This document shows positions 1 through 64,000 of a stretch of DNA of 64,000 nt, in pieces. Under the pieces are notes generated by a model. The model was not told where the DNA came from, made no database searches, and worked only from the letters and a program-made list of their open reading frames with translations. The position numbers and the translations under genes were made by a program. Within the stretch, counting starts at the first letter, position 1; every line of letters starts with the position of its first letter. Source of the stretch: a virus (lineage: Duplodnaviria > Caudoviricetes). The DNA is taken from positions 1 to 64,000 of the IMG/VR virus record IMGVR_UViG_2928716645_000002, one strand, 5' to 3'.

Positions 1-303
1 GTGAGGCGGCCAGCGCAGACCCTCAGGCCGCGGGAGGCCACCGTCCTGACCCTCCTGCTCGCCGCCGACCGCGAGATGACGGCGCTCGAGATCGGCCGGG
101 ACTCCGGCTTCTACCAGAATGGCACCCCGCAGACCTGGGCCGAGCTCGGCTCGTCCTTGATCCGGCCGCTGCTGATCGCCGGCGCCGCGGCGAAGTGCGG
201 CCGCAAACCTCTTCGCTTCGAAATCACGGAACGCGGTCGGATCGCGCTCGCGCTCTTCAAGGCCATCGCCAACAGAAAGGTTCGACATGGCACTCACGGT
301 TGA
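1..303 (+). CDS. hypothetical, possible winged-helix protein (may be 5'-truncated)
   Basis: ORF track; overlaps next ORF; EITERGR resembles a wHTH C-terminus. Confidence 0.5.
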   Translation: MRRPAQTLRPREATVLTLLLAADREMTALEIGRDSGFYQNGTPQTWAELGSSLIRPLLIAGAAAKCGRKPLRFEITERGRIALALFKAIANRKVRHGTHG

Positions 304-676
304 GGAGAAGATGAACGGGGCCGAGGCCCGAGCTCGGCAGCTGACGGCGGAGAAGCATTTCTTCGACCAGGCGCAGCCGTTCTTCCCCCTCGGTTTCTCG
401 ATCGGTTATCGCAACCCGGGGCATTGGGACGTCTACGCGAAGCAGTGCCCCGGCTACGCGTCGGCTTGGCAAGCCGCGCATCCCGAAGGGTCTACCAGCG
501 CCACCGACGGCGATCGCGAGCGGGCCTTCCGCATCCGCGGGGTGCCCGGCGACGTCGTGGTCTACGACGAGCGCTGGAACCCCCACCGTCCGAAACCGAG
601 CGAGATCCGATTCCGCAGCATCACCGCGGCGATGATCTGGATCTGCGAAGAACTCATGCAGGAGCCGAGCACATGA
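287..676 (+). CDS. hypothetical phage protein
   Basis: AAGG SD; ATGA coupling to next ORF. Confidence 0.6.
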   Translation: MALTVEEKMNGAEARARQLTAEKHFFDQAQPFFPLGFSIGYRNPGHWDVYAKQCPGYASAWQAAHPEGSTSATDGDRERAFRIRGVPGDVVVYDERWNPHRPKPSEIRFRSITAAMIWICEELMQEPST

Positions 677-897
677 ACACCCCGCTCCTCTGGGTCGGCA
701 TCACGCTCCTGATCGTCGCGGCATTCTGCCTCGCCAAAACGTGGTTTCAGCCCGCCGGCATCTTCGCGACCATCGGAGCAACGCTCCTCGTGATCGTGAT
801 CCTCTCGGTCGCCCTGCCGGCGCTTGGCGGGGCCGTTGGGTATGCATTCACCACCATCTTCGACATGAAAGGGGACCGGGACGATGGCCAGCGCTGA
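673..897 (+). CDS. small membrane protein
   Basis: MNTPLLWVGITLLIV..., hydrophobic segments; coupled start. Confidence 0.55.
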   Translation: MNTPLLWVGITLLIVAAFCLAKTWFQPAGIFATIGATLLVIVILSVALPALGGAVGYAFTTIFDMKGDRDDGQR

Positions 898-1546
898 AGC
901 GAATATCCGCGACCTTTCGAGAGACGCGCTGATCGACATCATCATGCGCGAGACCACGGACCAGATCGTGGCCGATGGATGGGAAAAGCTCGGCAGGCCG
1001 AATGTGTTGGTGCAGGGATGCATGTTCATCCGCCGCGGCGTACGAACCGATCCGACCGATGGCTATGTAGACCCTGACGCAGCGGCCAAGAAGTTTGCCG
1101 GCTTTATCGCGGATGCAATCCTGTCTGCAGCGGCCATCCAGCCGGAAAAGAGCGGCGCCTTTGAGTTCCCCTATACTCGGACATTCCAAGCAATCGCCGC
1201 CGCGACATCACTGTACGCAGGCGGTATCGGCATCAACGTATCGGTGCAGAAGTTTCAGGACGCATTTAACAACTACCCAGGGGGAACAGCCCTACGACCA
1301 GGTCGTCCCGACGAGGGACAGACGCCCGCCGCGCGCTGGCGAGCCGCCGGCGAGCCGGATCCGCACGGCGTTCGCTATGACTGCGAACGCGCGCAGCTGG
1401 CCGGCGGCGACCTCACCGACGACGAGGTGGCGAATGCCGTATTCCTCGACCCCAGCATCAACAACCTGACGATCGCGAAGGACCGTATCCGCTGGCTGTC
1501 TCGCAAGCTCGAGTCCGGCGCCATCGATTCCGGCGCGGCACGATGA
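884..1546 (+). CDS. hypothetical phage protein
   Basis: 220 aa ORF overlapping both neighbours. Confidence 0.6.
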   Translation: MASAEANIRDLSRDALIDIIMRETTDQIVADGWEKLGRPNVLVQGCMFIRRGVRTDPTDGYVDPDAAAKKFAGFIADAILSAAAIQPEKSGAFEFPYTRTFQAIAAATSLYAGGIGINVSVQKFQDAFNNYPGGTALRPGRPDEGQTPAARWRAAGEPDPHGVRYDCERAQLAGGDLTDDEVANAVFLDPSINNLTIAKDRIRWLSRKLESGAIDSGAAR

Positions 1547-1815
1547 GGAAACCTGAAATGAAGAAGCTATTCGCTATCGGCGCATGCGCGCTGCTGCTTT
1601 CCGGGTGCAATCCGTCGGCGGAGCAAAGAGCACGGGTCAACTCGCAACTTCCACCTGGATGCACGATCAGAGAGTTGGGCACATTCGGGAGCATCGAAAA
1701 CCTCGTCGCCGTCATCTGCGATGGACGCTCAACAAAAGCGTTGAACTTCACGGAGACCCACAGCACCGGCAAGGTCACGGTGACAAAACAGATGGCGGTT
1801 CTTCAGGTCGATTGA
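1543..1815 (+). CDS. putative lipoprotein
   Basis: signal peptide with lipobox LLLSGC. Confidence 0.6.
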   Translation: MRKPEMKKLFAIGACALLLSGCNPSAEQRARVNSQLPPGCTIRELGTFGSIENLVAVICDGRSTKALNFTETHSTGKVTVTKQMAVLQVD

Positions 1816-2024
1816 CCCGCTTCGGCCCCCTGGACGCTCGGGGCTCGGACTTCCGGTACAGGCGCTCCCGACAAGCTGGCCGGTCGTAGATTCTCGGGGG
1901 CGTGCCGTTCACCGGACAGGGTGTAGGCGGAACGGAGGGCACACGAAACGGGGGAGTAGTCACCGGCGGGCGACACCGGCACCGCGGGAGGCGAAACCCC
2001 GGCCCACACGGAAAGGACGAGACG

Positions 2025-2300
2025 ATGACGTCGATCGACGAAGAACAAGCGGTGCGCGAGCTCGGCGAACGGATCGGCTTCGGCCGCATGATGCAGCTTG
2101 GCGAACGGCTTTGGCGTGAGAACCTCGGGCGGCACGAGGTCGGTGACCTTCGTGGAGGCGAGTTTTCCGTCGGGCCGGCCGTGGCGTCCTTAGTGCCCTG
2201 CCCGCATCCCGACCAGGTTGACGACGGACACTGCGTATGGTGCTGCGGCTCCGGTCGCGTGACCAAGCGCGTACTCGCCTCGATGCAGGTGAAACGATGA
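2025..2300 (+). CDS. hypothetical protein with CxxC-like motif
   Basis: AAGGA SD; MTSIDEEQ...; coupled to next ORF. Confidence 0.55.
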   Translation: MTSIDEEQAVRELGERIGFGRMMQLGERLWRENLGRHEVGDLRGGEFSVGPAVASLVPCPHPDQVDDGHCVWCCGSGRVTKRVLASMQVKR

Positions 2301-2545
2301 ACTTCGCACCAGTCAGCACACTCGCCGATCTCGAGACGCTCGACGATGAGCAGATCAGCGAGGGCTATCGCTCGGCCGAGCGCGGAGATCCCGAGCCCGG
2401 CCCGAACCGCGGCCGCTCATTTTGGCACGGCTGGCGAAACCGTATGATCGATATGGGAGAGTTGCCTGGCGACGATGCGTCCAGGTCTTTGGCCCGCGAA
2501 TATCTGGCTGCTCAGCGGCAGCAGCGGGCATCGGAGGGAAAATGA
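2297..2545 (+). CDS. hypothetical phage protein
   Basis: ATGA overlaps on both sides. Confidence 0.55.
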   Translation: MNFAPVSTLADLETLDDEQISEGYRSAERGDPEPGPNRGRSFWHGWRNRMIDMGELPGDDASRSLAREYLAAQRQQRASEGK

Positions 2546-3075
2546 ACTTGATTGAAAGTGCCCGCGAATTCGCGCGGGAGAAGCACGCACCGCAAAAACG
2601 GAACTACACCGACGAGCCGTATTTCGTGCACCTCGAGGAGGTCGCCGGCATCGTCGAACGCGCCGGTCTCACGGAGGCCGCGATCGCCGCTGCATGGCTG
2701 CACGACACCGTCGAGGACACCGACGCCACCCTGCCCGAGATCTGCGCGAAGTTCGGCTCGGCCGTAGCGCTGATGGTGCTCGACCTCACCGACACGCCGC
2801 CAGGACCAGGCTTGAACCGTGCTAGCCGACGGGAAATCGATCGTCGGCGCCTCGCCGCGGCAGGTCCAGAAACCCAAGGGATCAAGTGCGCGGATTTGAT
2901 CAGCAACACGTCGACGATCGTGATGCACAATCGAGGTTTCGCGACCAAGTATCTGCCGGAGAAGCGCGCCACGCTCGAGATCCTGACGAAGGCGCCGGCG
3001 CCACTGCTCGATCAAGCCTGGGCGTCGCTGCGCGCGGCCGAGGTCGAACTGGCCGCTCGGCAGCAGGAGGTCTGA
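2542..3075 (+). CDS. HD-domain protein, RelA/SpoT hydrolase (SAH/Mesh1)-like
   Basis: H..QKR...EPY..H, AAWLHDTVEDT and IKCADLISN motifs; GGAGG SD. Confidence 0.85.
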   Translation: MNLIESAREFAREKHAPQKRNYTDEPYFVHLEEVAGIVERAGLTEAAIAAAWLHDTVEDTDATLPEICAKFGSAVALMVLDLTDTPPGPGLNRASRREIDRRRLAAAGPETQGIKCADLISNTSTIVMHNRGFATKYLPEKRATLEILTKAPAPLLDQAWASLRAAEVELAARQQEV

Positions 3076-3077
3076 CC

Positions 3078-3305
3078 ATGCCGCAGATTTTCCCGGGGAT
3101 CGACGATAGCGCTGTCCGGCGCGGCTCAGCTCTCGTTTGCTGCGAGGAAGAGGAACCAATCCTGTGGCCCCGATGCGAGATCACGGGGTGCGAGAACGGC
3201 ATCTGCATCGGCATGAGCAAGAGCCTTTGCTATCCCCACGGCATCGAGTTCGGCTCCTTCACCAAGGAACAATTTGAAGCCTACCGGGCTTCTCGAAAAT
3301 CGTGA
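3078..3305 (+). CDS. small Cys-rich protein
   Basis: AGGAGG SD; C-x4-C...C-x2-H pattern. Confidence 0.55.
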   Translation: MPQIFPGIDDSAVRRGSALVCCEEEEPILWPRCEITGCENGICIGMSKSLCYPHGIEFGSFTKEQFEAYRASRKS

Positions 3306-3312
3306 GCAGACT

Positions 3313-3603
3313 ATGTCGAACCCGCAGCAGCTAATCACCATGGATGAGCTCGAGGCCGGCAACATCGAACAGATGTGGCTGGAGGCAGTCGTCACGAAAC
3401 TGGACCTCAAGGGGAAGCCCGGCTCGGAGATCACCCAGGAGCGCGTGAAGGACACCAACGTCACCACGCTCTGGCACAAGAACCAGCCGGTCGCGATCTC
3501 GGTCCGGCAGCGCAACGACTGGAATTGGACCGCACTGACGATGGTCGAGATCCCGCCGATGAAGACGGAATTGGCAGGAGCGGCCGGAATCGAACCGACA
3601 TAA
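3313..3603 (+). CDS. hypothetical protein
   Basis: ORF whose 3' end runs antisense into tRNA-Trp. Confidence 0.5.
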   Translation: MSNPQQLITMDELEAGNIEQMWLEAVVTKLDLKGKPGSEITQERVKDTNVTTLWHKNQPVAISVRQRNDWNWTALTMVEIPPMKTELAGAAGIEPT

Positions 3604-3645
3604 CCGGTGTTGGAAGCCGGTGTCTTACCACTAGACGACACTCCC
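3572..3645 (-). tRNA. tRNA-Trp(CCA)
   Basis: CCGGC TT-CCA-AC ACCGG; GGTTCGATTCC; CCA end. Confidence 0.85.
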
Positions 3646-3657
3646 ATGGAGACAAGC

Positions 3658-3918
3658 ATGACAAACACGAAAGAGAGATTGGAGCAGAAGATCGGAGCGA
3701 GACGTCGCCAAGCTGGCATCACCATGGAGTCACCCAATAGCTGGCAACGCTTCGCCGTCACCGCCGTCGAGGCCGCCGTGGAGGAAATCGACGCCCTTCG
3801 CGCCTCTCTCGAAGATATCCAACGCACGGCGACAGTCGGAACGCTCGGGCCCCTCGGATACGAGGACACGTTGAGGAAGATTCGCGATCTCGTCGCGCAA
3901 GCGCTGGCCGTAGCTTGA
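3658..3918 (+). CDS. hypothetical protein
   Basis: fills the spacer between two tRNAs; GGAG SD. Confidence 0.5.
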   Translation: MTNTKERLEQKIGARRRQAGITMESPNSWQRFAVTAVEAAVEEIDALRASLEDIQRTATVGTLGPLGYEDTLRKIRDLVAQALAVA

Positions 3919-3993
3919 TGGTCCTGACTGGGTGAATCGAACACCGCGTCTCCCGGTCCACGGCCGAGCGTCCTACCATTGAACGAAGTCAGG
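3919..3993 (-). tRNA. tRNA-His(GTG), C33, A73
   Basis: CTCGG CC-GTG-GA CCGGG; acceptor CCTGACT/AGTCAGG-ACCA. Confidence 0.7.
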
Positions 3994-3998
3994 ATATG

Positions 3999-4071
3999 TG
4001 GTCGCAGGTAGCGGCTTCGAACCGCCCTATCCCGACTTATGAGATCGAGACCCTACCCGAGAGGCCCTGCG
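3999..4071 (-). tRNA. tRNA-Met/Ile(CAT) with short D-loop
   Basis: TCGAT CT-CAT-AA GTCGG; T-arm; ACCA. Confidence 0.65.
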
Positions 4072-4281
4072 ATGACTGAACTGACGGCCGCTGAGATGCG
4101 CGATCGATGCGCCAAATGGCACGACGACATGGAAGTGCGCTTTCGCCAAAAAGTGCAGGAGGTGTTGGCAATCCCAGGCCATGAGGAATCGTGCCCGGGG
4201 TTGCTTGAAGCGAATGATCAGATGGCCGATTTGCACAAGAGCTACGCGGTCGCGATGCGCGCGCTGTCGACGACACGGTGA
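4072..4281 (+). CDS. hypothetical protein
   Basis: fills inter-tRNA spacer. Confidence 0.45.
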   Translation: MTELTAAEMRDRCAKWHDDMEVRFRQKVQEVLAIPGHEESCPGLLEANDQMADLHKSYAVAMRALSTTR

Positions 4282-4358
4282 TGGGAGCCGCGACAGGCCT
4301 CGAACCTGCAGCCTACGGTTTTGGAAGCAGGCGCTCGTCCGCCTGAGCTTCACTCCCG
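4282..4358 (-). pseudogene. degenerate tRNA (CCA anticodon-like)
   Basis: D-arm and T-arm intact; acceptor and anticodon stems mispaired. Confidence 0.6.
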
Positions 4359-4365
4359 AGATCGA

Positions 4366-4442
4366 TGGCAGCGCCAGTCGGAATCCAACCGATCACCTCC
4401 GGGTCCACAACCCAGCGCTCTACCCCTTGAATTATGGCAGCT
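4366..4442 (-). tRNA. tRNA-His(GTG)-like, possibly degenerate
   Basis: CTGGG TT-GTG-GA CCCGG; T-loop TTGGATT; bulged acceptor. Confidence 0.55.
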
Positions 4443-4521
4443 CATCAGGAAGAAGGGCTAGACATCAAAGCTTTTGGTTGTACGTTCTGCGATTTTAAAC
4501 CGGGCTAGTCGGGGATTTACG

Positions 4522-4983
4522 ATGGATCAGTTTCTACGAGTATTTGGTGAAGTCTTGCAATCGAAGCCGGAATTCGTTCTTGCGGCGATAGCGACGCTCA
4601 CGATCCCTGTCGCGTTGCTTGCGGCCGCATTGAACTCTCGCCGGAGGTCAAGCACGGAACGAAAACAACTCGTCGACGAACTGTTGGCCAATCCCGCGGT
4701 GCAGGACAGGCTGCGAGATCCACAACTCAACATATCGGAATTCGTTGCTCAGATGCTGAGGAGCGCCGAAGAAGGCGAGGCATCTCCACGGCACGGTTGG
4801 GGAAGCATGTTGGCCAAGGTAAACCAAGACATCACCTGGGATGTTTCTGGTATCATCGGGCTAATCGTGACGATTGTGCTTATGATCATGGTGGTTTCGC
4901 GAAGCTATGCGGATATGCCGAAAGAGATCATAGCCGGCTGGACGACAATCTTGGGCTTCTACTTCGGCAAGGCAACGAAGTAG
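4522..4983 (+). CDS. membrane protein (about 3 TM)
   Basis: hydrophobic segments; C-terminal ILGFYFG. Confidence 0.65.
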   Translation: MDQFLRVFGEVLQSKPEFVLAAIATLTIPVALLAAALNSRRRSSTERKQLVDELLANPAVQDRLRDPQLNISEFVAQMLRSAEEGEASPRHGWGSMLAKVNQDITWDVSGIIGLIVTIVLMIMVVSRSYADMPKEIIAGWTTILGFYFGKATK

Positions 4984-5034
4984 TGCAGCCGCCCTTATGA
5001 GAAGCAGCCCCTACCCTACCGAGGGCCGGCGGCG
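4984..5034 (-). pseudogene. 5' fragment of a tRNA-Met(CAT)-like gene
   Basis: GCTGCTT CT-CAT-AA GGGCGGC anticodon arm; no T-arm or CCA. Confidence 0.5.
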
Positions 5035-5041
5035 TTGATGA

Positions 5042-5118
5042 TGGCAGGCGCGACAGGACTCGAACCTGTGGATGTCGGAATCAAAATCCGATGCCTTGAC
5101 CAACTTGGCTACGCGCCC
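5042..5118 (-). tRNA. tRNA-Gln(TTG)
   Basis: TCGGA TT-TTG-AT TCCGA. Confidence 0.9.
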
Positions 5119-5123
5119 GTGAA

Positions 5124-5198
5124 TGGCGCTCCCTACGGGAGTCGAACCCGTTTCCTCACCTTGAAAGGGTGATATCCTGACCGGTAGACGAAGGGAGC
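5124..5198 (-). tRNA. tRNA-Glu(TTC)
   Basis: TCACC CT-TTC-AA GGTGA. Confidence 0.9.
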
Positions 5199-5202
5199 AA
5201 TA

Positions 5203-5589
5203 ATGTTTGGAAGCGAAATCGAGACCGTTACCGGCGAGATGCTGATCGAAGCCAATGAGGCGACGGTTGAACAGCGCGGGAAGATGAACGCAATCGAGGC
5301 GGTCGTGGCGAGCTTGCACAGCAGGTACCCATCGAACCAGATTGTCGCTGCCACCTTTCGGCTCCAAGCGCTCGCCTCTTTGATGAGCAAAGACGACCTG
5401 AAGGGGTTGCAGCTTCGGTTGCATGGAAAAGACCACGCGCTTATCAACGAGGCGGCCTTCCATGCCGCTGCCAAGTGTAGGCTCGTGATGCCGCCTGAGG
5501 ACGCGACCTCTCGAGACGCGCTCGCGTTCGACAAGGACGAGTTTATTCGACTGGCGATGCAGTATGCTGAGCCGGATGGCTCCGCCTGA
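5203..5589 (+). CDS. hypothetical protein
   Basis: 128 aa ORF filling the spacer. Confidence 0.55.
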   Translation: MFGSEIETVTGEMLIEANEATVEQRGKMNAIEAVVASLHSRYPSNQIVAATFRLQALASLMSKDDLKGLQLRLHGKDHALINEAAFHAAAKCRLVMPPEDATSRDALAFDKDEFIRLAMQYAEPDGSA

Positions 5590-5590
5590 A

Positions 5591-5664
5591 TGGCGCGGGC
5601 TGCCGGACTCGAACCGACTTAGCCTGGGTGGAAACCAGGTGATCATCCCATGACCCAAGCCCGC
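5591..5664 (-). tRNA. tRNA-Gly(TCC)
   Basis: CCTGG TT-TCC-AC CCAGG. Confidence 0.8.
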
Positions 5665-5678
5665 GTAAGGAGTACGAA

Positions 5679-5894
5679 ATGGACGAGACCGCCCAACTCA
5701 TGTCGCTGTTAGAAGCGCAGGCGAAGTCGCTCCGAGACGGCCACCTGACGATCCTGCGCTTCACCGCAAACTGGCGCGTCGGCTTCGGAACGCCGAGCGA
5801 GCGCGATGATATCGCCAAGGCAGCCGACGGGCCAACATTTGCGGCCGCCGCGCGCAAGGCCCTCGCTAATCCAACAGAGCACTGCCTCTATTAG
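5679..5894 (+). CDS. hypothetical protein
   Basis: AAGGAG SD; fills spacer. Confidence 0.6.
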   Translation: MDETAQLMSLLEAQAKSLRDGHLTILRFTANWRVGFGTPSERDDIAKAADGPTFAAAARKALANPTEHCLY

Positions 5895-5895
5895 G

Positions 5896-5982
5896 TGGCG
5901 GAGAGGACAGGGATCGAACCTGCGCGTCCCGAAGGACTCGGCGCCTTAGCAAAGCGCTGCCTTACCGCTCGGCCACCTCTCC
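5896..5982 (-). tRNA. tRNA-Ser(GCT)
   Basis: GCGCT TT-GCT-AA GGCGC; long V-arm; G73. Confidence 0.9.
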
Positions 5983-6139
5983 AAAATTGTCCCGGGAATC
6001 CCCGGATTGACCGCCCGCCCTGCCCCGCGCTAATTGCGCGCGCGCCCCGAGGGGGGGTCTCGAGGGGGGGGTCTGTCGCGATCGCTCAGGACGCAACCCG
6101 CCCGCTCTTGGCCGCACCAAGGGCGGGCATTTTCGTGGA

Positions 6140-6216
6140 TGGCGATCGCCGCCGGACTCGAACCGGCAACCTCCGCGGTAGGAATGCGGTGCTCTGTCCA
6201 GTTGAGCCAGGCGACC
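6140..6216 (-). tRNA. tRNA-Arg(CCT)
   Basis: CCGCA TT-CCT-AC CGCGG. Confidence 0.85.
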
Positions 6217-6244
6217 ACTGATTTGTCAAAACGCGGAGTTCGAC

Positions 6245-6793
6245 TTGGTGGAAATCAGCTACAACATCAGCGTGCGTGAGCTCCGCGCCTATTGGGAGAA
6301 GGTGCACAATCTCGCCGACGGCGAAAGGATCGGAGTGTATCCGCGGGAATGCATGCCTTCCTGGACGGGGCTATGCGATGAACTGCCTTGGGAAACGTAC
6401 ACACTCGATGGCGGATACTTCTCGGCCAAGCATCACGGATTTCGAGGCGTCTACCGACTGTTTGCCTTGGAGAACGCGGGAGATTTGAAATCGGCGCCGA
6501 CATTCCGCCGGCTTGGCGGGGACGACCCGACGGGTACACTCTACATCGGCGAGGCCGGCGATCTAGCGAAGCGCCTTAACCAGGCGCGTAGATCGGCGCG
6601 GAGCCATCGTCGTGAGGACTCCCACGGTGCCATTAGTGCGATGCGGCAAATTCCGAAGCTGAACTTCCCCATCGAGAAGATCGGGGTCGCTCTGATGTAT
6701 ACGGACAGGTTGACGCGCATGATCGAGCGCGACCTCCTCTATTCGTACATCAACACATTCGGCGACAGTCCACCGTTGAATTACAAGATTTGA
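6245..6793 (+). CDS. GIY-YIG superfamily nuclease-like protein
   Basis: GVYRLF...LYIGEAGDLAKRL...IERDLL...PPLN. Confidence 0.65.
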   Translation: MVEISYNISVRELRAYWEKVHNLADGERIGVYPRECMPSWTGLCDELPWETYTLDGGYFSAKHHGFRGVYRLFALENAGDLKSAPTFRRLGGDDPTGTLYIGEAGDLAKRLNQARRSARSHRREDSHGAISAMRQIPKLNFPIEKIGVALMYTDRLTRMIERDLLYSYINTFGDSPPLNYKI

Positions 6794-6824
6794 GCCACGA
6801 TCAACTTGGACCGACTGCGAAAAA

Positions 6825-6900
6825 TGGCGCGCTCGGCAGGACTCGAACCCGCATGCGGCGGAGTAGAAATCCGCTGGCCGTCCAGTTGGCCCACGAGCGC
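6825..6900 (-). tRNA. tRNA-Arg(TCT)
   Basis: GCGGA TT-TCT-AC TCCGC. Confidence 0.85.
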
Positions 6901-6948
6901 TTGCAAAAGATCTGAAAAATAATCCTCGGTTTTGGCGTTTTTGTTCCA

Positions 6949-7023
6949 TGGAGGTGCGGGCCGGAATCGAACCGGCTCGTGGCGGTTTTGCAGACCGCAG
7001 CGTTCCCATTTCGCCACCGCACC
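6949..7023 (-). tRNA. tRNA-Cys(GCA)
   Basis: GCGGT CT-GCA-AA ACCGC; U73. Confidence 0.9.
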
Positions 7024-7024
7024 A

Positions 7025-7100
7025 TGGCAGCCTCTCGCGGGCTCGAACCGCGGACCACTCGGCTCAGAACCGAGCGCTCTACCAACTGAGCTAAGAGGCA
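7025..7100 (-). tRNA. tRNA-Gln(CTG)
   Basis: CTCGG TT-CTG-AG CCGAG. Confidence 0.85.
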
Positions 7101-7137
7101 TCAGAAGGGCGAGGCGCGTGCGCCCCGCCCTGTTCAA

Positions 7138-8445
7138 TCAGTCCGCCTGCTCGAGCTGGTGGATGAACCGAAGCACCCCCTCCGAGAAGCCGTCGATTTG
7201 CGTCCAGCGGCCGTAACCGACGCCGTTCAGGTTGGAAGCGACGTTGATCATATAGGCGTGACGCGCGACCGGATCTGGCACGCGATCCGAGCTCTGCTCG
7301 TCGGTGATGACGATCAGCCGGTCGTGCTGGATCCGGTTAATATGGCTTACCGCCGCGCCGAGCGCCGTTCCGCCGTGCGGCTGAGACCGTACGATTGCGT
7401 CGACACCGGCCATGCCGCGCCGCGGTGGAACCTCGACGACTTGGTTGGAGAACGTGAAGAGACGCAGATCGGCGTTCACGACGGCGCCGAGCGCGGCCGC
7501 GGCATCGATCCTCTTCATGTCCGACTTGCCCGACATCGCCCAATCCATGGATCCGGAAACGTCGATCAGGACGACCGTCTTCCCGGCGAGCTTCGGCATC
7601 TCACCGATAGCCGCCAACAAGGCCTGATCGAGATGCGGCTCGAAGCGCGGAGCGGCCCGCGCCGCAGCCACGTAACGGAACGGGAAGACGCGTCCGGCAC
7701 CGCGCCGCGCCACGATCGCATCCCGCACCAACGCCTCGTCGACGCCGGCCTGCGCCATGTTACGCAGGTTGCGCAGCAAGGCCAGGTAGCCGAGCTTGTT
7801 CTCGCGGAGCAGGCGCTCGAAGGCCTCCTTCTTGTCAGCGCCGCCGGAGAGCGCGACCTCCCAGGTATCCGGCGTCATCAAGGTGCGGTCCCGGACGCGC
7901 TTGAACAACGCCGATTGCTCGTCATTCGCCGGTTTCGGACGAACCAGGCGCAGGACGTCGCGGAGCTTGATGGCACCGTCCCGGTCGTACTTGGCCAGGC
8001 GGTACTCGTCGAACTTCTGGAACGCCCGAGCCAGGCCGTTGCGCATCTGCGCCGGCACCATCTTGCGGCCTTTGCGCCACAGGATGGCGAGGAGTTCAGC
8101 CATCTCGTCCGCACGCTGAATGACTCGCTCGACGGTCTCGGCGACCAGTGGATTGCCGGCGCCGGTCTTCGACAGCACCTCAAGCAGGAGCAGCGGGACG
8201 TGACGCAGGTTGTGCACCTCCCTGGCCTCGATCGCGATCGCGGCCAGGATCTCAGGCTTCACCTCCGCCGCGGTCTCGACGATTCGATCGGAGATCGCCT
8301 TGCCGTCCTCATAGAACTCGCTCTCCCAAAGCAGGCAGGACATAACGGTCCGGCGGAGCTGCTGCTCGGCAGAGAGATGGCGCGCGGCCGGTCCGCCCTC
8401 GTGGGTGAAAACCGGCGCCGACTTGTGTGGGGTGTTGAGACGCAT
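7138..8445 (-). CDS. rsr: Ro60/TROVE-domain RNA-binding protein (TROVE + vWA)
   Basis: THEGGPA, FDEYRLAKY, LRDVLRLVRPKP, TWEVALS, ALLRNLRN; vWA MIDAS DVSGSM and VITDEQ; AAGGAGG SD. Confidence 0.92.
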   Translation of the reverse strand: MRLNTPHKSAPVFTHEGGPAARHLSAEQQLRRTVMSCLLWESEFYEDGKAISDRIVETAAEVKPEILAAIAIEAREVHNLRHVPLLLLEVLSKTGAGNPLVAETVERVIQRADEMAELLAILWRKGRKMVPAQMRNGLARAFQKFDEYRLAKYDRDGAIKLRDVLRLVRPKPANDEQSALFKRVRDRTLMTPDTWEVALSGGADKKEAFERLLRENKLGYLALLRNLRNMAQAGVDEALVRDAIVARRGAGRVFPFRYVAAARAAPRFEPHLDQALLAAIGEMPKLAGKTVVLIDVSGSMDWAMSGKSDMKRIDAAAALGAVVNADLRLFTFSNQVVEVPPRRGMAGVDAIVRSQPHGGTALGAAVSHINRIQHDRLIVITDEQSSDRVPDPVARHAYMINVASNLNGVGYGRWTQIDGFSEGVLRFIHQLEQAD

Positions 8446-8467
8446 GTCGTCCTCCTTCGATTTGGAA

Positions 8468-8577
8468 GTCGCCATGACGGGATTTGGCAAGCGGCGAGCG
8501 CGGGATATGGGCCGAAGCCCGCTCTTTCATGGCAAGAAGTATCCGCGATCTATCAGCGCAAGCCCCGTCATGGCGAC
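8468..8577 (-). ncRNA. Y RNA-like gene 1 (no tRNA-like module)
   Basis: 14-bp terminal stem GTCGCCATGACGGG/CCCGTCATGGCGAC; GCTG...CTTGC motif shared with the neighbouring RNAs. Confidence 0.65.
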
Positions 8578-8584
8578 GGTTGGA

Positions 8585-8718
8585 CGGCATTGTGAGAGCG
8601 AGCAAGTGTCGGATGCGGTTTGCCAGACCAACTGGGCGTCGACCCCGTAAAGGCGGGGTCGATTGGAATCGAACCAATGAAGGAACCGCATACCTGCAGC
8701 GTCGCACTCACGATGCCG
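8585..8718 (-). ncRNA. YrlA-like Y RNA 2
   Basis: long terminal stem enclosing T-arm ATTGGTTCGATTCCAAT, closed acceptor-like hairpin and D-like AGTTGGT. Confidence 0.8.
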
Positions 8719-8725
8719 AAAATAG

Positions 8726-8884
8726 GCGCCCCATTGCAGGACCGGGCAAGTATCGAAACCGGACACGGTAAGCGCTCTACCACTGAGCTATCGGGATTTC
8801 TCCCGAGTGGGATTCGAACCCACGACCTCTCGCTCCCAAAGCGAAGTAACCGATTTCTGCAGCGCCGATCCCGCAATGTGGCGC
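8726..8884 (-). ncRNA. YrlA-like Y RNA 3
   Basis: long terminal stem enclosing permuted tRNA domain: T-arm GTGGGTTCGAATCCCAC, hairpin TCGGGAGAAATCCCGA, D-arm GCTCAGTGGTAGAGC. Confidence 0.88.
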
Positions 8885-8951
8885 GGGTAGATTGATGGCA
8901 CACCGAAGATTCGGCATGCCGGTTTCTTCGACAGTTATCCACCGTCGATAT

Positions 8952-9027
8952 TGGTCAAGGCGGTCGGACTCGAACCGACGGCTTCCGGTACCCAAAACCG
9001 GCGGGTTAGCCGCTACCCCACGCCCTG
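8952..9027 (-). tRNA. tRNA-Pro(TGG)
   Basis: CCGGT TT-TGG-GT ACCGG. Confidence 0.85.
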
Positions 9028-9032
9028 ATGAT

Positions 9033-9111
9033 TGGTGCCCACGGCAAGAGTCGAACTTGCATGCTCCAGTTACGGTACTTGTGCTTCGTAGGCACAGCCG
9101 GTTACGTGGGC
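9033..9111 (-). tRNA. atypical tRNA-Arg(ACG) lacking a normal D-arm
   Basis: perfect acceptor, anticodon and T stems; 8 nt between acceptor and anticodon arm; 19-nt variable region. Confidence 0.65.
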
Positions 9112-9115
9112 GAAA

Positions 9116-9190
9116 TGGTACTGCCAGCGGGACTCGAACCCGCGTCAACCGGCTGAGAACCGGTCATCCTAACCGCTAGACGATGGCAGC
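9116..9190 (-). tRNA. tRNA-Glu(CTC)
   Basis: ACCGG TT-CTC-AG CCGGT. Confidence 0.88.
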
Positions 9191-9230
9191 AGATTTGACG
9201 GCCGGACAGATTTGCCCGACAATCGGCGAC

Positions 9231-9662
9231 ATGAAAACCTTCGCCTATGCCGCTGTTTTCGAGCCCGGCGATCGCCGCGGCATCGTGGTGACGTTCCCGG
9301 ATGTCCCGGAGGCAATCACGCAGGGCAAAGACGACGACGATGCGCGGGATCAAGCCGAGGAGGCGTTGGGCCTTGCCCTGCTCTCCTATCTCGAGCGCGG
9401 ATTGGACCTGCCAAAGCCGGCGGCGCGCGGCCGCGAGTTCGTCACTATCCACGTCGCGCCCGACATCGCCATCAAGCTGGCGGTGCTGCGAGCGTTCGCC
9501 GCTGCGGGCATATCGAAATCTGAGCTCGGCCGACGCATTGGCAAGGACGAGAAGGAGGTCCGGCGCATGCTGGATCCGTCCCATCCCACGAAGCTCGCGC
9601 CAATGGCTGAGGCCCTCCGCGCGCTCGGCAAGCGCCTGGTCGTTGGCGTCGACGACGCCTGA
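9231..9662 (+). CDS. hicB: HicB family antitoxin (HicB + HTH), orphan
   Basis: VTFPDVPEAITQG...AEEAL; C-terminal ISKSELGRRIG HTH. Confidence 0.85.
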   Translation: MKTFAYAAVFEPGDRRGIVVTFPDVPEAITQGKDDDDARDQAEEALGLALLSYLERGLDLPKPAARGREFVTIHVAPDIAIKLAVLRAFAAAGISKSELGRRIGKDEKEVRRMLDPSHPTKLAPMAEALRALGKRLVVGVDDA

Positions 9663-9665
9663 AAA

Positions 9666-9739
9666 TGGCTCCCCGACCAGGACTCGAACCTGGATGGACC
9701 GGTTAACAGCCGGGCCGCTTACCATTAGCGGATCGGGAA
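9666..9739 (-). tRNA. tRNA-Asn(GTT)
   Basis: CCCGG CT-GTT-AA CCGGT. Confidence 0.85.
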
Positions 9740-9878
9740 AATGAACCTAGTCGCACTTCCTGGGAGGGCGGCTTGACCAGGTTGTGGAAAGCGGGAATAG
9801 CCACCGCGAGGCCTTTCGGCCGGCGCGGCGGTCGCTAGCTTGCATTGAGCGATTCGTCGCGCACAACCCCGAGCGGCA

Positions 9879-10817
9879 ATGACAGATTTACCTTCACCGC
9901 GGCCGTACCGAGTTTTGAGCCTGGATGGCGGCGGAGCCAAAGGGTTCTACACGCTTGGAGCTCTCAAGGAGATCGAGGCGGTCGCCGGCCGGCCTCTGTG
10001 TGAGACGTTCAATCTCATCTACGGCACGAGCACGGGGGCTATCATCGCGGCTCTTCTAGGTTTGGGGAGCCGGGTCGAGGAGATCGAATCTCTTTATCGG
10101 CTGCGAGTCGTCGAAGTAATGGGTGAGATCCTACCTCGTAGGAAAACGGCCGCATTGGAAGCACTTGCACAAGACGTCTTCGGGGAACGCCGCTTTGACG
10201 CTTTCAAGACCGACATGGGCATTGTCGGCACTCGCTGGGACGACGATCGGCCAATAATCTTCAAGACCAACGCGGGGCAAGCGTTCACTGGCGTCGGTTC
10301 GTTTGAGCCGGGCTTCGGCTGCACTATAGCCGACGCAGTCGTTGGGTCGTGCTCGGCCTATCCGTTCTTTCTTAAGAAAATGGTGACGACTGGTCGTGGC
10401 GATCGGATCGAAGTCAGAGATGGCGGCTTCGTCGCGAACAATCCTACGCTCTATGCCGTCGCCGATGCCGTGGAATCGCTCGGGCATGACCGCGAAAACC
10501 TTCGGGTCGTCAGTCTCGGCGTGGGCGAATATCCCGCGCCGACACTTCCGGCCACCAGCGCACGGAAATGGATCAGCAAATGGCCGACGGTAAAATTCTC
10601 GCAGAAACTGTTGGAGATCAACACGCAGTCGATGGAGCAGCTAAGCCGTGTGTTGTTTGGCGGTGTGCCCCTTATCCGTATCAACGCGAAGTACACACAG
10701 CCCGAGATGGCAACAGACATGCTTGAGGCAAACATGGAAAAACTGGCCAAGCTTTGGAGTCGTGGACGAGACTCAGCGCGAGAGTACGACGGGGAACTTA
10801 AACGCTTTTTGATTTAG
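9879..10817 (+). CDS. patatin-like phospholipase (CBASS effector, CapE/CapV-like)
   Basis: LDGGGAKG, GTSTG and DGG motifs; directly upstream of the CD-NTase. Confidence 0.88.
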   Translation: MTDLPSPRPYRVLSLDGGGAKGFYTLGALKEIEAVAGRPLCETFNLIYGTSTGAIIAALLGLGSRVEEIESLYRLRVVEVMGEILPRRKTAALEALAQDVFGERRFDAFKTDMGIVGTRWDDDRPIIFKTNAGQAFTGVGSFEPGFGCTIADAVVGSCSAYPFFLKKMVTTGRGDRIEVRDGGFVANNPTLYAVADAVESLGHDRENLRVVSLGVGEYPAPTLPATSARKWISKWPTVKFSQKLLEINTQSMEQLSRVLFGGVPLIRINAKYTQPEMATDMLEANMEKLAKLWSRGRDSAREYDGELKRFLI

Positions 10818-10828
10818 GAGAATTGGAC

Positions 10829-11719
10829 GTGGCAATTTCGGAAGCACAACTCGAAACTTGGAACAAGCTAGGCCCTACAGCGCAGTTCACCTCCACCTAC
10901 GAAGCACTGCGAGACGTTCTGAATGATTCCAGCTCACCATACTGGCCAAAGAGCTTCGAGATATTTCTGCAGGGCTCCTACAAGAACTCTACCAACGTTT
11001 ATGGAGACAGTGATGTAGATGTGGTGATCCGCCTGGATTCGATCTTCTACACTGACCTTTATTTCCTCAGCGAGGAAGAGAAACAGCGTTACAATTCTCA
11101 ACGTACGGAGGGGAACTATAGCCTCGAGGAATTTAAAACATCGGTCATTTCTTGGCTCACCAAAAAGTATGGCAACGACGTCCAACCTGGCAACAAAGCA
11201 GTCTTCATCAAAGGCAACGGCACCAGCCGTCGAGACGCCGACGTTCTTATCTGCGCAAAGTTACGTCGCTACTATAGCTTCCCCGAGTTCGGGCAACCAC
11301 ACTACGTCGATGGAATTTGCTTTTTCTTACCCAGCGGCATCCGGATCGAGAACTTCCCCGAGAAGCACGCCGAGAACTGCACGACAAAGCACCAGGACAC
11401 GCGGCAATGGTTCAAGCCAACTGTTCGCATCTTCAAAAATCTTCGCAACACGATGATCAAAAATAAGATCATCGAAGACGGGCTGGCTCCGTCCTATTTT
11501 ATCGAGGGAATGCTGTATAACGTTCCCCCAACCAAGTTCGGTGGCAGCGAACAGATGAACTTCAAGGACGTATTGAATTGGCTGCTATCAGCAGATCGCG
11601 ACAAATTTGTTTGCGCGAACGAACAATTTAAACTTCTTGGCGGCGCGCATGTCACATGGCCTGCAGCAAACTGCACTCAGTTCTTGAATGCTGTGAAGTC
11701 CTATAATGACGCAGCTTAG
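10829..11719 (+). CDS. CD-NTase, CdnE-like cyclic nucleotide synthase
   Basis: LQGSYKNSTNVYGDSDVDV, DADV, IENFP..H, FKPTVRIFKN, PSYFIEGMLYNVP; AGGAG SD before GTG. Confidence 0.85.
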   Translation: MAISEAQLETWNKLGPTAQFTSTYEALRDVLNDSSSPYWPKSFEIFLQGSYKNSTNVYGDSDVDVVIRLDSIFYTDLYFLSEEEKQRYNSQRTEGNYSLEEFKTSVISWLTKKYGNDVQPGNKAVFIKGNGTSRRDADVLICAKLRRYYSFPEFGQPHYVDGICFFLPSGIRIENFPEKHAENCTTKHQDTRQWFKPTVRIFKNLRNTMIKNKIIEDGLAPSYFIEGMLYNVPPTKFGGSEQMNFKDVLNWLLSADRDKFVCANEQFKLLGGAHVTWPAANCTQFLNAVKSYNDAA

Positions 11720-11812
11720 TACCTATCGGCGGGGTGCGGATTAGGCACCTGCCGGCAGGTCGAGCGCAAAAGTGCAGATCAACCGCAAATCGGCAGGTGG
11801 TGCTGGTGATGA

Positions 11813-11887
11813 TGGTGGACCCGGAGGGAATTGAACCCCCTACCCGCCGCGTGCAAAACGGCCGCTCTCCCGGTGAGCTACGGGCCC
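11813..11887 (-). tRNA. tRNA-Ala(TGC)
   Basis: GCCGT TT-TGC-AC GCGGC; G3:U70. Confidence 0.9.
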
Positions 11888-12393
11888 TTGAAGTTTATTC
11901 GAGATTTGTCCTTGCCGGCGGCGCGCCAGTTCGCCATCCACTGTGCGTTGAACGCGCGCTTTGCCGTCACGCACACTTCGCACCGACACCCAAGGCGGTA
12001 CTTTCCAACGCCATGGGGAGCGGATCGACCGGTAGAACCTGCGATCTGATTGCATGACCGATGCGAAAACGAGATGTTGTTCAAATCGAAGAACGTCGCC
12101 TTCGGATCGTTCGATCTCTGCCACGAGCTCTTGTGCTCGATGGACAGTTCTTCGACGCTGTCGATTGGCTTACTGCACCTGAAACAAACGTTCAGGTCGA
12201 GCTTGCACACCAAATCGAACATGATCAGCTTGCGGAGTTGGTGACAAGCTGTCCCGAACTTCATCCCGAGCAGTTCGTCCTTGGTATCGTTTGCTCGACG
12301 CCACGCCCCGCGGCGCCGTGTGCGCAGCTCTTCGGCAGGATCAAGATCAATGGGGACTTCCCCGCCGTCGGCGGGTAAACTGGAATCGGTCAT
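11878..12393 (-). CDS. HNH-like endonuclease
   Basis: CFRC...SIEH...NNISFSHRSCN; start uncertain. Confidence 0.65.
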   Translation of the reverse strand: MTDSSLPADGGEVPIDLDPAEELRTRRRGAWRRANDTKDELLGMKFGTACHQLRKLIMFDLVCKLDLNVCFRCSKPIDSVEELSIEHKSSWQRSNDPKATFFDLNNISFSHRSCNQIAGSTGRSAPHGVGKYRLGCRCEVCVTAKRAFNAQWMANWRAAGKDKSRINFKGP

Positions 12394-12522
12394 TTGAGCC
12401 GCTACCACGGTTCGAGTGATCAGGCTCGGCTCGGTGTTACCAGCACCGGGTCGAGCCGCCACAGAATCTATCTGAACCGATAGAGCTTGCAAAGCATGCC
12501 CGCGGACCCAGCGCGCGTGCCC

Positions 12523-12610
12523 CGATAGGTTTACAGTTTCGGCGATCGCGTTGACACTTTCGCCGATACGCTTGTCAGTTTGGCCGATCTGATTGACAGC
12601 TTCGGCGAAT
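12523..12610. repeat. about four degenerate 21-bp tandem repeats
   Basis: CGAT..TTGACAGTTTCGG-like units at 12523, 12543, 12564, 12585. Confidence 0.55.
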
Positions 12611-12611
12611 T

Positions 12612-12686
12612 TGGTGCCCGGAAATGGAATCGAACCACTGACGCGCACGCCTTCAACGTGCCGCTCTACCGCTGAGCTACCCGGGC
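12612..12686 (-). tRNA. tRNA-Phe(GAA)
   Basis: GCACG TT-GAA-GG CGTGC. Confidence 0.88.
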
Positions 12687-12721
12687 AAATTGCGAGTATG
12701 CGCAATTTCGCAAACTGAAGA

Positions 12722-12795
12722 TGGCGCGGGCACCGGGAGTCGAACCCGGGCTGCGAGAGTGGCACTCTCGCCGACTACCGTAATCTTTTGCCCGC
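12722..12795 (-). tRNA. tRNA-Gly(GCC)
   Basis: CGAGA GT-GCC-AC TCTCG; atypical D-arm. Confidence 0.75.
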
Positions 12796-12802
12796 ATTGA
12801 AT

Positions 12803-12887
12803 TGGTGGGTAACCGCGGAATCGAACCGCGCACGCGCTAAGGCGCAGGTTTTACAGACCCGCTCAGTCACCAGACTTGGCGTTACCC
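12803..12887 (-). tRNA. tRNA-Tyr(GTA)
   Basis: CGGGT CT-GTA-AA ACCTG; V-arm. Confidence 0.8.
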
Positions 12888-12905
12888 GAGATGTCGCCGC
12901 GCTAG

Positions 12906-13163
12906 TTAGGCCGCGGTTTCCTTCGTCTTGGAGGTCTTGCGAAGAATTTCGTGAGCGAAGGAAATGTCAGTTGCTTTGTCGACGATCGGGCGGAAACGGC
13001 GGACGAACCAGCGATGATTTTCGTGGTTCGGATCGGCGCAACAATCGACGCGCATAAACTCAGGCTCGACCGCAAGGCATGTATAGACCTGCTTGCTACG
13101 CAAGCACGTCCCGCCGCCTCGGGCATCGATGCATTCGACAGGCTGCCCGACCCCGAACATCAT
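12906..13163 (-). CDS. hypothetical phage protein
   Basis: MMFGVGQPVECID...RRFRPIV; GAGGG SD. Confidence 0.55.
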   Translation of the reverse strand: MMFGVGQPVECIDARGGGTCLRSKQVYTCLAVEPEFMRVDCCADPNHENHRWFVRRFRPIVDKATDISFAHEILRKTSKTKETAA

Positions 13164-13180
13164 TCCCTCGTCCCCCGAAC

Positions 13181-13258
13181 TGGTTGCGTGGCCCGGGAGT
13201 CGAACCCGGTATTTCCGGCTTATGAGGCCAGCGTGGTGATCCATTCCACTCGCCCGCC
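13181..13258 (-). tRNA. tRNA-Met(CAT), initiator-like
   Basis: CTGGC CT-CAT-AA GCCGG; unpaired 1:72; ...CGCAACCA end. Confidence 0.7.
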
Positions 13259-13261
13259 AAA

Positions 13262-13352
13262 TGGTGCCGAGGCTCTCGCCTCAGCGGCGCCGACGTACGT
13301 CCGGCCTGGCGCTATTCGTTAAGTCCGACGACTAAAGATCGTTCGTGGCCGA
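13262..13352 (-). ncRNA. unknown structured RNA ending in hairpin + ACCA
   Basis: GCTGAGGC-GAGA-GCCTCGGC-ACCA; occupies a slot between tRNAs; 5' end uncertain. Confidence 0.4.
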
Positions 13353-13366
13353 ACTGAGTCTTGAAT

Positions 13367-13452
13367 TGGCGGAGAGCAGAGGAGTCGAACCCCCATCCCG
13401 AAGGAGCAACGGTTTTCAAGACCGCTGGCAGACCATCCCGCCCGTACTCTCC
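13367..13452 (-). tRNA. tRNA-Ser(TGA)
   Basis: GCGGT CT-TGA-AA ACCGT; V-arm. Confidence 0.85.
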
Positions 13453-13455
13453 AAT

Positions 13456-13533
13456 TGGCTTCCCCTGCTGGACTCGAACCAGCGGCCTCGGCCTTCGGAC
13501 GGCCGCGTTCTCACTCCACTGAGCTAAGGGGAA
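13456..13533 (-). tRNA. tRNA-Arg(CCG)
   Basis: CGGCC GT-CCG-AA GGCCG. Confidence 0.8.
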
Positions 13534-13569
13534 AAAAGGACCGGCGGCAGACGAAGCCGCCGCCGGCAA

Positions 13570-14106
13570 TCACTTCTCGAGCTCGACGTCCCAGTACAGA
13601 TAGTCCGCCCAGGACTCGTGCAGGAAGTTCGGCGGGAAGAGCCGCTGGGCCGCCAGCAGGTCAAACTGCGTCGGCTCGAACGGCGCCCGCAACGGCTTCA
13701 CGCGAAAGCGGTCCTTGCGCATGTTGCACGGACTGCACGCCGCGACGATGTTCGTCCAGGACGTCTGGCCGCCGTCGGCACGCGGGATGACGTGGTCGAA
13801 CGTCAACTCCCCCCGGAGGTGCTGCTCGCCGCAATACTGGCAGCGGAAACGATCGCGGAGGAAGACGTTGAACCGCGTGAAGGCGACCCGAGCCGGCGGC
13901 CGCACGTATTCGCGCAACGCGATCACCGACGGCAGCCGCATCTCTGTCGACGGGCTCCTGACGACCTGGTCGTATTCCGCGACAACTGCGTGAGATCCCT
14001 TAACCACCGCCTTGACCGCATCCTCCCAATTAAAGAGCGACAACGGAAAATAGCTGAGCGGTTGGAAGTCCGCGTTGAGCACCAACGCGGGGCAGTTCTG
14101 AAACAT
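13570..14106 (-). CDS. HNH endonuclease (McrA/HNH_5-like)
   Basis: LVLNADFQPL, VFLRDRFRCQYCG, TFDHVIP, NIVAACSPCN; AAGGAGG SD. Confidence 0.92.
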   Translation of the reverse strand: MFQNCPALVLNADFQPLSYFPLSLFNWEDAVKAVVKGSHAVVAEYDQVVRSPSTEMRLPSVIALREYVRPPARVAFTRFNVFLRDRFRCQYCGEQHLRGELTFDHVIPRADGGQTSWTNIVAACSPCNMRKDRFRVKPLRAPFEPTQFDLLAAQRLFPPNFLHESWADYLYWDVELEK

Positions 14107-14125
14107 CGTCGCCTCCTTGCGTTGG

Positions 14126-14201
14126 TGGTGCCCCTGGGGTGGATCGAACACCCTCATCTGACCGTTATGAGCGGCCGGCCTTCCCATCTGGCTCCAAGGG
14201 C
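14126..14201 (-). tRNA. tRNA-Ile2/Met(CAT)
   Basis: GGCCG CT-CAT-AA CGGTC. Confidence 0.75.
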
Positions 14202-14206
14202 GGAAT

Positions 14207-14284
14207 TGGTCGGTGTGGCAGGATTCGAACCTGCGGCCCCTTCCGTCCGAGGGAAGTACGCTGACCTGGCTGCGCTACACACCG
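14207..14284 (-). tRNA. tRNA-Pro(CGG)
   Basis: CTTCC CT-CGG-AC GGAAG; C1:G72, A73. Confidence 0.88.
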
Positions 14285-14285
14285 A

Positions 14286-14359
14286 TGGCGCCCCTGACGA
14301 GGATCGAACTCGCCTTCCCGCATCGACAGTGCGGTCCCTTCCCAGATGGGTACAGGGGC
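14286..14359 (-). tRNA. tRNA-Asp(GTC)
   Basis: CCGCA CT-GTC-GA TGCGG; G73. Confidence 0.82.
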
Positions 14360-14362
14360 AAT

Positions 14363-14446
14363 TGGTGCGCTTGGCCGGGGTCGAACCGGCATGGTTTCCC
14401 GGCGCCCCCTCAAGACGCTGCGTCTACCGAATTCCGCCACAAGCGC
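14363..14446 (-). tRNA. tRNA-Leu(GAG)
   Basis: GCGTC TT-GAG-GG GGCGC. Confidence 0.85.
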
Positions 14447-14460
14447 GTAAAGTTGTCCGC

Positions 14461-14619
14461 ATGCTCGAAAACGTCCCTTGCAACCATTGCGAAGAAGAGT
14501 TCTCTCCGGAAGAACTGGTCGCCCTCCCGCCGCCGGCCGGCGATGGCGAGTTGATCTGCAAGCGTTGTATCGAAATCATCCTGAGACGAGCGATCGCGAA
14601 ACTGCCTCGGGAAAACTGA
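14461..14619 (+). CDS. small zinc-finger protein
   Basis: CNHC...CKRC; fills spacer. Confidence 0.45.
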   Translation: MLENVPCNHCEEEFSPEELVALPPPAGDGELICKRCIEIILRRAIAKLPREN

Positions 14620-14624
14620 TCATT

Positions 14625-14713
14625 TGGTGAACGAGGCAGGATTCGAACCTGCGCGGGGCTCAAGGCCCGTGCGGTTAAGAGCCGCGTGCCGTCGACCGCT
14701 TGGCTACTCGTCC
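14625..14713 (-). tRNA. tRNA-Lys(CTT) with long variable arm
   Basis: CGCGG CT-CTT-AA CCGCA followed by GGGC-CTTGA-GCCC hairpin. Confidence 0.8.
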
Positions 14714-14715
14714 AT

Positions 14716-14806
14716 TGGTGAACCGGGAGGGACTCAAACCCCCGATGTGGCCGTGAGGCCAGCCGGATTAAAAGTCCGGGCCGTTCGTCGTTACGGTAAC
14801 CGGTCC
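14716..14806 (-). tRNA. tRNA-Lys(TTT) with long variable arm
   Basis: CCGGA CT-TTT-AA TCCGG followed by TGGCC-TCAC-GGCCA hairpin. Confidence 0.75.
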
Positions 14807-14949
14807 ATCTTCTCGATGGTTGCGGCGGCCAGCCGCTCCGGTTTCGTGTGGCGCGCCGTGACGGCGTTGCTCTTCGCTTTGGCGCGCGCGAGCGCGGCTT
14901 GGCTCTCGGCCGACAGCACATGCACGCCGGCGGGCAGCTTATCCGTCAT
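14791..14949 (-). CDS. small hypothetical protein
   Basis: GGGAG SD; MTDKLPAG... Confidence 0.45.
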   Translation of the reverse strand: MTDKLPAGVHVLSAESQAALARAKAKSNAVTARHTKPERLAAATIEKMDRLP

Positions 14950-14973
14950 GTCGAGCTCCCTTTGCTTTCGAAT

Positions 14974-15048
14974 TGGTGCACGCTGCTGGTATCGAACCAA
15001 CTGCCACTCGCTTATCAGGCGAGGCCCTCACCGGTCGGACTAACGTGC
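14974..15048 (-). tRNA. tRNA-Ile(GAT)
   Basis: CTCGC CT-GAT-AA GCGAG. Confidence 0.8.
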
Positions 15049-15079
15049 CTGGTTGAACGTGTGCAAAACTTGCACGGGC

Positions 15080-15154
15080 TGGTGCGTCCGGATGGAATTG
15101 AACCACCGGCATCGACCATGTCGGGATCGCGCTCTACCACTGAGCTACGGACGC
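15080..15154 (-). tRNA. tRNA-Val(GAC), C33
   Basis: CGATC CC-GAC-AT GGTCG. Confidence 0.82.
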
Positions 15155-15158
15155 AAAT

Positions 15159-15293
15159 TGGATCGACGCGGACCGGTCTTCACCCGTCGCCGGGCGGCCC
15201 TCTGGGTGGCGCCCAGAAACCGATGTATGGGCCTGCTCTCGCGCACTGAGCCGGCGGCGTCGCGATCGCTGCCGGCGGCACGCGCCGCGTCGA
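15159..15293 (-). ncRNA. unknown 135-nt tRNA-like ncRNA (9-bp terminal stem + TCCA)
   Basis: TCGACGCGG...CCGCGTCGA-T-CCA; 2-4 nt from flanking tRNAs. Confidence 0.65.
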
Positions 15294-15295
15294 AA

Positions 15296-15370
15296 TGGTG
15301 CGCGCCGACGGGATCGAACCGCCGACACCCTGTGTGTAGGACAGGCGCTCTACCGCTGAGCTAGGCGCGC
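15296..15370 (-). tRNA. tRNA-Val(TAC), C33
   Basis: CCTGT CC-TAC-AC ACAGG. Confidence 0.85.
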
Positions 15371-15377
15371 GATATCG

Positions 15378-15457
15378 TGGTGCCCCAGGCCGGACTCGAA
15401 CCGGCAACAGAAACTGCTTTTGAGGCAGCGGCGTCTACCACGTTCCGCCACCGGGGC
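15378..15457 (-). tRNA. tRNA-Leu(CAA), short variable region
   Basis: GCTGC CT-CAA-AA GCAGT. Confidence 0.82.
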
Positions 15458-15481
15458 AATGAAATCACAATGGAAGTGCAA

Positions 15482-15565
15482 TGGTGCGGACGGAGGGGAT
15501 CGAACCCACACTCCGAAGAACCGGTTCCTGAGACCGGCGCGTCTACCAAGTTCCGCCACGTCCGC
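15482..15565 (-). tRNA. tRNA-Leu(CAG)
   Basis: CCGGT CT-CAG-GA ACCGG. Confidence 0.88.
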
Positions 15566-15570
15566 GTTGA

Positions 15571-15646
15571 TGGTGCTGTCACCAGGGCTCGAACCTGGCG
15601 CCTCGACCCTACCAAGATCGCGCTCTACCCGATGAGCTATGACAGC
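15571..15646 (-). tRNA. tRNA-Thr(GGT)
   Basis: CGATC TT-GGT-AG GGTCG. Confidence 0.85.
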
Positions 15647-15674
15647 AAGCCGCAAGGAAAGCTTGCAGGTTGAA

Positions 15675-15749
15675 TGGTGCCCGCAGGAGGACTTGAGTCT
15701 CCGCGCGTCCGCCTACAATGCGGCTGCTCTCCATCTGAGCTATGCGGGC
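15675..15749 (-). tRNA. tRNA-Thr(TGT), aberrant T-arm
   Basis: GCCGC AT-TGT-AG GCGGA; T-loop region ACTCAAGT. Confidence 0.6.
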
Positions 15750-15750
15750 G

Positions 15751-15825
15751 TGGTGCCGGCGACAGGACTTGAACCCACAACCGTCTCCTTACGAAGGAGC
15801 TGCGCTACCGTTGCGCCACGCCGGC
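15751..15825 (-). tRNA. tRNA-Thr(CGT)
   Basis: GCTCC TT-CGT-AA GGAGA. Confidence 0.82.
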
Positions 15826-15980
15826 GAGCAAATTTACAAACGGCCGGGACTGGCCCGGCCAATAGAAAAACGTTCGCTGCCGAAACCACCGTTTGCCGCT
15901 CCACTGAAGGAGACCAGTACCGGTCAGCGAGATCGCCTTATGTCCTTGCGGGGGCGACCATCCCGTATTCGAAATTCACG

Positions 15981-16175
15981 TCATGCAGCCGTGCGCGCAC
16001 CGCGACGATGCGGTTGCGCTCGGTTGAGGTAATCGAGGTAGATCTTGCGGGCCTGGGCCTCGGTCACGCCGCGGCGGACGACAACGGTCCGCACGAAGGC
16101 GAGCGCCACCGGCGAGGAGAAAATCCTCTGCTCGGTACGGTTCTCGAGTCCTGTGGTGTTGTTGGTCCGGGACAT
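15981..16175 (-). CDS. small hypothetical protein
   Basis: GAAGGG SD; upstream of the tRNA array. Confidence 0.35.
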   Translation of the reverse strand: MSRTNNTTGLENRTEQRIFSSPVALAFVRTVVVRRGVTEAQARKIYLDYLNRAQPHRRGARTAA

Positions 16176-16745
16176 CGCCCTTCTCCGCCTAGTGTGGCGG
16201 AGGACGATTCCTGCCGCCGGTTACGCTCTTGCTGGTGTGGGTAGCCCGGACGTACCGAGCAGATAATTCGAACCTTGCCTCGTCACGTGCATGCACGCCC
16301 AATCGCTCGACCGGGTAAACGGTCGTTCGATGGCGGCGGCGACGATATGTGCGGCTATGCGCAACACGGGCTTCGGTCCTAAGAGCGCAGGCAAATCATT
16401 TGCCGGCGGATTTGATGGGGCAGCGGTATGCGCAGAACTTCTGGAATCCGTCAAGCCCCTGCTCGCAGCAACCGGCTGACGCAGCTGCTCTCCGCTAGTT
16501 CACCTCCATGCGCGGATTGCCGAGTAACTGGTTCAAGATGCGTGCGATTTGATTCCTGTTGCGGCTGGCGCGTCGCGGCCGAAAAATTTTTCAATGGAGG
16601 GGCTCCAACCTTACGGAAAGCGGTGCTTTCGAGCCGCCAACGCCTCCCGTCGCAGGACCAATTGACCAAAATCTTGGCTTTCGACTGCCCACAAACCCAA
16701 CGCCTAGCGGCTTCCCGCGCCCCCGATTCAGCGCGATCATATGCA

Positions 16746-17192
16746 ATGGCCCCCAAACACCACCCTACCCCTCTCTCCGGCGGCGACCGCAAGGCGCTGA
16801 CGAAGGAGCTGCGGCGCGCACGGGCGGTGACGACGATCCTTGCCACACGGTCGGCCGAGAAGCGCGCCGCCGGCGAGGCGCTGATCCGCGAGGCCGACGA
16901 CCTGCTCTGCCAGAGCTGGAACGAGAAGATGTGGGCCGATGGCGGCCCGGTCGACCCGTCGCCCGCGATCGACCAGGCCATCAATGCCGGCTATCCGTGG
17001 CTCGAGATCAAATGCACCCGCTGCAAGACGCCGCGCGCGGTCGACCTGGCCGCCCTGCGACACGTGCCGACAACCAACGTGCATGACCTCGCAGGCCGCC
17101 TCCGCTGTGTGAAATGCAGCAAGGCCGGGAAGCGGCCGGCCGCCGAGTTGCTGCAGCTGTGGCAGCGCTGCCCGATTGGAGACGAGCCATGA
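16746..17192 (+). CDS. hypothetical zinc-ribbon protein
   Basis: CTRC...CVKC; coupled to next ORF. Confidence 0.65.
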   Translation: MAPKHHPTPLSGGDRKALTKELRRARAVTTILATRSAEKRAAGEALIREADDLLCQSWNEKMWADGGPVDPSPAIDQAINAGYPWLEIKCTRCKTPRAVDLAALRHVPTTNVHDLAGRLRCVKCSKAGKRPAAELLQLWQRCPIGDEP

Positions 17193-17647
17193 CCGAGCTC
17201 ACGCGCCGGCGCGACAAGGAAGCCGCCCGGGAGAAATGGGACGTCTTTCATGGCGATGTCCGCGTCGGGGCGATCGGACTGCGCGCCGGCGTGCCGAACC
17301 ACGCTGACCAATGGGAATGGAAATGCGGCTTCTATCCGGGCTGTGCTCGGTCGACCCGCGGCCCCGCCGCGACGTTCGACGAGGCGCGCGCGGGGTTCGA
17401 GGCGGCATGGGGCGAGTTGCTGCCGACCCTGACCGAGGCGGACTTCCAGGCCTGGCGCGATCATCGCGACTGGATCGCACGCAAGCAGGCCATGTGGGAC
17501 CACGGCGAAAAGCTGCCTTCTCAACAGCCGTCGTCGCTGATGCGCTGTCCCTGCGGCGCGACATTTGATAGCCACCTGCCGGCCGAAAGCCAGATTCACA
17601 CCCCGCACATCTATGCTGCGCAAAGGCGCGATGGAATTCGACGATGA
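17189..17647 (+). CDS. hypothetical protein
   Basis: ATGA coupling on both sides. Confidence 0.65.
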   Translation: MTELTRRRDKEAAREKWDVFHGDVRVGAIGLRAGVPNHADQWEWKCGFYPGCARSTRGPAATFDEARAGFEAAWGELLPTLTEADFQAWRDHRDWIARKQAMWDHGEKLPSQQPSSLMRCPCGATFDSHLPAESQIHTPHIYAAQRRDGIRR

Positions 17648-17904
17648 AGATGAAGGAAGACCGCTGGGCGGATCCGGAGAAAGCCGCCCGGCGGATCATG
17701 GAGCACGCCCGCGCGTTCGAGCCGATCCAAGATGGCCGGATCTACATCGAGAAGATCAACTATCCGATGATCTACCAGGACAAGGCGACGCCGGCCGAAT
17801 ATTGGGCCGGGCTCAAGCATGCGATCGGCCAAAACTGGCTTGAGTACCACGAGAGCGGGACCTTCGTGAGAATGACGCAAGCGGGTAAGGACTTGTTCGC
17901 GTGA
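17644..17904 (+). CDS. hypothetical protein
   Basis: coupled start; 86 aa. Confidence 0.6.
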   Translation: MKMKEDRWADPEKAARRIMEHARAFEPIQDGRIYIEKINYPMIYQDKATPAEYWAGLKHAIGQNWLEYHESGTFVRMTQAGKDLFA

Positions 17905-17926
17905 CGCAGTTCCAGCCCCGGAACTA

Positions 17927-17951
17927 GGAACGTGGCTTCTTTGGATTCGTT
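17927..17951 (+). promoter_or_regulatory. EcfG (general stress sigma)-type promoter
   Basis: GGAAC-N16-CGTT. Confidence 0.6.
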
Positions 17952-18016
17952 AGGGGCAACTGATGACGAGAACGCATCGCGTTCCCGACTTTCCTGCAAG
18001 CGGAAAGGAACGCGCC

Positions 18017-18220
18017 ATGATCAAACGTCGACAGCGCTTTAAACAAACCACGTCTCTCAAGGACCGGCTCATCTCATGGGCCGAAGACGTGCGCAAGAAA
18101 GCTGACCGGCTCGCACCTGGCCCGGAAAAGGAGGATCTCCTCAAGAGGGCCAGAATAGCAGATACCGCCGCCCACCTTGATGACTGGGCGAGATCGAGTG
18201 AATTGCAGCCGCCAACGTGA
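18017..18220 (+). CDS. small hypothetical protein
   Basis: AAGGA SD; MIKRRQRFKQTTSLKDRL. Confidence 0.6.
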   Translation: MIKRRQRFKQTTSLKDRLISWAEDVRKKADRLAPGPEKEDLLKRARIADTAAHLDDWARSSELQPPT

Positions 18221-18301
18221 ATCCCCCGAAAATCTGGTCATCCCTTGGAACAAACTTGCGTTTCGCAAGTTGCGGGTGCGCATACCCCCGGGGAAGGACT
18301 G

Positions 18302-18478
18302 ATGAACGATCTAATCGACACGGATGGCAGGCAAAAATCGCCACCGCCCCTTAGCACCTGCACCCGTTGCGGAGGGATTACCTTGGCAATGTCCATCCTC
18401 GATAGCCGCCAAGGCAAGAGCTATCGCCTGCGCCGCTGCATAACCTGCGAGAAGCTCAATTGGGCCGAGGAAGATTAA
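18302..18478 (+). CDS. small zinc-ribbon protein
   Basis: CTRC...CITC; AAGGA SD. Confidence 0.5.
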   Translation: MNDLIDTDGRQKSPPPLSTCTRCGGITLAMSILDSRQGKSYRLRRCITCEKLNWAEED

Positions 18479-18912
18479 GGGCCGGCCACCGAATGTCCGC
18501 CTTGAAACCCATTTCTGAAACGATCATTATCCGTTCATCACCGGCCAAAGGCTCTGCCGTGGGCGTCGGTGGCTGAGAGACCAATAGCGCTCCCGCCTGC
18601 AAGGACGGAGTTGCGCCATGAGCCAGCCCTTCAGCGATGAGACAATGCTCAGCGAGCCATCGACGACGCGATCCTGGTGCGTGAACAGACGCGACGACAT
18701 ATCGCCAACGCAGCTTTCCGGTCCTTCCAATTGGAACTAGCGCTTTTGAACGCCCAAGGCGTGGGTTCGAATGACGTGCCAAAAAGATAGTTTCATGCGT
18801 TTTAGGATTTCGCGGCGCACCCCAGGAACAACTGTTCACTTTGTAACTTAAGGAGACCACCAAGAGCGCATCGAGAACTCAAGTGGACCAACCTACTCAA
18901 GATCAGCGACCA

Positions 18913-19059
18913 ATGCCGCTTAAAGCCATGAACTGGCAGCGGCGGTGCTCCAGATGCTCTGACATCCCCGAACTCGTCCGTGCCTTCCTCGATCCTGTCG
19001 GCGGGAAAACCGTGCGGCTCATGGAATGCAAATGCGGCGAACGCATCTGGAGCGACTAA
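18913..19059 (+). CDS. small zinc-ribbon protein, resembles 18302-18478
   Basis: CSRC...LD...GK..RL..CKC...W. Confidence 0.45.
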   Translation: MPLKAMNWQRRCSRCSDIPELVRAFLDPVGGKTVRLMECKCGERIWSD

Positions 19060-19947
19060 ATGGCAGAATGACCGATTGGGCTATGGCCGCCTCAGTTGCG
19101 GCCTCTTTCATTTGAGTTGCGGCCAAACACTAGGACAACCGTCGCCGTGAGACGGCTCCGGCGCTTTGCGGGGCTAGCGTGCGCGCCAGAGCCGTCCCCA
19201 CGCGCGCTCCGTGTCCGAGAGCGCAATGCATATTACCGGGAAAAGCGGCAAACACCGACGGAACCCTGGACTACCCCCTAATCGTAAGAAAAGGCCCCAG
19301 CACCTCTGGGGGCCGGAGGCCAGTGCTGAGGCCAGTCATTCCTTTAGTGAATCGGGGACGTGACCCGAGACCCCAAGGCTAGCACGGCTATCAAGAGCTG
19401 CCACTTTTCGGTCGGAGCCCCCGTAATCGCACGGAATGCTTCCAAAAGTTGCGTCGTGCTACGACCGAATCCGGGTCGGCAAATCTCACTCAGCACGGGA
19501 CGGCCGGCCCAAAGCTCGCAGCCGGTCATCTTCCGCAAGAGGATGGCCGGCGCGGGTGGATGCTTGCAGGATTCCTTGATCACGCGGGCAAGAGCAACGC
19601 CCGCCCTTCGTCCGTCACCACCATGGTGACGTGGGCTTTGCCCTTGGCACGGGGGCCGGCCATCGGCGATCAGGTACAAAAAAGGATGGCCCCAGCTCCC
19701 GGGGTGAGTGCTGAGGCCGGCAAGTAGTCCCACTCCTTAGTGGCGATTCAACGTCGTGGACTGCTGCTTGTTCCCCCAAGCGAAACGGCCCCAGCGAGAG
19801 GACATGCTGAGGCCGATTCGGTGCCCCACCAGGTGCCAGCCGGGGTCCGCGCTCCAACTAATGGAGAAGGTGCCGCGGGTCTTCGGGGGCAAGAGCCGGG
19901 GCACATTCATTCGTCCATTGCCGCTCTGCCGCGAGCAGCACATTGCT

Positions 19948-19972
19948 AACGACGCTTCGAAGTTGCCGTTCC
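19948..19972 (-). promoter_or_regulatory. EcfG-type promoter
   Basis: GGAAC-N16-CGTT on - strand. Confidence 0.55.
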
Positions 19973-19983
19973 TAACGACTTTT

Positions 19984-20177
19984 TCATCGCCGACCCGAGC
20001 CGGCGCTCAACTCGCTTGCGGCTGGTGCCGACCTTCTTGACGGCCTTCTTCACCGACGCGGCCGACTTGCCGGTCTTCTTCGCCTCATAGGCGCACTTCG
20101 TAATCCTGCCCGCCGGCGACGCGCACTCGGTCCTGCTTGCGACCGCGCGCGGTCTGCTTCTTCGCTTTCTTTGCCAT
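19984..20177 (-). pseudogene. DUF3606-like small basic protein, frameshifted
   Basis: MAKKAKKQTARGRKQDRVRVAGGQDYEVR, then YEAKKTGKSAASVKKAVKKVG in another frame; GGAGG SD. Confidence 0.6.
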
Positions 20178-20341
20178 TCCGGCCTCCCAATCGCGCCGCA
20201 GTTTCGTTGCGGCAGATCGGAAATAACGACTCAACGACTTCGGTTCCTACCACTGCATTGCGGGCATAAGTGCAGGCCCAGCGAAGAGGCGGTTGACGCA
20301 GGTGCTATAACTGGTGGCACCGATTGATTCGAGACCACACC

Positions 20342-20617
20342 ATGAAGAGCAATGCACAACGTCGCCTGCCGCCACAGGCATCCCGTCCGGCTTATCGGAG
20401 CCTCGAAGGCTGGGCGCTCGGCATGTTGATCGAGCACCACGCCGTGAGGGAGTGCGAGCACCACGGTCATGCCCTCGATCGCAGCGACTCCGATGCGTGG
20501 AACCGGGCTCGCGGGGCGGCGTGGAACCAGCCGTTCCCGGGCTCCACGCCGGAAGAGTGCCAGGCCGCGATCGACGAAGTCCTGCGCGGCATCGGAGATA
20601 CCTGTCCCGACTGCTAG
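20342..20617 (+). CDS. hypothetical protein
   Basis: ECEHHGH...CPDC. Confidence 0.55.
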   Translation: MKSNAQRRLPPQASRPAYRSLEGWALGMLIEHHAVRECEHHGHALDRSDSDAWNRARGAAWNQPFPGSTPEECQAAIDEVLRGIGDTCPDC

Positions 20618-20683
20618 CCGAGACTCCACTTCGCTGAGCGGCGTCCTATATTGATACCATTCAGTGTAGGTGGAGTTTTGAGT

Positions 20684-21529
20684 ATGGCCCCGCGCGCCAA
20701 TTGGAAGGGCTTTTTGCGGTTGTCCCTGGTGACGTGCCCCATCGCACTGTTCCCGGCGACCTCTGAATCCGACAAGATCAGCTTCAACCAGATCAACAAG
20801 AAGACCGGCCACCGGATCAAATATCTGAAGATCGACGCCGACACCGGCGAAGAAGTTGACTCTGACGACATCATCAAGGGCTACAAGGTCGATACCGACC
20901 GATACCTCGAGATCACCAAGGACGAGCTCGAGAACATCGCCCTGGAATCGACCCGCACCATCGAGATCGACGAGTTCGTACCCAGGAGCGAGATCGACGA
21001 TCTGTATCTCGTGCGGCCCTACTACATCGTCCCCGATGGCAAGGTCGGCCATGACGCCTACGCCGTCATCCGCGAAACCATCAGATCACTCGATAAGGTC
21101 GCCCTCGCCCGCGTGGTTTTGACCAATCGCGAACACGTCATTTCGCTCGAGGCGCGAGACAATGGATTGATGGGCATGCTGCTGCGCTATCCCTATGAGG
21201 TGCGCGATTCAGCCGAGTATTTCGAGGACATCCAGGACGTGAAGATCACGAAGGATATGCTCGATCTGGCCAAACATATCGTCGAGCAGAAATCGGGCCA
21301 CTTCGAGCCGGACAAGTTCGAAGATCACTATGAGCAGGCGCTGCAGGAGCTGCTCGACCAGAAGCGCAAGGGCCAACCGATCGCAGCGACACGAAAGCCC
21401 GCGCCGAGCAACGTGTTCAACCTGATGGATGCCTTGAAGCAGAGCATCCAGAGCGGCGGCAAGACGGCGCCCGCGAAATCCGGCAAGGCGAAGAAGGCGC
21501 CGGCCAAGCCGCGCCGCAAAGCGGGCTGA
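20684..21529 (+). CDS. ku: Ku protein (NHEJ)
   Basis: MAPRANWKGFLRLSLVTCPI..., RPYYIVP, NLMDALKQS, basic tail. Confidence 0.95.
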   Translation: MAPRANWKGFLRLSLVTCPIALFPATSESDKISFNQINKKTGHRIKYLKIDADTGEEVDSDDIIKGYKVDTDRYLEITKDELENIALESTRTIEIDEFVPRSEIDDLYLVRPYYIVPDGKVGHDAYAVIRETIRSLDKVALARVVLTNREHVISLEARDNGLMGMLLRYPYEVRDSAEYFEDIQDVKITKDMLDLAKHIVEQKSGHFEPDKFEDHYEQALQELLDQKRKGQPIAATRKPAPSNVFNLMDALKQSIQSGGKTAPAKSGKAKKAPAKPRRKAG

Positions 21530-21530
21530 C

Positions 21531-22133
21531 GTGCCCGTCCCGAAGTTCCAGCCCTGTATCCCGGTTTCCACGAAGGCCGTCCCGACCGGTCCGGACTGGC
21601 TGCACGAGGTCAAATACGATGGCTACCGCGGCCGCGTCGACCGCGACGGCAACATCGTGCGCGTCAACTCCAAGTCCGGGCTCGACTGGACGTGGCGCTT
21701 CCCATGGATCGTCGAGAGTGCCCTGAGGCTGCCCGTGACGCAGTTCGCGATCGACGGCGAGATCTGCGTGCTCGACGTCCGCGGGATCTCCGACTTCGAC
21801 GCCCTGCATTCCAACCGGCACAACGAGGAGGCCAAGTTGTACGCCTTCGACCTGGTCGCGCTCGATGGCGATGACCTGCGCGAGCTGCCGCTGTTCGAGC
21901 GCAAGGGACGCTTGGCAAAGCTGCTCGCACGCCGGCCGGAGGGCATCTTCGTTGCGCCCTTCGAGCGAGGGGAGATCGGCCCGGACCTGTTTCGCGCGGC
22001 CTGCGACATGGGCCTTGAGGGCCTGGTCTCCAAGCATCGCGAGCGTCGCTACAGGCCGAAGACCTGCGATTGGGTGAAAGTCAAGAACCGGGCGCACCCC
22101 GCCTACCGCCGCGTCGCTGATCAGTTCGGGTAG
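21531..22133 (+). CDS. ATP-dependent DNA ligase, adenylation domain only (LigD-like)
   Basis: HEVKYDGYR, IDGE, YAFDL, EGLVSK, WVKVKN. Confidence 0.9.
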   Translation: MPVPKFQPCIPVSTKAVPTGPDWLHEVKYDGYRGRVDRDGNIVRVNSKSGLDWTWRFPWIVESALRLPVTQFAIDGEICVLDVRGISDFDALHSNRHNEEAKLYAFDLVALDGDDLRELPLFERKGRLAKLLARRPEGIFVAPFERGEIGPDLFRAACDMGLEGLVSKHRERRYRPKTCDWVKVKNRAHPAYRRVADQFG

Positions 22134-22146
22134 CGCGCAGCGCTCG

Positions 22147-22338
22147 CTACTCACCGCCTATATCGATGTTGTCGAAGTCGTCGTCTGGGATCTTGTCAGA
22201 CCTTCGATGCAACTTGGTCGCCGCGACTTCCAACTCCTCGTCCAGCTCGACGAAGGTCTCGGCCGTCTCGGCCTTAGCCAAATGCTCCTCGATCAAGCGC
22301 CACAGCGCGACCCTGAACTCATATTTGCTGAAAGCCAT
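22147..22338 (-). CDS. small acidic hypothetical protein
   Basis: ORF track; GGAG SD. Confidence 0.4.
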   Translation of the reverse strand: MAFSKYEFRVALWRLIEEHLAKAETAETFVELDEELEVAATKLHRRSDKIPDDDFDNIDIGGE

Positions 22339-22474
22339 CCGCGTTACTCCGTGCCGGCCCCGGCTCTACCAGAGCGATGCACCCGCCGTGCCATACCCGT
22401 CAACCGGTTTCAGTGATACTCCTAGATCAGCGCGAAGCGCTCGCTAGGCTCGGCTTCCGGGAGTAGGCTGCGAC

Positions 22475-22663
22475 ATGACCGACCAGACCGCCAAAACCGC
22501 GCGACTGATGAAGGTCGCCGAAGCGATCGTTCGAGAGATGGACCGGCAGGGCATCGCCGAAGCGGTCGCCGATCTCGGCTTCGACGTGATGGAGCTGGCG
22601 CGGGTGGTGGTTCGGACGGCGGACGGCGACGTTATCCCGTTCCGGCGCCCACCCGGTCATTAG
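22475..22663 (+). CDS. small hypothetical protein
   Basis: ORF track; GGAG SD. Confidence 0.5.
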   Translation: MTDQTAKTARLMKVAEAIVREMDRQGIAEAVADLGFDVMELARVVVRTADGDVIPFRRPPGH

Positions 22664-22870
22664 GGGAACGCGGAGCGCTGGCTATTGCGCGATCAGAGCG
22701 CCAACCTCGTAGGCGAGCGCGAGCAGGCTGATGCCGACCAGCAGGATCATCGCGGCCGGAAACAGTGATCTGGGCTTGGTCGAAATCACGGTGTCGCTCA
22801 TCCAACCGGACATAGCTCCGGCCGAACTCCAGTCATATCCGGACTGATACGGAGAGCGGCTCAGAAACGC

Positions 22871-22906
22871 AAAAAAGCCCGACCATCCCTTTCGGGACAG
22901 CCGGGC
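22871..22906 (-). terminator. intrinsic terminator downstream of the late operon
   Basis: GCCCG..TCCCGAAAGGGA..CGGGC-TTTTTT. Confidence 0.6.
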
Positions 22907-23034
22907 AAGTCGCGTTTTGGGTCGCAAGTTCGGGATGCCGCGGACCTCTCCGCAACCGCCCTTGGTCAGCCGTCGCAACTTGGAGGTAAACGACGGGTTC
23001 ATCGCGGCGCGGGCATGCGCCGGATCAGTTCTCT

Positions 23035-23400
23035 CTATTCGTCGATGCCGCCGTAGGTACTTGGCGCATACGGCCAGTCTGGCAGGTCGACGGTCTGACC
23101 GGCGAGCTTGTGCGGGCTATCCCCGCAAAACTCGATCCGGCCGTCGCGGATGAAGTAGTGGCACTCGGTACGCATCTGTCCCGCGGGCAAACGCTTCTCG
23201 CCGTCATGGTTCGACTGGAGCAGCACCGATGGGTTGAACGTTGGGCGCTCGTAATCGCCGTTGAACTGCCACTTCGGGCCCAACGAGCTCTTGATCGTGA
23301 TGCCGTGCACTTCGTCACAGCCTGGACACCAATGCATCAAGCGCTGGTGCTGTCCGTTGTTGCTGGTGGCACTGCGCAACTTCGTGCCGATCTGTGCCAT
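23035..23400 (-). CDS. DUF6527-like metal-binding protein
   Basis: HWCPGC...WQFNGD..PTFNPSVL...CHYFIRDGRIEFC. Confidence 0.7.
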   Translation of the reverse strand: MAQIGTKLRSATSNNGQHQRLMHWCPGCDEVHGITIKSSLGPKWQFNGDYERPTFNPSVLLQSNHDGEKRLPAGQMRTECHYFIRDGRIEFCGDSPHKLAGQTVDLPDWPYAPSTYGGIDE

Positions 23401-23831
23401 CAGCGCGGCCGCCCATAATCCGGACCGATGTTCGGTACCGGGTACTGACGCCCGTCAAGGTCGGCAGTGAACTCGCCGCCGCGGAGAAAGCCGTGATAGT
23501 TGCCGGCGACGATCGATGGCGAGCAAGTGATGTTCGGCCATTCGCCGGTGACCTGCCAGCCGTTGCCGTTCGAGGACATGCGGTCGATGCACCAGATTTC
23601 GCCGTTCGGGCAGACGAGTTCGATCGGCGCGCGCTTGCCGAACCAGTCGCGATAGTAGTGCGGCGACAGGAAGTCCTTACCGAGGTCACGATCGAGATAC
23701 CAATCGTTGAACCAACCCATTCCGGGCAGGAAGATCCGTCGGTCATTGCGCCAGAAACCGTCCGCAACGGCTTTGTCGCCCAGCGCCTTGTATTCGTCGA
23801 AGCTGAGCAGCTTCGGCGTGAGCCGAGTCAT
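23400..23831 (-). CDS. DUF6527-like protein (second, divergent)
   Basis: CPNG...WQVTG..PNITCSPSI...YHGFLRGG. Confidence 0.55.
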   Translation of the reverse strand: MTRLTPKLLSFDEYKALGDKAVADGFWRNDRRIFLPGMGWFNDWYLDRDLGKDFLSPHYYRDWFGKRAPIELVCPNGEIWCIDRMSSNGNGWQVTGEWPNITCSPSIVAGNYHGFLRGGEFTADLDGRQYPVPNIGPDYGRPR

Positions 23832-23846
23832 GGTGCCTCCGTGATG

Positions 23847-24011
23847 CTACTGGGGGATGGACGCGAGGATGAAGCAGAGCGCCACGACCAAGAGGCCGAT
23901 GAATGCGACGCCGAAACCCGCGTTAGTCTCGTCGACGGTGTTCGCGATATTCACCATCACGAATCCGGCCAGCACCGCGACGACGCCGGCGACGGCGGCA
24001 ATCGTGACCAT
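23847..24011 (-). CDS. small 2-TM membrane protein
   Basis: MVTIAAVAGVVAVLAGF...FIGLLVVALCFIL. Confidence 0.45.
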   Translation of the reverse strand: MVTIAAVAGVVAVLAGFVMVNIANTVDETNAGFGVAFIGLLVVALCFILASIPQ

Positions 24012-24029
24012 CAAGTCCATTGCTGCCGC

Positions 24030-24419
24030 CTAAGCGATGAGGGAAATCGTGACGGCGATCGCGGCCGCAACGATCGTGGTAAAGATCCAGACCTCCCTGC
24101 CCCATCGGTCGGGCGCAAAGACCCGTATGACGCAGGCGACACCGAGTATCTGGATCAGGGCGGTGATCAGCAGCACTGGGCTGTGCAGCATGGAGTCAAC
24201 GTCCGCGCCGCGGTTGTCGAGGTGGCGCCAATACCAAATCCAGATCCGGGAAGCCGCTTCGGGCGCGAAGGCAACGAACAGCGATATCGCGGCCTGAAGA
24301 CGGACCCGCTTCACACCGTTCTCGAGGATCTCGCGGGCCATGTAGACGCCGAACATGAAGCAGGCAAAGATCAGCAGGAACGCCAGAGTGCCGTTCGCCC
24401 CCTCGAGCAATTTCAACAT
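24030..24419 (-). CDS. 4-TM membrane protein
   Basis: four hydrophobic segments; lysis region. Confidence 0.6.
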   Translation of the reverse strand: MLKLLEGANGTLAFLLIFACFMFGVYMAREILENGVKRVRLQAAISLFVAFAPEAASRIWIWYWRHLDNRGADVDSMLHSPVLLITALIQILGVACVIRVFAPDRWGREVWIFTTIVAAAIAVTISLIA

Positions 24420-24420
24420 T

Positions 24421-24705
24421 TCAATTTCCTTGCCTCTGGCCGAATGACCGCATGTGATGAACGAGTTGCGCAATTTCGTCGTGCCGTGGCGATGCCCGCG
24501 CGGACTCGCTCGACGAACGCGAAAGGCTTACTGCTTCACGAAGCCTGCCCTGGGCGTTGCTGATCTCACGATCAGCGGTGTCGAGCCGCCGCATCGTGGC
24601 GTCGTGGTCATGCAATGCATTTTCGGCTGAAGCCTTATCGATCTCCTCTTCATCGAATGGCTCGATGAGGTGGAGTTGGCGCAATATGGTTCGCATGAGG
24701 CTCAT
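24421..24705 (-). CDS. hypothetical protein
   Basis: coupled ORF. Confidence 0.55.
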   Translation of the reverse strand: MSLMRTILRQLHLIEPFDEEEIDKASAENALHDHDATMRRLDTADREISNAQGRLREAVSLSRSSSESARASPRHDEIAQLVHHMRSFGQRQGN

Positions 24706-25229
24706 CGCGGCCTCCGCAAAAGGGCCCCATCAATTTTCGAGGCGATGCTGTCGACCTTCACCTTCAATTCAGTGGCCGCCGTTGCTGCGACGGAGCTGTT
24801 ATCCCTCGCCAAGGTCACCATGCCGGTGAGGACGCGGACAGCGTCAGCCTGGGCGGCAAATGTGCCGATCAGGTCTTTCAGCTTCTCGATGTTGTTGCCG
24901 TGGTAGAACTCGATCCGCTGGTTCACCATCTCGAACGCCGTGGCCTGCACCTTGATGGCCTCGGCGAGTGCTTCCGTGACGCGGTTTCTCTCCTCGGTCG
25001 ACTCCGCGACCTTGGTCAGGGCCGCATTGTTGGCTTCGACCAGCTTGCTGAACCGAGCGAGCTCTTCCTTCCGCTCGATGTGGAGACGGTTGTTCGCTTT
25101 GAAGAGCACCACGATTGCTCCAGCCAGGACGGGAATGGTCGCAAGCAGGACCGCGATCACAGCTCCTGCCGGCCCCCACCCCGCGAGGGTTTGGGCAACG
25201 ATCTCCGGTGTGCCGGCGGCGCCCATCAC
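24702..25229 (-). CDS. membrane-anchored coiled-coil protein (lysis region)
   Basis: N-terminal TM plus coiled coil. Confidence 0.6.
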   Translation of the reverse strand: MMGAAGTPEIVAQTLAGWGPAGAVIAVLLATIPVLAGAIVVLFKANNRLHIERKEELARFSKLVEANNAALTKVAESTEERNRVTEALAEAIKVQATAFEMVNQRIEFYHGNNIEKLKDLIGTFAAQADAVRVLTGMVTLARDNSSVAATAATELKVKVDSIASKIDGALLRRPR

Positions 25230-25468
25230 CGCTTACCTGCCTTCTTGCGCCGGGCGCATGCCCGGGCGACGTCGCGATCGCCTATCGCCTGAACGGCAAC
25301 CGCGGCGAGCGCGCTGTTCGGCACCGCGCGCATTTCGGCGGCAACCTGTTTCTGGAAGTCCTGAGACCATGCCCGGACCGGCGGACAAACAACCGCCGGC
25401 GCCGGATCGGGCATGGTGCAGGTAAGCTGGACCGCAATGAAGGCCCAGCCGGTGCAGGTGAACGTCAC
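25226..25468 (-). CDS. possible spanin component
   Basis: Cys/Pro-rich (PAPAVVCPP); downstream of endolysin. Confidence 0.4.
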   Translation of the reverse strand: MTFTCTGWAFIAVQLTCTMPDPAPAVVCPPVRAWSQDFQKQVAAEMRAVPNSALAAVAVQAIGDRDVARACARRKKAGKR

Positions 25469-25731
25469 GCTGATCCCTCCTCGAGCCGCTTGATGGCGTC
25501 GTCGACCGACTTCGGGGCATTGGCTTGCGCCTCGAGCTCGGCCTGCTGAGCCTCAATGGTGGCGTTCTGCTGCTGGACCGTGGCCTCGGCCGCGCCGAGA
25601 TCCTTGGCGTTTTGGTCGGCTCGCTGCCGCGCCAAGAAGTCGTTCAGCGAGTTCCCGAAGGCGTTGAAGAACGCCTCCAGGAGCGGCTGCAGCGCGGTCA
25701 GGACGGCGGCTAGTGTTGCCCCGCTGAACAT
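25465..25731 (-). CDS. possible spanin-like coiled-coil protein
   Basis: N-terminal hydrophobic segment plus Gln/Ala coiled coil. Confidence 0.45.
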   Translation of the reverse strand: MFSGATLAAVLTALQPLLEAFFNAFGNSLNDFLARQRADQNAKDLGAAEATVQQQNATIEAQQAELEAQANAPKSVDDAIKRLEEGSA

Positions 25732-25740
25732 GGCGCCGCC

Positions 25741-26436
25741 TTAGGTCTTGGTGACGCTCGAGACCGCGGCGTTGACATCCGGAACGGCGTCCGGCGCCAG
25801 GTTCAGACGCGCGATGATCTTCTGGGCGATGGCATCGGGGCCACCCATCCAGGAGGTCAGCCAGTCCGGCGAGTGATCGATGACGTACTGGAGAGCCTTG
25901 GCGAGCACGGCGTTGTGCACCTCGGCGGTGAGCGCCTTATCCTTGGTGGCATCCTTCACCATGTTGATGGCGTAATCGATGCCCTTCTGGAGCAACTGGT
26001 CGGCGCGGACCGACACCACGACGGCGTAGATCTGAGCCGGCAGCTTCCGGAGCAGCCAGGTCACGAACGCGAAGATCAGCGTGCCGATCGCCCCGGCCCA
26101 CTGCGCGATCGTGGCGCCATATGCCCAAGTCACCTTGGTGGTCTCGCTGGTCGCCTGCGCGACGGTCTCCGGCGCCGCGGCATCCGCCGCAAAGGCGACG
26201 TCGATCGCGAGCGAGGCGCCGACGAGCACGGCGAATACGAGCGCGAACGGCCGCAAACTCCGCGGCAGGACGATGGCAGCCAGCACCAGGCCGAGCAGAA
26301 CGGCAAACAGGGTTCCGGTCGGATCGAAGCCAGGCCCGGCGTCGGCGAAGAAGCTCGAGTTGAAGGAGCCTGCCAGCGCCAGGCTTGGCGCGAGCAGAAG
26401 CGGCACGGCAAAAGCCGCGCTGTAGAAGCGGTTCAT
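25741..26436 (-). CDS. membrane protein, holin candidate
   Basis: multiple TMs; directly after endolysin. Confidence 0.5.
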   Translation of the reverse strand: MNRFYSAAFAVPLLLAPSLALAGSFNSSFFADAGPGFDPTGTLFAVLLGLVLAAIVLPRSLRPFALVFAVLVGASLAIDVAFAADAAAPETVAQATSETTKVTWAYGATIAQWAGAIGTLIFAFVTWLLRKLPAQIYAVVVSVRADQLLQKGIDYAINMVKDATKDKALTAEVHNAVLAKALQYVIDHSPDWLTSWMGGPDAIAQKIIARLNLAPDAVPDVNAAVSSVTKT

Positions 26437-26515
26437 GTTTCACCTTTGGATGTGGAAATGCGCGAGGTCCGTCGCGCGGCGGTCTATGCGACCTCAGGCG
26501 GATCGATGAGATCCG

Positions 26516-27301
26516 TCAGGCCTCATTCGTGGACAACCGGCCGTCGCTACGGACGATCGGAAGATGGTTGAAGCCGATCTGGCTGGCCGGCGGCGGCGGC
26601 ACGTCCTTCGGCCACCAGAACCCTTGGTTTAGACGCGACGTCGCGAAGGGCTCGATATTGACGGCGTCAGACTGGTTGCCGCCGAGCCCCATGACGTTGC
26701 CGTGCTGATCCTTCCCGACCACGACCGTGATGTGGCCGCCTCCGGTCCGCTTCATGGGAGCGAAGGCGCCGACTGCCGGCCCCGCGAGCTTCACGGCCGG
26801 CCATTTGCCGGCGAAGTCCAGCGCCCACAGCGTCTCGGTCCCCTTGAGACCGACCTTGGTCAGGATGTGGTTGGCGAAGAGCGCGCACCACGGGATCGAG
26901 TCGTGGGTATACTCCGCGGCAATATCGCCGCCCTCGTCCTTCGCCCAATCGATGATGACCGGGTTGTCTTTTGAGCCGGCGCCTTCCTTCGTCCCGATCA
27001 GCTTGATGCCCGCCTCGAGCCAAAGCGGCCGGCCGATTTCTTTTGCCGGCGCCGTGACCGGGGCCTTTCCCGCTAAGGCGGTATCCAGGGCCGCAGCAGT
27101 CAAGGGTCCGACCTCGCCGTCAACGGTGAGGCCGGCGCGTTTCTGGAACGTCTCGACAGCGGTATCCGTTGCCGGTCCGAACCACCCGCTACCGATCAGG
27201 GCATACCCGATCGACTTCAACGCAAGTTGAACTTGCTGCACGGCATCGCCGCTTGCGCCCATGCGCAAGGGCTTCGCCGCCACGAGGGCGGAGATCGTCA
27301 T
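26516..27301 (-). CDS. endolysin: PG-binding domain + TIGR02594/CHAP-like peptidase
   Basis: FGPATDTAVETFQ..GLTVDGEVGP; DSIPWCALF; GGGHI; LGGNQSD. Confidence 0.88.
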   Translation of the reverse strand: MTISALVAAKPLRMGASGDAVQQVQLALKSIGYALIGSGWFGPATDTAVETFQKRAGLTVDGEVGPLTAAALDTALAGKAPVTAPAKEIGRPLWLEAGIKLIGTKEGAGSKDNPVIIDWAKDEGGDIAAEYTHDSIPWCALFANHILTKVGLKGTETLWALDFAGKWPAVKLAGPAVGAFAPMKRTGGGHITVVVGKDQHGNVMGLGGNQSDAVNIEPFATSRLNQGFWWPKDVPPPPASQIGFNHLPIVRSDGRLSTNEA

Positions 27302-27461
27302 CAGCTTCTCCTTTTTATGCAAAAGCCGCCCTCTGGGCGGCCTGGGGTCATCAAAGGGTGTGGAACACCCGCCACTGTTGCTGAAAGACAACTTCCGGCG
27401 CTTGCTCGGTCTGGTTGTGGCGGCGTATGGTCACCGCCGCAAATTCTGGAATTGAGTTGGA

Positions 27462-29069
27462 ATGGAAGTAATTCGATATTTGCCGTCGCTTAAGACGGCT
27501 GCCCGGTGGCCGGGAAAGAACGGCGCACTTTGGCTGTTCTCATCATGCGACGGCATGGGGCCGGCACTGTTTCTCTTTCTGATCGCTCTCGCAACGCATT
27601 GGCACCATCATTTGCTACGCGGAGCGCTAACTGCCCCGAGTCTTCAACAATGGGTCGGAGGATGTGCGTTCCTTGCGTTCAGTTTCGTCAAGGCTTCTGA
27701 GCTGTCCTTTCCCGTAAGGCTGCTCCTGCGCTTTCTCGGCACTGCTCTGACGATCGTCACGATGTCGCAAATGATGCCAAACTCGATCGCGTTCCCTGCG
27801 CTGTCGACCGAACAATGGATGGCAATTTACGTCCTTCCCTGGGTGGCGATCGGCGGCGGCGTCGTCGGATGGTGGCGACCCGCCGGCTACATTCTGCCGA
27901 TTTGCGCCTGCGGTTGGTATCGATTTGCGTTTGCTTCGGCTCTCGGCTTTCCGTTCGGCTGGAATGAAGAGATGACGCTGCAGGAGTCAGCACTATTCCT
28001 CGTGTCTGGCGCCGTTGTCATTGCGACCATTATTAGATTGCTTCCGAGCCTCCGGCACTATCGGGATTCGATCTTCGCGTCGCTCATCATGGCGGCATGC
28101 GCGATTCACTTCGCGAACTACTTCTATTCCGGCGTTGCGAAGTTGTCTCTCGACGGAGGACCGTTGAGTTGGCTTACAACCAATACGACCTACACGCTGT
28201 TGGCCTCGGCCGATCGACTTGGCGTCAACGTCTTCTCGACGATGCCACTCGGGCAACTTCTGTATAGCTCGTTTCGGGCGCATATCCTTTTGATGAACAT
28301 CGTCACCATGGGCATCCAATTGTTTGCCTTGGTCGCGACCCCTTTCTTGCCAGCGATCCGCGTCATGCTGCTCGTTTATGACGTGATGCATCTGGCGATC
28401 GGCGGATTGACCGGAATCGTCTTCTACCTATGGATGTCCATCAACATAGCGTTTGCCATCGCGATGGGCTATCTGACCGTCACGTTCAATTGGCTATCGC
28501 GTTTGGTGTTCGTGGGTATGATGCTTCTCGCACCACGGGCCTTTACGATCTTTGAGGCAGGCTGGTACGAAACCCACGCGTTCAATAACATCACGATCGA
28601 GGCCGTGAACGAGGACGGGACCTCAGTCAGGATATCCCCCCGCATTTTCGGATTCTTCTCCTACGTTCTGATGAGCGACGCCGTGCTCGATCAGAAATGG
28701 AAGAAGGACAACGCAATCCCCACCAGCTTCTTTGGAACCACGTATTACAGCCGGGAGCGCGAGACCGCGAATTCCTGCGTCTTGACGCAGCCAAAGGAGC
28801 CAATGGCGCTTGGCACCTATATCAAGCCAACAATCCAAGCCCTCCACGCCGGGGTACTGCAGCCCAAGCGCTTCTGGCCTGATTGGTTAGTCTATCCTCC
28901 CCAGCATTTCCTCCAGAACGACGACGCTTTCGCGCCAACTTCGTCAATCCAGTGGGACCGCGTCACGGCTTACCGTTTCGTTTGGCGCGCAACCTGCATC
29001 AGGGACGTGCCACACGGATACGAACTCGACACGCTCAGATCTGACGCGGTATTGGTGCCTGTACGATGA
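27462..29069 (+). CDS. multi-TM membrane protein, HTTM-like
   Basis: about 11 TMs; YFYSGVAKL motif; start may be 27555. Confidence 0.6.
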   Translation: MEVIRYLPSLKTAARWPGKNGALWLFSSCDGMGPALFLFLIALATHWHHHLLRGALTAPSLQQWVGGCAFLAFSFVKASELSFPVRLLLRFLGTALTIVTMSQMMPNSIAFPALSTEQWMAIYVLPWVAIGGGVVGWWRPAGYILPICACGWYRFAFASALGFPFGWNEEMTLQESALFLVSGAVVIATIIRLLPSLRHYRDSIFASLIMAACAIHFANYFYSGVAKLSLDGGPLSWLTTNTTYTLLASADRLGVNVFSTMPLGQLLYSSFRAHILLMNIVTMGIQLFALVATPFLPAIRVMLLVYDVMHLAIGGLTGIVFYLWMSINIAFAIAMGYLTVTFNWLSRLVFVGMMLLAPRAFTIFEAGWYETHAFNNITIEAVNEDGTSVRISPRIFGFFSYVLMSDAVLDQKWKKDNAIPTSFFGTTYYSRERETANSCVLTQPKEPMALGTYIKPTIQALHAGVLQPKRFWPDWLVYPPQHFLQNDDAFAPTSSIQWDRVTAYRFVWRATCIRDVPHGYELDTLRSDAVLVPVR

Positions 29070-29443
29070 CGGAACCGACCAACTATCTGCTCTATGATGG
29101 TGAATGCCCGTTCTGCTCCAGCTACGTCCGATGGTCGCGCTTGCAAGAAAGCGTGCCTGGATTTCGGCTGCTCGACGCCCGCGAAAATCCTTCTCTAGTT
29201 GCCGATCACCGAGAGGCGGGACGCGAGGTCAATACCGGGATGATCCTTTCTCTGAACGGCATCCCGTATCATGGCCACCTGGCGCTCAATCGCCTGGCGC
29301 TCCTCAGCACGAGTTCAGGATTTCTGAATAAGCTCAACTCGCTTCTGTTCCGATCCGAAGCGGTCTCCAGCTTCGCATATCCTCTGATGGTGGCCGGCCG
29401 CAACACGGTTCTGAAGCTGCTCGGACGGAACCAAGTATCGTAG
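29066..29443 (+). CDS. DCC1/DUF393 thiol-disulfide oxidoreductase-like protein
   Basis: LLYDGECPFC; YP...GRN. Confidence 0.82.
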   Translation: MTEPTNYLLYDGECPFCSSYVRWSRLQESVPGFRLLDARENPSLVADHREAGREVNTGMILSLNGIPYHGHLALNRLALLSTSSGFLNKLNSLLFRSEAVSSFAYPLMVAGRNTVLKLLGRNQVS

Positions 29444-29586
29444 ATCGTCAGACCTATTGCGCACGAAAGCGATGCGAAACCAACCTCTTAGCCAATGGCA
29501 CGACGTGTGGAGTTACCGCAACGCGAACGCTTGCTCGGCAAGGTTGCGGCGAGGTATTGTCGCCGCCGAATTTAGAACGGGGCGGC

Positions 29587-30720
29587 ATGGGAACACTTCG
29601 ATTTTTGCTAGCACTTTGCGTCGTCGTCACTCACGCGCCAGGCAGCCAGCTTTTTGGCCATAGCCTTCTGAGCGGCATTACCGCCGTCCAAGGCTTCTAT
29701 GTGATATCCGGCTTTCTGATCACCATGGTGCTCAACACGCGCGCCGGATATCGCGATGTCAGCCAATTCTATCTCAGCCGGTATCTGCGCCTTTGGCCGG
29801 CCTACGCCGTGGTGGCGCTGCTGACGTTCCTTGTCCTCAAGCGCTCGACATTCGTTGCAGGCCTCGAGCATCTGGATTTCGCCGGCGTCGTCTTTGTCGT
29901 GTTCAGCAATTGCGCGATCTTCTTCCAGGACCTTTACCTGTTTCTTGGCATCAGCCCGGACGGATCACTTTTCCCGACCTCTCACTTCGGCACCGAGCCG
30001 GGCCAACAGCTCAACAGCTTGATGCTGGTCCCCCAGATGTGGAGCGTCGGCGTAGAGCTCACTTTCTATGCGATCGCACCATTTATCTGTCGCTCGCCGC
30101 TACGTTTACTCGGACTGCTTTCCTTCGGCATCGCCGTTCGCCTGGCGATCGGATACTGGTCACCGCACGATATCGATCCATGGCACTATCGCTTTTCGCC
30201 GGCCGAAATGGCCATGTTCGCTGCTGGCGGCCTGTCCTATTTTGCCAGCAAAGCTCTGCGGATGGTCCCGGCCGGCATATTACAGATTGCAGGAGCCACC
30301 ACGCTTGTGGCAGTTTCGTTCATCGTGCTGGCGACACCGCTGTCAATTCAGGACTTTTCACAAACTCTGTTCCTGCTCAATCCGAAAGTGATCCTGATAA
30401 TCGCCGTGTCGTGCCCGCTCCTCTTCGCGGCCTTCCGGACATCGCGCCTCGATAGCATAATCGGCGAGTTGAGCTACCCGATGTATCTCTCTCACCTCTT
30501 CGTCTATGCGGTGATGAAAGACCATGCGCCGTCGGTGATGACGCCGGACAATTTCGCCTATGTCTGCGGAACCGTCCTGTTCAGCGCGGCGCTGCTCTGG
30601 GTGATCGTTCTGCCCGTCGACCGCTACCGGAAGAGGTTCGGGGCGCGCGTGCCAGATGCAATAGAGACGACGGCCGCCGCATCCAGCGAAATCTTAACAG
30701 GACCGCACGGCGCCACGTAG
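29587..30720 (+). CDS. acyltransferase-3 (OafA-like) membrane O-acyltransferase
   Basis: LRFLLALCVVVTH, FYVISGFLI, RYLRLWP, WSVGVELTFY, GELSYPMYLSH. Confidence 0.9.
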   Translation: MGTLRFLLALCVVVTHAPGSQLFGHSLLSGITAVQGFYVISGFLITMVLNTRAGYRDVSQFYLSRYLRLWPAYAVVALLTFLVLKRSTFVAGLEHLDFAGVVFVVFSNCAIFFQDLYLFLGISPDGSLFPTSHFGTEPGQQLNSLMLVPQMWSVGVELTFYAIAPFICRSPLRLLGLLSFGIAVRLAIGYWSPHDIDPWHYRFSPAEMAMFAAGGLSYFASKALRMVPAGILQIAGATTLVAVSFIVLATPLSIQDFSQTLFLLNPKVILIIAVSCPLLFAAFRTSRLDSIIGELSYPMYLSHLFVYAVMKDHAPSVMTPDNFAYVCGTVLFSAALLWVIVLPVDRYRKRFGARVPDAIETTAAASSEILTGPHGAT

Positions 30721-30721
30721 A

Positions 30722-33217
30722 TCACACCCATCCTAGCGTCGCGGCATGATGAGCGTCCGCGCGCGCATCGGAGAGCGCGGATTTGTAGAAGGCGAATTCA
30801 TCCAGTCGACCGGAGAGGCGGAATGTTCCAGGCGAGGCACCACCGGAAAATGAATTGCCAAGCATTGTCAGTTTCGAATTTCTGGTGATGAGGTTCTTCG
30901 AAACCGCCAGGGTCTGGCGGGTTTCCTTGCCTACCACGCGGATAAACAAGTTGCCGCCGCTCCTCCCGACAATCACGTGATAGAAAGTATGCAAATCTAG
31001 AGAAAGGGTACTGCTGAGAGTAGCGGTTGTTGCGTCCGCATACTTCACCAAAAGAACAAGCTTGTTATTCTGAACCGCAACGAGGAAACTGTTGTCGGTG
31101 TCGCCATTCGATGTAACCCATCCGTTCACCACCCACGGATCAAACGATGCGGACGGCGTTGGTAACGCGTCGAAGCGAACCCAGAATTCAAACGTAAAAT
31201 CTGAGCCGGCCAAATTCCAATCAGTGCTGGCAGCCATCGAAATGTAGTCATCTGCGCTGTTCAGCGAGACCGCAAACGTGCCGTCACCGGTAGCACCGTT
31301 TAGTGCCAATAAGACGCTACCAACATACGCAGCATCAGCACTCGCAGTTGTTCCGAGATTGGTTGCAACCGCCCCCGCTACTTCACCGAAATCATAATAT
31401 CGGCTTGGTGCGTCTGCGAGAACCGCAGCCCGATACGCAAGTGAAGGCGTCGCGCGCCAAGTGCCGGGCAACTTGTAATAAGCCATAGTGCCGCGACTGA
31501 CGAACGTTGAGACATCAGTGGCGTTACCGGATACGTTCGCCGATTGGACCTCGAAATAAGGCATCATCGCGCGAGGGAATGCCGTCAAGAGTTTCTTTGT
31601 GGTCCGGTATTGATGAACGTCCGAAATCTCGTTTGCGGTGTTCGAAACACCCCAAAACAACGCATCAGCAAGGATTGCCCAAGGCGCGTCCATAACGGAG
31701 ACTTGAGCAAAAATGCCGTCGTTGAAATCAAACGGGAAGTTTACCCGGTTCAATGTGCCGGGTGCCGATCCTGATGCGACCGTAACTGACAACTGAGAGA
31801 GTGCGATGCTGCGAAGTGAGTTCAACCGCTGAAAATACAAGGCTTTCGGATCAACATATTTGGGGTCGTTCATCACCAGTGCAGGACGGCACACGTATAG
31901 GAACGCCGTGAAAGAAATGCCATCCCACGCAATCGTTGTTCCGGCCGAAATTTCGAACGCCTCCGATGACGCAAGATCACGATGAAACCAAGACGAACTG
32001 CCGCCTGCGATGACACAGGACCAAGCATTGAGAACATACAGCGTTTCACCGGCAGGCACCGTCAACGAAAACTTGCCTGTGTAGAGAACATACGCGGCAG
32101 GATCGAGCATCGCGGCCATGCCCAGCCAGTATTTGTACTCGTCAGCCGACAACGCGTTTCCCGGCTGACCGCGCTCGCCCACACGATTGAAATTCCAGTC
32201 AGCGAATGTGCCGGCTCCCCCTGAGTTGTCGGCCGTCATCGAAATGACGCCGTTTATCGGATCGTAGGTACAGACACCTTCCATCCAATTCGTCGGCGCT
32301 GCGTTTGACGATGCACGTAGCCGCACACCGTTCTGGTAGGACAGCCCAACTTGCGTTGAAAACGTCTTCGTACCGGTGCCGCTGACCGCGAGTGACGTTG
32401 GACTCGTCCCTTCGGTCGCGCTCTGGCCGATCAGCAGCCATTTTCCGGCAGCCAGATCGGCCGAGAATGATCCGGCGGTATGCGCCACGACGCACTGGTA
32501 GATATTCTTGTTCGGACCGACGACGACCGAGGCCGGCGGCCCAACCACGTAGTTTGTCGCAGTTGCCCAGGCCGCGGCGCCGCTCCACGGAACAGGACCA
32601 GTGTCTCCCTTGTCGCCCTTGGAGGCGAGCAACTGCCAGTACGCGGCATTCGGCGGTGCATGGCCGGAACCTACCGTCGTATTGACCCACACATAGGATG
32701 AACCGCCACTCGAGACGAAGTCACCGACGGCGTAGGTCGCGGCGTTGTCGTAGGCCCCGCGGGCGTTGAAGCCCCTATAAATGCCCAGGAAGTTCCAAGT
32801 CCCAGCGCTCTTGAACCACATCTTGCCGGACGTTGGCTGGAGCGCGTACTGACCATCTGAACCTAGCGAGGGATCCGGGGCCGAAAGCGAGATATCGACG
32901 AACCAGAAAAAGCCCGTGGTATTCATCGCCGCAACAAGCGTCGAAACGTCCGCCATCGCCTGCGCGCCGGCGACGCGCTGCGGAAACCACTGCCAGATCG
33001 TATAGGCGACGTTCGTCTGAGCTCCGCCGCCCCACGCCGGAATGACCAGGTGGGTGGCGTCGGTCACGTCGGTAATGAGGGTCTGGTAGTTGCCGATCTG
33101 AAGGACGTCACCGGGCCGCACGTTCACGCCCGACCAGATCGTTCCTGATCCGGACACAGTCGTGCCGCCGGCCGCGACGGTAACCGTCCCGGTCGAGTAA
33201 CTGGCAAGCGCCGTCAT
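30722..33217 (-). CDS. tail fibre / receptor-binding protein with C-terminal LamG/ConA-like domain
   Basis: YSTGTVTV N-terminus; CBM-like repeats; DFTFEFWV...GRLDEFAFYKSALS. Confidence 0.8.
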   Translation of the reverse strand: MTALASYSTGTVTVAAGGTTVSGSGTIWSGVNVRPGDVLQIGNYQTLITDVTDATHLVIPAWGGGAQTNVAYTIWQWFPQRVAGAQAMADVSTLVAAMNTTGFFWFVDISLSAPDPSLGSDGQYALQPTSGKMWFKSAGTWNFLGIYRGFNARGAYDNAATYAVGDFVSSGGSSYVWVNTTVGSGHAPPNAAYWQLLASKGDKGDTGPVPWSGAAAWATATNYVVGPPASVVVGPNKNIYQCVVAHTAGSFSADLAAGKWLLIGQSATEGTSPTSLAVSGTGTKTFSTQVGLSYQNGVRLRASSNAAPTNWMEGVCTYDPINGVISMTADNSGGAGTFADWNFNRVGERGQPGNALSADEYKYWLGMAAMLDPAAYVLYTGKFSLTVPAGETLYVLNAWSCVIAGGSSSWFHRDLASSEAFEISAGTTIAWDGISFTAFLYVCRPALVMNDPKYVDPKALYFQRLNSLRSIALSQLSVTVASGSAPGTLNRVNFPFDFNDGIFAQVSVMDAPWAILADALFWGVSNTANEISDVHQYRTTKKLLTAFPRAMMPYFEVQSANVSGNATDVSTFVSRGTMAYYKLPGTWRATPSLAYRAAVLADAPSRYYDFGEVAGAVATNLGTTASADAAYVGSVLLALNGATGDGTFAVSLNSADDYISMAASTDWNLAGSDFTFEFWVRFDALPTPSASFDPWVVNGWVTSNGDTDNSFLVAVQNNKLVLLVKYADATTATLSSTLSLDLHTFYHVIVGRSGGNLFIRVVGKETRQTLAVSKNLITRNSKLTMLGNSFSGGASPGTFRLSGRLDEFAFYKSALSDARADAHHAATLGWV

Positions 33218-33287
33218 CTCGAGAACCTCTCGATTGAAGTTTCTTCTGTTTGCGGGGGTTGGAGCCGCTACCGGCTCCGCGCGCGGG

Positions 33288-33656
33288 CTATGGCAGCAGG
33301 GCCATCCGCTGATCCTCGTAGTGCGCCGGAACGCCGTTATCCTCGAGGATCTTGTTCAACTCTTCCAAGGTCTGCGCATTCCGGGCCGCCACTAGCAGGC
33401 TCCGGCGCTTGTTTTCCTTGATCATGAGGTCGTCGGGCTTCGCGAGGATGATTGCCGCGAGCTCCTGCGCGGTCTTGCCCTCAATCCTCGCTGCCTCTTC
33501 AAATTCCGCGGTCGCAGCAGCACCATCCTGGACCGACAGCGCCAGCATGTGCTTGCGGGCGTGCGCGACGTCGTGGCCATCGACCATGAGGAACGTGTTG
33601 ATCCGGCGCTCCGCCCGCTTCTTCTCCTGCACGAGGGGCGAGATGCTGATTTTCAT
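33288..33656 (-). CDS. tail-associated hypothetical protein
   Basis: position in tail module. Confidence 0.6.
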   Translation of the reverse strand: MKISISPLVQEKKRAERRINTFLMVDGHDVAHARKHMLALSVQDGAAATAEFEEAARIEGKTAQELAAIILAKPDDLMIKENKRRSLLVAARNAQTLEELNKILEDNGVPAHYEDQRMALLP

Positions 33657-34219
33657 TGCGCCACCACATCGAAAGCGCCGACCTTGTAAGGTTGCGGCGG
33701 GACGACTGTCACACGGAACTGGCCGACCTGGTCGATCGCGAACTCGATATTGCCGTCGGTCACATCTTCCTGGTGAACCAGCTTGTTGTCGTACCAGATG
33801 TAGAGCGTGAACTGTTCGGGTTGGACGGTGAGGTGGAGTGCATCGACGCCGTCGGCCTTGATCGGCCTGATATCACCCGTGATGACGACCTCCGGCTTCG
33901 GCAGAACCTCTTTCGGCTCTTTCGTGACGTCCACGTACGCCTCGCGGATATCGACCGGCCCGTCATAAAGCATGTGATCAATACCGGCTGCCGTATAGGC
34001 GGCGGAGATCTCCTCCATCGGTCTTTCGGCATCGAGAATAACTTGGGTGATAAACCCCGTCGCGTCGTGCCTGATGAGCGTCTTCGTCTTGTTGATCGCT
34101 TCCGGCTCCTCGACCGTGGCCAAAATGGCTTCCGGACTGACCTCCACCGCCTGTCCGCCGTCGCCCGCCGGCGTATAGCCAGGAACAGCCCATGCCTCGT
34201 CGAGCGTTACTGCCGTCAT
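33653..34219 (-). CDS. tail-associated hypothetical protein
   Basis: coupled starts. Confidence 0.6.
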   Translation of the reverse strand: MTAVTLDEAWAVPGYTPAGDGGQAVEVSPEAILATVEEPEAINKTKTLIRHDATGFITQVILDAERPMEEISAAYTAAGIDHMLYDGPVDIREAYVDVTKEPKEVLPKPEVVITGDIRPIKADGVDALHLTVQPEQFTLYIWYDNKLVHQEDVTDGNIEFAIDQVGQFRVTVVPPQPYKVGAFDVVAQ

Positions 34220-34620
34220 CCTGCGATTCTCCTGAAGAGCGAGAAGTAGAGGCGACCCTGCTGGTTGCCGAACTTGAACCGAAACACGATGGATGACGTC
34301 GTCACAGCCGCGTAGATCCAGAAGTCCGTGCCGCCTCCACGAAACGACTCGCACATGAGGTACTGCGCACCGGGATTCAGAAGGATGCTCGGATCGCAAT
34401 ATCCCAGCATGAACGGCGGCGCGTCGAGCGTTTCTCCGAAGTTCAACTGAGCAGTGCTGTCGTTGATACTGTCCAGGGTGCCGCTCAAATAGAACTGGTG
34501 GCCTGACCAGCGAGAATCGAAGACCGTCTGGTCAAGGTTGGCGACGGTCGCATCGATCCCCGGCTTGCTGACGACGAGTTTCGCGCTCGCGCCACCCTGC
34601 AATAGGACCCGCTGGGTCAC
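34216..34620 (-). CDS. minor tail protein
   Basis: VSKPG.D motif shared with the two upstream ORFs. Confidence 0.6.
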   Translation of the reverse strand: MTQRVLLQGGASAKLVVSKPGIDATVANLDQTVFDSRWSGHQFYLSGTLDSINDSTAQLNFGETLDAPPFMLGYCDPSILLNPGAQYLMCESFRGGGTDFWIYAAVTTSSIVFRFKFGNQQGRLYFSLFRRIAG

Positions 34621-35057
34621 CCGAGGCTCCTATTGAAGATCATGTAGTCCACGTAGATCCCGTAGGACTCCGAGATCGTGTTGTTGAACGTCAATGCGCT
34701 GTTGGAAATCCGGAAGCCGTTTTGGATCTCGTAGTAGACCACACCACCGATTGTGAGGTCTCGCGCCATCGCCATATCGAGCCGGTATGGGTAAGAGACA
34801 ACACCCGAGTCGATGTACGTTCTAAACGCAACATACGGATTTTGCGGAAGCGTCACCGTATAAGGAATATTCACGTCGCCGCTCAATGGTGGCAGAAAGA
34901 CGCTGCCGGACAGGATGACTTGTTCGTTCTTGGTGTCCGGCTTGAGGAGAAAGTCGCCCGGCACCGTTGCCGTAACTACGTCAACGCCCGGACGCGACAA
35001 CCAGACACCGTAACCGCCAAGGCTCGGATGCAAACCCATAAGGAAGCGTCGAGCCAT
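34617..35057 (-). CDS. minor tail protein
   Basis: LSRPGVD motif. Confidence 0.6.
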   Translation of the reverse strand: MARRFLMGLHPSLGGYGVWLSRPGVDVVTATVPGDFLLKPDTKNEQVILSGSVFLPPLSGDVNIPYTVTLPQNPYVAFRTYIDSGVVSYPYRLDMAMARDLTIGGVVYYEIQNGFRISNSALTFNNTISESYGIYVDYMIFNRSLG

Positions 35058-35494
35058 CACTGAACCTGCCAAGCGATATAGAACAGGGTGACAGATGCTC
35101 CGTACAGCCGCGAATGCCTATAGGTCCACAGGCCAGAGTCTGTTGCGGTGAATCCGTCCGTTTCGCATAGCACCGCGAACGGCACTCGCTGGATCGCGAC
35201 GCTACTATTGGCATCACGCATCACCATCGATTGGCTATAGGCAGCCATACCCGAGTTGAGACCGTACGCAATGATGTCAATGGCTGGCGGCTTCGGATAA
35301 GTGGTGGCGTAGAAAACCTTCCCGCTCACCAGGAAGCTATAACCTGGCAAAATTCCGACCTCTAACGGCCGCCCCTGGTTGAGACGACTGTCCAGCGCCA
35401 AATACTTGTAGTCGACAGCCGGTGGCGACTGCGCATCGAAGCCAGGCTTGGAAACCGTCACTCGGGTTGAGTCGATGTAAATCCTAACGGACAC
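35057..35494 (-). CDS. minor tail protein
   Basis: VSKPGFD motif. Confidence 0.6.
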   Translation of the reverse strand: MSVRIYIDSTRVTVSKPGFDAQSPPAVDYKYLALDSRLNQGRPLEVGILPGYSFLVSGKVFYATTYPKPPAIDIIAYGLNSGMAAYSQSMVMRDANSSVAIQRVPFAVLCETDGFTATDSGLWTYRHSRLYGASVTLFYIAWQVQ

Positions 35495-35500
35495 CGCCCG

Positions 35501-38500
35501 TCACTCCGAGATGATGAGGGTGCCGGCTGTCAGGTTGAAGACCACCTTGCCGTCCGAGCTCTGGATGATACCCGCAGTCAGCGTCCCGACATTCGCAGTG
35601 ATCGCACTCAGCACGCCGATGTTCATCATCCGGGCCGTAACCGTCCCGTCGAGGTACATATTCGCCGTGATACCGATCGAGGCGACGCCGGCGATAGTGC
35701 CAACGGTGAAGACCGGCGTCGGTGCTCCGCCGTTGTAGCCAGGAAGCTGGATCTGAAATTTGTCGGCGACGACAGTGAAGGCGGATGTCCCAGAACCCCC
35801 GTTGACCAGTTGGATGCCAGATATGTAACCGTTCACATTCAGTGTGAGCGACCATGCCGCCGCGGCGTATCCCTCGACCGTGGCAATTGCCGTTGCCTGC
35901 TCACTGATGGTGGCATTGACGTCCCCGAACTGGGCGGTGACGGAGGTCTCGAGGTCAGCGACTGCCTGCTGCGCGTCGACTGCAACGGTCTGAACTATCG
36001 CGATTTCGGCAAACGCTGCGCCAACTCGGGCGGACATCTCCGACCGAATGGTTTTGGTATCCAGCCAGTTGCGCGAGGTCAGATTGGCGACAGCGGTAGA
36101 GATCAGTTGCAGATTTGCATTGATCTCGTCGTTGTTTTGATCGGTGACCTCCGTGACCTGCTTTTTCAAGGCCGCGTTAAAGGACTCGAGCGAGACCATG
36201 CCGGGCGCCAGCTTGACCGTCGGGGCATCGAGATCAACGGTCGAATATGCGCCCCGCATCGTCGCGTTGACGGCCTGCACTCGAAGTGTCGCAGCAGCCA
36301 GGCTGACGATGACATCGAACTGGTTCTCGGCACCCTCGTAGACCTGTGTCCAGCTCTTGCCGTCGTCATAGGAAATGCCGGCGACGTAGTAGATCGCGCC
36401 TTCGGTCGGAAACCAGCTGGCGAACAGCCTCGGCTCCGCAGTGCCCTGGCTGATGTAGGCGTTGAGGCCAAATACCAGCGGCACCTTGTCGTTCGACGGG
36501 TACTGCGGGCTTGGCAGGATTGGCGGCGTGCCGAGGTCGGTCGCGTGAACGCGCTCGTCATCGACCACCAGGCTGAGCGAGCAGGTGTGGCCGTTCGGCG
36601 AGCCGTTCAGGACGAGGCAGAGCTTGGACGAGCTCTCGCCGGTTCCGAGTTCAAACGACGGCGGCTCGCCGCCATCCTCGCGCGCAAGGACGGCAGTCAG
36701 GGTTGTCGATTGCGACGACTCGGCTGCCGCTAGGCTGGCCGGGTTGAGGTTCGCGATCGCTGCATTCGCACCCTCGGTACACAGAACCGGGCCGAAGAAC
36801 TTTCCGTTCGGCCGGCGCAGCCGGATGTAGAACGGCCCGCTATCCCATGTCGGCGCCGGATCCAGCGTCAGCGCGTTGCCGGCCACGCCGACGACCGCTC
36901 CTCCGTAGCCATAAGCCTGCGGTAGCTCGGACTGCACCCGAACGACGGAGCCGAGCGTGATGGCCCTGCCCTCGTACTCGACGCCGATCGTGACGTTCTC
37001 ACGCCGATAGAAGGACTGGAGGTAGGTGAAGCCACATTCGCGGAACGCCTGTTGACGATTGACGATGCCGTCGATGCGGATCGTCGTGGCGTTGAGTGAC
37101 GTGAAGGTATCGCCGTTCGGCGGATACTGGACCTGGGCCGCCTGCCAGGTGTTCTCGTCGACGTATTCGAGAATGACGGCGTCAGGGTCTTCCTCGCCCA
37201 GCATCGTGAAATCGATCGCGGTCGAGTCCCGCACGATCTCGCGGTCGGTCAGCAGCATGGTCGGGACGTCGCGCCATTCGTCGCGGACGATCGATACGGT
37301 GTCCCCGAGCCAGAAGTGCTTCGCCCTCGCGACGCCGAGGATCTTGTCGAAGGCCTCCGGCACCGCGACAGCGGAATCGAACCTGAAATCGAAGGTATCG
37401 TTGCGGCTCGTGCAGCCGGCGGCGAAGTTCACGACGGCGTTGAAATCGACCTTCGAGATGCCGAGGCCAGACCCGTACTGGGTATTCGCGACGCTGTCGA
37501 AGAACGCCCAGCCCGGGCTTCGCGTCGCCTGCGATACGAAGGCCGACCCGTTCCAGACCTGCAGCACCCGAGTGCCCAGCACGCCGAATTTGTACGAGCC
37601 CTGGGTCGACTGGGACGCCTTGATCCGGATCGCGATGGTCGAGACGTCCGGGAAGGAATTGTTGCCCTTGAGGAAAGAGCGCAGACCAGCCCAGATCACG
37701 GAATTGGAGCCGCCGGTGCCGGCGAGCTCAGCGTCTTCACGGCGGAAGCGGACCAGATAGCGGCCCGGGAACACATCGACCTTGACGCTGTTGCGGACAG
37801 GCGCCTGTGACCCGTACTGGAACGTGGTCGAGAACAGCGGGTTGAACGGTCCGGTCTGAGTGCCGGCGTCATCGCATGACGCATACTCGGCCGTCAGCCA
37901 AACGTTTGAATAGCCGATAGAGCCGTCCTTGCCACTGACGGTAAAGCAGCCGGCAGCGAACGCGAAGTCGACAGCGATCGACTGCGTCTCCGTTCCCGCC
38001 GGATTCGCGACGAATGGGCCGATCCAGGCTCCGGGTGTCCTCGCCGACGGCGGGATAGGATTGCCGTTCGTATCGTATTGACCACCCGATGTGCCCGTTC
38101 CCGACGGCAGCTGCTGCCCGTTGACCTCAACCGATTGGTCGACATTGGTCGGAAACAACGTGACCGTGGCGCCAGGTTCATAGAACGCGACCTGTGCTCC
38201 GGCGAACGAGGCCGAGACGCCGTTGGTCTGATCCCAGAAGACCGTGTCGTCGACATAGATCTTCTCGTAGGACATGCTGCCCATCGAGACGGAGAGTAGC
38301 AGGTTGAGATATTGATCGTTGCCGATGAACTCGGCCCATGGCGTCGCGGCGAAGTCCGGGAAGGCCTTCAGGCGGCCGTACCAAACCGGCAGCGGCTGCC
38401 CGAGCTTCGCGACGTTCCCCTGCGCCGTCACCGAATAAATCTGATCGGCGTTCGAGCTCGGCGAATTGGTCGCGCCGGCCTTGGGCAGGATCAGAGCGTT

Positions 38501-39004
38501 GACGAGCAGCGTGCCGCCAATCGCAAGGCCGGCGCCGAGCGCCGTGGCACCGAAGCTGCCCGCGGTGAGGCCGAACAGGCCGACAGGAGCCCAGAGCGCG
38601 AAGGCCGACACCGCGACCAGCGCGACGATGCCGATGACCTGCTTGACAGCATTGCCGCCCTGCCCGCCGCCGCGCGGGAAACTCATGAAGCGAACCTGGT
38701 CGGACGCCCCGATCCGGCGCCGACGCCAATCCTTCCGCAGCACCGCCTCGCCGTTGATCTCGAGGATCGTCGGCAGTCCCTTCGCGAACTGCCAGCCATA
38801 GGTGCGATCGCGCCAAGCCCAACCGGTACGGCGCAGGAAGGACGTCACGGTCTCGCGCGGGCGCGGCTCGGCGCGAGCGACCTCGAGGCCGGGCATCACG
38901 AGATGCACGGCTGGACGGCGGGCAGCGCGCTCGCGCCGGCGGCGGTCACGCGGCCGCGGCGCCGGTGCGCGTGGCGCCCGTGCTGGTTTCAACGATCCAT
39001 GCAT
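35501..39004 (-). CDS. tail tip / host-specificity protein (lambda gpJ-like)
   Basis: GQPLPVWYGR; C-terminal VNGYISGI...ADKF; follows NlpC/P60 gene. Confidence 0.82.
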   Translation of the reverse strand: MHGSLKPARAPRAPAPRPRDRRRRERAARRPAVHLVMPGLEVARAEPRPRETVTSFLRRTGWAWRDRTYGWQFAKGLPTILEINGEAVLRKDWRRRRIGASDQVRFMSFPRGGGQGGNAVKQVIGIVALVAVSAFALWAPVGLFGLTAGSFGATALGAGLAIGGTLLVNALILPKAGATNSPSSNADQIYSVTAQGNVAKLGQPLPVWYGRLKAFPDFAATPWAEFIGNDQYLNLLLSVSMGSMSYEKIYVDDTVFWDQTNGVSASFAGAQVAFYEPGATVTLFPTNVDQSVEVNGQQLPSGTGTSGGQYDTNGNPIPPSARTPGAWIGPFVANPAGTETQSIAVDFAFAAGCFTVSGKDGSIGYSNVWLTAEYASCDDAGTQTGPFNPLFSTTFQYGSQAPVRNSVKVDVFPGRYLVRFRREDAELAGTGGSNSVIWAGLRSFLKGNNSFPDVSTIAIRIKASQSTQGSYKFGVLGTRVLQVWNGSAFVSQATRSPGWAFFDSVANTQYGSGLGISKVDFNAVVNFAAGCTSRNDTFDFRFDSAVAVPEAFDKILGVARAKHFWLGDTVSIVRDEWRDVPTMLLTDREIVRDSTAIDFTMLGEEDPDAVILEYVDENTWQAAQVQYPPNGDTFTSLNATTIRIDGIVNRQQAFRECGFTYLQSFYRRENVTIGVEYEGRAITLGSVVRVQSELPQAYGYGGAVVGVAGNALTLDPAPTWDSGPFYIRLRRPNGKFFGPVLCTEGANAAIANLNPASLAAAESSQSTTLTAVLAREDGGEPPSFELGTGESSSKLCLVLNGSPNGHTCSLSLVVDDERVHATDLGTPPILPSPQYPSNDKVPLVFGLNAYISQGTAEPRLFASWFPTEGAIYYVAGISYDDGKSWTQVYEGAENQFDVIVSLAAATLRVQAVNATMRGAYSTVDLDAPTVKLAPGMVSLESFNAALKKQVTEVTDQNNDEINANLQLISTAVANLTSRNWLDTKTIRSEMSARVGAAFAEIAIVQTVAVDAQQAVADLETSVTAQFGDVNATISEQATAIATVEGYAAAAWSLTLNVNGYISGIQLVNGGSGTSAFTVVADKFQIQLPGYNGGAPTPVFTVGTIAGVASIGITANMYLDGTVTARMMNIGVLSAITANVGTLTAGIIQSSDGKVVFNLTAGTLIISE

Positions 39005-39005
39005 G

Positions 39006-39416
39006 TCAATTCGGCTCGAAAAACCGGAGTTTCTTCCAACCCATTTGCCGCAGGGCCAGAACGGTTTCGCAGGCGACACCCTGCCTCTCATCGCAGTGGA
39101 TGACCCGCTGCTCAGGCTTCAGCCAGACACCGATGTGCGCCGGCATCTGCAGGTGGGCCATCAGAACGAGCGCACCGTCTGCGGCACTGACCAACCCGCC
39201 CGGCCCTTCCGGCACTTCGCGCCAGAGATCCCGCTCCGGATGCCCGTCGAAGGACTCCAGCACCCACCGCTTTGAGAAATCATTCGGGACCGGGATGCGC
39301 GGGAGGCCTCGCCCGAACAATTCCTTCTCGACATGGCAGACGAAATCCCAGCAGTTGCGGGTCTGCCAGGCCCACGGTTCACCGATCAGCGGCGCAAGAA
39401 ATTCGGAACGCGTCAT
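39006..39416 (-). CDS. NlpC/P60 tail assembly protein
   Basis: LIGEPW...NCWDFV...HIGVW...VIHC. Confidence 0.8.
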   Translation of the reverse strand: MTRSEFLAPLIGEPWAWQTRNCWDFVCHVEKELFGRGLPRIPVPNDFSKRWVLESFDGHPERDLWREVPEGPGGLVSAADGALVLMAHLQMPAHIGVWLKPEQRVIHCDERQGVACETVLALRQMGWKKLRFFEPN

Positions 39417-39934
39417 GTCAGGCTCGGAAACTGCACATAGTCGTAGTTTTTCGTGAGCTTCGGAAACCGCTTGTTCTGCAGATTCCTCACCATCACGGTG
39501 CCGCTGATCGAGGCGCCGACAACCTTGACGTTGCGGAGCTCGAACTCGACCGCGCCGTATGACGGTTGCGTCAGATCGGTCGCGAGGTATTCCCGGTACA
39601 GGACCGAGATGTATTCGCGGTAGCCGAGCGCCGCTCGAATCTTCGGCAGCAACTCGCGATTGACGTTGTCGATCTTGATGTTGGTCTGCGGCGGCTGCCC
39701 CTGCCGCTGTTCCGGATATGTCGACTCGAACGGGCATGCGATGAACGTCACGTTCTCGCCAGGATTGCGCGGCGCCGCCAACTCAATGCCGAATGTCATG
39801 TCATCGCCGACGTTCGCGACAACCCGCGCCGCGACATCAAAGGAAGACTGCCAGATCTCGAGCGTGTGGTAGACCCGCGCGCTGGGCGGGCACGACGCAT
39901 AGGCCTCGAGGAGCGCTTCGTTATGGGTCGCCAT
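39413..39934 (-). CDS. DUF1833-like minor tail protein
   Basis: EAYAS...TLEI...IDNV; synteny. Confidence 0.72.
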   Translation of the reverse strand: MATHNEALLEAYASCPPSARVYHTLEIWQSSFDVAARVVANVGDDMTFGIELAAPRNPGENVTFIACPFESTYPEQRQGQPPQTNIKIDNVNRELLPKIRAALGYREYISVLYREYLATDLTQPSYGAVEFELRNVKVVGASISGTVMVRNLQNKRFPKLTKNYDYVQFPSLT

Positions 39935-40305
39935 CAGAGATTAAACACCATGAGCGTCATGGTGGCAGCGATGCGGCTTGCCGATGTCGGCACATAGCTG
40001 GGCTTGCCACCCTTTGCGAACTTGCAGGTCTTCGTGGCGTAGGCGGAGCCGAGCCAGACCGGCGCCGTGAATCGACCGCTGCCGTTGTTGAGCGTGTCTC
40101 GCACCCACGCCACAAAGACGTCGTGCTCGGCATTCGTGAAACTGATCGTCTGGACGATCGTGCCTACGTTGTCGCCGGGCCGCGGCCGCTCGCGGGTATT
40201 GCCGCCTTCCATGTCCGTCGCGATCGGTTCGAGGAACCGCTTCTGGATCTGGAATCCACTCTTCTGCGGTCGGCTGTTGACCGCGGGCCAGGACGGAAGG
40301 GCCAT
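39934..40305 (-). CDS. distal tail protein
   Basis: TDMEGG..R.R; follows tape measure. Confidence 0.65.
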   Translation of the reverse strand: MALPSWPAVNSRPQKSGFQIQKRFLEPIATDMEGGNTRERPRPGDNVGTIVQTISFTNAEHDVFVAWVRDTLNNGSGRFTAPVWLGSAYATKTCKFAKGGKPSYVPTSASRIAATMTLMVFNL

Positions 40306-40308
40306 CGC

Positions 40309-43300
40309 TTAGCTCCCGAAACCCTTTTGGCGCGACGAAATGGCCTGCGAGATCGGGCCGTTCCGCGCCGCGTCGTCGACCATGAGGCCGGTGACGGCGT
40401 TCTTGAACACGATGTCGACCTGCGTGCCGTTGTTGGACCGGCTGACGCTGGTCTGCGGATCGGAGCCCGACGGCGCGTTGTAGATATTCACGACCACGTT
40501 GCCCGAGGCGCCGCCGTTGTCGTTTGCGGCGCCGATCCCGCCGGCGGAGACGCCCAGGCGACCGTCGGGACCGCGCCGCAGCGGCATCACGGCCTCCTCG
40601 CCAGCCTCACCCATGAGGCCGGTGCCGCCATTGGCCATCGGGAAGAGCGTCGGCCGGGTTACGACGCCACCGCGCGCGAACGGCACGATGTTGCCGCGGG
40701 AGAAGATGTTGCCCAGCGCGCTCGGCGCCACCGGGCCGAACAGGTTGCTGCCGGCGGTACCTGGCGCGCCATAGGTGACGCCGCTCGAGCCGAGGAGCGA
40801 CCCAAAATCGAGGCCTCCACCGGTCAGGCCGCCGAACGAGCTCTGGAGGCTGCGCATCAGCGGGCCAACCACCAGCAGCTTGACGATCATCTCCTCGATT
40901 GCGCGGATCACCAGCTTCGAGGTGTCCGAGAACGCCTGGCCGAAGCTCTTGGTGCTGTCGAGCGCGTCGGTGATGCCGGTCACCAGATCGCTGGAAACGG
41001 TCGACGAGACGGAGGCAAACGCCGCATTGGTGCGGAGGGCTGCGGCCTCGACCGAGCTCAGCGCCGTCGCGACGTCCGGATAGATGGTCTTGAGCTGCTG
41101 CGCGATCTGGACGTCATCGGGCGACAGCAGCGAAGTCTGGGAGCCGAACCGGATATCGTTCTGGACCTGCCTGATGGCGTTTGCCTGAGCCGCGGCGCCC
41201 AAGGCCTTGGCCTGCGCATCGATCGCGGCCTTGTCCTGGTCGGTCATTTGCTTGTGGTTGCGGACCGCATCGGTCAGCGCCGTCATCCGGGCCACGTATT
41301 CGGCCGCGGCGCCGGCGGACATCCCGATGGTCGCAGTCTGAATCGCGGTCGCGTCGGCCTGCGCCTTGATCTGCAGCGAGCCGTCGGCCTGCGCGCGGGC
41401 GAGATCCAGTTGATCCTTGATCTGCTTTGCCGTCAGGCCGGCACCGGCTTCCTGCGCCCGCTGGAGCTCGAGCGTCTTCTGCCGGACGCTGTCCAGGACG
41501 CCGGCCGACTGGCCGAGCGCCGACATCCGCGCCGACTGGACGCTGGAAGCGATGTCGAGTTGCAGGGCCGACGTCGCGCGGCTTGTGTCGGCCGGCGAGG
41601 CGTTGATCTGGGCCGCCTTGGCGCGGATCTGCTCGAGCCCGGCGGCGAGACGCTCCGCGGGGCTGGCCGCAGCGCCGAGGAATTCGACGAGCGCGTTCTT
41701 CGGCAGGGCCGCCAGCGCTGCGCTGGTCGCCGCAATCGACCGCTGCAACTGGTCCATGGTCTGACCGACCTTGGCCAGCTTCTGGTCGACGTCCGGGGCC
41801 GCTGCGAGGTCTTGGAGCAGCTTCAGTTGGTTCTGGAGATCCTGCGTCTGCCCGATAATCGGCAGTGCGGCCCGGATGGCCTGCTGCTGCGCCAGCGATT
41901 GCTGCGCATTGCGGGCATCCTCCGCGGCAGTCTTCTGTCGCTGAAGCGCCGCGGTGAGCTTGTCGACTTGCGCCTGGGCGGCAGCGATTGCAGCGGGGTC
42001 CGCGATGGCCCCCGCCAGAAAACCGGTATTCGGGTCGACAGTTCGTCCCCCGGTCTTCTGCAGAAGGTCAAGTTTCCGCCTCGCCGCCTCCAACTGTGCA
42101 TCGAGCGTCTGCACCGGGTTGAGAACATTGTAGATGCTCTTGCCGATGGAATCCCAGGCATTGGAAACGGCGTTGCCGAGCGCCGTCCACGCCGTCCGCG
42201 TCGTCGACACCGTGTTCGCGACGTCTACCAAGCCCGATTTCACGGCGGTGGCGAGCACCACCTGGGCGGCATAGACCTTGTTCTGAGCGACGAGGTCCGC
42301 GATGTTTTGCTTCGTCGCGGCATCCAGGAAGCCGAGCCGCTGATTGAGATCCTCGGCGCCCTTCACCGGATCGGCGAAGGCCTGAGCGAGCGTCTTCGCC
42401 GCTTCCGATGCATCGGTGCCGTAGATGGTCGCGATATCCTTGCCCATCTGGACGATCGGCAGGATGTTGTCGTTCGCGATCTTGCCGGTCTCCGCCAGCG
42501 TTGCCGCAAATGAGCGCGCTTCCGCCACGGAAAACCCGGACCGGGAAGCGCCGGCGTCGGCGAGCGAGTTGATGCTGCCCGGCGTCGCGCCGCTCGCGCG
42601 GCCGGATCCAAGCAGGGACCGGTTCACCTCCTGCTGCTTGTCCTGGAACGAGATCAGCGCCGCGACGCCGAGCCCGATCGCGCCGGCGATGCCGCCCCAA
42701 ACAACGCGGCCGACGCTGAGCAGGCCGAGGAACTTCGACCCGATCGTGCTAGCGAAGTCGGTGATGCTCGCCTTCGACGATTGGAAGATCTGGAAGACCT
42801 GGCCGCCCTGCTGCGCCAAGATCATGAATGGCGATTGGCCGAGAGCAATGCCGGTCAGAACGTCGTTAAGCTGGTAACCGAGGTTCGTCAGTTCGCCAGA
42901 TGCGACGCGCCCCACGGTGCTGGCATTCTTCAGCTGCTGCTGGACGTCGGTTAGTCGCTTCGCCAGCATCACCTGCGCCTGCTCGTACTCGCCGGTCGAG
43001 ATGTAGCCGTCGTTCAGCAGCTTCTTGTAGGACGCCATTTCGGCGCCCAGCCGCGTGAATTCCGTCTCCAGCGGCGCGATCTTGGCGCGCAGCTGCTCGG
43101 CCGCGGCGGTCATCTTCTGCTCGGCGGCGATCGCTTCATCGAATTCGGCCGCCATCGCTGCGCCGGCGGCGTCGATATCCATGAACGCAGCGGCGGAGGC
43201 CCTCGCCGATTTCGTGACCTGGTCGTAGCCGTAGGCCTGCGCGACCGCCTGCTGCGTGCTCGCAGCGATGTGCGCGGCCCGCGCCTGCTCAATCTGGTCC

Positions 43301-44142
43301 AGCCGCGCCACCTGCGCGGCAAGCGCTTCATAGGTGGCACCCTGCGACGTCGCCGAGGCGCCGCCGCCGCCCAGCGCTTCGGTCAGGCTGCGCTGGAAAT
43401 TGGCGCCGGCCTGCTCCGCACGCATCCTGGCGATATCGTCCAGTTGCCGCAGATTGGCGTCGAAGACGCTCCCGGAGTCCTTCGCCGATTTCGCCGCGCC
43501 GGCAATCATCAGGCGGTCGAGATCCTGACCGAATGCCGCACCTGCCTCTGCCGCCCTGGCCCGCGCAATCCCCTCGAGGCCGCCGAACTGAGCCATGAAG
43601 GCGTCAGCGCTCTCTTGCGCCGATTTGGTGTCGCCGCCGATGTTGAACTGCGCGTTGATCGCGGCCTGGGACCGCTGCGCCACGGTCAACTGCTCGATCG
43701 CGGCCGCGGCGCGCGTCGCCACCTCGGCATGGACCGAGTATTCCTCGTTCAGACGCGTGACGGCGCCGGCGATCGAGACGAACCCCTTCTCGGCCAGCGA
43801 CGCGGCGTCGGCGGTCAGGCCGAACTTCTGATAGGCGGCGTCGAGGAGCAGGTTGACGCGGTCAAGGCCCATGCCACGGTCGGCGGCGTTGCCGATGCGG
43901 CGAATGATGGCCTCGAACTGCGCGCCGGCGCCGTAGCCGTCGAGCAGCGATTTGCTGACCGAGGCCATGCCGCCCGGGATCTTCGCCAGCGCGGCATCCG
44001 ACTGCGCCAGCGCCGCATTGCGAGCCTTGTCGCTCGCAATCATCTTGTTGTCGGCGTCGACCTTCTGCTGCGCGCCCCGGACATAGCCCGAGGCATCGAA
44101 GTCAGAGGTGACCCGCAGGGACGACAGCGCCACTCCCGCCAT
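40309..44142 (-). CDS. tail tape measure protein
   Basis: 1277 aa, Ala-rich; GQSPFMILAQQGGQ; FARGG...GEAGEEAVMPL. Confidence 0.92.
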   Translation of the reverse strand: MAGVALSSLRVTSDFDASGYVRGAQQKVDADNKMIASDKARNAALAQSDAALAKIPGGMASVSKSLLDGYGAGAQFEAIIRRIGNAADRGMGLDRVNLLLDAAYQKFGLTADAASLAEKGFVSIAGAVTRLNEEYSVHAEVATRAAAAIEQLTVAQRSQAAINAQFNIGGDTKSAQESADAFMAQFGGLEGIARARAAEAGAAFGQDLDRLMIAGAAKSAKDSGSVFDANLRQLDDIARMRAEQAGANFQRSLTEALGGGGASATSQGATYEALAAQVARLDQIEQARAAHIAASTQQAVAQAYGYDQVTKSARASAAAFMDIDAAGAAMAAEFDEAIAAEQKMTAAAEQLRAKIAPLETEFTRLGAEMASYKKLLNDGYISTGEYEQAQVMLAKRLTDVQQQLKNASTVGRVASGELTNLGYQLNDVLTGIALGQSPFMILAQQGGQVFQIFQSSKASITDFASTIGSKFLGLLSVGRVVWGGIAGAIGLGVAALISFQDKQQEVNRSLLGSGRASGATPGSINSLADAGASRSGFSVAEARSFAATLAETGKIANDNILPIVQMGKDIATIYGTDASEAAKTLAQAFADPVKGAEDLNQRLGFLDAATKQNIADLVAQNKVYAAQVVLATAVKSGLVDVANTVSTTRTAWTALGNAVSNAWDSIGKSIYNVLNPVQTLDAQLEAARRKLDLLQKTGGRTVDPNTGFLAGAIADPAAIAAAQAQVDKLTAALQRQKTAAEDARNAQQSLAQQQAIRAALPIIGQTQDLQNQLKLLQDLAAAPDVDQKLAKVGQTMDQLQRSIAATSAALAALPKNALVEFLGAAASPAERLAAGLEQIRAKAAQINASPADTSRATSALQLDIASSVQSARMSALGQSAGVLDSVRQKTLELQRAQEAGAGLTAKQIKDQLDLARAQADGSLQIKAQADATAIQTATIGMSAGAAAEYVARMTALTDAVRNHKQMTDQDKAAIDAQAKALGAAAQANAIRQVQNDIRFGSQTSLLSPDDVQIAQQLKTIYPDVATALSSVEAAALRTNAAFASVSSTVSSDLVTGITDALDSTKSFGQAFSDTSKLVIRAIEEMIVKLLVVGPLMRSLQSSFGGLTGGGLDFGSLLGSSGVTYGAPGTAGSNLFGPVAPSALGNIFSRGNIVPFARGGVVTRPTLFPMANGGTGLMGEAGEEAVMPLRRGPDGRLGVSAGGIGAANDNGGASGNVVVNIYNAPSGSDPQTSVSRSNNGTQVDIVFKNAVTGLMVDDAARNGPISQAISSRQKGFGS

Positions 44143-44545
44143 TTACGTGCCCTCCCTCTCTCAATGCCTTGCGGCTTTCTTCGGCTTCCTTCTCCCGATC
44201 GGCCTCGCGCTGAACGTGCTCGAGAAATTCCTCGTCCATGGCGCTGACAAACGCCAAGAACGTCTCGAACTCGACGCCACGAATGTCATAGCGTCGCGCG
44301 TAGGTATCGATGGAAAGGAAGGTGATGGGTGACTGGCCGCCCATGGCGCCGTATTGCCGATCGAACCGAAGGGCATGCCATGCACGCCAATAAGTTCCGG
44401 CCCAGAATGGCAATACGGTATCGTCGGGCCGCTCTGCCTCTGCCGCGAACTCTACGGCGTCAGGATCTTCTTCGGCTAGTTCGAGAAGCCAGTCGTCAAT
44501 GCCCTTCTGCTCGAACTCATAGCGAAGGGCCGCCCTCAGTTTTTT
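44102..44545 (-). CDS. tail assembly chaperone T portion (reached by -1 frameshift)
   Basis: -1 frame open from the slippery site into WRAWHALRFDR... Confidence 0.7.
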   Translation of the reverse strand, partial: KKLRAALRYEFEQKGIDDWLLELAEEDPDAVEFAAEAERPDDTVLPFWAGTYWRAWHALRFDRQYGAMGGQSPITFLSIDTYARRYDIRGVEFETFLAFVSAMDEEFLEHVQREADREKEAEESRKALREGGHVNGGSGAVVPAGHL

Positions 44546-44982
44546 ATTTTGGCCGCGACGAACTCGGCCTCTTCACGGCCGACTCGCGTCGCCGCGCCGT
44601 AGATCGAGCCGCGGATATACCGGTACTCGGGATCAGTCAGGATCTCGATCGCCTTCTCCGGCGAGAACGGAATGTCCTGCTCATCGTCGTCGACCAGGCC
44701 CTCCCAGCCGAGCAAGAGGTGCTCGACAGCTAGATTGCCGTGGGCCTCGGCGAGAACGTCGTCGGGGACGTTATCGCCGTACTTTCGGGCAAGCTTGGCG
44801 CCGATGGCGTCCCTTGCGATCTTGAAGGGAGCGTAATTCGTCGATCGAACGAACCAACGGATGGCACCGGAGGGGTCGATATCGATCGCCGGTATCCAGT
44901 CGCCCTCTCGCTCCTTCTGGCTGTCGGCCCTCATTGAGGACAACTTCAACTTACGCACTGTCTTTTCGGGGGTTTCAGTCAT
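44536..44982 (-). CDS. tail assembly chaperone G
   Basis: LLLGWEGL..PFSPE; ends A AAA AAC TGA. Confidence 0.75.
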   Translation of the reverse strand: MTETPEKTVRKLKLSSMRADSQKEREGDWIPAIDIDPSGAIRWFVRSTNYAPFKIARDAIGAKLARKYGDNVPDDVLAEAHGNLAVEHLLLGWEGLVDDDEQDIPFSPEKAIEILTDPEYRYIRGSIYGAATRVGREEAEFVAAKIKN

Positions 44983-45157
44983 GGCTTGGTGTCACCTTGG
45001 TGAGCAAGGGAAGCCTGGCGGGCGCCAGGGGGTGACCAGCGATCCTGAGGACACCAATCCTCTACCGGCACCGACCGGTCCGGATCGCTGGGATTTCGGG
45101 GCACCGCGCAACGCGCGCGATGCTGTTGGCGAATTCGTTCGGCGCAGTCGCCGCCGG

Positions 45158-46639
45158 CTATTCGACGTACTCGAAGCGATCGAGCAGGATGTGCGCGTTG
45201 GTCGCGACGTCCTGCGCGGCCTGGTAATCGAAGTCGGCCATGACCTGCGTGTTCTTGGCCGTGGCCTGCGGGTTGCCGCCACCGCGATAAACCGCTCGCG
45301 GCACCTGCCAGATCAGCGCCTGGCCGTTCTTCTGAACCCGCGAGTTGATATTGCGGGGGGTACCGTTCCGGAACGCCAACACCTCGGTCAGGCTGCCGAA
45401 ATAGGTCGTCAGCTTGCCGGTGACGGTGCATTCGCCGTCATCCAGCCCAACCGGCGCGTCGGAGTCGACCGCGTCCAGCGCCTGCAGATTGTTGTTGATC
45501 TGGACCGAGAAGCCCTTGGCCCAGTTCGGCGAGCCGAGTTGCGCCTGGTTGACACCGAGACGGCCGACGTTCGCATTGGCCGCCATGACGACACCCGTCG
45601 TCACCGGATCCGGGGTCGCGTCGAGCGTCACAGTCGTCTCGTCACCGCCGAGGCCCAAGAAATCCGCGGACCACTTCAGCTTGTCGCCGCTCTGCATGTC
45701 GACGTTGAAGGTGTTCACCCGCATGCCGAGATACTTGATGAACGCCGGCGTCTGCATGCCGAGAAAGCCCTTCTCGATAGTCATCGTGTTGGGCGTGACG
45801 CCGTTCTTGATCTGGTCGCTGACGAAAACCGAGATCGTCTTGCCGGTGCCGGGATCGGCTGCCCAGCCCGACGGCAGATTGTCCAGTGTCAGTTTGTTGG
45901 CGGCGATCGCAGCGATGCGCGCGTAAGCCGCATTCCGAGCCTTGGCGCCGGCGGTGACCAGGAAGGCGAACGTCGAAGCGTCGGCGGTGCCGCCAACCTT
46001 GATCCACTGTCCGACAGCGAGACCGAGCGTGGTGAAATCGAGGGTCGTGGACCCCAGCCCGTCGACCAGCGCCGTGACGTCGCTGGCGACACCGGCGAAA
46101 CCGACCACCTTGAGCCGTGCGGTACCTGGAGGCGCCGCCTCCGCGACCATGCCGGCGCCGCCGACAACGGTGGTGCCCGTGGACGCCGAGGCGCGGAAGA
46201 TCTGGTTGTTCGCCGCCTGGCCGAAGCCGGTCGCGCGCACCAGCATGCCGATCTTCACCGCGGCACCGCCCGACACCACGGCATAGGTGCTCGCCGTGGT
46301 GCCGGCATCGGTGACGACGCTGTCCGCGGTGCCATCGTTGAAGAACACCGGGGCATTCACCCACGTATTCTCGAACGCCGACATGAGGAGTTCGGACAGC
46401 GGCGAGCCATCGTCGGGGAAGGAGATCTCGCCGTTGATGCCGCCGTTGGTCGTCTCGTTCGTCTTGATCGGATCGCCGAGCATGCGGTCATCGCGGATCT
46501 CTTCCGAGTCCACATACGTCGGCGCCAGGGAAAGCGACTCGCCGGTCATCCTGACCTTGCGCATGCGCGGCGTCGTCGGGGTGACGCCGGGCGTGGTCTC
46601 CCGAACGAGAGCGAGTTGCGTACGGTTGGATGAGGTCAC
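45158..46639 (-). CDS. major tail tube protein
   Basis: SNRTQL..ETTPG..MTGESL..SEEIR; synteny. Confidence 0.82.
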   Translation of the reverse strand: MTSSNRTQLALVRETTPGVTPTTPRMRKVRMTGESLSLAPTYVDSEEIRDDRMLGDPIKTNETTNGGINGEISFPDDGSPLSELLMSAFENTWVNAPVFFNDGTADSVVTDAGTTASTYAVVSGGAAVKIGMLVRATGFGQAANNQIFRASASTGTTVVGGAGMVAEAAPPGTARLKVVGFAGVASDVTALVDGLGSTTLDFTTLGLAVGQWIKVGGTADASTFAFLVTAGAKARNAAYARIAAIAANKLTLDNLPSGWAADPGTGKTISVFVSDQIKNGVTPNTMTIEKGFLGMQTPAFIKYLGMRVNTFNVDMQSGDKLKWSADFLGLGGDETTVTLDATPDPVTTGVVMAANANVGRLGVNQAQLGSPNWAKGFSVQINNNLQALDAVDSDAPVGLDDGECTVTGKLTTYFGSLTEVLAFRNGTPRNINSRVQKNGQALIWQVPRAVYRGGGNPQATAKNTQVMADFDYQAAQDVATNAHILLDRFEYVE

Positions 46640-46706
46640 GGCGTTCTCCCAATGAAAAAGGCGCCCGATGGGGCGCCTTGCGTGAGGTCAGCGATGGTTG
46701 GTGGGG

Positions 46707-46952
46707 TTACTTCTCGGAGGTCGCCGGGGCCGCTGGCGGGCTCGTCTCGAGTTTGTTCGGCGGCACGATCACCGGAGCCGGCATCGGCACCGACTTCTCG
46801 TCCTTCTCCTTGATGAAGCCGCGCGACTCCAGCGTCTCGATGCTGTGCGGCTCGAGGTTGTCGTCGGTCTTGACGACGTTGCTGCGCTCATCATCGGGCT
46901 TGAAGCGGCGGTTCACTGTGTTGAATGCCTTCAGGACGGAGTACTCGGTCAT
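46707..46952 (-). CDS. hypothetical protein
   Basis: AGGAG SD; neck region. Confidence 0.5.
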   Translation of the reverse strand: MTEYSVLKAFNTVNRRFKPDDERSNVVKTDDNLEPHSIETLESRGFIKEKDEKSVPMPAPVIVPPNKLETSPPAAPATSEK

Positions 46953-46965
46953 GGGCTCATGTCTC

Positions 46966-47439
46966 CTATTGGGCTTCTCGCAAGCCCCATTCGATGCTGG
47001 CGGACAGCAGGTAATAGTTCCCGTTCTCAGCGCCGGGATCACCCGCGGCCAGGTCAGCGGCCAAGAACTCCAGTCGGTCTTCCAGCAGCGTCAGCCCGCG
47101 GAACATCCGGACGAGCCCCTTCGCGATGCGCCGCGCCGCGACGGCACCGGTTTTGCGAGGCGTGAAGACGTGAAACCAGAGCGTGCCTTCCTCGTCCCAG
47201 CGATTGTCGCCGGCGCCCTCGCCGCCGCCGATGGTTTCCTGGCCGTAGAAGGACGAAACCAGCATGACGAGCACCCACGCCGATATCTCGCCGCTCGGCG
47301 CGCTGTCGCCCTCGTTTTCGTAGACCAGCGGCGCGACGCTGAAATCCCATTGCCCTGGGACCAGGCTGTTGGTCTCGAGATCGACATAGCCGAGGAGCGC
47401 GCGGAGCGCGTCGAACACCTCATCGTTGGGCAGATCCAT
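46966..47439 (-). CDS. tail terminator-like protein
   Basis: YENEG...G.LWFHVFTP..G; synteny. Confidence 0.6.
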   Translation of the reverse strand: MDLPNDEVFDALRALLGYVDLETNSLVPGQWDFSVAPLVYENEGDSAPSGEISAWVLVMLVSSFYGQETIGGGEGAGDNRWDEEGTLWFHVFTPRKTGAVAARRIAKGLVRMFRGLTLLEDRLEFLAADLAAGDPGAENGNYYLLSASIEWGLREAQ

Positions 47440-48092
47440 CAGGACACCTTCATCGACAGCACCAGCGCCGGATAGGTCATCTGCGCGCCGGCCATGGTGT
47501 CGGGCCGCAGCTTTCGGCGCGCATATGGCCGATAGCCCCGCCGGAATTGGCCCTTCAGGATGTAGCCACCCGGCAGCGGGATCAGCGTGCGCTTCGCCGT
47601 AACGAAGTTGCCGAACCGCGCCATAAGGGCCTTCTTGACGTCTTCGATGATGCCCGGCGGCACCGACATCCGCATGTGACCGACATCGATCTTGCGGCTG
47701 TACGGCCGGTTGTTGGTCAGGATCACGGTCGCATTGAGCGGAATTTCGTCGAAGCTCTTCACGATGCCGCCGGGCGTCATGATGAACCAAGATCGTTTGT
47801 AGTCGCCCGAGTCTTCCGGTGAGCGCTCCACCGCAGTCTGAAGCGCGTACTCGACGATTTCGCGCCACCAACGGAAGACATACAGGATCGGGCCCGGCGG
47901 CGTGACGGTCTCTTCTTCGGCGTCGAGCCGACCGTTGACGTATTTGTCGTACCGCTCCGAGCCGATGCCTTCCTGGATCGCCTTCGACAATTCGGAGCGC
48001 GCGAAGGCGGCCATTTCCTTGGCGATGTTCTCCGGTGCGATCCCCGCAGTTGCGAACTTGAGATCCCGCTCAAACGTCGAGATGCGGGGCAT
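47439..48092 (-). CDS. neck / tail completion protein
   Basis: SP.DSGDYKRSW...NNRPYSRKI. Confidence 0.6.
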   Translation of the reverse strand: MPRISTFERDLKFATAGIAPENIAKEMAAFARSELSKAIQEGIGSERYDKYVNGRLDAEEETVTPPGPILYVFRWWREIVEYALQTAVERSPEDSGDYKRSWFIMTPGGIVKSFDEIPLNATVILTNNRPYSRKIDVGHMRMSVPPGIIEDVKKALMARFGNFVTAKRTLIPLPGGYILKGQFRRGYRPYARRKLRPDTMAGAQMTYPALVLSMKVS

Positions 48093-48094
48093 TT

Positions 48095-48475
48095 CTAGCC
48101 GTCCACGATCATCTTGACGCGAACGATCTCGCTATCGACCGCTATCGGATCGACCGATTTCACCGTCTTGGCGCCCCCTTTGACTATGGCGACATCGCCA
48201 ATGACCGGGATAGCGGGATCAACGTTAAAGGGGGGCGCGGCCGGAGCTGGAGCGTGTTGCGGCCAACCATCTGCCCGGATCTGCGTCATGGAGATGATCA
48301 CGACGAACGGCTGCTTGTAGATTCCGGCTGCAATGGCCTCGGCGTTCAGGCGATAGCTGCGGACATGCGCCCGTACGTTGACCTCGTCCTTGTGAGCGCC
48401 GATGACGCGGCGAAGAACGACATCTTCACCCTCGTCCGCCAGCGATGCGTCCAGATCGTCGATGTGATCCGACAT
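48095..48475 (-). CDS. head-tail joining protein
   Basis: synteny. Confidence 0.55.
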   Translation of the reverse strand: MSDHIDDLDASLADEGEDVVLRRVIGAHKDEVNVRAHVRSYRLNAEAIAAGIYKQPFVVIISMTQIRADGWPQHAPAPAAPPFNVDPAIPVIGDVAIVKGGAKTVKSVDPIAVDSEIVRVKMIVDG

Positions 48476-48477
48476 GG

Positions 48478-49167
48478 CTATGCCGCAAGCGCAACGTAGC
48501 GCCACTGGTCGAGAGTGGCGGCGATTTCCGGCGGGAGCGTAGAACTGCCTGGCGTTCCTCCGACCCAGAATACCTTCCGGTCCACGTCGACCACCTCGAT
48601 CTCCTTGAGGAGAGGATCGCGCTTCCGCGCGGAGCGGGCTCCCTTGACGAGATCAATGACCGCCTTCTCGATATCGTAGGGCAACGTGCGATCGTTACCT
48701 GCGTCCTGCAGTCGGTAGCCTGCGGTGAACGAGACCACCACCTTGTGGCAACCATGCCAGGAGGAGACCCTGTCGTTTCGAAGCCGCGATAGCAGGCCGG
48801 CCGCACCGTCGATTTCGAAATCGGCCTCTTGGAGCGCAGTGTCGCCGACAACAACCGAGGCCACCGCGGTCACGGGGCGCCTGGCCAAGATCAAATGCCG
48901 GCGCGGGTTCGCCGCACCGACGCCGCTAAACCTCCGAATCCCGTGATCCTCGAAGCGAAACGTCTGGACCAACTCCTCCGAAGCCAGCGTCATCGAGCCA
49001 TCGGACGCCTGCGGCACCCGGAGATAGGCGCAAACCGCGGCCGAGGCCTGATTTATCTTCTCCGTCAGGTACGCGTCCTCGGCAGATCCGGAAATTCCGA
49101 GGTCAGCCTTCACGGCCTCAAGCGTGGTGAGCGCTTTCGTGGCGGCCGGTGTCGCGACGGTGAACAT
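48478..49167 (-). CDS. head-tail adaptor
   Basis: LTTLEAVKADL...FTAGY...LPYDIEKA. Confidence 0.75.
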   Translation of the reverse strand: MFTVATPAATKALTTLEAVKADLGISGSAEDAYLTEKINQASAAVCAYLRVPQASDGSMTLASEELVQTFRFEDHGIRRFSGVGAANPRRHLILARRPVTAVASVVVGDTALQEADFEIDGAAGLLSRLRNDRVSSWHGCHKVVVSFTAGYRLQDAGNDRTLPYDIEKAVIDLVKGARSARKRDPLLKEIEVVDVDRKVFWVGGTPGSSTLPPEIAATLDQWRYVALAA

Positions 49168-49189
49168 CGGCGCCTCGCGCTACCAGATC

Positions 49190-49660
49190 CTAAGCAATCG
49201 GAGTCGCGCCGTCGCCGGCGATCTGGCCGTCGGGGCTTTTGACTTCGCTCTGCGGGGACGGAACATCGAGACCGAGCGCCTCGAGCGCGCGCTGAATGGC
49301 CGAGATCACCTCGGCTTCCGACGTCGCCGCCGCGATGTCGATCTTGTGCTCGGCGGCGATGGCTTCGAGTTGCGCATGCGTCAGAAGAGCGAGCTTTGCA
49401 GTCGCCTCGTCACGCTTGGCCTGCAGTTCGGCAGCGGCTTGAACGCGCGCCTGCTCTTCCTCGAGCAATCTTGCGGCCTCATCGTCCTCGACACCGCGGT
49501 CCATCTTGGATTCGCGGGTCTCTTTGGCCCATTTTTCGGCGATCGCAGCCTCGGCAAGCGCACCGGAGACCTCCTCACCGACCAAAATCTGACGCGGATA
49601 GACGCTGCCATCTTCGACGCCGGAGAATTCCTTTGTGACCTTTGCGCGGATGAGGCTCAT
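49190..49660 (-). CDS. hypothetical head-associated protein
   Basis: ORF between capsid and adaptor genes. Confidence 0.55.
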   Translation of the reverse strand: MSLIRAKVTKEFSGVEDGSVYPRQILVGEEVSGALAEAAIAEKWAKETRESKMDRGVEDDEAARLLEEEQARVQAAAELQAKRDEATAKLALLTHAQLEAIAAEHKIDIAAATSEAEVISAIQRALEALGLDVPSPQSEVKSPDGQIAGDGATPIA

Positions 49661-49823
49661 GCTGATCTCTCATTTCTGGGCGAAAAATCGCGAAAAATGG
49701 CTCAAAATGAGCGATTTTTCGCGATTTTGGCTGTTTTTGGGTCAAAAGTCGCTGTTTTTGGCTTGTTTTCGGGCGTTCTCGGCCGGCTCCCGCGAACGAA
49801 AGCCGGCCGAGTTGAGCGCTGAA

Positions 49824-50267
49824 TTACGACACCGCCTGAACGACCGGCGCGTTGTTGGCGCCATCCAGGATGGCCATAGCGGCAAAAGCCGCGGCGCCAG
49901 CGTTGTTCGCCGGCGTGACAGTCAAGCGCGTGTAGCGCTTGCTGCCCCGATAGCCGAGCTTGCGGACCTGTCCGTCGCTATCGAACTTGAAACCGGCGGC
50001 CGTCAGCGGAGCGACGCCGACAGTCTCGCTGATCATGTCGCCATCGGCGACGGTGTTCGCGCCCGACATATCGGCATTGTTGCTCTCCTCGAGCAGAACG
50101 GCGAACGTCGCGTCGGCGTCGGCGACCGCGCCGATCTGGATGGCGTACGTCAGCCGGGTGAAGCCCTGGATGTCGATGATCGAACCGACCTGGGCGGTGT
50201 TGTCGGCAACCGAGACGGCCGCGAGGACCGCCTTCAACTGCATTCCATTGGCGCTATCGCGGCGCAT
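49824..50267 (-). CDS. head decoration/cement-like protein
   Basis: IDIQGF...GYRGSKRYTRL; directly after capsid gene. Confidence 0.65.
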   Translation of the reverse strand: MRRDSANGMQLKAVLAAVSVADNTAQVGSIIDIQGFTRLTYAIQIGAVADADATFAVLLEESNNADMSGANTVADGDMISETVGVAPLTAAGFKFDSDGQVRKLGYRGSKRYTRLTVTPANNAGAAAFAAMAILDGANNAPVVQAVS

Positions 50268-50368
50268 GTGCGTTTCCTTTCGGAATATGGGTGAAAATGC
50301 GGGGGAAGACTCTCGCGGCCCGCACCGAAGCGCGGACCGCCTGGCCCTTGGCGGACCGTCGGTCTCGG

Positions 50369-51787
50369 TTACGAGGCCGAGAACTTCAGAACCTTGATGG
50401 CCTCGAAGTTCTGGACGCCGCCGCCGACGCGCTTGGTCGTGTAGAAGAGGATGTACGGCTTGGCGGTGAACGGGTCGCGCAGAACGCGGATGCCGACGCG
50501 GTCGATGATCAGGTAACCGCGCTTGAAGTCACCGATCGCGATCGACGTGCTGTTCGCGCCGATGTCCGGCATGTCCGGCATCTCGACCGCCATGCGGCCG
50601 ATGATCTCCTCGACGAAGCCCTCCGGACGGAGAACCATGTTGAGCAGATAGTTGCCCTGGCCGTCCTTCAGCTTCCGGACGGCGCCGAGCGTCTTGCGGT
50701 TCGCAACCCAGGTCGAGTTGTTGCGGTAGAGCGTCTTGAGCGAGTGATAGAGGTCGATCAAGCAGTCCGCGCCCTTCGGCGGGGTGTCGTCGGTCTTGAA
50801 CGCGCCCGCGGCACCGGTCGGGACGTACCCGATCTTGCCCCATGCGTACGCGGTGTCGGCGACGATCGGGTAGCCGCCGATGAAGCCGGCCGGCTTGAGG
50901 ACGCCGTCACCTGAGATGAAGGCAACACCCTCCTTCTGGGCGAACTCCAACTGGACTTCGCCGGCAAGCCAGGTGGCGATGTCCATGAAGGAGTCGTCGA
51001 GCAGGCTCTGCGAAGCCGCCGGCATGGCGTACATTTCCATGATCGGGAACTTCAGCTCGGCGAGATTCGCGCCCGCGGTCTGCGAGCGGGAATCCGTCTC
51101 GCCGACCCAGCCCGACGCGGTGCCGTGCTGGTTGACCAGCTTCTTGTACTCGGCGGTGCCGATCTGGCGGACCGTCGCCAGGTCGCGCATCGGCGAGATC
51201 TCCTTCACGACCTCGTTGATCGTCTGCTCGATCTCCGGCAGGACGGTGTAGCCGCCGTCGGGATCGGAGCCGACGGTCATCGCCGCCTTGACCTCCAACT
51301 GGCGGAAGGCATGCTCGCCGCCGACGGCACCCTCACCGCGGCGGAAGTAGGTGTTGAACGCCTTGGCATACGCCGCGTAGCCCTCGTTCTGAGTCCGCGG
51401 GTCGACCTTGGCGCCGCCCTGGCCGCCGCTGACCGTGAGCGCGGCCTGCTTCTCGTTCAGCTTGTCGATCTCGGCGGCGATCTTGTCGACCTTGGCGCCG
51501 ATCTCCTTCTGGGTCTTGACCGCTTCGTCGACAGCAGCGTTGACCTTGTCGACCTTCTCGGCGGTGACGGCGTCCGCCTTACCCTTCAGGGCCTCATCGT
51601 TCGAGGCCTTGAAGTCGGCGAAGATCTTCTCGAGCCCCGCGAATGCCTTGGCCTGGTCGGTCTTGAAGTTGCCGAGGTCGGTGGTGAGCTGCTGCAGCAC
51701 CTCCGCCGGACTCGCATCAGCGCGCACGCGGCCGGCGAGGATCGCTCGCGGCATAGCGGTGCCGCTCAGCATGACGCTCTTGGTCAT
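50369..51787 (-). CDS. major capsid protein (HK97 family)
   Basis: GSDPDGGYTV, ISPMR, SQSLLDDS, GDFKRGY, KRVGGGV. Confidence 0.95.
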   Translation of the reverse strand: MTKSVMLSGTAMPRAILAGRVRADASPAEVLQQLTTDLGNFKTDQAKAFAGLEKIFADFKASNDEALKGKADAVTAEKVDKVNAAVDEAVKTQKEIGAKVDKIAAEIDKLNEKQAALTVSGGQGGAKVDPRTQNEGYAAYAKAFNTYFRRGEGAVGGEHAFRQLEVKAAMTVGSDPDGGYTVLPEIEQTINEVVKEISPMRDLATVRQIGTAEYKKLVNQHGTASGWVGETDSRSQTAGANLAELKFPIMEMYAMPAASQSLLDDSFMDIATWLAGEVQLEFAQKEGVAFISGDGVLKPAGFIGGYPIVADTAYAWGKIGYVPTGAAGAFKTDDTPPKGADCLIDLYHSLKTLYRNNSTWVANRKTLGAVRKLKDGQGNYLLNMVLRPEGFVEEIIGRMAVEMPDMPDIGANSTSIAIGDFKRGYLIIDRVGIRVLRDPFTAKPYILFYTTKRVGGGVQNFEAIKVLKFSAS

Positions 51788-51827
51788 GACGTTCTCCTGA
51801 TCTGTGATGTGGTGGTGATGGGTGTCG

Positions 51828-52826
51828 TTAAGCCTTCAGCGACTGGCTGAGCGCGAGCGCGCCCTTGATCCAATCGTTGTTGCCAGCGTCATGCGTGGCA
51901 GCAGCGGCAGCGTCTTGCGTACCGCTATTCTCTCGGGCAGCAGCGTCTGGCTTGCCGCCTTTGATCTCCTGCAGAAGGGCGCGCGCCTGGCTGCGCGACA
52001 TGCCGCCTTCCTTGGTCAGCAAGGACTCGACTTTGCGGACCGAATTGAACTGCGCGGCCGCTTTCGTGGCCGCCGGATCCTCGGTGAGGGAGTCCTTCGA
52101 CATCAACGCAGTGGCAAATCCGAGCTTGATCGCCTGCTCCGCCGAGAAGAAGGTCTCCTCGTCCATCCAATTTTCGATCTTCGACGCCTTCTCTCCGGTG
52201 CGGCGCGCGTAGATGTCGCGCAGCGCGTAATCGAACGGCTCGAGGTAGTCGGCGCACTCCTGCATGTCGTGGCGATTGCCGATCGCGATGACCCATGCGT
52301 TGTGGATCATGATGAAGGCGCCCTCGCCCATCAGACGCTCGTCACCGGCCATCGCGATGATGCTCGCGGCCGATGCGGCCAGGGCGAGCACCTTCACCGT
52401 GATCTTGCCCTTGTATTGCCGGAGCGTGTTGTAGATCGCGATGCCCTCGAACATATCGCCGCCAGGGCTGTTGATCTGGACTTCGCAGGGCTCGTCGTTG
52501 AACTTCGCGAGCTCGGTGGACACGGACTTCTCGGTGATGCCGCCACCCGTCCACCAGTCGTAGCCAATGACGTCATCGATCTTGATGATGTTCTTGGTGT
52601 CCTGGTTGACCGGGCGGATTCCGGCCTTCCACTTCGTGAGAATGTCCTCACTGGGCGGAGCCGACGCGATATCGGTGCGCGGCTTGATGTCGATCCGCGG
52701 GGGCCGCGCGTTGATGGTGATCACGTCAGCTCCGCCCTCGGCGCCGGCCGCACCATCGTCTGTCGCCAGAATCGCGGCAGCATCGAGTACCGCGCGCGCA
52801 TGCGCCCGTTGGTTCTTGTCAGCCAT
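51828..52826 (-). CDS. ClpP-type prohead protease
   Basis: INSPGGD, LAASAASII, MIHN, ETFFSAEQAI. Confidence 0.9.
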   Translation of the reverse strand: MADKNQRAHARAVLDAAAILATDDGAAGAEGGADVITINARPPRIDIKPRTDIASAPPSEDILTKWKAGIRPVNQDTKNIIKIDDVIGYDWWTGGGITEKSVSTELAKFNDEPCEVQINSPGGDMFEGIAIYNTLRQYKGKITVKVLALAASAASIIAMAGDERLMGEGAFIMIHNAWVIAIGNRHDMQECADYLEPFDYALRDIYARRTGEKASKIENWMDEETFFSAEQAIKLGFATALMSKDSLTEDPAATKAAAQFNSVRKVESLLTKEGGMSRSQARALLQEIKGGKPDAAARENSGTQDAAAAATHDAGNNDWIKGALALSQSLKA

Positions 52827-52841
52827 GGGGGATCCAGTTCG

Positions 52842-54152
52842 TTACGGTTTGGTGGGGTCTTCGGACGGGTCATCCAGCGGCGGGCCGCCGTTGTGTCCCA
52901 GCATCGCGGCCATCGCCGCTGCGGCGTCTGAGCCGGCGGGCACCATGTTCGTTGGCTGGAGATAGATGTCTCCGCCTTCGACCGGGTCCATGTCTTCCTT
53001 TTCGCGGATATCGTTGACCGACAGCCATCCCCACTGGCGTCCGACGGCATAGGCCGCGTAGCGGGTCTTGATGTCGCCCCGGATCAGGCCGGCCGGATTG
53101 AACCGGACGTAGACCGTCGGATCGGCGTCACCGAGCAGATCGCGACGGATCGATTCCGCCCACATCGTTAGGTAGTCCTGCAGCGTGTAGGCGACGAACG
53201 CGGAGCCGATCTGCTCGATGCCGCTGCCCCAGGATGTCGTCTTCGACGTCAGACCGATCAGGTGCGGCGGGACGCCGAACCGCATCGCGATGTCGTACTG
53301 CGTCAACTCCATGATCTGGAGCAGTTGCGCGTCGACCGACGTCATGGCGATGCGCGCGTATTCGAGGCCGTCCTCGAGCAGCAGCAGCTTTTGCGCGTTG
53401 TCGGCGCCGCGGAATTCCTCGAGGCTCGCCTTCAATCGAGCAACTTCGGGGTCCGTCAGCGACTTCGGATGCTTCAGAACGCCGCCGGGGACAGCTCCGT
53501 TCTTAAATATCTTCGCCGCATACTTCTGCGCCTGGATCGAAAGACCGATCTCCTCCGCGGCGTAGCCAATGACGGAGAGGCCCCGGACACCGTCGATCGA
53601 CATGCCGCGCAGGTGGAAGATGTCGTCCTGCGTCAGATCGACTGTGCCGCCCGCCTTTGACGTGTAGACGTACTTCAGCGACAGATCGGCATTCTGCGAG
53701 ACCTGAACGCTGCCCGGCATCAGCGGAATCAGCGACTTGATCTTGCCGAGGGACCGAACCTTCAGCGCGTAGCCGTTGCCGCGGAGCAGGACGCTGAGCT
53801 GCATCATGCTCTTGAACTCGCTGGGGGTCTGCCACGAGTTCGGCTTGACCTGCAACACGTTCCAGAGCGGATGATCGTCGGCATCGATCCGCTTTTTGGG
53901 GTCGACCCGGCGCTTGAAATCGAGCGGCATCGATTTGACGGCGCTCGCGAGAATGTTGGCGCAGCGATACGCCGTCGTGACGCGCATCGCGCCTTCCGGC
54001 GTGAACATCGCGCCGGACTCGCTCGTCAACCCGCCGCGAAGGAATTCGACCAGGCGCGGATCGGTGAGATCGATCGACTCGCCAACGTCTCCGGCCGCTC
54101 GAGGCGCCGCCGGCGCGACACCGCGAGGTGAAAGCGACTTAAGCAGCCCCAT
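52842..54152 (-). CDS. portal protein (HK97 family)
   Basis: KPNSWQT, LRGNGYA, IFHLR, FKNGA.PGG, FGVPPHLIG. Confidence 0.95.
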   Translation of the reverse strand: MGLLKSLSPRGVAPAAPRAAGDVGESIDLTDPRLVEFLRGGLTSESGAMFTPEGAMRVTTAYRCANILASAVKSMPLDFKRRVDPKKRIDADDHPLWNVLQVKPNSWQTPSEFKSMMQLSVLLRGNGYALKVRSLGKIKSLIPLMPGSVQVSQNADLSLKYVYTSKAGGTVDLTQDDIFHLRGMSIDGVRGLSVIGYAAEEIGLSIQAQKYAAKIFKNGAVPGGVLKHPKSLTDPEVARLKASLEEFRGADNAQKLLLLEDGLEYARIAMTSVDAQLLQIMELTQYDIAMRFGVPPHLIGLTSKTTSWGSGIEQIGSAFVAYTLQDYLTMWAESIRRDLLGDADPTVYVRFNPAGLIRGDIKTRYAAYAVGRQWGWLSVNDIREKEDMDPVEGGDIYLQPTNMVPAGSDAAAAMAAMLGHNGGPPLDDPSEDPTKP

Positions 54153-54382
54153 TAGCGAGCACCAAACGTTGCGACCGCAACGAAGATCGCGCCAGGTACG
54201 GTATAGGCGAGCGGCGGGTAGACCTGATACAGGCCGTATCCGAGCAACGCGGTTCCGCCGAACAACATGGCGTCGCGCAGATCGAACGGCGCGACGATCG
54301 CGGCGCCTGCAGCGAGCAGACCGCGTCCAACGGCTCGAGCGGCCCTCGCCGGCGCCGTAACTATTCGCTGCCAGCGTGACAT
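54152..54382 (-). CDS. small membrane protein
   Basis: hydrophobic; between terminase and portal. Confidence 0.55.
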   Translation of the reverse strand: MSRWQRIVTAPARAARAVGRGLLAAGAAIVAPFDLRDAMLFGGTALLGYGLYQVYPPLAYTVPGAIFVAVATFGAR

Positions 54383-54400
54383 TCGGCCCTGCCTGTATGC

Positions 54401-56086
54401 TTAGAGCACCAGGAGACCGCGGCGCTTGAGCACCGATGCGCCTGTTGCTTCAGGGTTGGTTGCCATGAACCAAGCAGAATCGAACATCGCCATGACCGGA
54501 TCGATCTTGGCGTCGCCGGCGGTCTGCTTCGTGGCGCGGATCGCGGTCGCGGTCGGCTCAATCTTCAGATTGGCGACGCACCAGTCCATCATTGCGCTCG
54601 GCGCGTGGCGGAGCGTTCCGCTCGCCAGCTTCCGCTCGCAGGTTTTGATGGCATTCATCATGCCGAAGCCCTGCGGCGCTCCGAAGAGAAGCTTGGCGTC
54701 GACCGTGACGCCGATCTCGTCGAGGGCGTCGGTGAACTCGCCGAGCCCCGCGGGGTCGACGGCAACGCCGCCGAGCAGTCCGCGATCCTTCACCAGCTTG
54801 ATGATGCGGACAATCCTCGACACGTCGTCGAGCTCGTCGTCGACGATCGTCAGATCTCCGGCATTCTCGAAGTCAGTGAGCCGCGGAGCGATTGCCGGCC
54901 TGCGATCGAGGACACCTCGGTGGCACCAAGCGTGAGACCAAAGCAGCCAATGTCGCGTAACCGCGTGCCTGCCCAGCAAACTCAGGCCGAAGAGGTCGTC
55001 GAGACCGCCGCCGTCCACGCCTGGCACGATCACGTCACAGACGCGAAACAGCGAGCGGAACGTGATCGCTTTGTCAGATCGGCGGGTCCAATATTCCGCC
55101 CCCGGCCAGCGATTGGCCCGGAGGTTCATTCCGATCTCGATGTTGAGATGCTTGGCGAGGAAGGTTCGAAGCGCGTCCTCGTTGCCGCGCTGGGCTTTGG
55201 TCAGTTCGCTCAGCAGCCATTCGGTGCTGACGGACAGTTCGAGGTTCGGGTTTGTGATCCGCCAGTTCGCTGGATCGAGGTAGGACTTGGCCTTGATCAT
55301 GAACTCCGGGAATTCGTAGAGCATCCCGAAGCTGGTCGGATCCACGATTTTGCCGTCGCGCACGTCGCGGAAGTAGTCGAGCTTCTCCTTGAACACGCCG
55401 GCCGGCGGCGCGTCAGACTGCGTCGAGAGATAAACGACGAAGCCTTCTTTCCTCGAGACCAGACCACCGGTCGCCTCCTGGAACATCGCCGCGGCGTTGG
55501 CGCGCTTGCCGAAGATCCAGAGCTCGTCGACGAGGACGAAGGCGGCCTTCTTGCCGCCGACGACGTCGGTATCGGCGGCGACAACCTTCAGGACCGCGTC
55601 CGTCGTCAGGTGTGTGATCTGACGGTAGTTGTCCTGGACGTGCAGCAGATCCCGCAGTTTCGGATGCAGCCTGACCATGGCTGCCGCCGGCGTGAACGAG
55701 TTGTTGGCGATCTCGATCGTCGGCGCCAGGATCAGCAGTTCCGCGCCGTGACGCCAGTTCCTGACCAAGGCCGTGACCATGATGCCGGCGGCGATCGTCG
55801 ACTTGGTGTTCTTCTTGCTGATCAGCAGGAAGAACTCACGGATGAGCCGTTTGGCCTGCTCGTGGTCGTAGGCGCCAAAGATCGTCCGGACGAAGTCAAA
55901 GACCCAGGGCTCGCAGACCTCGCCGAACGTTGGTTGCCGCGGCAGGTCGTAGATCTGCAGCGACTTGAACACCTCGAGCGCGGCATCCGCCTCGCTCGGG
56001 AAGAGCGGGTCGAAGGGGACGAGCGTGTCTCCCGCCACGACGCGCCTTTCCCAGTCGGGACAGGCGGTGGACCAGACCGGCGTCAT
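54401..56086 (-). CDS. terL: terminase large subunit
   Basis: WSTACPDW, ISKKNTKS Walker A, VDELW, VDGGGLDDL, KIDP. Confidence 0.93.
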   Translation of the reverse strand: MTPVWSTACPDWERRVVAGDTLVPFDPLFPSEADAALEVFKSLQIYDLPRQPTFGEVCEPWVFDFVRTIFGAYDHEQAKRLIREFFLLISKKNTKSTIAAGIMVTALVRNWRHGAELLILAPTIEIANNSFTPAAAMVRLHPKLRDLLHVQDNYRQITHLTTDAVLKVVAADTDVVGGKKAAFVLVDELWIFGKRANAAAMFQEATGGLVSRKEGFVVYLSTQSDAPPAGVFKEKLDYFRDVRDGKIVDPTSFGMLYEFPEFMIKAKSYLDPANWRITNPNLELSVSTEWLLSELTKAQRGNEDALRTFLAKHLNIEIGMNLRANRWPGAEYWTRRSDKAITFRSLFRVCDVIVPGVDGGGLDDLFGLSLLGRHAVTRHWLLWSHAWCHRGVLDRRPAIAPRLTDFENAGDLTIVDDELDDVSRIVRIIKLVKDRGLLGGVAVDPAGLGEFTDALDEIGVTVDAKLLFGAPQGFGMMNAIKTCERKLASGTLRHAPSAMMDWCVANLKIEPTATAIRATKQTAGDAKIDPVMAMFDSAWFMATNPEATGASVLKRRGLLVL

Positions 56087-56288
56087 TGCGATCGCGACGA
56101 CCGGTGCCGCCGGCGAAACTCTTTGTACCGGCCAGTTACGAGGGGCTCGGCGCGCCGCTTGCCACACCTGCTGGCGATGCCGACGGCCCGGTCAAGACGG
56201 CAATGTGGTAGGCGCCGCATGATCGCCATCGTGACGATGCGCGTCCCCGGGCGCTCGTGGTACGATCCCCGCCCGAGCGGCATGGCGA

Positions 56289-56750
56289 TTACTCGTTGAC
56301 CGCAGTGTTGTCGACGACCAGGCCAATCTTCGGCGGCTCCGGCGGCTGGAAGGCGCCTGACGCCGCGACGAGCTCAGCGGCCGCCTTGCGCTCGGCCTTT
56401 TTCCCAACCTTCTCGGGCTTCGGCGGCTGCAGCGGCGCCGGCGCCTGGCTGCCGGCACGCGCGAGATCGGACATCGCCTGCGCGGCCGCGGCCACGCGCG
56501 TCATCTCCTCAAGCTTTTTGATGCAGGTCGCGTTGCCTTTCTTGGCCTGCGTGTAGAGCATACCGACGACCTCGGCCCGCTTCTTGGCGACACCGGTCGC
56601 GATCTCCTCCCGGAACGACTTCACCAGCGTCGGGGTCGATATCCCGAGCGCTCGAGCGCAGTCGTCCTGGGACATCCCGCACGAGATCCACTGCTCAACC
56701 TTCGTGCGCTGCGTTTTTGTCGGCTTGAACGCCGGCCGCCCTCGGCCCAT
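56289..56750 (-). CDS. terminase small subunit-like protein
   Basis: GRPAFKPT; HTH ARALGISTPTL; GKKAERK; upstream of terL. Confidence 0.7.
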   Translation of the reverse strand: MGRGRPAFKPTKTQRTKVEQWISCGMSQDDCARALGISTPTLVKSFREEIATGVAKKRAEVVGMLYTQAKKGNATCIKKLEEMTRVAAAAQAMSDLARAGSQAPAPLQPPKPEKVGKKAERKAAAELVAASGAFQPPEPPKIGLVVDNTAVNE

Positions 56751-56804
56751 GCCGAAACTCCAATTTCTTTGCCAGTTTTGGCGTTCCGGCCGAATTTTCT
56801 GGCT

Positions 56805-56888
56805 GGCCAAAAAAAATTGCGGGAATGAGACCCCGTGCGGTAGGGGGTCCCGTCGGTTCCTAGACTTTCCGACCCCATACCCCCTTGG
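56805..56888 (-). other. putative cos / packaging region
   Basis: G-rich GGGGGTATGGGG...CCCC...ATTTTTTT just upstream of terS, as in HK97-like phages. Confidence 0.4.
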
Positions 56889-57503
56889 CCTCGAGCCGGT
56901 AGCGGCCATGGTGCATGCCGGCGCGTCGGTTGCGGGCTGGCGTCGGATTGGCTGGCGTTCAGCCTGGCCGAATAGTGTCAGCCCCTGCAGGCTATGTGCT
57001 GGCGCCGCGCCGCGCGCGGCAACCGCCCGCGCTCCAGTCTCGACTAGCTCGGTTGTGTGGTTGTGTCCTGTTGACGTGGCGGGCGCGCGCCGATCCGTCG
57101 GGCTATGCCGCACCGTGCGGCGCGCTGTCGCTTGGCAGTCCATCCCATGCGTCGGCGGCGCTGATGCAGCGCTCAACCCGGATGACCGGCAACACGATGA
57201 TGACTGCAGGTTGGCGCCGTTGTCGGCGGGCGCGGCGCGGTGCGGCGGGCTGTAGCTCGACTACCTCGCCCATGCCGCGCCCCTGACATGCGAAACCCGC
57301 CGAGGCGGTGCGGCCTGGCGGGCTTTGGATTGCAGCGACAATGCGTCACCGTGCTTGCTCTGAATCGGAAATTGAGTCGGCTGTCAAATCGCTGTTGCCC
57401 GGGTTGTCGGTGGATGATGGCGCCGACGGTGCGCCATGCCTCTCAATTCCGTGGTACTTGCCGGGCTAGATGACTGCGGCATAACTCAATCTTGAGGCGT
57501 CCA

Positions 57504-57815
57504 ATGATCGATACAAAGGCGAGTAAGGCAACAGCCAAGCGCAAGCCAGCGAGCCGGGCATTTGCATCCGCTGACACGTCACTGAGAATCAGCGCGGCCG
57601 AATTCCGGACCTGGCAGGAAGGCGCCGGGCTGTCGAATGCCGCAGCTGCCCGGCTGCTCTACGTGGCGGAAAACACGTTGGCACAATACCGCGCCAACGG
57701 CGCCGGTCCTGATATCGCCCGACAAATCTGGGCGATCATTGCAGGGATAAGGCCGGACACTGGGCGCCAACGCGCCGAGCTACTGGGCCGGATCAATGCG
57801 GCCCTAGACGGCTAA
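57504..57815 (+). CDS. HTH-like DNA-binding protein
   Basis: GLSNAAAARLLYVAENTLAQY. Confidence 0.55.
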   Translation: MIDTKASKATAKRKPASRAFASADTSLRISAAEFRTWQEGAGLSNAAAARLLYVAENTLAQYRANGAGPDIARQIWAIIAGIRPDTGRQRAELLGRINAALDG

Positions 57816-57957
57816 CGCCTCAATATTGCGATACCGACCCGGGCCAGCACAAACTTTTTTCGCAATTTTGCGTTTTGCCAGTTGACGGCCGCGCGAATAT
57901 CTGCGCATGTGCGCATCACCACGGCGCGATTGTGCGCAACTTCAAAGGCCCGGCGAA

Positions 57958-58122
57958 ATGATCCCCTTCATTTCCTTTTGCATCGCTAACCCGGCTTTCA
58001 CTCTGGCCATGCTCGCAGCGATCTATACCGCTTGCTGGGCCGCCCTTGCCCCCTTCCTTTACGCGCCCGCCAAGTCTCGGCGCCTTTCGATCCGGCGCCG
58101 TGCGCGCCGCGACCGCCGCTAG
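57958..58122 (+). CDS. small membrane peptide
   Basis: motif + SD upstream. Confidence 0.45.
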   Translation: MIPFISFCIANPAFTLAMLAAIYTACWAALAPFLYAPAKSRRLSIRRRARRDRR

Positions 58123-58133
58123 GAGCTAGGCAC

Positions 58134-58352
58134 ATGCGAACGAAGCAAACATTGAAAACCGGAACGCGCATTGAATTGCATGGCACGCCAGCAATCGGCG
58201 CCTTTCCCGCGGTCGCTCCGGAGAGCGCGACAATCGCGCAATGGACTGCGGCAAGCGGTCCGCTCATGCCGGGTTGGCATATCGTCAAGTTTTCCGATGG
58301 CGGAAGGCTTTGCATCCACGAAAACCGATTCCGGGTTATCGACAACCGCTAA
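58134..58352 (+). CDS. small hypothetical protein
   Basis: AGGAG SD. Confidence 0.55.
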   Translation: MRTKQTLKTGTRIELHGTPAIGAFPAVAPESATIAQWTAASGPLMPGWHIVKFSDGGRLCIHENRFRVIDNR

Positions 58353-58567
58353 CCCGTTCCACCGCGCAACTGTGCGCAACTGAAAAGGCCAAGCCCATGG
58401 AAGATTTTCTAGACTTCACCCTGTTTTGCATCGCGGCGGTTGCCGGGACGTTCATCATCTTCGCTTGCTGTCTCTGACGATTTGCAGCCTATGCCGTGCG
58501 CGTCACGGCATAACCGGCAAACCGCCGACCCGCGCAATAGTGCGCAACTCAAAAGGAAGTAACTGAA

Positions 58568-59446
58568 ATGACTGTCTACACCGCAACCGCCCGTTTCGAT
58601 GGTACCGCCCGCGCGCTCACCGAGAACGAATTGCGCAAGTTGGCGCCGTCGGTCTTCGCGGTCGACGCGCACCATTCGCGTTCGGAGCGTTTCCAGCCTA
58701 TCCCGACTTTCGACGTGCTGCGCGCGCTGATGGCGGAGGGCTTCCAGCCCGTCGGCGCGAAACAGAGCGTTGCCCGGCTCGATGATCGCCGCGATTTCAC
58801 AAAGCATCTGATCCGGCTCCGCCGTCTCGACAACGCCACGGCGTACACCGTCGGTGATACCGTCTGCGAAATCCTCCTCAAGAATGCGAACGACGGAACG
58901 TCCGCCTATGACTTGATCGCAGGCCTTTTCCGTGTCCGTTGCCTCAATAGCCTTGTGGCACAGGTCGGCACGGTCGAGTCCGTCAAGGTCCGCCATACCG
59001 GCTCCGCGCAGGATGTTTCGCACAAGGTGATTGAAGGCACCTATCGCGTGCTGGGCGAGGCTCAGAAGGCGCTGGCGGCGCCGCAGGACTGGGCGCGCCT
59101 GGCCCTCAACACCGACGAAAAGCAGGTGCTGGCGGAAGCCGCGCACGTTCTGCGGTTCGGTGACGCGGAAGGCGAAACCAGCACGCCGATTCAGCCCGCG
59201 CAGTTGCTGCAGCCGCGTCGCCGCGACGACGTCGCCGCCGATCTGTGGACCACGTTCAATGTGGTTCAGGAAAACGTCATTCGTGGCGGGCTGACGGCGC
59301 GCGGCCGCGACGCCAATGGCCGGCGGCGCCGCGTCACCACCCGCGCCGTTAACGGGATCGATCAAGACGTGAAACTGAACCGCGCCCTGTTCACCCTCGC
59401 CGCCAAGATGGCGGAGCTCAAGGGCGCCGCCCCGCTCGCCGCCTAA
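58568..59446 (+). CDS. DUF932-family protein
   Basis: APSVFA..H.SRSERF.PIPT, FTKHLIRLR, NANDGTSAY, RVRCLN, DLWTTFNVVQEN. Confidence 0.88.
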   Translation: MTVYTATARFDGTARALTENELRKLAPSVFAVDAHHSRSERFQPIPTFDVLRALMAEGFQPVGAKQSVARLDDRRDFTKHLIRLRRLDNATAYTVGDTVCEILLKNANDGTSAYDLIAGLFRVRCLNSLVAQVGTVESVKVRHTGSAQDVSHKVIEGTYRVLGEAQKALAAPQDWARLALNTDEKQVLAEAAHVLRFGDAEGETSTPIQPAQLLQPRRRDDVAADLWTTFNVVQENVIRGGLTARGRDANGRRRRVTTRAVNGIDQDVKLNRALFTLAAKMAELKGAAPLAA

Positions 59447-59749
59447 GCGATTGCAGCCCATGCCCGGGCTTGTCCCGGGCATGATCGGCAACCGCCGGCA
59501 ACCGCGCAATTGTGCGCAACTCGAAAAGGGAAAACTGCCATGAAGTATCGCCGCCACGAAACCGACCGCAAGCCCTGTGACAAGCGGACTCGCCGCGACG
59601 CGGTCCGCAACGGGAAGCGTGCTTACCTGAATTCCTGCCTGTGAGTACCGCTTCACTTTTGCGGCTTGTCCGCCTCTCATTCTTCGTCCGCGACGCTAGC
59701 GTGGTTATCAGCGTCGCAAGCATTCTCCTCATTCCCTAGGGAAACACCG

Positions 59750-60202
59750 ATGGAACTGAATAACCCTCATCTGCCGCGCAAAGGTGCCCGCGTCATGAAC
59801 GGCACCGATGATCGCGATTTGGGAGTCGTCATTGACGTCCGCGACAATCCCAACGGACCGGTACAGGTGAAATGGGACGGCGGAGAAACGGGTTGGCACG
59901 GCGCCGATGGTATCTATTTGGCGCGGCCGAACTCGTTTCTTTTCAACTGTTGCGCGGGCGACATCGCGCCCGATTGGTCGCAGTTCAAATCCCTGGAAAT
60001 CGGCGGGTGCGTCACCGAGACGGAAGAGAATGGCGACACGTTCACCATCGGCGGGAAGCCCGATAGTGAAGCCGAATTCTGGACGGTTTACGCCCGCCAC
60101 CATTCTGGCGAGGCGGAAGCGATCACGGATTGCAAAACCCGCGATGCGGCGGAATGCGCCGCCTCGCAACTGCGCGACCTTTCCCACCTTCCCATGACTT
60201 GA
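59750..60202 (+). CDS. hypothetical protein
   Basis: ORF with SD. Confidence 0.55.
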   Translation: MELNNPHLPRKGARVMNGTDDRDLGVVIDVRDNPNGPVQVKWDGGETGWHGADGIYLARPNSFLFNCCAGDIAPDWSQFKSLEIGGCVTETEENGDTFTIGGKPDSEAEFWTVYARHHSGEAEAITDCKTRDAAECAASQLRDLSHLPMT

Positions 60203-60293
60203 CGTTGCGACACTGCGCAGTGCCTGGCGCTGCGCAGCACGGAACGCCAAAGCGGACCAACGCGCGATTGTGCGCAACGAAAAGGACTCGGAC

Positions 60294-60497
60294 ATGCGAG
60301 GGATTTGGACTCTCTACGTTGACCAATACGGCAACCATTGGGGTGCCAGCACGGTGGCAGAGCTGCGCGCCAAGATCGGCCGCGGCAGGGTCGCCAAGAT
60401 GTATCGCGACAAGCCGCACGGCGGCGCCGTCCATTGCGGCTACATCGTTGGGCCGTATTGGTGCACGGCCTATCGGCCGGTTGAACTGGCCGCCTAG
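60294..60497 (+). CDS. small hypothetical protein
   Basis: motif + AAGGA SD. Confidence 0.55.
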   Translation: MRGIWTLYVDQYGNHWGASTVAELRAKIGRGRVAKMYRDKPHGGAVHCGYIVGPYWCTAYRPVELAA

Positions 60498-60559
60498 CGG
60501 CGCCGTTTCGAGACTTCACCCCGCGCGATTGTGCGCAACTGAAAGAGGAGCAATTCAAC

Positions 60560-61123
60560 ATGGCTTGGCAGTTCTATGACTTTTTCGACCATCCGACCAT
60601 CGAAGGGCCGTTGCCCGAAAAGCGCTGGATCAAGCACGCCAGCGACAAGCGACACAAGGTCCGCCACAGCTCGAAAGTCACCCGCTCCACCGGCGGCGTA
60701 TCCGCCAATGACCTGAACGAACGGCACACGCTCGAATATGCCCGCTGGCTGGCCCAGCGCGACGGGATCACTATCCCGCCCGGCTCCGAATATATCGTTC
60801 AGCGGGCTGACGTGAACGTCCCGGGCAGCAAGCCTCAATCCCGAATCCGCGCGGTCGAATTCGGCAAGCGGCGGACCACGCAAAGCGGCTACGGTCGCAG
60901 CGCCTGCACTAGGCACCATTGGGACGTCGCCGCCCGGATCGAAATTCCGAACTGGGATTGGCAACCCGCCGAACCGGTTGAGGAGATCATCCCGGAAGCG
61001 GTCCCGGTCCCGGTTGCGCCTTCCTTCAAGATCCCGGCGCGGATCCTGCGCACGTCTTGCCTTGTGCCCGTTCTGGCGCGTGTCCCGGTTGCGCCTTCCT
61101 GCGCAATCCGGCTTGCGGCTTGA
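60560..61123 (+). CDS. hypothetical protein
   Basis: motif + GAGGAG SD. Confidence 0.6.
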   Translation: MAWQFYDFFDHPTIEGPLPEKRWIKHASDKRHKVRHSSKVTRSTGGVSANDLNERHTLEYARWLAQRDGITIPPGSEYIVQRADVNVPGSKPQSRIRAVEFGKRRTTQSGYGRSACTRHHWDVAARIEIPNWDWQPAEPVEEIIPEAVPVPVAPSFKIPARILRTSCLVPVLARVPVAPSCAIRLAA

Positions 61124-61494
61124 TGGTGGCGCCGATGAAACGCCAGCAAGCTCCGACGTTCAGTCAGTTGTGCGACGCGCTGCAGTCGCGCCCCGCTCCG
61201 TGCTCGCAAGCCGAGTGGCGCGAGGCCTCAACCGCCATGCGCCTGGCCCGCCGCCATCCCGGCCGCGTCGGCAGGACCATCTATATCGAGTGCGGGACGT
61301 TCGCGCGGCGCGTTTACCTTGAAGCGACCTGGGGCGGGATGAATTGCTACAACGGCCCGCACCCGTTCGGTTATGTCAACATGATCGCGCATCACCGATT
61401 CATGTTCCAGCAGGGACTGCGGGAAGGCCGCGTTGCGGAGGCAAGACAATTTGCGGAGGCCTCGCGCCTCCGCGGTCCGGTGCCGCTGCCATGA
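61123..61494 (+). CDS. hypothetical protein
   Basis: TGATG coupling. Confidence 0.5.
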   Translation: MVAPMKRQQAPTFSQLCDALQSRPAPCSQAEWREASTAMRLARRHPGRVGRTIYIECGTFARRVYLEATWGGMNCYNGPHPFGYVNMIAHHRFMFQQGLREGRVAEARQFAEASRLRGPVPLP

Positions 61495-61697
61495 CGCGGA
61501 AGCCTCAACCCCGCAAACAGCGCTGCCCGTACTGCAGGCAGCTGCGGCCCTTCTACATGATCGCAGCGCACATCACCCAATGCGAGGCCCTACGGTAGGG
61601 TCTCGGCTACGGCCGATTTCCGCAGTGGATGACGTTCACCCCCGGCGGCGGCTGATTCCTAATTCGCGCGATAGTGCGCAAAGCGAAAGGATGACAC

Positions 61698-61895
61698 ATG
61701 CGAACAATCAAACCCGCGACGCCCGATAACGCAATTTGCCTCGGGAACGCGATAGAGGCGATGAAAAAGGCACGCCACTGGATGCGCGCGGCCGAATGCC
61801 CGAAGGCGCTCGAAGCGCTGCAGGAAGCGCTAAAAAGCGCGGAAGGTGCAAAGCGCCACATGCAACACCGGCTGAACCGCACCGCGGCCCGCTGA
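61698..61895 (+). CDS. small hypothetical protein
   Basis: motif + AAGGA SD. Confidence 0.55.
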   Translation: MRTIKPATPDNAICLGNAIEAMKKARHWMRAAECPKALEALQEALKSAEGAKRHMQHRLNRTAAR

Positions 61896-61941
61896 ATTCT
61901 TCCCCCTCGGCTACGGCTAATTTTGAAAGGAGATCACCTCA

Positions 61942-62844
61942 ATGAGCACAATCACGATTTGGACTTGCACCACCGAAGGCGACAACTGCGGGACCGAAAC
62001 GACGGTCCATGCCACGGAAGCCGCGGCGGTGGATTATGTGCGCGGGAGCCTGCGCGATATCCTCAAGCGGAACCCCGAGCGCCTGGCCGCGATCGAGGCC
62101 GCGACCGCAGAGAATATCGCGGAGCTCTGGGAAGACTCCGTTGACGGCCCCTGCATCATCGAAGAGCAGGCCGTTGCGTTGCCGCCGTTCGCGGTTGCAA
62201 TCTATGAAACTCGGCACGGCGACGAAACGCGACTCTACCCCAACAGCGACGCGGCGCGCGCCTGGCGCAGCGAGATCGCCGCCGAGAACTGGGCGGCACG
62301 AATGGACGAGGACAAACCAGCCGATCCGGACGAGGTAGCCGAAGCCTATTTTGAGCGCGTCGGAGAGATGCGCGGCGATTTCTTCCGGCTCGAGGAATTG
62401 GAGATTGTCGGCGGCACAGTCCCGGTTGCGCCTGCGCAGGATTGGCGCCAGATCGCGCGCGACCTGGCCGCCGCGCTCGACTCCTGCACCCATCAGATTG
62501 GCCAGATGCGCGGCATGTTCAGCGACGAGGACGGCACAATTTCGGGAGCAGTTTCCGACGCCGAAGACGCAGCCGCAGCCTACCGCCGGGCGGCCGCCGG
62601 CCTCCCGCCTGCGCCCGCGCCACAATTCATCGGACAGGATGACCGCGCTTGCGCGGAAGGCTGGGGGCTGTTCGAGAACAGCGACACCGGCAAACTGGAA
62701 ATTCAGGCCGACGCCGAGTCCTCAATCTTTGTTTGCGACGGCGTGAGCCACGACGACGAAGCCGAGGTCTTCGTAAAGACTCAGGCAGCCGCGGGCAGCG
62801 AGTACCACGCCTTGGCGCTGCTGCGCGTCGGTACCGCGCAATAG
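61942..62844 (+). CDS. acidic hypothetical protein
   Basis: AAGGAG SD; 300 aa. Confidence 0.65.
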   Translation: MSTITIWTCTTEGDNCGTETTVHATEAAAVDYVRGSLRDILKRNPERLAAIEAATAENIAELWEDSVDGPCIIEEQAVALPPFAVAIYETRHGDETRLYPNSDAARAWRSEIAAENWAARMDEDKPADPDEVAEAYFERVGEMRGDFFRLEELEIVGGTVPVAPAQDWRQIARDLAAALDSCTHQIGQMRGMFSDEDGTISGAVSDAEDAAAAYRRAAAGLPPAPAPQFIGQDDRACAEGWGLFENSDTGKLEIQADAESSIFVCDGVSHDDEAEVFVKTQAAAGSEYHALALLRVGTAQ

Positions 62845-62971
62845 TCCCGGCTACGATCGATTTTGCACCCCCGAGCTACGGCCGATTTTGCAAACACCGC
62901 TTGACAGATTCGGCCGACGCAAATTAGAGAACCAGCCCTGCGCGATTGTGCGCAAATTGAAAGGACGAGAA

Positions 62972-64000
62972 ATGCAGCATTCCGCCACCTATTCGCCCGA
63001 CGATAACAAGCTGCGCCTTTATCCGGCGCACCGCCTCGACGCCGAGGATTACGCGCGCGTGAAGGCCGCCGGCTTCAAGTGGGCGCCGCGTCAAGAACTG
63101 TTCGTCAAACCGACCTGGAGCCCCGGCGCCGAAGACTTGCTGATTGAGATGTGCGGCGAAATCGGCGACGAAGACACCACGCTGACCGACCGCGCCGAGC
63201 AGCGCGCGGACCGCTTCGAGGAGTACAGCGACAAGCGGCTTTCGGAAGCCAACCGCGCGCGCGAGGCCGTGGACCAGATCGCGGAGCGGTTTGCGATGGG
63301 GCAGCCGATCTTGGTCGGCCATCACTCGGAGAAGAGCGCGCGGCGCGACAAGGAGAAGATGGACGCCGGCATGCGCAAGGCGCTGAAGCTCTGGGACACC
63401 TCGAATTATTGGACTGCGCGCGCGGCCGGCGCAATCGCTCACGCCAAATACAAGGAACTGCCGGCGGTGCGTCATCGCCGCATCAAGACAATTGAGTCCG
63501 ACAAGCGGAAGTTGGAACGGCTGCAGGCGGACACTGAACGCCAGCTGAAGGCCTGGCAGATCGTCGCCGACATCACCGACCCGGAGAAGCAGCGCGCGGC
63601 CGGCTTGGCCGTGGCCAACGCGGGCGGCTTTTGGTCGATGTCGTTTCCGCTGGCGGATTATCCGCGCGACCCGCCGGCCTCGCAGTATGAGGGACCGATG
63701 GGGCTTTGGTCGGCGATTGACGGGAACGTCATCACCGCCGCGCAGGCTGCCGCTATCGCGATTCCGAGCCTGGAGCGGTCCGGGCCTTCGCGAGCCCGTT
63801 GGTTGGCCCACTATGACAACCGGCTGGCCTACGAACGCGCGATGCTGGCCGAACAGATCGGCGCCGAGGCCACCGCTAACCCGCTGGCCGACCGCTTCGC
63901 CTTCGCCGTCGGCGGTCAGATTCAGACGCGCCGCGGCGACGAGTGGCTTACGATTGTGAAGGTCAGCAGGGGCGCTAACGGTTCGGTTTCCAGCATTCAA
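62972..64000 (+). CDS. DUF3560-domain protein (3'-truncated by window; absent from ORF track)
   Basis: MQHSATYSPDDNKLRLY...GFKWAP...GQPILVGHHSEKSARR; motif + AAGGA SD. Confidence 0.82.
   Translation, partial: MQHSATYSPDDNKLRLYPAHRLDAEDYARVKAAGFKWAPRQELFVKPTWSPGAEDLLIEMCGEIGDEDTTLTDRAEQRADRFEEYSDKRLSEANRAREAVDQIAERFAMGQPILVGHHSEKSARRDKEKMDAGMRKALKLWDTSNYWTARAAGAIAHAKYKELPAVRHRRIKTIESDKRKLERLQADTERQLKAWQIVADITDPEKQRAAGLAVANAGGFWSMSFPLADYPRDPPASQYEGPMGLWSAIDGNVITAAQAAAIAIPSLERSGPSRARWLAHYDNRLAYERAMLAEQIGAEATANPLADRFAFAVGGQIQTRRGDEWLTIVKVSRGANGSVSSIQ

Follow-up and report, generated by a model that had tools for sequence, protein, structure and literature searches.

Provirus and tRNA array

The stretch of DNA analysed here (the window) comprises the first 64 kb of a 108-kb provirus record of IMG/VR. 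The structural genes of the provirus are of the siphovirus type: tape measure, central tail fibre J-type tail protein, major head, portal and large terminase. The last of these is 83-84% identical to the large terminases of two other proviruses, one of them residing in Bradyrhizobium embrapense SEMIA 6208, a sequence similarity that makes Bradyrhizobium the most likely host.

An array of 33 tRNAs called by ARAGORN occupies the minus strand from 3.5 to 15.8 kb; at least two more are called by Rfam alone. CCA is encoded in every tRNA of the array and is followed by a short trailer of the AUU or UU type. Three tRNA-like genes on the minus strand, at 13185-13257, 15678-15749 and 4369-4441, were missed by ARAGORN and score 40.7, 45.5 and 28.7 bits with Rfam, respectively. 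The spacer 9028-9115 contains a CCA-ended unit with a tRNA-like acceptor stem. The tRNA-Lys genes with the anticodons CUU and UUU (14625-14713 and 14716-14806, minus strand) are 89 and 91 nt long, far above the usual length of a tRNA-Lys; in a related array, that of G254, both Lys tRNAs measure 76 nt.

Protein-coding genes are interspersed with the tRNAs. The spacer that separates tRNA-Ile from tRNA-Lys(UUU) is filled by a 52-codon ORF (14790-14949, minus strand) that starts with MTDKLPAGVH behind an AAGGGAG; its final codons overlap tRNA-Lys(UUU), and its reading frame is recognisable in G254 as well as in G001, the closest relative. HNH endonuclease ORFs lie at 13570-14187 and 11878-12765 (both minus strand); the former, as listed, overlaps tRNA-Met by about 60 nt, and its true start is probably further downstream. 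Antisense within the array, a patatin-like phospholipase gene (9879-10817, plus strand) is followed by an ORF (10823-11719, plus strand) whose Pfam matches to nucleotidyltransferase domains are weak and below cut-off (SMODS, 22.2 bits against 26.5); the arrangement of the pair resembles that of a two-gene CBASS.

Another IMG/VR provirus of the same size (G002, 108.6 kb, locus L104), with a terminase 84% identical, has zero tRNA genes. Within the phage group, the tRNA island as a whole is therefore accessory.

A CCA-ended element between two tRNA-Val genes

In the array, the spacer between tRNA-Val(UAC) and tRNA-Val(GAC) is occupied by a 135-nt element. The features of the locus are listed below in the direction of the minus strand, with the basis of each call in brackets; element position n corresponds to window coordinate 15294 - n.

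15296-15370, minus strand: upstream neighbour, tRNA-Val(UAC) (ARAGORN; Rfam 60.3 bits)
15294-15295, minus strand: UU leader, from the CCA of tRNA-Val(UAC) to the element, with U at position -1 (sequence)
15159-15293, minus strand: the 135-nt element (sequence and fold)
15285-15293, minus strand: P1 5' arm, UCGACGCGG, element positions 1-9 (perfect Watson-Crick pairing with 15163-15171; probability about 1.0 for pairs 2-8)
15240-15284, minus strand: P2 composite hairpin, element positions 10-54, 45 nt (predicted, probabilities 0.86-0.97)
15196-15233, minus strand: P3, element positions 61-98 (predicted, probabilities 0.5-0.6)
15182-15195, minus strand: P4, GCCCG-GCGA-CGGGU hairpin with a GNRA loop, element positions 99-112 (predicted, probability 0.37)
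15172-15181, minus strand: 10-nt single-stranded joiner, GAAGACCGGU, element positions 113-122 (predicted fold)
15163-15171, minus strand: P1 3' arm, CCGCGUCGA, element positions 123-131 (sequence and pairing probability)
15159-15162, minus strand: unpaired, discriminator-like U (15162) and encoded CCA (15161-15159), element positions 132-135 (sequence; the array tRNAs also encode NCCA)
15155-15158, minus strand: AUUU trailer, from the CCA of the element to tRNA-Val(GAC) (sequence)
15080-15154, minus strand: downstream neighbour, tRNA-Val(GAC) (ARAGORN; Rfam 62.2 bits)

A preliminary description of this DNA had placed at 15159-15293 a perfect 9-bp terminal stem followed by UCCA, 2 nt after tRNA-Val(UAC) and 4 nt before tRNA-Val(GAC). 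Read on the minus strand, its coordinates and letters are correct, and so are both distances when measured against the tRNA coordinates of ARAGORN. The two arms of the stem enclose an interior of 113 nt. Together with the single unpaired base and the CCA, the stem that closes the ends makes up an acceptor-type end, with 9 bp where a tRNA has 7. The boundaries of the element are punctuated like those of the tRNA units of the array: an encoded NCCA, then a trailer of the AUU type.

We shuffled the 141-nt spacer 300,000 times. In 177 of the shuffles, a perfect stem of 9 bp or more arose flush with the ends, and in just 2 it had NCCA behind it; the ends of the element are therefore beyond chance. 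No terminator-like site was found between the element and its neighbours in the run 15825-14126, where the sole match to the terminator consensus (15429-15413) lies within the anticodon arm of tRNA-Leu(CAA).

In the predicted structure, P1-P4 meet in a four-way junction, and the 10-nt single strand leads back to P1. P2, whose 5' strand runs on directly from P1, is built from 7 bp (including two G-U pairs), GCCGGC/GCCGGC and then GCG/CGC with a 7-nt loop. P3 combines GGCCC/GGGCC around an 11-nt internal loop with a UCUGGG-CGCCA-CCCAGA hairpin. In this model, the joiner (15172-15181) and the internal loop of P3 (15217-15224, element positions 70-77) could form an 8-bp candidate pseudoknot, with a duplex energy of -8.6 kcal/mol computed for a single sequence, without covariation.

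Two of the hairpins in the preliminary description recur in the fold: GCCGGC.GCG...CGC.GCCGGC has a pairing probability above 0.9, and UCUGGG/CCCAGA one of about 0.6. Its two other motifs are there as letters, but the fold disfavours both. The GAGA tetraloop would have a closing helix of just 2 bp, in competition with P2. The T-loop-like CGG-GUGAAGA-CCG has a probability of 0.01; it is excluded by P4 and costs 3.2 kcal/mol compared to the competing GCCCG-GCGA-CGGGU hairpin.

The minimum free energy (MFE) of the whole element is -70.4 kcal/mol, with a modest z of -2.05 relative to shuffles. The strand was called as minus from context, namely the CCA and all the array tRNAs lying on it, because the plus strand folds equally well: its MFE is -73 kcal/mol, so the folding energy is uninformative in this respect. 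On the plus strand, three of the pairs, the G-U ones of P2 (two) and P4 (one), would become mismatches.

Elsewhere in the array, a second non-tRNA unit of 91 nt is found at 13262-13352 (minus strand), with a GAGA-capped 8-bp helix, ACCA at its end and a fold z of -1.1. Its ACCA is separated by 3 nt from the next tRNA-like gene. The counterpart in G001, about 88% identical, ends in GCACGA; the CCA is not conserved.

Comparison with RNA families

According to the preliminary description, the element follows the layout of neither tRNA, tmRNA nor Y RNA. ARAGORN and Rfam concur, as neither gives such a call: ARAGORN reports no tRNA or tmRNA at the element, and no tmRNA in the whole window. The Rfam comparison that had been proposed as a check returns no family for the element at gathering thresholds, and noise only at E values up to 10; within the same range, the tRNA model RF00005 and the tRNA-Sec models have zero matches on it. 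A tRNA cloverleaf, with its D arm, 5-bp anticodon stem and 7-nt loop, and T arm with a UUCRA loop, is absent from the element.

Searches for homologues and related arrays

The element is single-copy in the provirus and a singleton in every collection searched. Each of two isolate and two soil sequencing runs contains one near-identical contig and no second copy; in the two host isolate assemblies, a single contig matches at 80% likeness. BLAST revealed no homologue in five related proviruses or genomes. Among 401 genus genomes, none matched the element over its full length; among 401 family genomes, host tRNA-Val genes alone were hit, and the sequences downstream of them are unrelated to the element. 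There was no blastn match in phage and plasmid collections, and three exact or degenerate patterns of the element retrieved no homologue from IMG/VR. A covariance model, R1, built from the single element sequence and its predicted fold, found nothing in the records of related arrays or in the tRNA region of T4 (T4 70.9-71.2 kb). Some candidates were discarded: nine partial matches in genus genomes, falling on element positions 2-56, are GC-rich and coding-like and do not keep the hairpin, and one pattern match in IMG/VR (L030), located in tRNA-free, coding-like DNA, is attributed to chance.

Related arrays were collected with the 5' 28-31 nt of tRNA-Val(GAC), which are specific to the phage group. 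The order of tRNAs around the slot is identical in these relatives, and no tRNA is missing. The Val(UAC)/Val(GAC) slot itself is filled as follows.

G001 (closest relative, flanks about 90% identical): empty, CCA-AUUC and then the next tRNA
G406: empty, in the same manner as G001
L157 (metagenome contig): without insert
G254 (a Bradyrhizobium genome) and G405 (a provirus), identical there: 67-nt insert without CCA, fold z = -3.65; in G254, L156:1532-1598, minus strand

Homology of the 67-nt insert with the 135-nt element was considered and is not significant (p = 0.2). A further insert of G254, 150 nt long (L156:470-619, minus strand), lies between tRNA-Leu(GAG) and tRNA-Asp and has a perfect 19-bp closing stem with z = -5.93; the same junction measures 3 nt in the window. 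In G001, both the Val/Val and the Leu(GAG)/Asp junctions are short or empty.

By parsimony, the ancestral Val/Val slot would have been empty, and two unrelated structured inserts would have been gained in two lineages. Considering the 135-nt element here and the 67-nt and 150-nt inserts of G254, junctions in these arrays collect lineage-specific stem-closed modules. The preliminary description had named conservation beforehand as a test of its proposal, and the outcome goes against it: the element is not conserved, with an empty slot in three relatives and no homologue in the BLAST, pattern and covariance-model searches.

A putative product of tRNA processing

We tentatively favour the reading, at a probability of about 0.45, that the element is a lineage-specific, tRNA-unit-like insert, co-transcribed and released as a CCA-tailed stand-alone RNA. 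What bacterial RNase P minimally requires is an end-closing helix, a 3' NCCA and a leader left unpaired. A 7-bp acceptor stem is a major determinant for the enzyme (Chen et al. 2014, PMC4201824). Judging by its sequence features, the element offers a helix of at least 7 bp closing its ends, the 3' NCCA and the unpaired leader alike.

As no terminator-like site intervenes, the element should belong to a polycistronic tRNA precursor and would be transcribed together with the flanking tRNAs. We propose that RNase P cuts at its 5' end, since a helix with a 3' NCCA amounts to the minimal bacterial substrate; with the 5' strand of P1 continuing into P2, the enzyme could be presented with about 16 stacked base pairs. 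On the 3' side, the element would be freed by RNase P cleavage of the downstream tRNA-Val(GAC), after which exonucleases would trim the AUUU back to CCA. The expected product is a 135-nt, stem-closed, CCA-tailed RNA, unable to decode. Given the tRNA-unit punctuation and the lack of a terminator between the element and its neighbours, it is reasonable to infer a release by RNase P and 3' trimming.

The preliminary proposal of a new CCA-bearing ncRNA arising from tRNA processing is thus retained in part: membership of no known family, the unit punctuation and the missing terminator are in its favour, and the lack of conservation is against it. We argue for a gene-like unit, current or recent, over random filler, because the acceptor-like end of the element is non-random and its punctuation is that of a tRNA unit. 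Its most likely use, if any, would be that of a non-decoding mimic of the tRNA acceptor end.

Alternative explanations

Almost as likely as a processed RNA is a young, selectively neutral insertion without a function of its own, from which any released RNA would be a degraded by-product. The closing stem would then come from the origin of the insert, for example an inverted duplication, or from a need to fold on itself and so spare the neighbouring tRNAs, and the terminal CCA would be a duplicated copy of the target CCA-AUU junction. The element may be of this kind because it is unconserved, its slot is empty in the nearest relatives and its fold statistics are modest. Parsimony points to a recent gain, since the slot is empty in three related arrays, two of which carry another type of tRNA-Val(UAC), with a direct CCA-AUUC-tRNA junction in the closest relative. 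In another lineage, this slot took up an unrelated 67-nt insert; the stem-closed 150-nt insert of G254 sits where the window has a slot of 3 nt, and a short target duplication could account for CCA-UUU to the left of the element and CCA-AUUU to its right. However, a flush perfect 9-bp stem with NCCA is very improbable for random filler, the interior of the element contains several more stable helices, and no donor sequence was found in genus and family genomes, plasmids or phages. An insertion of a more specific kind, a miniature inverted-repeat mobile element lodged between the tRNA-Val genes, would explain the perfect 9-bp terminal inverted repeats, a possible short direct repeat at the flanks and the variable presence between relatives; yet it is the least credible of the origins considered, as such elements occur in multiple copies, whereas this one is single-copy in the provirus, appears on one contig per host isolate assembly (n = 2, 80% likeness) and has no full-length match in the 401 genus and 401 family genomes and none in the plasmid and phage collections. 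The sole candidate for a target-site duplication, CCA-(A)UUU, is also the generic punctuation of the array.

Descent from a duplicated tRNA gene, perhaps of tRNA-Val, which kept the acceptor end and acquired large insertions and substitutions, seems unlikely. Short colinear resemblances do exist: GCUCAG...AGAGC is D-arm-like, C-A-UAC-A-U recalls the anticodon loop of Val(UAC), CCGGUC-GCG...CCA-AUU resembles the 3' end of tRNA-Val(UAC) in the relatives, and the BLAST alignment to G001 reaches into the 3' end of the element by about 20 nt. The alignments are nevertheless no better than those of shuffles (local p not significant, gapped-global p about 0.1), the best-scoring tRNA is not tRNA-Val, the tRNA and tRNA-Sec models of Rfam stay silent up to an E value of 10, as described above, and the relatives otherwise have the same tRNA order with none missing.

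The array also encodes, on the same strand, a protein of 450 aa with TROVE and vWA domains, a Ro60/Rsr orthologue (ORF 7138-8490, minus strand). Y RNAs are expected beside rsr, bacteria often have several of them, and they pair their two ends; their features include a permuted tRNA-like module with T and D arms and, in the stem that binds Ro, a GNCGAA motif (PMC4201824). It is highly improbable, all the same, that the element is an extra Y RNA partnering the phage protein. A YrlA-like module (8771-8830), made of a T arm, a closed acceptor hairpin and a D arm, already lies directly upstream of rsr, scoring 43 bits with RF02553 (E = 7e-7), below the 69-bit threshold. The element is located about 6.7 kb upstream of rsr, with many tRNA genes in between, and about 6 kb from the module; the one RF02553 alignment that touches it reaches 13.8 bits, with the gathering score at 69, and extends into the neighbouring tRNA. 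The T arm, the D arm, the GNCGAA motif and a bulged helix in the stem are all absent from the element, whose sequence contains no CGAA, and blastn and nhmmer found nothing like it in 28 viral rsr loci. Because a YrlA-like RNA already adjoins the phage rsr, the link to Ro60 drawn in the preliminary description is weak. A second T-arm-like stretch is present near 8662-8683 (minus strand), within the 8500-8900 region upstream of rsr.

Discussion

Since T4, phage tRNA clusters have been known to hold small stable non-tRNA RNAs, whose function is unknown after fifty years. In the annotation of the T4 tRNA cluster, these are RNAC (species 1, 139 nt) and RNAD (species 2, 119 nt), both detected by Northern blot and with roles still unknown (PMC3014915, PMC9697503). 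The element resembles them as a non-tRNA unit of about 120-140 nt in a phage tRNA cluster, on the strand of the tRNAs, and, in the predicted folds, RNAC too has its two ends closed in a helix. It differs in that its CCA is encoded, its perfect stem is longer and no T arm is credible, whereas RNAC has a canonical T arm (CCGGG-UUCGAAU-CCCGG) and lacks an encoded CCA. No homology in sequence or structure is apparent with RNAC or RNAD (model R1 has no match there and the folds differ), and while the T4 species are detected RNAs, the element is known from sequence alone. By this comparison, we would regard it as an analogue, not a homologue, of RNAC and RNAD.

Other RNAs share single traits with the element. 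YrlA (RF02553) is likewise a tRNA-mimicking ncRNA, of about 100-135 nt, with paired ends and in genomes encoding Ro60/Rsr, but the element is away from rsr, has neither the module of T and D arms nor GNCGAA, and the place expected for such an RNA is held by the YrlA-like one. With tRNA (RF00005) it shares the acceptor-type stem, the single unpaired base, the CCA and the position as a unit of a tRNA array; in contrast to a tRNA, it is 135 nt long and has no anticodon arm, D arm or T-loop consensus. Non-canonical 9/3 'allo-tRNAs' were reportedly described by Mukai and colleagues in 2017. The likeness of the 9-bp stem and a possible 3-bp CGG/CCG hairpin to these is superficial: two bases stand between the putative T stem and the acceptor strand, and the probability of the T-like hairpin, given above, is 0.01. 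Finally, the 3' external transcribed spacer of glyW-cysT-leuZ is said, after work by Lalaouna and colleagues in 2015, to act as an sRNA sponge. It would have in common with the element that an RNA is freed as a by-product of polycistronic tRNA processing; spacers of this type differ in being short, in base-pairing with sRNAs and in showing no mimicry of an acceptor end.

It is conceivable, if quite improbable, that the element serves as a phage-made decoy of the acceptor end: a stable, non-decoding RNA with a CCA tail would soak up host anti-phage enzymes that attack or modify tRNA 3' ends, or compete for RNase P or the CCA-adding enzyme, as an interchangeable cassette in a 'tRNA-protection island'. 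If this were true, the island would unite about 35 tRNAs, Ro60 with Y RNAs and other tRNA mimics, and related prophages would differ through rapid gain and loss of its cassettes.

If the element is a real processed RNA, the RNAs of phage tRNA clusters would gain a form in which nothing but the stem-plus-CCA end is retained, and such units would turn over fast between close prophages, as expected of cargo in an arms race of phage and host over tRNAs. If it is instead a young neutral insert, the junctions of these arrays would still be hot spots for stem-closed insertions.
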